From assembly GCA_964566175.1 (NCBI GenBank), contig CAZMHU010000012.1, positions 13,212 to 45,211 of the forward strand: a stretch of DNA of 32,000 bases, in the 5' to 3' direction. Every line of letters begins with the position of its first letter. Positions within the stretch are counted from its first letter, which is position 1. The translations under genes and the position numbers were made by a program. This document shows, piece by piece, positions 1 through 32,000 of this stretch. Under the pieces are notes generated by a model, which saw nothing but the letters and a program-made list of their open reading frames with translations, did not search any database and was not told the DNA's origin. The stretch is from an uncultured Eubacteriales bacterium (GTDB lineage Bacteria; Bacillota; Clostridia; Oscillospirales; Acutalibacteraceae).

Positions 1-1
1 C

Positions 2-637
2 AGTTGTTATAAAAATATGCTTCCTGAATGGCTTGAAGAACTTAAAAGGGATTATAATCATCCGTCACTTATCGGCTGGTGTCCCCTTAACGAAACAACA
101 CGCGGAATTGATGCCGAGTTTGTACGTTTCATTTTCAATCTGACAAAGGCGTATGACCCGACAAGATTGTTTATCGACAATTCCGGTTGGCATCATATTG
201 CCGGAACGTATGATATGTTCGACGTTCACAATTATTGTGACGATGCCGCAAAATTCCGTGAAAATTATGACCGCTTGACAGACGGCAGCGAAGCGGAATA
301 TCTTGACGGCAACGACGGCGGAGTTCACATAATGAGAAAGAGCAGTGAGATTTGCTTTGTCAGCGAGTTCGGCGGTGCACGTTGGGTTGCTGGCGAAAAC
401 GGCGGCAATAACTGGGGTTACGGCGAGCAGGTTAAAAACGTCAGCGAGTTTATCGAGCGTTACCGCGGTCTTGTTGATGCATTGCTTGACAATCCGAAAA
501 TTTCCGCATTTTGCTATACGCAACTTACTGATGTTGAGCAGGAGCAGAACGGTCTTTATACATATGACCGCCGCGCAAAGTTTGACCCGAATGTTATAAA
601 AGAAATAACCGCACGCAAGGCGGCTGTTGAAGAATAA
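2..637 (+). CDS. glycoside hydrolase family 2-like enzyme, C-terminal part (5' end outside window)
   Basis: The reading frame is open to the window edge. Motifs: NHPSLIGWCPLNE (GH2 acid/base NE motif), FVSEFGG (nucleophile Glu region) and a YTQLTDVEQEQNG tail typical of GH2 TIM-barrel enzymes. Stop TAA at 635-637. Confidence 0.7.
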   Translation, partial: SCYKNMLPEWLEELKRDYNHPSLIGWCPLNETTRGIDAEFVRFIFNLTKAYDPTRLFIDNSGWHHIAGTYDMFDVHNYCDDAAKFRENYDRLTDGSEAEYLDGNDGGVHIMRKSSEICFVSEFGGARWVAGENGGNNWGYGEQVKNVSEFIERYRGLVDALLDNPKISAFCYTQLTDVEQEQNGLYTYDRRAKFDPNVIKEITARKAAVEE

Positions 638-672
638 TAAAAAGCAGAAGGATTTTTCCTTCTGCTTTTTTA
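638..672. terminator. bidirectional intrinsic terminator between the convergent GH2 gene and the aro operon
   Basis: Perfect 10-bp stem AGCAGAAGGA (643-652) / TCCTTCTGCT (657-666) with a TTTT loop. An A-run lies upstream and a T-run (667-671) downstream, so it reads as hairpin plus U-tract on both strands. Confidence 0.8.
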
Positions 673-728
673 TTTAAACGGTAATTATAGGGCGGTGACT
701 TGCTCCCGCCGAAAGAACGACTGAGTTT

Positions 729-1757
729 TTAAAGTTCCTCAGCCAAATCAAATATAAGTTTTTCGGTCTTTTCCCAACCGAGACATGGGTCGGTTATAGA
801 TTTTCCGTAGGTGTGTTCGCAGACGCTTTGTGCGCCGTCCTCAATATAACTTTCTATCATAAGACCTTTTACAAGTTTTTTGATATCGTTGTTGTGATTT
901 CGGCTGTATATAACGTCTTTGGCAATTCTAATCTGTTCGAGATATTTCTTGCCTGAGTTTGCGTGGTTGGTGTCAACGATGACAGCAGCGTTTGCAAGAC
1001 CCGATGCGGCATAAAGTTCCGACAGTTTCAGCAGGTCTTCGTAGTGATAGTTTGAAACGTTTTTGCCCGCAAAATCGACATATCCGCGTAGTATCGCGTG
1101 TGCATAGGCGTTTCCGCCGCTTTTAACTTCCCAACCGCGGTAAATAAAGGTGTGACTGCTTTGAGCCGCCTTTATCGAGTTCATCATAATTCCGAGGTCT
1201 CCGCCCGTGGGGTTTTTCATTCCGACAGGAACGTCAAGACCGCTTGCGGTAAGGCGGTGTTGCTGATTTTCAACCGAACGTGCGCCGACGGCAACATAAG
1301 CCAAAAGGTCGGACAGATAGCGGTGGTTTTCGGGATATAACATCTCGTCCGCACATGTAAAACCGTAGTCTTTAAGTGCACTCATATGCAAATCGCGTAT
1401 TGCCAAGATACCGTTGAGCATATCGGGTTTTTCGTCGGGGTTGGGCTGATGAAGCATACCCTTGTATCCCTCGCCCGTCGTTCTCGGTTTGTTGGTGTAA
1501 ATTCGCGGAATGATGAGTATCTTGTCGGAAACCTTGTCCTGTACGGTTCTCAGTCGCGATATATAATCAAGTACACTTTCGCGGTTGTCGGCGGAACACG
1601 GGCCGATAATAAGCAAAAACTTATCGGACTTTCCCGAAAAAATATCCTTTATCAAGAGGTCGCGTTCGTCCTTGATTTTCTTCATTTCTTCTGTTACGGG
1701 ATAGCGGTTTTTGATTTGTTGCGGTATCGGGAGTTTGCGGTAAAATTCCAAGTTCAT
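729..1757 (-). CDS. aroF: 3-deoxy-7-phosphoheptulonate (DAHP) synthase, class I-alpha type
   Basis: 342 aa with LLIIGPCSADN and KPRTTGEGYKGML motifs characteristic of AroF/G/H-type DAHP synthases. Last gene of the minus-strand operon, 6 nt after the tyrA stop. The isozyme symbol is nominal. Confidence 0.85.
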   Translation of the reverse strand: MNLEFYRKLPIPQQIKNRYPVTEEMKKIKDERDLLIKDIFSGKSDKFLLIIGPCSADNRESVLDYISRLRTVQDKVSDKILIIPRIYTNKPRTTGEGYKGMLHQPNPDEKPDMLNGILAIRDLHMSALKDYGFTCADEMLYPENHRYLSDLLAYVAVGARSVENQQHRLTASGLDVPVGMKNPTGGDLGIMMNSIKAAQSSHTFIYRGWEVKSGGNAYAHAILRGYVDFAGKNVSNYHYEDLLKLSELYAASGLANAAVIVDTNHANSGKKYLEQIRIAKDVIYSRNHNNDIKKLVKGLMIESYIEDGAQSVCEHTYGKSITDPCLGWEKTEKLIFDLAEEL

Positions 1758-1763
1758 TTTGCG

Positions 1764-2624
1764 TCAGTCCTTTTTGTTGAATTTTCGGCGGCGTGTTGAG
1801 GACAGGCGCATCATTTCTCGCATTCCCTCGCGGTCTCCGTCTTTAATAAAGTTATAAAGTTTGTCAAAACTTTCGCGGTAGTTATCCATTTCAAGCAACA
1901 GCGCATCGCGGTTTGCAAGAAAAAGTTCGCTCCACATATCGTCGTTTATGTTGGCTATTCTTGTCAAATCGCGAAAAGAGTCGCCGGTGTAGCGCACAAG
2001 GTTTTCGTTGCTGTTGGCACACATAAGCGAAACGGCAATACAGTGAGTGAGCTGCGAGAGAAAAGCAATCATTTCGTCGTGTTCTCTCGGCGAGAGGACG
2101 GATATTTTTTCAAATCCAAGCACAGTACCGAGTTCTTTGCAAAGTGCAATTCCGCTTTCGGTGTTTTTTTCGGTCGGAACAACAATATAGTTTGCGCCTT
2201 TGAAAATGCTGTCGTCGCTGTTCTGCACTCCGTATACTTCACGACCTGCCATTGGGTGTGCCGATATAAACTCAACACCGTCGGGCAAAAGCGACTGAAC
2301 GGTGTCAACGATGCAACCCTTAACGCCCGTAACGTCGGTTATAACAGTCCCCGAGCGAATAAGCGAACCGTGTTCTTTTATCCAATCGATAAAAATATGC
2401 GGATAGAGTGCGAAAACAATAATATCCGCTTCGGCTATCAGCGTTTCGTCAACTTCGGTACTGCCGCGGTCGATAAGATTGTGCTCCAGTGCGTAATCCA
2501 CCGAGTCGGCGGTTTTTGTTATGGCACTGACGTAAAAACCCTGTTTTTTGAGAGCCATAGCATAACAGCCGCCAAGGAGTCCCAAGCCGACTATCAAAAT
2601 TTTTTTGTCTTTATCAAGTGTCAT
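1764..2624 (-). CDS. tyrA: prephenate dehydrogenase
   Basis: 286 aa with an N-terminal Rossmann motif ILIVGLGLLGG and the HPMAGRE motif of prephenate/arogenate dehydrogenases. Confidence 0.85.
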   Translation of the reverse strand: MTLDKDKKILIVGLGLLGGCYAMALKKQGFYVSAITKTADSVDYALEHNLIDRGSTEVDETLIAEADIIVFALYPHIFIDWIKEHGSLIRSGTVITDVTGVKGCIVDTVQSLLPDGVEFISAHPMAGREVYGVQNSDDSIFKGANYIVVPTEKNTESGIALCKELGTVLGFEKISVLSPREHDEMIAFLSQLTHCIAVSLMCANSNENLVRYTGDSFRDLTRIANINDDMWSELFLANRDALLLEMDNYRESFDKLYNFIKDGDREGMREMMRLSSTRRRKFNKKD

Positions 2625-3822
2625 CTGAAATAATTCCTATTCCTAATTTTTCGATTTGTGAAAAGAAGTCCGGAAAACTTTTGCTTACCGCTTCCGCTCC
2701 CTCGATTTGCCCGCCGTATATACTGCAAAGCAGTGAAAGTGCCATAACTATTCGGTGGTCGTTATGTCCGCAAAGCGGAACCGTGGGCGTGTGCGGTGTG
2801 CCGTGTTTTACCGTAATGTCGTTATCGTTTATCAAAACGTCAATTCCGAACTTTGCAAGTTCCGCCTTCATAGCTTCGCCGCGGTCGCTTTCTTTGATTT
2901 TAAGCCGCCGTGTTCCAAGGAAGTGTGCACCGCCCGATACTGCCGACATAGCGAACATAACGGGGGCTAAATCGGGGCAGTCGGAAAGGTCAAACTCACG
3001 GTGTCCGTTTTTGAGTTCCGAAAACATCTTTTTGTAAATATAATCGCCCTGTAATGTATCTTCGCGCAGTCCGGTTACGGTAACATTTCCGCCGAGCAGA
3101 TTAAAAGCGTCAAGAAAAGCGGCATTTGAGCAGTCACCCTCAACCGTGACGTTTTGTGCGGTGTAGTGGCTGTTTTTTTCGATATAAAACGTGTTGCCTT
3201 TTCGGGTCGGGTTGACACCGAAAATTCTCATTGCATCGAGCGTTAAATTAACATATGACTCGCTTTCGAAGTTGCCTGTTACGGTAACGATGCTGTCGGT
3301 ATCAAGCAGGGGAAGTGTTAAAAGCAGTCCGGTTATAAACTGGCTTGAAACATCGCCGGGGAGAGTATAATCTCCGCCGTGCAGTTTGCCGGTTACGGCA
3401 AGTTCGGTTTTCATTTTTTGAAATATTATGTTTTCCTCACGGCATATTTTTTCGTAAATATCAAGCGGGCGGGAGAAAAGGCGTTCACTGCCGTTAAGAT
3501 ATACGGTTTTATTTGCCAGCATACAAAGCGGCAAAAGAAAACGAAGTGTACTTCCGCTTTCATTGCAGTCAAGGTGTGCGCCGTCTTTGATATTAAATGG
3601 GTTAAGTTTGCCTATATACACGCTGTTTTTGCTTTTTTCGACCCTCGCGCCCATTTTTTCAAGACATCCGAGCGTTGCCGTAATGTCCTTTGAAAATGCG
3701 ATATTGTCAATGCGACTGCCCCCGCTGAGTGCACCGCAGATAAGCAGTCGGTGTGCGGCGCTTTTAGAGGGCGGGGCGGAAACACTGCCCACAGCGCATG
3801 ATTTTAAAAACGTAACATTCAT
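2614..3822 (-). CDS. aroA: 3-phosphoshikimate 1-carboxyvinyltransferase (EPSP synthase)
   Basis: 402 aa with APPSKSAAHRLLICGAL and NESGSTLRFLLP motifs. Its 3' end overlaps the tyrA start by 11 nt. Confidence 0.9.
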   Translation of the reverse strand: MNVTFLKSCAVGSVSAPPSKSAAHRLLICGALSGGSRIDNIAFSKDITATLGCLEKMGARVEKSKNSVYIGKLNPFNIKDGAHLDCNESGSTLRFLLPLCMLANKTVYLNGSERLFSRPLDIYEKICREENIIFQKMKTELAVTGKLHGGDYTLPGDVSSQFITGLLLTLPLLDTDSIVTVTGNFESESYVNLTLDAMRIFGVNPTRKGNTFYIEKNSHYTAQNVTVEGDCSNAAFLDAFNLLGGNVTVTGLREDTLQGDYIYKKMFSELKNGHREFDLSDCPDLAPVMFAMSAVSGGAHFLGTRRLKIKESDRGEAMKAELAKFGIDVLINDNDITVKHGTPHTPTVPLCGHNDHRIVMALSLLCSIYGGQIEGAEAVSKSFPDFFSQIEKLGIGIISDDT

Positions 3823-4259
3823 TTTTCGCTCCTCGCGATTTCAAAGAGGATATCCAACGCTTCGGTATAGCCTTTGAAACCGTGTCCCATAACCGTTTTA
3901 TTACAATATTTGCGAACATAACTTATCTGTCTGAAATCATCGCGTTTTGAAACATCGGAAATGTGAACTTCAACCGTCGGAATACCGACCGCTTTAAGTG
4001 CATCGAGCAGAGCGACGCTTGTGTGTGTATATGCGGCGGGGTTTATGACTATTCCGTCTATAGTTCCGTATGCCGACTGGATTTTATCAACAAGGTCACC
4101 CTCGTGATTCGATTGATAAATCTCCACCTCGACGCCTATTTCCTTTGCGTGATTTCCTATGAGCGTGCAAAGATCGCTATAGGTGGCTGTGCCGTATATT
4201 TCCGGCTCGCGAATGCCGAGCATATTGAGATTAGGGCCGTTAATAACCAAAAATTTCAT
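3819..4259 (-). CDS. aroQ: type II 3-dehydroquinate dehydratase
   Basis: 146 aa with INGPNLNMLGIREPEIYG, QSNHEG, INPAAYTHTS and EVHISDVSKRDDFR. Shares a 4-nt ATGA overlap with aroA. Confidence 0.95.
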   Translation of the reverse strand: MKFLVINGPNLNMLGIREPEIYGTATYSDLCTLIGNHAKEIGVEVEIYQSNHEGDLVDKIQSAYGTIDGIVINPAAYTHTSVALLDALKAVGIPTVEVHISDVSKRDDFRQISYVRKYCNKTVMGHGFKGYTEALDILFEIARSEK

Positions 4260-5493
4260 TGTAAAAATCCTCTTTAACAGCGCTTTCGGTATCTTCTATA
4301 CTGCCTGCGGCGTCTATTCTCGCGTCACAGCGGTTGAGATACAGCGAATAGCGTTCTTCATATCTTTTTTCAAGTGCGGCGCGATTGCTTGAAAGCGGAC
4401 GGTCTTTGGTAGAAACAAGAAGTTCAAGAGGACGGTCGAGAAAATATATTCTGCCGTTCTCACGCAACAGTGCGATGTTTTCCTCTTTTAAAATTGCTCC
4501 GCCGCCGGTTGCGATAACGGTGTGCTGTCTTGTTGCAACACTTTTTATCACTTCGCTTTCGATTTTACGGAAGCCCTCTTCGCCGCATTCGGCAAATATT
4601 TCCGATATTTTCTTGCCGCATTTTTCTTCAATGAGAATATCGGTATCGCAAAAGTTCATACCTGAATTTTTTGCCAAAAGTTTGCCTATCGTCGATTTTC
4701 CGCACGCCGGCATACCGACAAGGACGATGTTTTCTTTGCTGTATAGCAGTTCTTTGTATATGCGGTTTGTTTTTTCGCTTTCAACCGTCGTGTCGGTGAA
4801 TTTTTCCGCCGCAAACGCCGCCTGTGCCACAAGCATAAAAAGTCCGCCGATTGCGGTAATGCCGCGGTCTTTTGCGTCACACACGAGTTTTGAACGCAAC
4901 GGATTGTAAACGGCATCAACAACGCCGCAAAGATTGTTAAAACGTGTAATATCAACAGCGCTTTTATAAATATCGGGGTACATTCCGCAGGGGGTCGTGT
5001 TTATTATAATTTCGGCATCCGAATGTTTTGAAAGCGCGAGGTCGTATGTTATACAGCCGTCGGTATCGTTTCTCGAAACACGGAACACCTCTCTGCAACC
5101 GAGATTTTTCGCAACAGCCAATGCGGTTTTCGATGTGCCGCCGCTGCCTAGAATAAGCACCTTTTTGTCACACAGGTCGATGTTTGCTTTTTTAATAAGT
5201 TCGCACATTCCCGAATAATCGGTATTATAGCCGTAAAGTTTGCCGTCGCGGTTTACAATCGTGTTGACAGCGCCGATTTGCTTTGCGGTATCATCAATAT
5301 AATCGAGAAAAGGAATAACGTCCCGCTTGTAGGGAATGGTCACGTTTATTGCCGAAAAGTTTTTCTCCGTCATAAAGGCGGGAAGTTCTCCTCGCGGAAT
5401 TTCTTTCAGTATGTAATCGTAATCAAACAATTTGCGGTGTATTTCCGCGGAAAAACTGTGCGAGAGTTTTTCTCCTATACAGCCGTAATTCAT
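4240..5493 (-). CDS. aroE-aroK: bifunctional shikimate dehydrogenase / shikimate kinase (AroE-AroK fusion)
   Basis: The N-terminal ~265 aa are shikimate-dehydrogenase-like (YGCIGEKLSHSFS, LILGSGGTSKTA). The C-terminal ~150 aa are shikimate kinase (IVLVGMPACGKSTIGKLLA Walker A). The ORF track starts at TTG 5508. I prefer ATG 5493 (MNYGCIGEK...), which overlaps the aroC stop as TAATG. Confidence 0.85.
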   Translation of the reverse strand: MNYGCIGEKLSHSFSAEIHRKLFDYDYILKEIPRGELPAFMTEKNFSAINVTIPYKRDVIPFLDYIDDTAKQIGAVNTIVNRDGKLYGYNTDYSGMCELIKKANIDLCDKKVLILGSGGTSKTALAVAKNLGCREVFRVSRNDTDGCITYDLALSKHSDAEIIINTTPCGMYPDIYKSAVDITRFNNLCGVVDAVYNPLRSKLVCDAKDRGITAIGGLFMLVAQAAFAAEKFTDTTVESEKTNRIYKELLYSKENIVLVGMPACGKSTIGKLLAKNSGMNFCDTDILIEEKCGKKISEIFAECGEEGFRKIESEVIKSVATRQHTVIATGGGAILKEENIALLRENGRIYFLDRPLELLVSTKDRPLSSNRAALEKRYEERYSLYLNRCDARIDAAGSIEDTESAVKEDFYNEIFGY

Positions 5494-6584
5494 TATTTCG
5501 CCAACCAATCTGTTCCGAAACGTTCGGTTAAAATATCACAAAGGGTTATTGCCGTAACGGCATCGATAACCGCCCTCGCACGGTGAACGATGCAAGGGTC
5601 GTGTCTGCCTTTGGCAGACAGAACGGCGTCGGTGCCGTTTTTAATATCGACGGTTTGCTGTTCTTTGCTTATTGTCGGTGTGGGGCGTATTGCCGTGCGA
5701 AATACGATAGGCATTCCGTTTGTAATACCGCCGTTAATGCCGCCACTGTTGTTTTTCTTTGTCAAAACCGCATCGCCGCACATATAAAACGGGTCGTTGG
5801 CTTCACTGCCGAACATATCGGCAAGGGCGAACCCTGCGCCGAACTCAATGCCTTTAACGGCGGGAACGGAAAACAGTGCGTGTGAGAGCATACCCTCAAC
5901 CGTGTCAAACCACGGCTCACCCACACCGGCAGTCATACCGATAACGGCACTCTCAAGCACGCCGCCTACGCTGTCGCCTTCAACCTTGGCGGAGAGAATT
6001 TTTTCTTTCATAAGTTCTGCCTTTTTGCTGTCCAAAACCGCAAACGGCATATTTTTAAGAGTATCGATATCTTTTTCGGTGTCACTGAAATCGCGGTCGG
6101 ATATTCCGCCTATGCGTTTAATATGCGTGCCGATTTTGATACCTTTTTTTTCGAGTGCGGGAATAAGTATTCCGCCCACCGCTACAAGTGCCGCGGTTAT
6201 TCTTCCGCTGAAGTGTCCACCGCCGCGGTAGTCCTGAAAACCGTGATATTTCATTTCGGCGGTGTAGTCGGCGTGGGACGGACGCGCAAGACGGCTCATA
6301 TCGCTGTAATCTTTTGAGCGTGTGTCGGTGTTTGGTATTAAAATGCAAAGCGGCGTACCGGTTGTTTTGCCTTTAAAAGCACCGCTGTGTATAACATATT
6401 CGTCGGGTTCTTTGCGCGCTGTCGAGAGTCCGTCAAACGGACGCCTTAAAGAAAGCAAGGCGTCTATACGTTCTTTGCTGATTTCAACCCCCGGAGCAAT
6501 TCCGTCAATAACGGCACCGACGGCACTGCCGTGGCTCTCGCCGAAAAGGGTGACAGTCAGACTGTTTCCGAATGTGTTTTTCAT
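5493..6584 (-). CDS. aroC: chorismate synthase
   Basis: 363 aa with FGNSLTVTLFGESHGSAVGAVIDG, RPSHADY and GRHDPC motifs. TAATG overlap with the aroB stop. Confidence 0.95.
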   Translation of the reverse strand: MKNTFGNSLTVTLFGESHGSAVGAVIDGIAPGVEISKERIDALLSLRRPFDGLSTARKEPDEYVIHSGAFKGKTTGTPLCILIPNTDTRSKDYSDMSRLARPSHADYTAEMKYHGFQDYRGGGHFSGRITAALVAVGGILIPALEKKGIKIGTHIKRIGGISDRDFSDTEKDIDTLKNMPFAVLDSKKAELMKEKILSAKVEGDSVGGVLESAVIGMTAGVGEPWFDTVEGMLSHALFSVPAVKGIEFGAGFALADMFGSEANDPFYMCGDAVLTKKNNSGGINGGITNGMPIVFRTAIRPTPTISKEQQTVDIKNGTDAVLSAKGRHDPCIVHRARAVIDAVTAITLCDILTERFGTDWLAK

Positions 6585-7600
6585 TAAAGCACCTCACTGA
6601 GCATCTTTTTATAATCGTCAAGCGTGATTTTTCTGAACTCAAATTTTCCTATTTTCGGAACATAAACCACGGTGAGTTCGCTTCCCGCGAGTTTTTTGTC
6701 GTGTCCTATTGCCTCTTCCAGTGCAGTTTTGTCAAGTCTGATATCGGTTGGGAGAGACAGACGTTTGAGCACCGGCAACAGGCGTTCTTTAACTTCGTTG
6801 GAACACATAGGTATCATTCCAGCAGCAACACATTCTCCGTGGTAATAATTTTCCATATTGTCGGCACTTTCCATTGCGTGTGCAAGGGTGTGCCCGAAGT
6901 TTAAAATTTTGCGAATGCCGCCCTCACGCTCGTCCTCTTCAACAACACGCTTTTTGATGTAAAGCGAGCGTTCTATGATTATGTCGAGTGACTCGCGTAT
7001 ATCCGATTTTTCGAAAATCTCAAACAATTCGGCATCGCTTGTGAGAGCCATTTTGACCGACTCGGCAAGACCGTTTGAAATTTGTCGGTCTGGCAGGGTT
7101 GAGAGGGTTTGCGGGTCGATAAGGACGGCTTTCGGCGGATAAAATGCGCCTACGATATTTTTATAACCCAAAAAATCCACTGCCGTCTTTCCGCCTATTG
7201 AACTGTCAACCTGTGACAGCACCGTTGTGGGAATGTTGTAAAAATCAATTCCGCGCATATAGGTAGAGGCTACAAACCCCGCCAAATCGCCGACAACACC
7301 GCCGCCTACGGCAACGACGCAGTCGGTTCGTGTGAAACCGTTTTTCACGAGCGTTTTTAAAACATCGGTATAGGTGTCGAGTTGTTTTGATTGCTCTCCC
7401 TGAGGTATTACTTTTATAACAGGGGTTTTACAAGTTGCCGCAACGGTTTCCGCATATTCTTTCGGAACACCGCTGTCGGTAACTATCAGCACTCGCCTTG
7501 AAAGATTTAAATAATCCGCGGCATTTTTAAGTATTCCACGCTCGAGGCGAATGTTGTACGCTCCCAGAGAGGTTTTAACCGTTATGACCATAATTTTCAC
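6584..7600 (-). CDS. aroB: 3-dehydroquinate synthase
   Basis: 338 aa with GGGVVGDLAGFVASTYMRGIDFYNIPTT and NFGHTLAHAME motifs. The likely true start is ATG 7591 (RBS AGGTGA 5 nt upstream) rather than GTG 7600. Confidence 0.9.
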   Translation of the reverse strand: MKIMVITVKTSLGAYNIRLERGILKNAADYLNLSRRVLIVTDSGVPKEYAETVAATCKTPVIKVIPQGEQSKQLDTYTDVLKTLVKNGFTRTDCVVAVGGGVVGDLAGFVASTYMRGIDFYNIPTTVLSQVDSSIGGKTAVDFLGYKNIVGAFYPPKAVLIDPQTLSTLPDRQISNGLAESVKMALTSDAELFEIFEKSDIRESLDIIIERSLYIKKRVVEEDEREGGIRKILNFGHTLAHAMESADNMENYYHGECVAAGMIPMCSNEVKERLLPVLKRLSLPTDIRLDKTALEEAIGHDKKLAGSELTVVYVPKIGKFEFRKITLDDYKKMLSEVL

Positions 7601-7604
7601 CTAC

Positions 7605-8693
7605 TTAAATTTTAACTTCTTTTTCAAATCTGCCGACTATCTTAACGCTGTTACAGCATTTTTTAAGTTCTTTAAGCATCGCTTTTCCGCTGTCCGTCGC
7701 GAGGTTGCCTTCGCCCTCGGCATAAAAATAGTAATCCCAACTGAGTTCTTTTGTCGGGCGGCTTTTAAGTGCCAAAAGGTTAAAGCCGTGTTCTCCGATA
7801 ACCGATATGGCTCTGCCGAGCGAGCCGGCGGCGTTTTTAACGGTGAAGAGCATAATAAAGCGGTTGTCGGTTTTGCCGGCTGTGCGCTGTGCACGTGAGA
7901 AAACGGCAAAACGTGTGGTGTTTGTACTGCTTTGGTTTATATGTCCGTCGAGTTTGACAAGCGAAAACTTTTCTGCTGCCTCTTCGCTTGCTATTGCGGC
8001 AATATCCGTTCTGCCGCCGTTTGCAACCTGTTTTGCGGCAACGGCGGTATTTACGGCACTTATAGTTTCAAAACCGTGTTTTTTAATATATTCGGCGCAT
8101 TGACCGAGAGCCTGCGGGTGACTTATAACGGTTTTAATTCCGTCGAGCGTTGCCCCCTTGACGGCGAGCAGATTTTGAATAATTTCCGCTTCGTAAACGC
8201 CGTTAATATAAAGCGAGCCGAAGAACGCCAAATCAAGCACCTTGTTAACATCGCCGTTGAAACTGTTTTCGACCGGAAGAACGGCACAGTCGCATTCGCC
8301 GCTCATAACAGAATTGTATGCCGCGTCGAAATCGGGATATGGGACGGCAACGGCATCGGGGAATATACGCTCTGCCGCAATGTTGGCAAAAGCCCCTTCA
8401 ACGCCGCTGTACGCAACACGCATACCGTCAAGCAGGCGGTGCTGTAAATTTTTAGAAAGGTCAATGGTAGAGCGAAGAAAATTTACATAATATGAGCGGT
8501 AATCGTCGTCCGATATAAGGGCGGCATTACGCTTTATGATTTTTTCTTCACGCGCAAAATCGTCGACGGGAAGACCGTGCTCTTTTTTATATTTTGCAAC
8601 GGTTCTCACGGCATCCATACGCTGTGAGAAAAGGTGCGCCATTTCGCTGTCGGCTTGGTTTATAAGTTCTCTCGCTTTTTCAAGGTCGGTCAT
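7605..8693 (-). CDS. pheA: bifunctional chorismate mutase / prephenate dehydratase (P-protein)
   Basis: 362 aa in three parts. The N-terminus is an AroQ-class chorismate mutase helix bundle (ARELINQADSEMAHLFSQRMDAV...KKEHGLPVDDFAREE). The PDT domain has VAYSGVEGAF and TNTTRFAVF. The C-terminus is ACT-like (LKSRPTKE). Confidence 0.9.
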   Translation of the reverse strand: MTDLEKARELINQADSEMAHLFSQRMDAVRTVAKYKKEHGLPVDDFAREEKIIKRNAALISDDDYRSYYVNFLRSTIDLSKNLQHRLLDGMRVAYSGVEGAFANIAAERIFPDAVAVPYPDFDAAYNSVMSGECDCAVLPVENSFNGDVNKVLDLAFFGSLYINGVYEAEIIQNLLAVKGATLDGIKTVISHPQALGQCAEYIKKHGFETISAVNTAVAAKQVANGGRTDIAAIASEEAAEKFSLVKLDGHINQSSTNTTRFAVFSRAQRTAGKTDNRFIMLFTVKNAAGSLGRAISVIGEHGFNLLALKSRPTKELSWDYYFYAEGEGNLATDSGKAMLKELKKCCNSVKIVGRFEKEVKI

Positions 8694-8722
8694 AATAATC
8701 GGTTCTCCCTATGTCTTAATGT

Positions 8723-9916
8723 TTATTTCGACATTTTGTATTCATCGTAAAGTGCCTTGAATGCCGGAATAGAGCGTTCAATCTGTTCATAACTTACGCA
8801 ATATGCAAGGCGTACGTAACCCTCAACGCCGAAGTCATCGCTCGGAACAGGCAGAAGTTCATATTTTTTCGCTCGCTCGCAAAACGCCTTTGCGTCGGGT
8901 TCAAGTGCCTTGACAAAGAGATAAAATGCTCCGTCGGGACGAACCGCTTCAAAACCTATGTCGCAAAGTGAATTATAAAGCAGGTCGCGGTTGCGTTCAT
9001 AACTCGAAAGGTCGGGAGAAATGCCGTCGCACTCCGCAACACAGCGTTGCCAAAGACTCGGTGCACAGACAAATCCCATACTGCGGCCTGCTCCGCAAAT
9101 GGCGGCAAAAACTTCGCCCGCATCTTGCATCTTAGGCGAAACCATAATATAGCCTATGCGTTCGCCGGGGAGCGAGAGCGACTTGCTGTATGAATAGCAT
9201 ACAACGGTATCGTCATAATAATTAGGAATATACGGCACGAATACATCACCGTAAACAAGTTCGCGATAGGGTTCGTCGGCGATTATTGTAATGCGTGTTC
9301 CGTACTCACTGCGCTTTTTTCTGAGCAAGTCCGAGAGCATCTTAATGCTTTCTTCGCCGAAAACAGCGCCCGACGGATTGTTGGGCGAATTTATTATTAT
9401 CGCGCGAGTATTTTCGTTTATTGCCTTTTCAATAGCGGGTATGTCAAGGTCGAATGTGCCGTCGGTGCACTTTACCGTTTTGACAGTTGCGCCCGAATTT
9501 TCAACGAAAACGCGATATTCGGGGAAGAACGGAGCGAGTACAATAACTTCGCTTCCTTCTTCGGTTATTGCGCCGAGTGTAACGGTGAGCGATGCCGCCG
9601 CACCGCAGGTCATATACATAAGTGCGGGGTCGGCGTCAAAAGAAAAACGCTCTTTAATATTTTTTGCAAGCGTTTTCTTAACATTCATATCGCCCGCCGC
9701 AGAAGTGTAGCCGTGAAGAGCAACGGGGTCGGTGTCGGATATAAGGCGTTTGAGCGTTTCGGTTACGACATTCGGTGCGGGAATGCTCGGATTGCCGAGA
9801 CTGAAATCGAAAACGTTTTCCGCGCCGATTTTCGACTTTCTGATCGCCGAATATTCGAAAATTTCTCTAATGCAGGAACGCTTTTTTCCAAGTTGTAACA
9901 TTTTTTTTGAAACCAT
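8723..9916 (-). CDS. class I/II PLP-dependent aminotransferase (aromatic/aspartate aminotransferase-like)
   Basis: 397 aa with NSPNNPSGAV and the YSYSKSLSLPGERIGY PLP-lysine motif. First gene of the operon, with RBS GGAGATGA upstream of ATG 9916. Confidence 0.85.
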   Translation of the reverse strand: MVSKKMLQLGKKRSCIREIFEYSAIRKSKIGAENVFDFSLGNPSIPAPNVVTETLKRLISDTDPVALHGYTSAAGDMNVKKTLAKNIKERFSFDADPALMYMTCGAAASLTVTLGAITEEGSEVIVLAPFFPEYRVFVENSGATVKTVKCTDGTFDLDIPAIEKAINENTRAIIINSPNNPSGAVFGEESIKMLSDLLRKKRSEYGTRITIIADEPYRELVYGDVFVPYIPNYYDDTVVCYSYSKSLSLPGERIGYIMVSPKMQDAGEVFAAICGAGRSMGFVCAPSLWQRCVAECDGISPDLSSYERNRDLLYNSLCDIGFEAVRPDGAFYLFVKALEPDAKAFCERAKKYELLPVPSDDFGVEGYVRLAYCVSYEQIERSIPAFKALYDEYKMSK

Positions 9917-9941
9917 AAAATCATCTCCGAAAATTTAAAAT

Positions 9942-9993
9942 AAAAAAACCGCAAACCCTTATGCGCCTTTAGAATAGGCACAAACGGTTGCGG
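9942..9993 (-). terminator. intrinsic terminator inside the operon leader (attenuator terminator)
   Basis: Minus strand reads CCGCAACCGTTTGTGCC-TATTCTAAA-GGCGCATAAGGGTTTGCGG followed by T7. It is a long GC-rich hairpin with one bulge and one G-U pair. It ends ~25 nt before ATG 9916, so it is upstream of the genes, not downstream. Confidence 0.8.
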
Positions 9994-10025
9994 ACTGTCC
10001 GTATATTCTCACCGAAAAGCGTTTT

Positions 10026-10097
10026 CTATCTTTCTTCGGCAGGAGTAGTCGGGCAGTCCTTTTTAAAGTAATAAAAGTAATAATAATTAAAGAACAT
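10026..10097 (-). CDS. leader peptide MFFNYYYFYYFKKDCPTTPAEER (23 codons, Phe/Tyr regulatory codons)
   Basis: ATG at 10097-10095 and TAG at 10028-10026, with RBS GAGAGGAG 8 nt upstream. Nine of codons 2-11 are Phe (4) or Tyr (5). It lies between the promoter and the attenuator terminator. It is too short for the ORF track. Confidence 0.75.
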   Translation of the reverse strand: MFFNYYYFYYFKKDCPTTPAEER

Positions 10098-10131
10098 ACT
10101 GTCCGCTCCTCTCAAATAAACTAACAAAAAA

Positions 10132-10160
10132 ATAATATAACTTTTTTTGCCGCTTGTCAA
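10132..10160 (-). promoter_or_regulatory. sigma-A-type promoter of the aromatic operon
   Basis: Minus strand: TTGACA (10160-10155), 17-nt spacer, TATTAT (10137-10132). Confidence 0.65.
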
Positions 10161-10203
10161 GGGTTTTTAACACTTTTATTCTTTAAAGTGCAAAAGAAAA
10201 TGC

Positions 10204-10239
10204 AAAAAGTCCACAAAAATCGAATTTTACGGACTTTTT
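10204..10239. other. isolated 9-bp hairpin with T/A runs (orphan or insulating terminator)
   Basis: AAAAAGTCC (10204-10212) pairs with GGACTTTTT (10231-10239) across an 18-nt loop. It reads as a weak terminator on either strand and lies at the edge of the accessory islet, just upstream of the aro promoter. Confidence 0.35.
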
Positions 10240-10271
10240 ATTGCCGACTTTTAAGCCAAAATCGATTTTAG

Positions 10272-10418
10272 GATATATCGATAATTAAATGCACACTTTT
10301 CGTTTGTGTGGATTTTCGCGGAAACATAATCGTTGAAAAGTATGTGGAAATGAATATCGCCCACCCCTTTCGTGAGGGCAACGGGCGTAGCACTCGCATT
10401 TGGCTTGACCAATGGTAA
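10272..10418 (+). pseudogene. Fic/DOC (Fido) domain remnant
   Basis: In-frame translation gives ...[34 protein letters not shown]. This contains the Fic active-site motif HPFxxGNGRxxR at 10362-10397. The ORF is bounded by a stop at 10269-10271 and TAA at 10416-10418, leaving only ~48 codons where a full Fic domain needs ~150 or more. Confidence 0.7.
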
Positions 10419-10435
10419 AATATAGAAAATGAATT

Positions 10436-11827
10436 TTGCGATTTTATATTCAAGGAATATGTGCCGTGGTTGGATATATTTCAACGGTGAAAGAATTTTT
10501 AAAAACCGATAGCAGTGATATTATCAGGTATTTGACAGAAATATATCATGCGGCGGAAAGAAACCAAATCGTTTCGTGGGAAATACTGCTTAACAATATA
10601 AAATCTTCTGCCGCCGTTTCCGAACTGCCGCAGGACACAGTCATTTCGGTCGAGTATTCTCTGCCAACTGACGAAATGGCAATAGACTTGATTATTGCGG
10701 GAACGACCGCCCTCGGAGAGAGATTTGCCTATATTATCGAATCAAAACAGTGGGATACACAGTATATTACTTCAGCCGATTTTTCCGCCCATAGAGAACT
10801 CGGCAGAGAACTTCATCCGCAAATACAGATAAGCCGTCATAAATTGAGTTTTAAGGATTATCTCGACATCGGTGAAGAGTATACCGTTTTTCCGTTTGTG
10901 TATATAAGAAATTCAACTTTTAATTCTGCACAGTCGATTATCGAAAAGAACCATTGGTCTTCAACACGGGATATTCCTGTTGTGACAAATATCGATGATA
11001 TCGTTTCCGTTGCCGCAAAAAATATTGTGTCGGGCGGTGACGGTATTGTCAATGACTTTTCGTGTGCCCAATACTGCCCTTCAAAAGGTGTTATTGATGC
11101 GATGAACGCCATCGTAACAAAAGAAGAAACCTTTGTTTTGACCGATGAGCAAAAACGTGTGCTCGGTGAAATCAAAAAGGGCATTGCGGACGGCAAAAAA
11201 ATAATTTGCATTGTCGGTGCCGCGGGTTCGGGAAAAAACGCAATACTTTTGAATCTGTATGTGCAATATTTGAACGAAAAATCGGCAACCGAATTTCACC
11301 CGATATTTATAAGCGGAGCGCAAAACACCGCGTACTATAGAAGTACATTTCCCGAAGTGCAAAACTCGTTTTCGTATTCCTTTGCTTTAGATAAAACCGT
11401 TTCGAAAACCAACGGTAACAAGTATGTGTTGTTAATGGACGAAGCACAGCATAACCGCGAAGGTATAATAACAGATATGGTTGCGCGGGGCACTACGTTG
11501 ATACTCGGTTATGACGTATCTCAAATAATAAATGCCGATAATTCGATATCGGAATTGAAACGCCTTGAAGAGCGGGACGATTTTGCTACCGTTGAATTAA
11601 AAGAGAGCGTTCGTTTCAGCGGGTCGCAAATCGCCGAGAAAAACATTAAAACCTTTCTGCGCGGCGGAAAATTTTTTGAAAAGGACGAACTGTACGATTT
11701 TCAGGTATTTTCGGATTTTGAGTCTTTCCAAAACAAGGTGAAAGAAACCGTTTTATCACATCAGAACGAAACGGTTGCCGTTATGGGTCTGCTTTCGTTG
11801 GGAATAAAAGAATCGGGAAAACTTTGA
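10436..11827 (+). CDS. DUF2075-like PD-(D/E)xK nuclease / P-loop NTPase, apparently C-terminally truncated
   Basis: Nuclease-like core: EYSLPTDEMAIDLIIAG...YIIESKQW (D at 10685-10687, ExK at 10739-10747). Walker A: GAAGSGKN (11216-11239). Walker B: LLMDEAQ. These are followed by LKESVRFSGSQ and YDFQVFSDFESF strings recalled from the DUF2075 / Schlafen-group-3-like helicase family. The likely true start is GTG 10466 (RBS AAGGAA 8 nt upstream). The ORF ends at 463 aa inside the convergent methyltransferase gene. Confidence 0.6.
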   Translation: MRFYIQGICAVVGYISTVKEFLKTDSSDIIRYLTEIYHAAERNQIVSWEILLNNIKSSAAVSELPQDTVISVEYSLPTDEMAIDLIIAGTTALGERFAYIIESKQWDTQYITSADFSAHRELGRELHPQIQISRHKLSFKDYLDIGEEYTVFPFVYIRNSTFNSAQSIIEKNHWSSTRDIPVVTNIDDIVSVAAKNIVSGGDGIVNDFSCAQYCPSKGVIDAMNAIVTKEETFVLTDEQKRVLGEIKKGIADGKKIICIVGAAGSGKNAILLNLYVQYLNEKSATEFHPIFISGAQNTAYYRSTFPEVQNSFSYSFALDKTVSKTNGNKYVLLMDEAQHNREGIITDMVARGTTLILGYDVSQIINADNSISELKRLEERDDFATVELKESVRFSGSQIAEKNIKTFLRGGKFFEKDELYDFQVFSDFESFQNKVKETVLSHQNETVAVMGLLSLGIKESGKL

Positions 11828-12879
11828 AGTCTGGCGGCTTCGCGCGGGGTGAGCCTTCGCTTGTATTTTCCTATTATGGGAATTTGAACCATAGCGACAA
11901 GTGCGGGAAATGAATCGGGTCGCTTTACGCGTATTCCCGACGGTCTGAATTGGATAAAGCCTTCCCAAATGCTCGATATCGATGTTCCCGCTTGCCATTC
12001 GAATTTTCTGTGGGTTGGGACAAAATCTGACAAACCGTTCCATTTTTTCAACCACATATCGATAAAGTCTTTGTTGTTGGCGTATAACGCTCGGTTCTTT
12101 TGGCAGAAATCGACCTTCCCTTTTGGAAGTTCCGAAGTGTCATATGTCTCTTTAAATTCAAAAGACCAAATCGGAAAGCCGATAACTTTTTCTTTAATAC
12201 CGTGATAAAATTCGTCCCAACAGTTAAGAACTTTTTCTTCATATTCCGAAATATTATATTTCGGGTCGGGATTTTCTTCGATAATTCCCGCTTTGTAGAT
12301 GTCGGTTTTACACTTTGCCCTGCACGGAATATCAAAATTCAGATGGTTTACGCCTAACGAGTGGTGAATGCTGAGGATATATATTCTTTCTCTCAACTGC
12401 GGAATACCGAGTTGGTGAGGACTTATAATTATAGGCGAGTCGGATAGGACATATCCCAAATCGGTCAAACTTCTTTTGATAACCCGCCAAGTGTTGCCCT
12501 TGTCGTGTGATACCAAATTTCGTACATTTTCCAAAACAATAAATTTGGGTTGCTTTTCTTTCAGTATTCTGACAATTTGAAAAAACAGAGTTCCATTTGT
12601 TTCGTCGGCAAAACCTTCCTGTCGTCCGGCTTTGGAAAATGCTTGACATAGGAAGCCGCCGCAAAGGACATCGTGGTTCGGAATTTGACTGTTTTCAATT
12701 TTTGTAACGTCGAGCGCGGCGTCAATTCCGTAATTTTTCATATACGATTCGATTGCAAATGGGTCTATTTCCGAAGTGAGAACACATCTGCCGCCCAAAT
12801 CGCTCATCGCCTGATGGAAACCGCCAATCCCCGCGAACAAATCGATACAGGCAAACCCGCTATCATCAAAGTAATTCAT
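11761..12879 (-). CDS. DNA (cytosine-5)-methyltransferase, atypical and possibly inactive
   Basis: Motifs present: I DLFAGIGG, IV GGFLCQAFS (Leu where Pro is expected), VI LENV, VIII QLGIPQLRERIYI, IX RRLTPREAARLQSFPDSF. Motif X (GNxV) is absent in frame. A KQTHNGNRFV string exists in a neighbouring frame ending at 11756. Confidence 0.8.
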   Translation of the reverse strand: MNYFDDSGFACIDLFAGIGGFHQAMSDLGGRCVLTSEIDPFAIESYMKNYGIDAALDVTKIENSQIPNHDVLCGGFLCQAFSKAGRQEGFADETNGTLFFQIVRILKEKQPKFIVLENVRNLVSHDKGNTWRVIKRSLTDLGYVLSDSPIIISPHQLGIPQLRERIYILSIHHSLGVNHLNFDIPCRAKCKTDIYKAGIIEENPDPKYNISEYEEKVLNCWDEFYHGIKEKVIGFPIWSFEFKETYDTSELPKGKVDFCQKNRALYANNKDFIDMWLKKWNGLSDFVPTHRKFEWQAGTSISSIWEGFIQFRPSGIRVKRPDSFPALVAMVQIPIIGKYKRRLTPREAARLQSFPDSFIPNESRPITATVSF

Positions 12880-13023
12880 ATTTTAATCGTACCTTACCTA
12901 TTTACAGTTTTTTCAATCAATGACAGATGTTTCGCAATTTAATTTATAGAGTATTTATGAGATTTAATCAACCGATTTTGCAAAAAAACAAAATAACTTG
13001 CGGATTTGTTTTATGATATAAAA

Positions 13024-13054
13024 ACAGGAACCACACCAACGGTATGATTCCTGT
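13024..13054. terminator. hairpin terminator immediately downstream of tRNA-Ser
   Basis: ACAGGAA (13024-13030) pairs with TTCCTGT (13048-13054), with T-runs on both strands. It starts 5 nt after the tRNA 3' end on the minus strand. Confidence 0.55.
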
Positions 13055-13058
13055 TTTT

Positions 13059-13147
13059 TGGCGGAGACGGAGGGATTCGAACCCTCGTCCCTCAAGGGGC
13101 ATCATGATTTCGAGTCATGTCCGTTATGACCACTTCGATACGTCTCC
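13059..13147 (-). tRNA. tRNA-Ser (anticodon CGA)
   Basis: Folded by hand, 89 nt. Acceptor GGAGACG/CGTCTCC; 3-bp D stem; anticodon stem CATGA/TCATG with loop CTCGAAA; long variable arm (class II); T arm GAGGG-TTCGAAT-CCCTC; encoded CCA. Confidence 0.9.
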
Positions 13148-13268
13148 ATATATGTTAAACTCCCGAAAGAGTAATAACGCAATATTTAATTTTTTTATCA
13201 AACAGGGCGATCCGTTATGTCCTGTTGCGGTGCGGGATTTTGCGTTACAAACGAACGTGTGCTAAACT

Positions 13269-13297
13269 ATTATAAATTCTCAGTCGTAACTTGTCAA
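13269..13297 (-). promoter_or_regulatory. consensus sigma-A promoter directed toward tRNA-Ser
   Basis: Minus strand: TTGACA (13297-13292), 17-nt spacer, TATAAT (13274-13269). It lies ~115 nt upstream of the mature tRNA 5' end. Confidence 0.6.
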
Positions 13298-13307
13298 GAA
13301 AAATTTG

Positions 13308-13336
13308 TTGCCAAGTGGAGATATGTGTTATATAAT
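13308..13336 (+). promoter_or_regulatory. promoter of comM/yifB
   Basis: TTGCCA (13308-13313), 17-nt spacer, TATAAT (13331-13336). Divergent from, and back-to-back with, the tRNA-Ser promoter. Confidence 0.6.
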
Positions 13337-13347
13337 CTTAATATATT

Positions 13348-14892
13348 GTGGAGGTGAGAGGTGTGTTCACACGTATTAACAGTTTCGGCCTTTTCGGAAT
13401 TGATGCTTATCGGGTCACGGTCGAGGCGGATATTTCAACCGGACTGCCGGGTTTTGATATTGTCGGTCTTGCCGATACTGCCGTAAAGGAGTCGCGCGAC
13501 CGCGTTCGCTCCGCCGTTAAAAACTGCGGTTTTAAATTTCCTGTGAGCCGTATTACGGTCAATCTCGCACCTGCGGACAAGCGAAAAGAGGGCACGCTTT
13601 ATGATTTGCCTATTCTCGTTGCATTACTTGCCGCATCTGGTCAACTTAAAGCAGCGCTTGACGGCTCTGCCTTTTTGGGCGAGGTTTCGCTCGACGGTTA
13701 TGTCCGTCCGGTAAACGGACTGCTTGCTATGGCGACCGAGGCGGCTCGGTGCGGTATACGTCGGCTTTTCGTTCCCAAAGATAACGCGGGCGAGGGCGCT
13801 GTTGTTGATGGTGTTGAGATATACGGCGTTGAAACGGTTGCACAACTTTACAAACACCTAATAGGCGAGCAAAAAATTTCGCCCACTGAATATATTGATA
13901 ATAAACTTGTAAAACTCGGTTCGGCACTTGATTTTTGTGACGTAAAGGGACAGACGGTTGCCAAAAAGGCGCTTGAGGTCGCCGCGGCGGGCGGTCATAA
14001 TGTTTTACTCATAGGACCGCCGGGGTCAGGCAAGAGTATGCTTGCGAAACGTATGCCCACCATTTTGCCCGAAATGACATATACCGAGTCGATAGACACC
14101 ACAAAAATACATTCGGTTGCGGGAATACTTTCTCCCGACACTCCGCTCATAAAAACAAGACCATTTCGTTCTCCCCACCATACGATATCTGCCGCAGGTA
14201 TGACGGGTGGCGGTGCCGTGCCGCATCCGGGTGAAATTTCGCTCGCACATAACGGAGTGCTGTTTTTGGACGAACTGCCCGAGTTTCATCGCGATGTTAT
14301 GGAGGCTCTGCGCCAACCGATTGAGGATAACCGGGTTACGATAGCACGTGCCGCGGGAACGCTCACATATCCTTGTGCCATAACTCTCATTGCGGCGATG
14401 AACCCCTGTCCGTGCGGATATTTCGGTCATCCGGTGAAACAGTGCACCTGTACTCAGCAACAGGTTTCGCGTTATCTTTCCAAAATTTCCGGTCCTATGC
14501 TTGACCGCCTTGATATACACGTTGAAGTGCCGCCGATTGACTATGCTTCTCTGAAATCGACGGGGCGTGAGGAAACTTCCGAACAAATTCGCAAACGTGT
14601 TGACCGTGCGCGAAAAATACAGACCGAGCGTTACCGTGAGAGCGGTATAACCTGTAATGCGCGGCTTTTGCCCGCAATGCTTGATAAATACTGCACGCTT
14701 TCTTCATCCGCCGAAAAGACCTTGAGTCTTGCCTTTGACCGAATGGGACTTTCGGGCAGAGCATATGACCGTATTCTCAAGGTTGCCCGCACCGTTGCCG
14801 ATCTTGACGGAGAAGAAAAAATCGGCAACGACCATATTTTGCAGGCAATACAATTCCGCAGTCTTGACAGAAAGTATTGGGGAAACAGGTAA
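13348..14892 (+). CDS. comM: YifB/ComM family Mg-chelatase-like AAA+ ATPase
   Basis: 514 aa. The N-terminus is Lon-protease-like (GLPGFDIVGLADTAVKESRDRV). The AAA+ core has LLIGPPGSGKSMLA and VLFLDELPEF, followed by a C-terminal Mg-chelatase subunit ChlI-like region. The likely true start is GTG 13363 (RBS GGAGGTG 7 nt upstream). Confidence 0.9.
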   Translation: MEVRGVFTRINSFGLFGIDAYRVTVEADISTGLPGFDIVGLADTAVKESRDRVRSAVKNCGFKFPVSRITVNLAPADKRKEGTLYDLPILVALLAASGQLKAALDGSAFLGEVSLDGYVRPVNGLLAMATEAARCGIRRLFVPKDNAGEGAVVDGVEIYGVETVAQLYKHLIGEQKISPTEYIDNKLVKLGSALDFCDVKGQTVAKKALEVAAAGGHNVLLIGPPGSGKSMLAKRMPTILPEMTYTESIDTTKIHSVAGILSPDTPLIKTRPFRSPHHTISAAGMTGGGAVPHPGEISLAHNGVLFLDELPEFHRDVMEALRQPIEDNRVTIARAAGTLTYPCAITLIAAMNPCPCGYFGHPVKQCTCTQQQVSRYLSKISGPMLDRLDIHVEVPPIDYASLKSTGREETSEQIRKRVDRARKIQTERYRESGITCNARLLPAMLDKYCTLSSSAEKTLSLAFDRMGLSGRAYDRILKVARTVADLDGEEKIGNDHILQAIQFRSLDRKYWGNR

Positions 14893-14898
14893 AATATC

Positions 14899-15471
14899 TT
14901 GACAGAAGGGACGAAAGATAGTAAAATGAATAATATCAGTCGCGTATACAGCGGTCGTCCGACCGATTGTGACGGACGTCTTGAAAAAGAGATTGCGGTT
15001 TACGATTTTTTGGATAACCTCGGTATTGAGTATGAGCGTGTCGACCACGACCCCGCCGATACTATTGAGGATTGTCTTGAAATTGAAAAGGTTATCGGCG
15101 TCGGAATTTGTAAAAACCTTTTTGTCTGCAATCGCACAAAAACCGAGTATTATGTTATCATGATGTCGGGGTGCAAGGTTTTTAAAACCGCCGATGTTTC
15201 AAAAAAAATCGGCACGTCGCGGCTTTCGTTTGCGAGTGCGGAGGATATGGAAAAAATTCTCGGTGTCACTCCCGGCTCGGTTACCGTAATGGCACTGAAA
15301 AACGATACGGCTTGCCGTGTTAAACTTGTTATAGATCGTGATATCATAAACGGCGAGTTTGTCCGTTGCCATCCTTGTATCAACACATCGACCTTGAAGA
15401 TAAGAACCGAAGATTTGCTTAAAACCTTTCTTATTAAGGTCAGACATACGCCGATGATAATCGACATATAA
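14899..15471 (+). CDS. YbaK/ProX-type aminoacyl-tRNA editing domain protein (prolyl-tRNA synthetase-associated domain)
   Basis: Motifs GRPTDCDGRLEKEIAVYDFLDNLGIEYERVDH, CKNLFVCNR, RLSFASAEDMEKILGVTPGSVT. Start uncertain: TTG 14899 from the ORF track or ATG 14926 (MNNISRVYSGRP...). Confidence 0.7.
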   Translation: MTEGTKDSKMNNISRVYSGRPTDCDGRLEKEIAVYDFLDNLGIEYERVDHDPADTIEDCLEIEKVIGVGICKNLFVCNRTKTEYYVIMMSGCKVFKTADVSKKIGTSRLSFASAEDMEKILGVTPGSVTVMALKNDTACRVKLVIDRDIINGEFVRCHPCINTSTLKIRTEDLLKTFLIKVRHTPMIIDI

Positions 15472-15495
15472 AAAACAGCACTACGTGCTGTATAC

Positions 15496-15571
15496 GGGGG
15501 CGTAGCTCATCTGGTAGAGCGCTACATTCGCATTGTAGAGGTAGTGGGTTCGAGTCCCATCGTCTCCACCA
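15496..15571 (+). tRNA. tRNA-Ala (anticodon CGC)
   Basis: Folded by hand, 76 nt. Acceptor GGGGGCG/CGTCTCC including the G3-U70 alanine identity pair; D arm GCTC-ATCTGGTA-GAGC; anticodon stem CTACA/TGTAG with loop TTCGCAT; T loop TTCGAGT; encoded CCA. Confidence 0.9.
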
Positions 15572-15575
15572 AAAA

Positions 15576-15608
15576 AATTCTCGGGAGCAAAGCGACCGAG
15601 AATTTTTG
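15576..15608 (+). terminator. intrinsic terminator after tRNA-Ala
   Basis: AATTCTCGG (15576-15584) pairs with CCGAGAATT (15596-15604), followed by a T-run. Confidence 0.75.
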
Positions 15609-15656
15609 CTTATTATCCATTAACTCTTCGCTATTTTCAAAACGGACGGTGATAGT

Positions 15657-16478
15657 ATGTTGCAATCCAAAACGCTTAATGTTCATAACGAAAACGGCCT
15701 TGTTTATATTACCTTTCCGTTGTTTGACAAATACGGCGTTAAGCACGCCTTTACAACGCGTATTGGCGGTGTGAGTAAGGGAATTTACTCTTCTTTTAAT
15801 ACCGGCTTTTCAAACGGCGATAAGTATGAAAACGTTTATGAAAATTTCCGCCGTGTTTGCAGTGCGATAGGCATTGACGAGCGACGTTTGGTTTTCGGAA
15901 AACAGACCCACACAAATAATGTCCGCACCGTTTCGGAAGACGATATCGGCAAGGGTATTGTAAAACCTCAGGACTATGATGACGTTGACGGTCTTATAAC
16001 CGATATTGAAAACGTCGGTCTTGTCACGCAGTATGCCGATTGTGTTCCCCTGATGTTTTTTGACACGAAAAAGCGTGTTATCGCAACATCGCACGCGGGT
16101 TGGCGCGGTACTTGTGCCGAAATAGGAAAAATTACAGTTGAGCGAATGGTGAACGATTTCGGCTGTAATACCGAGGATATTATTGCCGCAATCGGACCGT
16201 GTATCGGAAAATGTTGTTATGAGGTCGATGACCCTGTGAGAGACGCTTTTGTTGTTCTACCGTATATGGACGAGAACAAAATACTAACAAAAAAAGAAAA
16301 CGGACGATATATGCTTGACCTCAAAGAGGCAAACCGCATTATTCTCAACAACGTCGGAATAAAGGACGAAAATATCGACATTGCCGATTTATGTACTTGT
16401 TGCAATCACACATATCTTCATTCACACCGCTATACTGCGGGAAATCGAGGAAATCTCGGGATTATAATATCACTTTAA
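15657..16478 (+). CDS. pgeF: peptidoglycan editing factor PgeF / YfiH (Cu-oxidase_4, DUF152) family
   Basis: 273 aa with HAFTTRIGGVS, QTHTNNV, YADCVPL and TSHAGWRGT motifs. Confidence 0.85.
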   Translation: MLQSKTLNVHNENGLVYITFPLFDKYGVKHAFTTRIGGVSKGIYSSFNTGFSNGDKYENVYENFRRVCSAIGIDERRLVFGKQTHTNNVRTVSEDDIGKGIVKPQDYDDVDGLITDIENVGLVTQYADCVPLMFFDTKKRVIATSHAGWRGTCAEIGKITVERMVNDFGCNTEDIIAAIGPCIGKCCYEVDDPVRDAFVVLPYMDENKILTKKENGRYMLDLKEANRIILNNVGIKDENIDIADLCTCCNHTYLHSHRYTAGNRGNLGIIISL

Positions 16479-16484
16479 AAAACA

Positions 16485-16531
16485 AGAGCGAACACTTATG
16501 ACATCTCATCATAGGCGTTCGCTCTGTTTTT
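16485..16531. terminator. bidirectional terminator between convergent pgeF and the lipoprotein gene
   Basis: AGAGCGAAC (16485-16493) pairs with GTTCGCTCT (16517-16525) across a 23-nt loop, with T-runs on both strands. Confidence 0.55.
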
Positions 16532-18458
16532 ATGGTCTTTCTGGGATATTGTCCGGTTTTTTCATATCCTGCGGGGGTTTGCCGTCGGGCATTTGCATAT
16601 CACCGTTTTTGTCGGGCTCTCTTTTTTCGCTGCCGAAAGAGTGTCCGTTACCCCGTGTGTCGGAGGAATAAAGCGACGAAGAAAGTATTACTTCGCTTAT
16701 AAGCGTGTAATCGCTTACAGAGAAATCGGCGGCGTAGCCGTTTTCGTCGGCGTTTTCGACTGTTCCGCCCGAAACGATTTTATAGGTATTGCCTTTTGTG
16801 ATTTTCGGTGATGTCACCGCGGCGGAAGAATATTCTTTTTTCGGTGTGAAAGAAACAAGTGCGTTTCCGTCCGCATCGCAAACCGTAAAAGCGGTTTCGG
16901 CGGGTTGACTGTTAAAACTCAAAAATATTCCGCCCTGGTTTTCGGCACTTGTGAAACCTGACGCCATTTGTGAACTGCCGAGCGCTATAAGCGTGCCGCC
17001 TTTAACGGTGCAACCGTTCTCGTAATCAAGCGCACCGTCCGCACCGCTTGTAGGGCCGCTGACAAGCGTAATACCGCCGCTTATTTCCATGGTTCCGTTG
17101 GAATCGATTCCGTCACCGTCTGCGGAGATAAAATGATATCCGCCCGATATTATAAGTTTTCCGCCGTTGTCCCCAAAAGCGTTTTGTCCCGGTCTTCTGC
17201 CCAAAGACGACGAATCGTTTCCACCGGCGGCGTTCAGTCCGTCGTCGGTAGCATATACCGTTGTTTTTCCGCCAGACAGATACAGTTTTTTCGCTTCCAA
17301 TCCTTCATAACTTTTGTTGATTTCAACCGTTCCGCCGGAAATCGAAAGCGTGTCGTCGGCATGTATTCCGTCATTGCCCGATTTAATCGAAAAAACTCCG
17401 TTTTCCACCATTACAGTTCCGTTTGAATGAACGGCATCGTCGGCGGAGTCGATAACAAAACTTCCACCGTTTATAATAATGTCGCACTCCGCCTTTAAGC
17501 CCTTTGCGGAGGGGGTGTCGTCGGTTGTTGTGTTGTCGGTGGTTTTGTTGCCTTTGCTGAATTTCCAACTGCCGTTCCATTCGTTCTTGGCACTTGCCGA
17601 TGCGTTGTCACTTCCGCCGCCCGTTTTGAGACTTATATTTCCGCTTTCGGCTTTGATGACGGTTTCTGCCTGTATTCCGTCGTTTTCAGCCGTTATGTTA
17701 AGGGTTGTGTCGGTTATATAAACAAAACCTCGTGCCGAGTCGGTGTCGTTGTCGGAGCGGATACCGTCACTTCCTGCGGTTATATTTATGTTTCCGCCGC
17801 CGAATTTTACACAGTCCTTTCCGCTGAGTCCGACCTTTTTTGCCGTAATATTCAGCGTGCCGTTCGTTATAATAAGGTTATCTTTGGAAACGACGGCGTG
17901 TTTGTGATTGCCGGAAACAGTCAATGTGCCGCCGCCGTTAATACAAAGGTCGGTTTTGCTGAAGATTGTGCCGTCGAGTGTAGAACTGTCTTCGGTAATG
18001 TCATACTCGTCACCGTCTGAGAATGTGTTTTGAGAGCCGTCGGCAAGGGTTATAAACACCTTATCGGCGTTTTTTAAAAATACGGCGGGCGAGGCGGTGT
18101 TTTGAATAGTTGTGTTTTGAAGAACAAGTTGTACTTTATCGGTGTCTGCGGCATCGACAACGAGCATACAATTATTGCATTCGCCCGAAATAATATATGT
18201 TCCCGCACTGTTTATCACAATTCTTCCGTTTTCGGCAGTGGCTGTTGCAAGGTCAATTTTCTCTGCTGTGTCGGCGGAAAATGACGCGTCGGTATCTTTG
18301 GAAGAAAAAGTGAAATCCATTTTTGATATATCCGCAGAAAGTTGAATATCTGTTATATCGGTGAGGGAGGAAGTTCTGTCTGCACCGCCCTTACAGGCGC
18401 AAAGAGTGAGGTTTATGCAGAGCATAAGCGCTGCCACCGAAATAAAACGTTTAATCAA
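16530..18458 (-). CDS. secreted lipoprotein with repetitive beta-helix-like carbohydrate-binding domain (Cthe_2159 / PF14262-like)
   Basis: 642 aa. Signal peptide MIKRFISVAALMLCINLTLCAC with a lipobox-like Cys. Periodic G/N/D/T-rich repeats (INSAGTYIISG, VQLVLQNTTIQN, ITLADGSQNTFSDG, and others). Pro/Asp/Lys-rich tail. The TTG start overlaps the DUF4956 stop (TTGA). Confidence 0.6.
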   Translation of the reverse strand: MIKRFISVAALMLCINLTLCACKGGADRTSSLTDITDIQLSADISKMDFTFSSKDTDASFSADTAEKIDLATATAENGRIVINSAGTYIISGECNNCMLVVDAADTDKVQLVLQNTTIQNTASPAVFLKNADKVFITLADGSQNTFSDGDEYDITEDSSTLDGTIFSKTDLCINGGGTLTVSGNHKHAVVSKDNLIITNGTLNITAKKVGLSGKDCVKFGGGNINITAGSDGIRSDNDTDSARGFVYITDTTLNITAENDGIQAETVIKAESGNISLKTGGGSDNASASAKNEWNGSWKFSKGNKTTDNTTTDDTPSAKGLKAECDIIINGGSFVIDSADDAVHSNGTVMVENGVFSIKSGNDGIHADDTLSISGGTVEINKSYEGLEAKKLYLSGGKTTVYATDDGLNAAGGNDSSSLGRRPGQNAFGDNGGKLIISGGYHFISADGDGIDSNGTMEISGGITLVSGPTSGADGALDYENGCTVKGGTLIALGSSQMASGFTSAENQGGIFLSFNSQPAETAFTVCDADGNALVSFTPKKEYSSAAVTSPKITKGNTYKIVSGGTVENADENGYAADFSVSDYTLISEVILSSSLYSSDTRGNGHSFGSEKREPDKNGDMQMPDGKPPQDMKKPDNIPERP

Positions 18459-19123
18459 AGCGAGTCACTTCCTTCAACAGTCTCCGAAACCGCAATTTCG
18501 AGATTTCCGTTGCGGCAACGAAGTTCGTCAATAAATTCTTTGAGTTGTGACGGATTGTTCAGTTCGATTTTGTACTGAAGTTTATAAAGACTTCCCATGT
18601 TGCTTGTCTTCACCGACACAAGGCGATGGCTTTTAAGATGTTTTTCGAAGATATCATCGAAAGCGCCGGAAAATTCGAGCGTTTCGGGCACGGTTATACG
18701 CATATCGCGCTGGCGGTCGGAATTGAGTGCAGTTGCCGAGAGTAACATCATAACAGCACCGACTGCGGCGGTGAAAATCAGTGCGATAACGGCATACCCC
18801 GCCGCACAGGCAAGTCCTGCCGTCATTGTGAGGAAAATAGATACAATATCTCGCGCTTTGCCTGGTGCGGAGCGGAAACGGACAAGCGAGAATGCACCCA
18901 TTACGGCAACTCCTGTGCCAATATTACCGTTTACCATCGTGATGACGGTTTGAACAATCGGTGGAAGTAAAATCAAAGCCGATAAAAAACTTTTTGTTGT
19001 GTTTGAGCGGAATCCCGACGTAACCGCGGCAATAATTCCGCAGGCGAACGCCGCCGCAAGGCAGAGAAAATATGTGTCTGTTGTTATTGTTCCGGTGTTT
19101 ACGGAACTAAAAATGTTTTCCAT
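18455..19123 (-). CDS. DUF4956 family integral membrane protein
   Basis: 222 aa with four predicted TM segments and a GAFSLVRFRSAPGKARDIVSIF motif recalled as the DUF4956 signature. RBS AAGGAGAA precedes ATG 19123. Confidence 0.65.
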   Translation of the reverse strand: MENIFSSVNTGTITTDTYFLCLAAAFACGIIAAVTSGFRSNTTKSFLSALILLPPIVQTVITMVNGNIGTGVAVMGAFSLVRFRSAPGKARDIVSIFLTMTAGLACAAGYAVIALIFTAAVGAVMMLLSATALNSDRQRDMRITVPETLEFSGAFDDIFEKHLKSHRLVSVKTSNMGSLYKLQYKIELNNPSQLKEFIDELRCRNGNLEIAVSETVEGSDSL

Positions 19124-19138
19124 TTGTGGTTCTCCTTT

Positions 19139-19846
19139 TCAGTGTGTTGCCGCAAGGCTTTTTTGTTTGTCTGCGTTTAAAAGATAATCCCTGTACGCCG
19201 TGGCGTATTTTGAATAGGGCGCAGGAAATATTCGGTTTTTGCTCAGCGTTTCAGAAAGCCAAAGGGGCATAGCGTTTGCCGTCTTAATTTCGAGAAGTAC
19301 GGTGTTTTTCGGCTGTATAACGGTAAAGTCGTTCGCGCCGTACCGCCGATAGCGAATATTTCGGTCGAAAGTCAGTCGCAGACTTTTCGCCTCGGGCGAG
19401 AAAAAAGCATCTCTCTCGCAAGCGATATCTATCATCGGCAGCGGGTGATTATACAACGAAAGTGCATAGTCAATTTCTTTGACAATTTGCTGCTCAGGCG
19501 GACGCGTTTCGCCGTATATGTATTTCAGAGCATCGCCCCGCTTGAGGGATATTCGCCGTTTGTAAACAACGCCCATGTATTTTTTCTTTATTTCCAGAAA
19601 CGCCGTGCTGTCGGGCGATGTGTTGCCGTAACATCTGAGCCGCAACTTTTCTTTATATGATACGGCATCTATGGAATTGCGTATAAGCAGAAAATCGGGT
19701 GTGTCGAGGTACGTGCTTATCACAGTGCTCCTGCCGTGGGCGTCGGGTGTCAGGCGGTCGCCTATAATTTGAATAAGCGCTTCGTATTGACTGTCAGACA
19801 GCATATATTTCTTTTCTGTTCTTTTAAAAATATAAACGGTATCCAT
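19139..19846 (-). CDS. VTC-domain (polyphosphate polymerase-like, CYTH/triphosphate-tunnel fold) protein
   Basis: 235 aa with FKRTEKKYML (ExK strand), STYLDTPDF, KEKLRLRCY and FLEIKKKYMGVVYKRR. This matches the bacterial VTC/polyphosphate polymerase domain pattern. Confidence 0.7.
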   Translation of the reverse strand: MDTVYIFKRTEKKYMLSDSQYEALIQIIGDRLTPDAHGRSTVISTYLDTPDFLLIRNSIDAVSYKEKLRLRCYGNTSPDSTAFLEIKKKYMGVVYKRRISLKRGDALKYIYGETRPPEQQIVKEIDYALSLYNHPLPMIDIACERDAFFSPEAKSLRLTFDRNIRYRRYGANDFTVIQPKNTVLLEIKTANAMPLWLSETLSKNRIFPAPYSKYATAYRDYLLNADKQKSLAATH

Positions 19847-19945
19847 ATTTTTCGCCTCCCTAAATATATCATATTATTAAAAATTCGTCTGTTTTTAAAT
19901 AATAAGTAAATTAAGAAGCGAAAAAACGTCACATTTCCGCAACAA

Positions 19946-19975
19946 TTAAAAATCGGAGCACCCAAGAGTGCTCCG
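19946..19975 (-). terminator. intrinsic terminator after the PnuC-like gene
   Basis: Minus strand reads CGGAGCAC-TCTTGG-GTGCTCCG followed by ATTTTTAATT. The stems lie at 19954-19961 and 19968-19975. Confidence 0.75.
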
Positions 19976-19987
19976 ACCGAACTGAAA

Positions 19988-20728
19988 TTATTTACTTTGT
20001 ACGATTTGATGCTTTTTGGTATATATATACCATTTTACAATTCCGTAAACGGTGTTTACAATCATTGCAACCTCGCAAATTGTGAGGATATACGAACCGG
20101 ATTTGATATCCATTATAAGATAGAGGACAGATGTTATCAGCCACGCAACCCACTGCTCGCTGTAACGCAACAACAGAAGTACGCCGTTTGCCATTCCGAC
20201 AGCCGATGCAAACGCTTCCCAATAAGACTCGTTTGAGCCGGGGATATTTTGCACCGCCCAACCGAAGAAAAGTCCGAATGCGATAACACCGGCAATAATA
20301 AGAAGGCTTTGCCAAGGTTTAAGACGTTTAACTTCGGTCAGATTTTCATCTTCTGCGTCGGGGTGCTTGCTCCAACGTATAAAACTTACAACGTCAATGG
20401 GTATCCAGAAAAGCATTATTGTTGCGGCAAGGGTGTACCAGCCGAGAACAAGTGCAGTCACAAGTTCCGCAATTTCGATAAACACGATATCGATAATAAA
20501 GTTCCACTTGCTTTGCTTTGATATAAGCAGTTCGCATAGCGGGTTTGCAAGTGTATCGATAACAAAAAAGATAACAACGAAAGCGCCTTTTGCTCTTGCT
20601 TCCGCTTCAAGCATATATTCCGGAAAGAATATCAAAAAAGCGGCGGTGAGGAGAATTACCGTTGAAAGGTAAATAATTTGGTATGGTGTAAATGATTTTA
20701 AAAAACTTTTGATTTTTGCTGTATTCAT
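19988..20728 (-). CDS. PnuC-like (nicotinamide riboside transporter family) membrane protein
   Basis: 246 aa with ~7 TM segments. It carries the two Trp-containing segments typical of Pnu transporters (LFWIPIDVVSFIRWSKH and QWVAWLITSVLYLI...VYGIVKWY). Substrate unknown. Confidence 0.55.
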   Translation of the reverse strand: MNTAKIKSFLKSFTPYQIIYLSTVILLTAAFLIFFPEYMLEAEARAKGAFVVIFFVIDTLANPLCELLISKQSKWNFIIDIVFIEIAELVTALVLGWYTLAATIMLFWIPIDVVSFIRWSKHPDAEDENLTEVKRLKPWQSLLIIAGVIAFGLFFGWAVQNIPGSNESYWEAFASAVGMANGVLLLLRYSEQWVAWLITSVLYLIMDIKSGSYILTICEVAMIVNTVYGIVKWYIYTKKHQIVQSK

Positions 20729-20731
20729 TTT

Positions 20732-21538
20732 TCAGTCTCTTTCTATATAGTCTTTGATTTTCGGGAAAGCGCGCAGACAGTTATAAAAATAAACGTCGTC
20801 ACGCTGTTCGCTTGAGAAAATTTTCTCGATGGTATAATCGTATTCCCCGATAGCGGTCAAATTTATAGGCGGACAAAAATCTGTACCGTAGAGAATTTTT
20901 TTGTATGTATCGGGAAATAGTTCTATTGCGTTTTTGAAGGTTTGAATTGCCCATTCGATATTCGCGCCTTCGTGAGTTCCCGGCTCGTATGCGCCTGAAA
21001 AATCGGTATACATATTCGGCATTTCGTGTACTGTCTTTATGCACTCTTCAAAACGCGGGTCATCCATATGAGCGACGATAAAGTTGACATCGGGAAAATC
21101 TGCGGCAGCATCCTTAACAAAACGGGCGGAAGAATCATCCATATCGTTGTCCGTCGGTAATACAAGCGAGCACGAGCCGGTGTGAAAGGTTACACTCAGG
21201 CGGTGCTTTCTTGCAAACTCATAAACAGGATAGAGCCGTTTGTCGTTTGCCTTGCCGGTTTGGTAGGTGAGATAAATTTTAAGACCGACTACCGGATAGA
21301 TATTTATTTTTTTTTCGATTTTATTGAGTTGGGATAAAATATCTCCGCTTATATCCACCGCCGGACAGATAAAAAGCCTTCTGTCGCCGAGCACGGTGTT
21401 GTAAATATCGTTTTCTATTCCGACACAAGAAAATTTATCAATAAATTCCATACACACAGCATATCCGTCGGTCTTTGAAAAATAGTCACTTCGGATTTTT
21501 TCGTTTACGATGTGACAGTGACAGTCGATTTTTCTCAT
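20732..21538 (-). CDS. amidohydrolase-2 (PF04909-like) metal-dependent hydrolase
   Basis: Motifs MRKIDCHCHI (HxH metal motif), FHTG and VAHMDD. The true start is ATG 21538 (RBS AAGGAGG 9 nt upstream); the TTG 21559 extension in the ORF track actually covers the RBS. It ends 3 nt before the PnuC-like start. Confidence 0.7.
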   Translation of the reverse strand: MRKIDCHCHIVNEKIRSDYFSKTDGYAVCMEFIDKFSCVGIENDIYNTVLGDRRLFICPAVDISGDILSQLNKIEKKINIYPVVGLKIYLTYQTGKANDKRLYPVYEFARKHRLSVTFHTGSCSLVLPTDNDMDDSSARFVKDAAADFPDVNFIVAHMDDPRFEECIKTVHEMPNMYTDFSGAYEPGTHEGANIEWAIQTFKNAIELFPDTYKKILYGTDFCPPINLTAIGEYDYTIEKIFSSEQRDDVYFYNCLRAFPKIKDYIERD

Positions 21539-21778
21539 ATTACGATACCTCCTTTGCAAAATCGCATATTATGATATCACATTTCGGCAACAAAGTAAAC
21601 AGGGAAAACAAATCGCATTTGCGGAACTCGGTAGGCTCAAAGCAATACTTCGTTATAGTAATGCACTGTATTTTTATGTTGCTTTTTATGCAATATAATG
21701 ATATGATAATGACATAACAGAAAGCACAAAAAACAAAGAAGTTATTGTTTTTAATAAACCAAGGAGATAAAATGTTTT

Positions 21779-22168
21779 ATGAAAAGACGTATCATTTATA
21801 TCGGAATTGCCGTAGTGTTGATTGCGGCTGTTGTTGTAATGTCTTGTCTTCTTATGGGCAAAAAGCAGGGAACTATTGTCGGTGATTGGGAAACCGATAT
21901 AAAACTTGTCGAAGAGGGCGACACGAGTTATTTCATAGGAAATCACGAGGTTTTAAGTTTTTATAAAGACGGATCGGGACTGAAGGTTGCATATGGCCTC
22001 GGAGATCGCACGACCGAAACGGTTTTTGATTATACAATAGACGGCGAGTGGCTGACAATAAGCGCAGTAGGCAATCCGGACGCCGAGTTTAAATTTTCGA
22101 TAAACGGAGATTCCCTCACGATGGAGAGCATGGGTATGAGCGTTGAATATGAACGTATAAACAAATAA
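21779..22168 (+). CDS. small exported/lipoprotein-like hypothetical protein
   Basis: 129 aa. N-terminal hydrophobic segment with lipobox-like VMSC. RBS AAGGAGA upstream. No recognisable catalytic motif. Confidence 0.5.
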   Translation: MKRRIIYIGIAVVLIAAVVVMSCLLMGKKQGTIVGDWETDIKLVEEGDTSYFIGNHEVLSFYKDGSGLKVAYGLGDRTTETVFDYTIDGEWLTISAVGNPDAEFKFSINGDSLTMESMGMSVEYERINK

Positions 22169-22169
22169 A

Positions 22170-22199
22170 AAATACACCGCCGCAGCGGTGTATTTTTTA
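22170..22199. terminator. bidirectional terminator
   Basis: ATACACCGC-CGCA-GCGGTGTAT (22172-22193), flanked by an A-run and a T-run. It sits between convergent genes. Confidence 0.8.
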
Positions 22200-23006
22200 T
22201 TTGTTTTTCTTGATTATGCGAATATTGGAAACGAGCAAAACCAAAACGGCAAGAAGTGCCATATTTCCGAAAACGGTATATATTATTCCGGTTATAAGGG
22301 AATACATACATTCGCTTGTAATGTTGAGTTTTGCTATGCTGCCCGATAATGTCAAAACCAAGGGCAGCAAAAATATCATAAGTGTCGAGCCGACCGAAAA
22401 ACTAACACGGTAGTAAAGAAAATCCGATTTGTTCATACGCTTTACCGTGAGCATAAGCAGTGCGGAAAGTATTATCAGTGCCGCACCCGCCAAATATGCC
22501 GTGGGGGATAGCAGATTATAACCCTTTGCGGCATAACGCATAATTCGTGAATTTACGATATCGTTATAGGGCGCGCAAAGATAGTTTACAAAACGTGTAA
22601 TGTTCTCGTCACTGTCGGAGCGGTCGGTTGCAGAGGTATAGTCTGCGGTCATTTCATATTCCGAAATATCTTTTTTCATCTTTTCGGAAAAGGCGGTGCT
22701 GTCAAAACTACTGCCGTCATAGGCAGAACTTAAGGCTTTTTTGATATCCGCAAAAAGGTCATCTTCCGATATTCCGTTTTTGAAAAAGTCGTCCGGCAGA
22801 CCTCCCGAAACAACGCGGGCATTAAGTTCTTCGGTTATTTCCGTTTCGGCCTTTTTTGCAAAATCAGTGCTGTTCATTACAAAAAGCAGGCTTTTTTCGG
22901 AGAGCGTCGCAGTTATCGATAGCAACACAGCGGAAAGCGCGAAAAGCAGTGTCGCGGCAAATGAGAGGAACAGACTTATAATTTTTCTCAAAAGTTCTTT
23001 ATTCAT
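22197..23006 (-). CDS. hypothetical polytopic membrane protein, co-operonic with sortase
   Basis: One N-terminal TM segment, an acidic ~140-aa loop, and three C-terminal TM segments. The likely start is ATG 23006 (RBS GAGGTG 6 nt upstream) rather than GTG 23015. No family recognised. Confidence 0.55.
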   Translation of the reverse strand: MNKELLRKIISLFLSFAATLLFALSAVLLSITATLSEKSLLFVMNSTDFAKKAETEITEELNARVVSGGLPDDFFKNGISEDDLFADIKKALSSAYDGSSFDSTAFSEKMKKDISEYEMTADYTSATDRSDSDENITRFVNYLCAPYNDIVNSRIMRYAAKGYNLLSPTAYLAGAALIILSALLMLTVKRMNKSDFLYYRVSFSVGSTLMIFLLPLVLTLSGSIAKLNITSECMYSLITGIIYTVFGNMALLAVLVLLVSNIRIIKKNK

Positions 23007-23017
23007 CGCTGCCACCT

Positions 23018-23677
23018 CTATTTGTCATACAAAATCTTAGGTCCCGAAACATATTTGCAGTAAACAAAATATCTTTCATTGGTGAGACCGAGCATATTAA
23101 AGGGATAACAGGTGTAAATTATAAGATTTTCGTAATCGGCGGTGATGTCATATGCGGTGCTGTCGGTTGATTTACAGACGGCGGTGCGTTCTATTTCATA
23201 AACATAGTCGCCATAATTTGTGTTAAGCATAACTTTATCGCCGATTTCCGCCTCACCGAGTGTGTGTAAAAACGAGTTATTATGACCCGAAAGCAAAACC
23301 GTACTGCCGCTTCCGACAAACATACTGCCGTTATATTGGCATACGCCCTTTTTGAGAAGTTTTGTGTTGTCGCCGTAATAAACCGGAACGTCAATATCGG
23401 CGGTTTCAATTATAAGTTCGGCATATTTATCGCCGTAGTTCGGAAACGTTATTAAACTTGACGGAACGGTTTCGGTATAGCCGTCAAGTCGATTGGTCAT
23501 TAAATCTTCCGATTCATATTCCGTAATGCCGCCGGTCACCAAATTCCACACACCGATAAGCGGATTTATAAGTGAGCCGAAGGTAATATAAATCAAAAGA
23601 TATCCGGCTATAGCAAAGGCTAATGGCGTTATAATAAACGACATTAGCCTTTTGTTAGCCTTGATATGTTTGCTCAA
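23018..23677 (-). CDS. sortase family transpeptidase
   Basis: 219 aa. N-terminal membrane anchor, catalytic His (LLSGHNNSF), Cys (IIYTCYPF) and a downstream Arg (NERYFVY). Start codon uncertain: TTG 23677 or ATG 23644. Confidence 0.75.
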   Translation of the reverse strand: MSKHIKANKRLMSFIITPLAFAIAGYLLIYITFGSLINPLIGVWNLVTGGITEYESEDLMTNRLDGYTETVPSSLITFPNYGDKYAELIIETADIDVPVYYGDNTKLLKKGVCQYNGSMFVGSGSTVLLSGHNNSFLHTLGEAEIGDKVMLNTNYGDYVYEIERTAVCKSTDSTAYDITADYENLIIYTCYPFNMLGLTNERYFVYCKYVSGPKILYDK

Positions 23678-24274
23678 TTAGAAAAGTTCCGCTTTCTTTG
23701 CGGTGAATACAGAACCTGTAACGAGTGCCATGAAAGCAGCGCCGATAACGAGCATAAGAGCAACGTTAACGTCAGCACCTGTTGACTTGATAACAGCGGT
23801 ATTCTCAAACTTTACAGTGCCGGCGGCGTCGGTGATAATGACCTTATTGCCGTCAAAAGTGAGAGAAAGGTCTGTAACTGCGGCAGCGGTCTGACCTGCG
23901 TTCAAAACAGCGGTTCTGACATCTGCGGGAAGATTCTTAACCTCAACCTTGCCGTTCTTAACAACGGTCGGGTCGGCAGCAACTGCGGCGGAAATCTTGG
24001 TTTTACCGACTTCAATCTGTGCAACGATTTCGTTGTACTGAGTTTCGGTCAAGTCGCCCTGTGTGCTGGCAAAATATGATTTAGCCTGATTTACATAATC
24101 AGCGGGGATTGCGAATGTGGCAGTTGTTGTGCCGGTTGTGATGTCAAGTTTGTTACCGAGGAGAGCAATAATCTTCTGTTCATAATCACCGTAAGTTCCG
24201 GCGGCAGAAGCACTTACTGCAACCAAAGTGAACATAAGGATGAATGTCATAACGAGTGCGAGAATTTTTTTCAT
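23678..24274 (-). CDS. cell-wall-sorted surface protein with atypical sorting signal (IKSTG)
   Basis: Signal peptide MKKILALVMTFILMFTLVAVSASA (start ATG 24274, RBS AAAGAGG). The C-terminus is tripartite: VIKSTG, then the hydrophobic stretch ADVNVALMLVIGAAFMALVTGSVF, then a TAKKAELF tail. Confidence 0.65.
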   Translation of the reverse strand: MKKILALVMTFILMFTLVAVSASAAGTYGDYEQKIIALLGNKLDITTGTTTATFAIPADYVNQAKSYFASTQGDLTETQYNEIVAQIEVGKTKISAAVAADPTVVKNGKVEVKNLPADVRTAVLNAGQTAAAVTDLSLTFDGNKVIITDAAGTVKFENTAVIKSTGADVNVALMLVIGAAFMALVTGSVFTAKKAELF

Positions 24275-24396
24275 AACAAAAACCTCTTTCATATATTTTT
24301 TTTGATTATATCATATCGGCACAAAAAAGTAAACTGTTTTTTTGAAAAAATAATATATTTTTTCTTAAATTGCTTCTTCTAATTTTATGCAACATT

Positions 24397-24405
24397 TGGT
24401 ATAAT
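24397..24405 (+). promoter_or_regulatory. extended -10 promoter element upstream of the hydrolase-murF-ddl genes
   Basis: TGGTATAAT (TGn plus TATAAT at 24400-24405), 30 nt upstream of start 24435. The -35 is weak. Confidence 0.45.
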
Positions 24406-24434
24406 ACTATAATAGGTAGATTGGCGGTGTTGTT

Positions 24435-25196
24435 TTGAATATTGAAATTAACGGAATTAACATACATTATATTGATGAGGGCGAGGGCGCTCCGGTGCTA
24501 ATGCTTCACGGTTGGGGGTCGTCTTCTGCGGCGTACCGCGGGATAATAAATTTGCTTTCGGGCAGATTTCGCTGCATAGCGCCCGATTTTCCCGGTTGCG
24601 GTGAAAGCGGTATTATGCCCGACGCATGGACTCTTGACGATTATACACGTTTTGTGAAGAACTTTTGTGATGCACTCGGACTGAAAGATCCTATTATGTT
24701 CGGTCATTCGCACGGCGGACGCGTTACATTGAAAATGGCGGCAAACAAAATTTTGTGCCCGAAGAAAATAGTCTTGCTTGACTCGGCGGGTCTTATTCCG
24801 AAAAAAAGTTTTAAAAGCAAGGTTCGCGCACGCAATTTTAAACTTATCAAACGTGTTCTAACGTCGAAACCGCTTGCGGGACACTGCGACGGTCTGCTTG
24901 AGCGTGCAAGGCGGCATTACGGTTCTGCCGACTACAACGCCGCGCCCCCTGTGCTTCGCAAGACACTTGTTAATCTTGTCAATACCGATATACGTAACGA
25001 ACTTCCGTCAGTAATGGCATCGACATTGCTCATTTGGGGCGAGAACGACACGGCAACGCCCCTTGCCGATGCGAAAATTATCGAAAGTCTTATAAAGGAT
25101 TGCGGGCTGTGCGTAATTCCCAATACGGGTCACTGGTCATTTGTCGAAAACCCAACCCTTGCCCACGCAATAATCAAAAGTTTTTTAGGAGTTTGA
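24435..25196 (+). CDS. alpha/beta-fold hydrolase
   Basis: 253 aa with the VLMLHGWGSS oxyanion region, the GHSHGG nucleophile elbow and a C-terminal GHW His. Confidence 0.8.
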   Translation: MNIEINGINIHYIDEGEGAPVLMLHGWGSSSAAYRGIINLLSGRFRCIAPDFPGCGESGIMPDAWTLDDYTRFVKNFCDALGLKDPIMFGHSHGGRVTLKMAANKILCPKKIVLLDSAGLIPKKSFKSKVRARNFKLIKRVLTSKPLAGHCDGLLERARRHYGSADYNAAPPVLRKTLVNLVNTDIRNELPSVMASTLLIWGENDTATPLADAKIIESLIKDCGLCVIPNTGHWSFVENPTLAHAIIKSFLGV

Positions 25197-25200
25197 TTTT

Positions 25201-26847
25201 ATGACGGTTTATATTGCCGCAAAAGCAGTTTTTTTGATAATAATATGCGTGCTTGCCACGCTCAATACCACGCGCCAGTACCAAATGTTACAGCAAAATT
25301 CGTATTTTGCCTCGCGTTACTATGGCTGGCTCAAAGAAAACAGGCGTTTAATCGGTGTTAATGTTTTGTGCCTGTTGCTCGGTGCCATATGCGGAGCGTT
25401 TCTTTTCGGTCGAACACAACTTTGGGGACTTATCGACGATACGCCATTTGCCGAAAAAAACGTCGCACTTGTCTTTAATTTTGCGGGAGCGGTGCTTTTG
25501 GCGATATTCGCACTTGCGGCATACATAATGGCTGTGAGAGCGGTACGCCGAAACAAAAGTTCGATAAAGCCGCTTGTCGTGACGGCAAGAATAAAACGTA
25601 TGTACTGCGTGTCGGCATTTTTTGCCGTTGCGGCAGCCGCTCTTTCGTTTTTCTTTGACGGTGTAGCGGGTTTTGCCGCTTGGTGTGTGCTTGTGATTCT
25701 TTGCTTTGTGCCGTCGCTTAATGTGCTTTTGACGCTTTTTGTTACAAAACCGGCGGAAAAACTTATTGCCGCACATTATATAAACGATGCGAAAAAAATT
25801 CTTTCCGGTAACAAAAATATGACAACTCTCGGAATTACGGGAAGTTACGGAAAAACAAGCACAAAGTTTATAATAAAACGCATTTTGGACGAGGCATATA
25901 ATGTTGTTGCCACGCCGGGCAGTTTCAATACTCCTATGGGTGTTGTGCGAACCGTCAGGGAAAAACTGCGTCCCGAAACAAATATCTTTATTTGCGAAAT
26001 GGGCGCGAAAAAACGCGGCGATATTAAAGAAATATGCGACATTGCCAAACCGCAACTCGGAGTCATAACATCGGTCGGCCCGCAACACCTTGACACTTTC
26101 GGAAGTGTCGAAACGGTTGCCGATACGAAGTTTGAACTTGCCGATGCCGCAAGTGAAGTGTTTTTAAACTTTGATAACGAAATAATCAAAAATCGCGCGG
26201 ACGGATATAACCACACTTCCTATGGAACGACCCCCGACTGCGATGTCTATGCCGATAATATTTCATACGGAAGTTTCGGAGCGTCTTTTAACGTTATGTG
26301 CGACGGCGACTGTATTCCGCTTATTACAAAACTTCTCGGAAAACACAACGTGCTTAATATCACGGCAGGCGTTGCGGTTGCAAAGCGTCTCGGCATTGCC
26401 GATAACGCAATCGAATATGCCGTTTCGCGTCTAACACCAACAGCCCACAGGCTTGAACTGAAAAGTTTTATAAACGGTTCGTTGCTGATAGACGATGCTT
26501 ATAACGCAAACCCCGAGGGCTGTATTGAGGCGGTAAACGTTCTTGCGAGTTTTGAAAACAAGAAAAAAATTATTGTTACACCGGGTCTTGTCGAACTCGG
26601 CGAGCGGGAATATGAATGTAATTATAATTTGGGACTTGCGGCGGCAGAAAAATGCGATATAATTATACTTGTCGGAAAACAGCGCGCAGTACCTATGGCT
26701 AATGCGGCTTCGGACAGCGGCTTTGACAGTGAAAATCTTCACGTTGTTTCAAGTTTCACCGATGCTATGGCACTATTGCAAACACTGACAAACCCCGACA
26801 CAGTTACTCTTTTCGAGAACGACTTGCCCGATAATTATTTAAAATAG
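25201..26847 (+). CDS. murF: MurF-like Mur ligase (UDP-MurNAc-tripeptide--D-Ala-D-Ala ligase) with N-terminal ~190-aa polytopic membrane domain
   Basis: Five hydrophobic segments within residues ~5-185. These are followed by the GITGSYGKTSTK P-loop, EMGAKKRGDI, TSVGPQHLDTF, DDAYNANP and the C-terminal Mur ligase domain. The gene lies directly upstream of ddl. Confidence 0.7.
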   Translation: MTVYIAAKAVFLIIICVLATLNTTRQYQMLQQNSYFASRYYGWLKENRRLIGVNVLCLLLGAICGAFLFGRTQLWGLIDDTPFAEKNVALVFNFAGAVLLAIFALAAYIMAVRAVRRNKSSIKPLVVTARIKRMYCVSAFFAVAAAALSFFFDGVAGFAAWCVLVILCFVPSLNVLLTLFVTKPAEKLIAAHYINDAKKILSGNKNMTTLGITGSYGKTSTKFIIKRILDEAYNVVATPGSFNTPMGVVRTVREKLRPETNIFICEMGAKKRGDIKEICDIAKPQLGVITSVGPQHLDTFGSVETVADTKFELADAASEVFLNFDNEIIKNRADGYNHTSYGTTPDCDVYADNISYGSFGASFNVMCDGDCIPLITKLLGKHNVLNITAGVAVAKRLGIADNAIEYAVSRLTPTAHRLELKSFINGSLLIDDAYNANPEGCIEAVNVLASFENKKKIIVTPGLVELGEREYECNYNLGLAAAEKCDIIILVGKQRAVPMANAASDSGFDSENLHVVSSFTDAMALLQTLTNPDTVTLFENDLPDNYLK

Positions 26848-26870
26848 AAAATCCTTTGGAGGAATTTACA

Positions 26871-28067
26871 ATGCAGATAAATCTTGCTGTTTTTTTTGGA
26901 TGTTGCTCGGTTGAGCATGAGGTTTCGATTATTTCCGCCGTTCAGGCAATGCACAGTATAAACCGCGAAAAATATAATGTTATTCCCGTTTATGTGACCA
27001 AAAGCGGAGAAACATTTTCAGGCGACGCACTGTTTGATATAGCAGAGTATAAAAATTTGCCTGCTCTTATGAAGAAAATAAAAAGGGTTACTTTGAGTCG
27101 CGAGGGTGTTGACGTTGTTATGACGTATGACGGCGGTGTTTTCTCAAAACGCAAACAGAAAATCGATGTTGCTTTCCCGATAGTACACGGCACAAACTGT
27201 GAAGACGGAACAATACAGGGACTTTTCGAGTTTTTAAGACTGCCCTATGTCGGATGTGATATAATCTCGTCCGCCGTCGGAATGGATAAAGCCGTTTTCA
27301 AGGATGTTATGACCGCCGCGGGACTTCCCGTTTTGCCCTGCATTCGTTTTTATTCCAGAGAATATTTCGCACAGCGCGATAACATTTTAGACCGTATTGA
27401 AAAAGAAATCAGTATGCCGGTTATCGTAAAACCCGCAAACCTCGGTTCAAGTGTCGGTATAACAAAAGCGGGAAGTCGTGCGGAACTTGCCGATGCGATT
27501 GACTTGGCGTGTTCTTTTGCCGATAAGGTTTTGGTAGAACGCGCGGTAACAGAACTGCGTGAGATAAACTGTTCGGTGCTCGGCGATTATGACGAGTGCG
27601 AGGCGTCGGTTTGCGAAGAGCCGTTTATGCACGACGATATTCTTTCGTTTGAGGATAAATATATGGGCGGCGGTAAAAAGAGCGGAGCGTCAAAGGGTAT
27701 GTCGTCGCTCTCGCGTAAACTCCCTGCCGATTTGAGCGAAGAGAAATCAAACGAAATACGCGCGCTTGCAACAAAAGCCTTCAAGGCGATCGGCGGTTGC
27801 GGAATAACACGTATTGATTTTATTATCGATACCGCTGATGGCGATAAAGTATATATCAATGAGCCCAATACAATCCCCGGTTCGCTCGCTTTTTACCTTT
27901 GGGAAGAAAGCGGAATTAAATATACGGAACTGCTTGACCGTGCGGTTGACCTTGCTTTCAAGCGTCAGCGCAAACGCGAAACGCTCAACTTTACGTTTGA
28001 GTCGAATATACTCTCGGGCGTAGGCGATTTGACGGGAGCAAAGGGCGCTAAAGGTGCTAAGGGTTAA
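26871..28067 (+). CDS. ddl: D-alanine--D-alanine ligase
   Basis: Motifs FGCCSVEHEVSIISA, HGTNCEDGTIQG, and in the ATP-grasp region VIVKPANLGSSVGI and EPNTIPG. The start is ATG 26871 (RBS GGAGG); the TTG 26856 extension in the ORF track covers the RBS. The protein ends in a GAKGAKGAKG tail. Confidence 0.9.
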   Translation: MQINLAVFFGCCSVEHEVSIISAVQAMHSINREKYNVIPVYVTKSGETFSGDALFDIAEYKNLPALMKKIKRVTLSREGVDVVMTYDGGVFSKRKQKIDVAFPIVHGTNCEDGTIQGLFEFLRLPYVGCDIISSAVGMDKAVFKDVMTAAGLPVLPCIRFYSREYFAQRDNILDRIEKEISMPVIVKPANLGSSVGITKAGSRAELADAIDLACSFADKVLVERAVTELREINCSVLGDYDECEASVCEEPFMHDDILSFEDKYMGGGKKSGASKGMSSLSRKLPADLSEEKSNEIRALATKAFKAIGGCGITRIDFIIDTADGDKVYINEPNTIPGSLAFYLWEESGIKYTELLDRAVDLAFKRQRKRETLNFTFESNILSGVGDLTGAKGAKGAKG

Positions 28068-28069
28068 TT

Positions 28070-29254
28070 ATGAGCAGTTTACTTATACGTCTTTTTGTAA
28101 AAAATCATACCGATACGGAAAATCCGAAAGTCCGTGAGAATTACGGTGTGTTTTGCGGAATTGTCGGAATTGTCTGCAACCTCATTCTTTGCGCCGTAAA
28201 GATTGTTGTCGGAACGGTTTTCGGCAGTATATCAATCCTTGCCGACGGTTTTAACAATCTTTCGGATATGGGTTCGTCGGTAATATCAATGGTTGGTTTT
28301 CGCCTTGCGGGAAAGCCCGCCGACCGTGACCACCCTTTCGGACACGGCAGAATGGAATATATGTCGGCGTTTATCGTTGCCGTGCTTATTGTTATAGTCG
28401 GATTTGAACTTTTGACCGACTCGGCGAGTGCGCTTATAAACAGCGATGCCGCACCGCAATATTCGACTGTTGCGATTGTCGTGCTTGCGGTTTCGGTGCT
28501 TTTCAAACTTTGGATGTTTGCCTTTAACCGCTATGCGGGAAAGAAAATCAAATCACAGGTGCTCCTTGCAACGGCACAGGACTGCATAAACGATGTTGTT
28601 GCCACGGCGGTAATATTGGTTTCGGTTGTGATAAGTATGCTCTTCTCACTGCCATTCAATCTCGACGCCGTTATGGGCTTTTGCGTTGCCGTGTTTATTC
28701 TCTATTCGGGAATTTCCTCCGGCAAGCAAACGCTTGACGAAATCTTGGGTCAGCCCGCACCGTCCGAACTTGTGGACGAGATGCAAAAAATAATAATGTC
28801 ATTTGACGGATTTTTGGGTATACACGACCTTATAATTCACAACTACGGCCCCGGAAGACAGTTTGCTTCTGCACACGTCGAAGTGGCATACGGAAGTGAT
28901 ATTGTGCGCTGTCACGAACAGATTGACCTTTGCGAAAAGGTCGTGCTTGAGCGTTTGGACATATCGCTTGTAATACATATGGACCCGATTGACGTTGAAA
29001 ATGATTATGTTATGGGTGTGCGCTCGAAAATCGAGAGTGCGGTAAAAGATGTTGATAAAAACCTTTCAATCCACGATTTTCGTATGACCCCGAGGGGCGA
29101 TGAGCGCACAAATCTTATTTTTGATGTCGTTGTGCCGTCTTCGGCTTCGGAAAGCGAAAACGATATTTTGAAAAAAATCGAAGAAAAGGCGAGAGAAATC
29201 GACAGCACGTTTTGCTGTGTGATAACCTTTGACAGTGATTTTACGGGACGATAA
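28070..29254 (+). CDS. cation diffusion facilitator (CDF) family transporter
   Basis: 394 aa with six TM segments, ADGFNNLSDMGSS, DHPFGHGRMEY and a C-terminal cytoplasmic CDF dimerisation domain. Confidence 0.85.
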   Translation: MSSLLIRLFVKNHTDTENPKVRENYGVFCGIVGIVCNLILCAVKIVVGTVFGSISILADGFNNLSDMGSSVISMVGFRLAGKPADRDHPFGHGRMEYMSAFIVAVLIVIVGFELLTDSASALINSDAAPQYSTVAIVVLAVSVLFKLWMFAFNRYAGKKIKSQVLLATAQDCINDVVATAVILVSVVISMLFSLPFNLDAVMGFCVAVFILYSGISSGKQTLDEILGQPAPSELVDEMQKIIMSFDGFLGIHDLIIHNYGPGRQFASAHVEVAYGSDIVRCHEQIDLCEKVVLERLDISLVIHMDPIDVENDYVMGVRSKIESAVKDVDKNLSIHDFRMTPRGDERTNLIFDVVVPSSASESENDILKKIEEKAREIDSTFCCVITFDSDFTGR

Positions 29255-29473
29255 AAACAAAAAGCGTGGACTATCCCGCTGTTATGAGCAAGAAAAATTC
29301 GCCGTTATCGTCAAAAATGATGTGTCTTGCATGAAAACGCGCCGAAAACACGCGAAAACGCTTCATTCTACTGGATTTACGCGCAAAAATACAGCGCTTC
29401 ACAACAAAAACAATGATGTTTTGAGTGAAAATGCAGAAAAACAAAGTTTTTTGCACGTTTTTTGCCGAAACTA

Positions 29474-29503
29474 TTGACTTTATAATATATATATATATAT
29501 AAT
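29474..29503 (+). promoter_or_regulatory. promoter of the surface-protein gene with TA-repeat spacer
   Basis: TTGACT (29474-29479), 18-nt spacer, TATAAT (29498-29503). Most of the spacer, and part of the -10, is the TA tract. Confidence 0.5.
29486..29501. repeat. (TA)8 dinucleotide microsatellite
   Basis: Read directly: tatatatatatatata at 29486-29501, preceded by TATA at 29481-29484. Confidence 0.95.
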
Positions 29504-29561
29504 TGTATTGTGAATTGCGGTTAATAATTTAATACAGATTACATAAGCGAGGTAAAAGATT

Positions 29562-30941
29562 ATGAAAAAATGGATAGCATTTCTATTAACATTAGTATGT
29601 CTAATGACAACAAGTGTACCAGTATTTGCCGTTAACGAAGTAGATGTGTTCTTTGATGGTAATGGCGGAACATTTAATTATTTTATGGACCAAGTTAGAA
29701 ACGAGGATTTTTTTGGAGATTTAGCAGAGCCAGGAACTAAAATAAGCGATAAGCCAAACGCAGCATTGACAGACCCGGTATTTTGGGATTCTTCAAGAGC
29801 ATTTTTAGGATGGATGCCTTATGAATTAAAGATGGCAGCACCACCAGCACCTATTGAAATGATTCCGTTAGCAACAGAACCGATTACATCACAGCAAGCA
29901 TTAGATTATGTGATTCCAAATTGCACAATTCAATTTGTTGCACAGTGGGCAGGTGATGATTCAGAATATTTTAGTGAAGTGACGATTCATGGATTTGGTG
30001 TAGAAGTAACATATTCAGATTTGATTGGTACACCAGAGGGAATGATACGACAAGATAGTACAGCCGAGGAAAGATGGAATTATTTAAAAGAGTCCACGGA
30101 TTCTATTAAGGTTCAAGTATCAAATGACTATGAAATTAAGGGTAGCCCTACAAAAGAAAATGCAACTTTTGAGGGCTGGTTAGAATTTTCAGTAGAAACA
30201 GCCGCAGATGGTACTAAGAAATATGAATTGATTTCAGATTCACTTATGACAACAGATGAAATGATGGCAAAAACAGTTCCATCTTATGATGTTGTTTTTG
30301 TTGCAAAATGGTCTGATATAGAAATGCAGGAATACTATGAGTATTTTGACATTGAAGTAGAAGAAGCGAAAGAAGAACAGCGTGTTGAAATAAGTAATGG
30401 TTTGCAGGAAGTTCCAAACGGTGTAGCAGATAAATACACATCCACAACAGATATTGAAAGCGCACTTGCCAAAAAGGCATTAAGCGCAAATGAAGATTTT
30501 GATGTAGATAAAGTAAATAGTGTTTTGATGGATGTAGAATTGCAGTTCAAAAATGCAAGTGGCGAATGGGAAACAGTAACTGATGATAATTTCCCGGCAG
30601 AGGGAGTGGAAACAGTTCTCCCATATCCAGAGGGAACAAATAAGGAAGATTTTGATTTCATTATTGCGCACATGATTTCCGAAGGAGATAAAGCAGGAGA
30701 AATTGAAATTTTAAATGGTGTTTTAGAAGATGATGGTATTCATGTGAAATTCACAAGTATGTCGCCAGTAATGATAATGTATCAAGCAAAGAAGACAAGT
30801 GATACACCGACAAATACACCGACAGATGTTACATCTCCTAAGACAGGCGATACAAGTAATATTTGGCTTATGTTTGCAACACTTTTAATTAGCGGTAGTG
30901 CGTTGATTGTTTTGGTAATGAAAAGAAAATCTATGATTTAA
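29562..30941 (+). CDS. SPKTG-anchored cell-surface protein with Listeria-Bacteroides (Flg_new-like) repeats
   Basis: 459 aa. Signal peptide MKKWIAFLLTLVCLMTTSVPVFA. VDVFFDGNGGTF...FLGW and ATFEGW are repeat hallmarks. The C-terminus has a Thr/Pro linker, SPKTG, a hydrophobic helix and a KRKSMI tail. Codon usage is visibly AT-richer than in neighbouring genes. Confidence 0.75.
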   Translation: MKKWIAFLLTLVCLMTTSVPVFAVNEVDVFFDGNGGTFNYFMDQVRNEDFFGDLAEPGTKISDKPNAALTDPVFWDSSRAFLGWMPYELKMAAPPAPIEMIPLATEPITSQQALDYVIPNCTIQFVAQWAGDDSEYFSEVTIHGFGVEVTYSDLIGTPEGMIRQDSTAEERWNYLKESTDSIKVQVSNDYEIKGSPTKENATFEGWLEFSVETAADGTKKYELISDSLMTTDEMMAKTVPSYDVVFVAKWSDIEMQEYYEYFDIEVEEAKEEQRVEISNGLQEVPNGVADKYTSTTDIESALAKKALSANEDFDVDKVNSVLMDVELQFKNASGEWETVTDDNFPAEGVETVLPYPEGTNKEDFDFIIAHMISEGDKAGEIEILNGVLEDDGIHVKFTSMSPVMIMYQAKKTSDTPTNTPTDVTSPKTGDTSNIWLMFATLLISGSALIVLVMKRKSMI

Positions 30942-30949
30942 GACAGATG

Positions 30950-30971
30950 GCGCGGGGCGCAAGTCCCGCGC
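30950..30971 (+). terminator. GC-rich hairpin after the surface-protein gene
   Basis: GCGCGGG (30950-30956) pairs with CCCGCGC (30965-30971). The downstream tract is CT-rich rather than a clean T-run. Confidence 0.4.
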
Positions 30972-31098
30972 TACTCTTTTCTCTCTCTTGGTATTTCATT
31001 AGGGTATACCCCATTGACAAAGAAAAACGAGCCGCTTTTGTGTGTCACAAGACTTGTTTTGCTGTTTATGAAATATTTCAAAATACAATATAACCCTA

Positions 31099-31127
31099 TT
31101 GACATACTTTTGGTTTTGTGGTAGAAT
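31099..31127 (+). promoter_or_regulatory. promoter of the serine recombinase gene
   Basis: TTGACA (31099-31104), 17-nt spacer, TAGAAT (31122-31127), with TG at 31119-31120 (extended -10). Confidence 0.6.
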
Positions 31128-31157
31128 AATTACAGAAACGAAAGAGAGGGAATATCA

Positions 31158-31718
31158 ATGAGAGTTGGTTATGTAAGATGTTCGACAATCGAACAGAATG
31201 AAGCAAGACAGTTAAAGATGATGGAAGAACAGAACGCCGAAAAAATCTTTACTGACAAGGCGAGCGGCAAGAATACAGACCGCGCCGCGTTCAAAGAAAT
31301 GATGGCTTTTGTTCGCGCAGGGGATATTGTGATTGTAGAAAGCATTTCCCGAATTGCGAGAAACACACGCGACTTGCTGACGATTGTTTCCGAACTGACA
31401 GAAAAGGGTGTTGAGTTTGTAAGCCTTAAAGAGAATATCGACACCACTACCCCACAAGGCAGATTTATGCTGACAGTTTTCGGCGCACTTGCAGAACTGG
31501 AACGCGAGAACATTTTGGAAAGACAGCGCGAGGGAATTGAGATTGCAAAGACCGAGGGCAAGTACAAAGGACGCAAGCCAGTTGATATTGACGAGGAACA
31601 GTTTAAGTCAGTATGCAAGCGTTGGAGAGCGGGCGAAATCACAGCAACCGCAGCCATGAATGAGGTAGGTTTGAAACCGAATACATTCTATCGGCGCGTA
31701 AAAGAAATGAGCCTGTAA
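31158..31718 (+). CDS. small serine recombinase (resolvase/invertase family)
   Basis: 186 aa with MRVGYVRCSTIEQ (catalytic Ser), VESISRIARN, GRFMLTVFGALAELERE and a C-terminal HTH. RBS AGAGAGGGAA. Confidence 0.9.
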   Translation: MRVGYVRCSTIEQNEARQLKMMEEQNAEKIFTDKASGKNTDRAAFKEMMAFVRAGDIVIVESISRIARNTRDLLTIVSELTEKGVEFVSLKENIDTTTPQGRFMLTVFGALAELERENILERQREGIEIAKTEGKYKGRKPVDIDEEQFKSVCKRWRAGEITATAAMNEVGLKPNTFYRRVKEMSL

Positions 31719-31842
31719 CAGCGGCTCACTAACAAATTAAGAGCAAGGCGCACACGCGCCACTCAAAATATTTCCACTTTTTCAAAATCCACTTTTGCTA
31801 CTCTTGGAGAGGGCGGCGGGCGCAGTTTCCACCCTCTTTCCA

Positions 31843-31878
31843 CCAAAAAAGAGGGCAGGACATTCATCCCACCCTCTT
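31843..31878 (-). terminator. intrinsic terminator of the rubrerythrin-like gene
   Basis: Minus strand reads AAGAGGG-16 nt-CCCTCTT followed by TTTTGG. The stems lie at 31872-31878 and 31849-31855. Confidence 0.6.
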
Positions 31879-31892
31879 GGAAGTGCTTTATA

Positions 31893-32000
31893 TTAGCCGA
31901 AATAACGCTTCAGCAGACCTTCAAATGCTTTGCCGTGTCTTGCTTCATCACGTGCCATTTCATCGAATGCTCCACTTCGTTTCGCATTCGCAAAAGCACG
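31893..32000 (-). CDS. rubrerythrin/ferritin-like domain protein, C-terminal 35 codons (5' part outside window)
   Basis: The minus-strand frame gives AFANAKRSGAFDEMARDEARHGKAFEGLLKRYFG*. The ExxH-containing helix resembles the second diiron helix of rubrerythrin-family proteins. The fragment is too short for a firm call. Confidence 0.35.
   Translation of the reverse strand, partial: RAFANAKRSGAFDEMARDEARHGKAFEGLLKRYFG

Follow-up and report, generated by a model that had tools for sequence, protein, structure and literature searches.

A ribosome-mediated (leader-peptide) transcription attenuator most likely precedes the Phe/Tyr/shikimate operon on the minus strand of the window, that is, the whole stretch of 32,000 nt analyzed here, and would tell that operon how much charged tRNA-Phe and tRNA-Tyr is available. 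This reading builds on the parts of the leader, their conservation, their alternative pairings, and their association with aromatic-pathway genes, all of which were observed in the sequences.

Anatomy of the leader and its operon

NCBIfam assigned the nine genes of the operon to an aminotransferase, a chorismate mutase/prephenate dehydratase, aroB, aroC, an aroE-aroK fusion, aroQ, aroA, a prephenate dehydrogenase, and a DAHP synthase, and no trp gene was present among the nine. The operon product is Phe and Tyr, not Trp, and the leader is F/Y-rich, not W-rich.

The promoter, ribosome-binding site, ORF, hairpins, and terminator listed by the sequence-only reading were all found again at their minus-strand positions (Table 1), including a small hairpin, GCCGAAGA/UUUUCGGU, that spans the leader stop codon. 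The promoter matched the consensus at 11 of 12 positions and was the top promoter-like site within 9500-10600. Promoters of the form TTGAC(A/T)...TAnAAT were also visible upstream of related leaders, all of which carried AAGGAGG-like Shine-Dalgarno (SD) sites at similar spacing. The terminator is supported by RNAfold and by the comparative data, whereas a simple terminator scan did not report this hairpin, because the stem is bulged and longer than the scan template. A minimum-free-energy fold of the whole leader paired the SD with the U tract, which was considered an artefact, as these RNA parts are never free at the same time.

Table 1. Features of the leader and operon in the window (numbering as in the window; helix roles are proposed)
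Feature	Position	Strand	Details
Sigma-70-type promoter, near-consensus	10160-10132	-	TTGACA (10160-10155), 17 nt, TATTAT (10137-10132)
Leader ORF Shine-Dalgarno, GAGAGGAG	10113-10106	-	8 nt 5′ of ATG at 10097
Region 0, SD-AUG spacer plus part of SD, AGGAGCGGACAGU	10111-10098	-	5′ strand of proposed anti-antiterminator; pairs with 10058-10041
Leader peptide ORF	10097-10026	-	23 codons plus UAG; encodes MFFNYYYFYYFKKDCPTTPAEER; ends 5′ of terminator
Putative regulatory codon run	10094-10065	-	4 Phe and 5 Tyr in codons 2-11; ends exactly 5 nt 5′ of box 1
Region 1, box 1 GGACUGCCC(G) plus 3′ flank	10059-10041	-	Within ORF, codons 13-19; pairs with region 0 or region 2
Inner hairpin, GCCGAAGAA...UUUUCGGU	10040-10011	-	Encloses leader stop codon; upper part of long 1:2 hairpin
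Leader ORF stop codon	10028-10026	-	Inside inner hairpin
Region 2, box 2 CGGACAGUCC	10001-9992	-	3′ strand of proposed antiterminator (1:2)
Intrinsic terminator, stem CCGCAACC...GGUUUGCGG	9993-9949, U7 at 9948-9942	-	-22.6 kcal/mol
Start of first structural gene	9928-9914	-	SD GGAG 9928-9925; ATG 9916
Putatively regulated operon	729..9916	-	Nine genes, Phe/Tyr/shikimate; products by NCBIfam

When all six frames of the 32-kb window were scanned for stop-free stretches of 10 codons, the leader was the only site with 8-9 F/Y codons. One other site, at ~30383 on the minus strand, had 7, but it lies antisense inside a long plus-strand ORF and was rejected as a second leader and attributed to chance. 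The fold of the leader was better than that of 200 of 200 shuffled sequences (z = -3.4).

A conserved family of leaders

The family set, drawn from genomes and metagenomes of Oscillospirales (gut, rumen), comprised 30 distinct leaders, of which 29 were analyzed in detail. The same type of leader was found in 10 of 11 orthologous operons with aminotransferase identities of 66-74%, which were retrieved via the protein and not the motif; a further 19 leaders were obtained via a pattern of box 2 plus the terminator, and one via protein. The pattern gave 97 matches in metagenomes, 78 of which had no F/Y ORF and were put down to chance or to truncation at contig ends. The genes 3′ of the leaders always belonged to the aromatic pathway (aminotransferase, DAHP synthase, chorismate mutase/prephenate dehydratase, and one prephenate dehydrogenase fragment): leaders preceded aminotransferase-led aro operons as well as DAHP synthase, pheA-like, and tyrA-like genes, and in some cases they stood in tandem.

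A check of the relatives for the mini-ORF and its F/Y enrichment found both conserved, and the two boxes and the terminator were likewise kept in 29 further leaders. The ORF was present in 30/30 leaders, with a length of 17-25 codons in the 29 analyzed, and its reading frame relative to box 1 was identical in all 29. Every leader contained a run of 6-9 F/Y codons, which ended 5 nt before box 1 in 29/29 leaders and whose last codon was Phe in 29/29. Over the 10 codons 5′ of this spacer, F and Y together made up 72% (F 97, Y 107). Within the run, U was the first codon base throughout, F and Y interchanged, and UAU/UAC and UGC/UGU varied synonymously. Trp accounted for 1 of 662 leader-peptide residues, indicating no Trp enrichment. 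Judged by sequence comparison, these leaders are a conserved family with a strong coding signature in the ORF.

Box 1 was almost invariant as GGRCUGYCC (GGRCUGYYY with variants), and its G/A and C/U variants retained pairing by G-U or A-U while the encoded amino acid changed (P/S/L, G/D). The family form of box 2 was GGACAGUCC, the last three bases of which double as the base of the terminator. The conservation of box 2 has to be read with the fact that 19 of the 30 leaders were chosen by a pattern that includes it; among the 11 leaders found without GGACAGUCCGC as a search pattern, 10 contained GGACAGUCCGC. No copy of box 2 was found in the window beyond the leader's own.

Competing helices

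Box 1 has two alternative partners. In the window, the duplex of regions 0 and 1 (0:1) had an energy of -15.1 kcal/mol and consisted of CAGU:ACUG, CGG:CCG, and AGGAG:CUCCU. Among the 29 leaders, region 0 paired better with its own region 1 than with those of other leaders (mean -13.9 vs -11.2 kcal/mol), and none of 5000 permutations was as good, indicating that the pairing of box 1 with the SD-AUG spacer, which had been seen by hand in the sequence-only reading, is kept in relatives. Helix 0:1 was missing in the second copy of tandem leader pairs.

The pairing of box 1 with box 2, also claimed from the single sequence, proved to be a feature of the family. The 1:2 hairpin of the window (10059-9992) folded at -23.8 kcal/mol; among the leaders, 87% of the cells of helix 1:2 were paired, compared with 25-41% in slid controls, and the inner parts covaried (own -11.8 vs cross -6.5 kcal/mol, 0/5000 permutations). 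RNAalifold independently predicted the box 1:box 2 helix, adjoining a terminator that begins only past the shared CC. Double changes in the 1:2 core were found in 2 of 11 pairs; because the box cores are nearly invariant, there is little true covariation in them. Near the center of 1:2, 23 of 29 leaders retained a C-A mismatch.

For the terminator, the CCGC:GCGG base was invariant across the leaders, and the inner arms covaried in the own-versus-cross duplex test (0/5000 permutations), with which RNAalifold agreed. The overlap of box 2 with the 5′ arm of the terminator was confirmed and amounts to (U)CC, the last bases of box 2 (U9994, C9993, and C9992) being common to both. As a side observation, 10105-10098 and a region within 10001-9992 both carry CGGACAGU, and each is complementary to GGACUGCCCG (10059-10050).

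Modeling of the proposed switch

To place the ribosome, the main model folded only the RNA 3′ of it and assumed that the mRNA is free from +12. With the ribosome on any codon of the run, the predicted probability of 1:2 was 0.86-0.94 and that of the terminator basal pairs was 0.04-0.12; with the ribosome one codon beyond the run, these values were 0.00 and 0.95, respectively. The sharpness of the predicted switch depends on the assumption that the mRNA is free from +12. A first mask from -14 to +15, in which pairs across the ribosome were allowed, produced a blurred picture and was replaced by the +12 model. With this cruder +15 mask, the trend was the same for early codons, and stalls on the last two or three codons predicted termination.

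The upper stem of the terminator was predicted in every state, and its basal pairs were lost when 1:2 formed. By folding, a structure that would compete with the terminator is predicted. The overlap of antiterminator and terminator is 2 nt (CC) in the window and 3 nt in most relatives. With so strong a terminator (-23 kcal/mol, U7) and an upper stem that all predicted states retain, read-through may be modest. Equilibrium folding without the ribosome favored 1:2 over 0:1 in about half of the leaders, including that of the window; therefore, a default of termination without translation would have to be kinetic.

Proposed mechanism and alternatives

Transcription would start at ~10125, and three helices would compete in the nascent RNA, namely 0:1 (SD-AUG spacer and box 1), 1:2 (box 1 and box 2), and the terminator. 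Helix 1:2 would close a long hairpin containing the leader stop codon, and the basal pairs of the terminator would use the final (U)CC of box 2. When Phe or Tyr is scarce, the ribosome would stall on one of the nine F/Y codons and keep region 0 off box 1. Because the run ends 5 nt 5′ of box 1, the stalled ribosome would leave box 1 free; even at the last Phe codon, box 1 would lie at about +12 from the P site, just outside the mRNA channel. Helix 1:2 would then form and retain the CC, the terminator stem would end 2-3 nt short of the U tract, and the polymerase would enter the operon. When Phe and Tyr are both plentiful, the ribosome would pass the F/Y codons into box 1 and continue to the stop codon within the hairpin; 1:2 would be unwound or blocked, the full terminator would form, and transcription would end at 9942-9948. 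Without translation, 0:1 would form first and hide both box 1 and the leader SD, and termination would again be favored. We infer the direction of the response, the geometry of the ribosome, and the sufficiency of the 2-3 nt overlap; for the Phe/Tyr-sensing attenuator put forward in the sequence-only reading, it is the anatomy, the conservation, and the pairings that lend support, and the response itself is a prediction.

The textbook layout of trp, his, and pheA would suggest a strictly classical wiring, in which box 1 is covered by the ribosome when it stalls, box 2 becomes free and pairs with the 5′ arm of the terminator as a separate 2:3 antiterminator, and 1:2 serves only as a pause or anti-antiterminator hairpin. 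Box 1 lies just 5 nt past the run, and a +15 mask on the last codons does cover it. However, with box 1 masked or unwound, every leader was predicted as a complete terminator (P ~0.9) with no alternative, RNAalifold gave no conserved helix between box 2 and the terminator interior, and the covarying 0:1 helix would have no role. A separate 2:3 antiterminator was sought by masking box 1 and with RNAalifold, and none was found; we consider this wiring improbable. An ordinary account, in which the terminator works partially or constitutively, as a remnant or as an insulator against upstream transcription, beside a chance AT-rich mini-ORF without amino acid sensing, gains something from the ease with which AT-rich leaders encode F, Y, N, K, and I and from the failure of the simple terminator scan to flag the hairpin. 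It is nevertheless hardly credible, given that the terminator sits 3′ of the operon's own promoter, that the ORF, SD, F/Y run, spacing, and boxes are kept in 30 leaders and always before aromatic-pathway genes, and that a comparable F/Y-rich stretch occurs just once more in 32 kb, as antisense of coding sequence.

The boxes themselves invite another explanation. Near-invariant and nearly palindromic (GGACAGUCC and GGRCUGYCC), they might be sites for a protein, either a TRAP-like RNA-binding attenuator or a DNA-binding repressor, which would be the true sensor and make the F/Y ORF secondary or incidental. Their conservation far exceeds the needs of a plain helix, and the widely retained C-A mismatch would fit a protein site. 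But the existing variants preserve RNA pairing; moreover, every base of the boxes can pair in two ways and box 1 doubles as coding sequence, which is enough in itself to slow change. In addition, a protein site leaves unexplained the coding signature of the ORF, its fixed frame, and its fixed distance to box 1; (G/U)AG repeats are absent, and no regulator gene consistently adjoins the related loci. We regard a protein sensor as quite unlikely, and the ribosome-mediated attenuator is preferred.

Within that preferred reading, a bolder proposal is possible, though we hold it only tentatively and think it rather doubtful: the leader might be the founding example of an undescribed Oscillospirales family of cis-regulatory RNAs, abundant in gut and rumen metagenomes, and the first leader peptide to read Tyr, jointly with Phe. 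It would act by a minimal tug-of-war over 2-3 nt at the foot of a strong terminator, with a fixed 5-nt "ruler" setting the antiterminator strand exactly at the leading edge of a ribosome that has stalled at the last Phe codon. A stronger version would trace the invariant boxes and the invariant x-(G/D)-C-(P/S/L) codons to an extra partner beyond base pairing, for example a protein or a nascent-peptide effect.

Relation to known leader-peptide attenuators

The present leader resembles pheL-pheA (Rfam Phe_leader), pheM-pheST, trpL, hisL, and thrL of Proteobacteria in having a short ORF, predicted to be translated, that is rich in end-product codons, and an intrinsic terminator ahead of the first gene. 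As in those leaders, the position of the ribosome would decide between alternative helices, one of which would favor termination when the leader is untranslated. Like thrL, which reads Thr and Ile, it would read two amino acids; unlike the proteobacterial leaders, it would read Tyr codons besides Phe. The proteobacterial leaders differ in that they show no sequence or covariance-model similarity to the present family, which belongs to Clostridia, order Oscillospirales. Neither the window nor 17 related loci matched the Rfam models of the Phe_leader and the Trp, His, Leu, and Thr leaders at gathering score. Nothing relevant was obtained from Rfam at gathering score over the whole window or at E up to 10 over 9700-10500; in the latter search, the sole line of a leader family was Thr_leader at 14 bits, on the opposite strand and outside the element, and weak lines such as OrzO-P, mir-991, and similar were far under threshold and taken as chance.

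The wiring differs as well. In proteobacterial leader-peptide attenuators, antiterminator and terminator overlap by 6-11 nt (PMC3064811), whereas the overlap here is 2-3 nt. Here, the antiterminator has its competitor in a helix built on the SD-AUG spacer of the leader itself, whereas proteobacterial leaders use the codon run, and the present run lies in the loop before the first switching strand and not inside the strand. The logic of the pheA, trp, and his attenuators, to which the leader had been likened, is supported as a mechanism class, with a much smaller overlap and not as homology with pheL, trpL, or hisL. With its minimal overlap, its strong terminator, and an invariant spacing from ribosome to helix, the leader would offer a compact model for how few basal pairs decide termination.

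Leader peptides are also found in Gram-positive bacteria. A leu/phe leader of Lactococcus is reportedly known, both in Rfam and from work by Weinberg in 2010. In bacilli, a His leader precedes hisS/hisZ paralogues (Naville and Gautheret 2010, PMC2965389). Both are amino-acid-specific leader peptides in place of T-boxes, as in the present family, but they belong to other amino acids or lineages, and the present family has no Rfam match. In Firmicutes, amino-acid-specific leader peptides have been regarded as rare (PMC2965389, PMC1262725).

Another candidate is the uORFC-13-1 motif, a candidate uORF with "at least one" Phe codon, a ribosome-binding site, and a promoter, located directly 5′ of an intrinsic terminator and ahead of aroF, the gene of DAHP synthase (Brewer et al. 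2021, PMC8632094). Its authors proposed that the ribosome mediates attenuation in response to Phe in a Firmicutes-related lineage, and its 24 representatives came from Acholeplasma and unassigned environmental sequences alone (PMC8632094). By its published text description, the motif is compatible with the present family in concept only (PMC8632094). The present family occurs in Oscillospirales MAGs, combines a run of 6-9 F/Y codons with defined boxes, and is found before pheA-like, tyrA-like, and aminotransferase genes as well. Literature searches turned up no specific report of a leader peptide for Tyr or for Phe and Tyr from Clostridia or Ruminococcaceae, and no published description of the family. 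The leader is very probably a switch of a known kind that would turn on the operon in Phe or Tyr shortage, and its family is one without a published description. If the reading is true, Tyr joins the amino acids read by leader peptides, and classical ribosome-mediated attenuation would stand before DAHP synthase, pheA-like, tyrA-like, and aminotransferase genes in a large group of uncultured Clostridia from gut and rumen. For MAGs, a covariance model of the family would help annotation and flag Phe/Tyr-regulated genes.

Relation to T-box and TRAP control

In Firmicutes, the control of aromatic amino acid genes is ascribed to T-boxes or TRAP. For TRAP, the leader did not contain even three (G/U)AG repeats in a run. 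In the trp leader of B. subtilis, antiterminator and terminator exclude each other because both need the same three residues at the terminator base, and it has been argued that the antiterminator does not fully prevent the terminator and that the attenuator there is weak (PMC3064811). The present leader shares the tiny overlap at the terminator foot. In B. subtilis, however, TRAP binding to 11 (G/U)AG repeats decides and the terminator is weak, whereas here the terminator is strong, the ribosome is the proposed selector, and there are no such repeats.

The T-box model (RF00230) gave no match over the window or 9700-10500, in agreement with the sequence-only reading, and the best 12-mer for the conserved GGUGGNACCGCG core had 5 mismatches; as a positive control, the model scored the T-box in L120 at 114 bits. 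The T-box of Firmicutes aromatic genes serves the purpose proposed here, in that it lets transcription pass a leader terminator if a particular tRNA lacks its amino acid. It senses uncharged tRNA directly by a structured RNA of ~220 nt, whereas the present leader would sense by translation of a mini-ORF. A T-box with a specifier read as UUC (Phe) precedes one DAHP synthase that shares 90% identity with those behind the leaders. The leader can replace a T-box before genes of 90% identity, which provides a clean natural case of the exchange of sensing systems.

Leader and operon in the window

Re-reading of the minus strand confirmed all coordinates and sequences of the sequence-only reading, which had proposed a ribosome-mediated Phe/Tyr attenuator in front of an aromatic amino acid operon. 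The 214-nt leader folded better than 200 of 200 dinucleotide shuffles (z = -3.4). When the 32-kb window was read in all six frames, the leader ORF was the sole site with 8-9 Phe or Tyr (F/Y) per ten codons; one other site, with 7, was antisense to a long plus-strand ORF.

Features of the leader and operon (window positions)
Feature	Position	Strand	Remarks
-35 TTGACA	10160-10155	minus	best promoter-like site nearby, 11/12 matches
-10 TATTAT	10137-10132	minus	spacer to -35 of 17 nt
Leader SD GAGAGGAG	10113-10106	minus	8 nt upstream of ATG
Leader ORF MFFNYYYFYYFKKDCPTTPAEER	10097-10026	minus	
Long hairpin	10059-9992	minus	-23.8 kcal/mol
Box 1 (GGRCUGYCC)	10059-10051	minus	inside leader ORF
Box 2 (GGACAGUCC)	10000-9992	minus	last bases shared with terminator
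Terminator stem	9993-9949	minus	-22.6 kcal/mol
U7 tract	9948-9942	minus	
First-gene SD GGAG	9928-9925	minus	
First-gene ATG	9916	minus	
Operon, nine genes downstream of leader	9916-729	minus	PLP aminotransferase; chorismate mutase/prephenate dehydratase (CM/PDT); AroB; AroC; AroE-AroK fusion; AroQ; AroA; prephenate dehydrogenase; DAHP synthase

The operon encodes the entire pathway to Phe and Tyr, and none of its nine genes is a trp gene. Shikimate dehydrogenase and shikimate kinase are joined in one 422-aa ORF (4240-5508, minus), a fusion also present in relatives (410 aa in locus L118). The window aminotransferase had an identical match in Logan assemblies from two sequencing runs, and its nearest relatives were from MAGs named Faecousia, Acutalibacteraceae, Oscillospiraceae and Clostridia.

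The genes upstream are unrelated to the operon. The divergent neighbour (10436-11827, plus) carries a Schlafen group 3 helicase domain, and a convergent C5 cytosine DNA methylase gene (11761-12879, minus) overlaps its 3' end by 67 nt; the two may together make up a defence or restriction-modification islet beside the aro operon. The gap between the divergent genes also holds, immediately before the operon promoter, an AT-rich 16-pair hairpin with a T-rich tail (10203-10240, minus); it has no obvious gene to terminate, and weak Rfam lines below threshold (OrzO-P, 23.6 bits) fall on it. At gathering score, Rfam matched nothing in the window but two tRNA genes (13062-13147, minus; 15496-15568, plus).

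A family of related leaders

Orthologous operons were retrieved via the aminotransferase protein, without use of the motif. The same kind of leader was found in 10 of 11 distinct orthologues at 66-74% aminotransferase identity, and was absent from L001 (68% identity) and from the more distant homologues L005-L008. The L001 region (2550-3000) has the same PAP2-like gene upstream as L003, yet shows no more than a short hairpin and a TTG start, so within this group the leader has been either lost or gained.

Metagenome contigs were then searched with a pattern of box 2 plus the terminator foot; the 97 matches yielded 19 leaders with an upstream F/Y mini-ORF, and one further leader was reached through a DAHP synthase protein. 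Conservation in orthologous operons, on which the sequence-only reading had made its proposal depend, was thus borne out and extended; it excludes a chance origin, and the feature is real. The leaders precede genes for the aminotransferase, DAHP synthase, CM/PDT and, once, a prephenate dehydrogenase fragment; the DAHP synthase group was labelled Ruminococcaceae or Clostridia. Three contigs carry tandem pairs of complete leaders before DAHP synthase (L023, about 1545-1900; L041, 1030-1380; L075, minus, about 1060-1390), with copies ~190 nt apart, every copy having an SD, ORF, boxes and terminator of its own.

A mini-ORF that probably reads Phe and Tyr

For codon comparison, 29 leaders were anchored on box 1. 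The reading frame relative to box 1 was identical in all 29, and in all 29 the final codon of the F/Y run encoded Phe. At each of the six codons before it, between 17 and 28 of the 29 leaders (59-97%) had F or Y. Within the run, base 1 was almost always U, base 2 alternated between U and A (F to Y) and base 3 between U and C (synonymous). Family-wide, F/Y made up 72% of the ten codons preceding the spacer (F 97, Y 107), whereas Trp accounted for 1 of 662 leader-peptide residues. From these codon patterns, the mini-ORF is judged to be coding and to read Phe and Tyr, and the F/Y enrichment first noted in the window holds among relatives. In L033, L082 and L088 the ORF opens with adjacent ATGATG and the run starts only at codon 5.

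The run is followed by two variable codons and then by x-(G/D)-C-(P/S/L), where substitutions alter the amino acid but preserve RNA pairing (A-U or G-U, C-G or U-G), indicating that the constraint on this part is on RNA and not on peptide.

Box 1 has two alternative partners

Mutually exclusive pairings, earlier drawn by hand, recurred across the family. In helix 1:2, box 1 pairs with box 2: 87% of alignment cells were paired, compared with 25-41% for slid partners, and the cores of both boxes were nearly invariant. The inner, variable part of this hairpin encloses the stop codon and pairs better with its own partner (-11.8 kcal/mol) than with those of other leaders (-6.5 kcal/mol; 0 of 5000 permutations as good). 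In helix 0:1, the SD-AUG spacer (region 0), often together with some SD bases, pairs with box 1 and the adjoining 3' sequence; the window leader forms CAGU:ACUG, CGG:CCG and AGGAG:CUCCU. These sequences vary among leaders, and own pairs were again better than swapped ones (-13.9 kcal/mol for own, -11.2 kcal/mol for swapped; none of 5000 permutations as good). The helix is missing in the second copy of each tandem pair (duplex -2 to -5 versus about -14 kcal/mol elsewhere). Region 0 of L033, L082 and L088 is GGCAGC, directly against the SD.

At the centre of 1:2, 23 of 29 leaders have a C-A mismatch and the other 6 have U-A (alignment columns 69 and 141, or 10053 and 9998 in the window). The mismatch C also pairs with a region 0 G in several leaders, and the mismatch may bias untranslated RNA to 0:1.

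The terminator foot CCGC:GCGG was present in all 29 leaders; a U:A pair extends it in 20, and L018, the sole leader whose box 2 differs, has a compensatory C:G there. The (U)CC at the end of box 2 is common to 1:2 and the terminator, so that the two overlap by 2 nt in the window leader and, in most relatives, by 3 nt. From the alignment alone, RNAalifold returned 1:2 adjoining a terminator that starts past the shared CC. The parts and pairings of the proposed attenuator are shown.

Ribosome position and the predicted switch

The run ends 5 nt before box 1 in 29 of 29 leaders, so when the A site holds the last Phe codon, box 1 begins at position +12, counted from the first base of the P site. 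Takyar, Hickerson and Noller (2005) reportedly located the end of both the mRNA channel and the helicase site of the ribosome at about +12. Only RNA 3' of the ribosome was folded in the simulation, with the ribosome at successive codons and the RNA truncated at GCGG, the 3' strand of the foot. With the A site on any run codon, the probability of 1:2 was 0.86-0.94 and that of the terminator basal pairs 0.04-0.12; one codon past the run they were 0.00 and 0.95, respectively. The folding check set by the sequence-only reading thus predicts a structure that competes with the terminator. A cruder mask (-14 to +15) agreed for early codons, but with the ribosome on the final two or three it predicted termination. 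When no ribosome was placed, about half of the leaders were predicted to fold into 0:1 plus the full terminator; for the window leader, equilibrium folding favoured 1:2. The upper terminator stem formed in every simulated state.

Under Phe or Tyr starvation, a ribosome stalled within the run would cover region 0 or hold it apart, allowing box 1 to pair with box 2; the terminator would then lack its foot beside the U tract, and polymerase would read through. When both amino acids are ample, the ribosome would move into box 1 and the hairpin, freeing the CC and completing the terminator. Without translation, 0:1 would form first and termination would be favoured. Both this direction and the size of the response are inferred.

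Strictly classical wiring, in which a separate 2:3 antiterminator forms, seems very improbable, as neither the ribosome-mask foldings nor RNAalifold supports it. The boxes are invariant and nearly palindromic, as sites for a bound protein might be, but such a protein would explain neither the coding signature nor the 5-nt ruler. It is also not needed, since every base of the boxes has a choice of two partners, and box 1 is coding sequence as well; we hold it to be most unlikely. Neither TRAP repeats nor a T-box core occurs in the leader.

Comparison with known systems

The ribosome-mediated Phe/Tyr attenuator of the sequence-only reading is supported by anatomy, conservation and predicted pairings, and the window element would work like the pheL, trpL, hisL and thrL attenuators. 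The overlap of 2-3 nt, the chief weak point of this reading, is smaller than the 6-11 shared residues of E. coli and Salmonella leader-peptide attenuators, with about 7 in T-boxes (PMC3064811). In the B. subtilis trp leader, a 3-nt overlap does not fully prevent formation of the attenuator, which is weak (PMC3064811); the terminator here is strong. Considering the small overlap, strong terminator and persistent upper stem, the switch range may be modest; tandem copies could offset this, and kinetics or coaxial stacking may also matter.

Rfam matched no leader family at the window element, and among 17 related carrier loci tRNA was the only Rfam 15 family found; the check for a T-box or other riboswitch over the element was negative. 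Leader peptides in Firmicutes have been considered a notable finding (PMC2965389). The closest published item found, compared by description only, was uORFC-13-1, a candidate upstream of aroF in Acholeplasma (PMC8632094). The present leaders very probably form a Clostridia-specific family of dual Phe/Tyr leader-peptide attenuators with minimal terminator overlap and fixed ribosome-to-helix spacing. The family introduces no new principle; its value lies in annotation and in offering a compact model for how termination is controlled.

A published list gives T-box regulation for tyrosine and, in other species, regulation by attenuators for phenylalanine (PMC1262725). In L120 (5651-5898), a T-box (RF00230, 114 bits) precedes DAHP synthase, with the same layout in L121 and L122; these enzymes share 90% identity with leader-controlled ones, and the L120 specifier, as read from the alignment, is UUC (Phe). 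On sequence comparison, these loci are a direct example of T-box/leader exchange between close relatives for what appears to be the same signal. Their DAHP synthase gene is followed by an acetyltransferase gene, not by aro genes.
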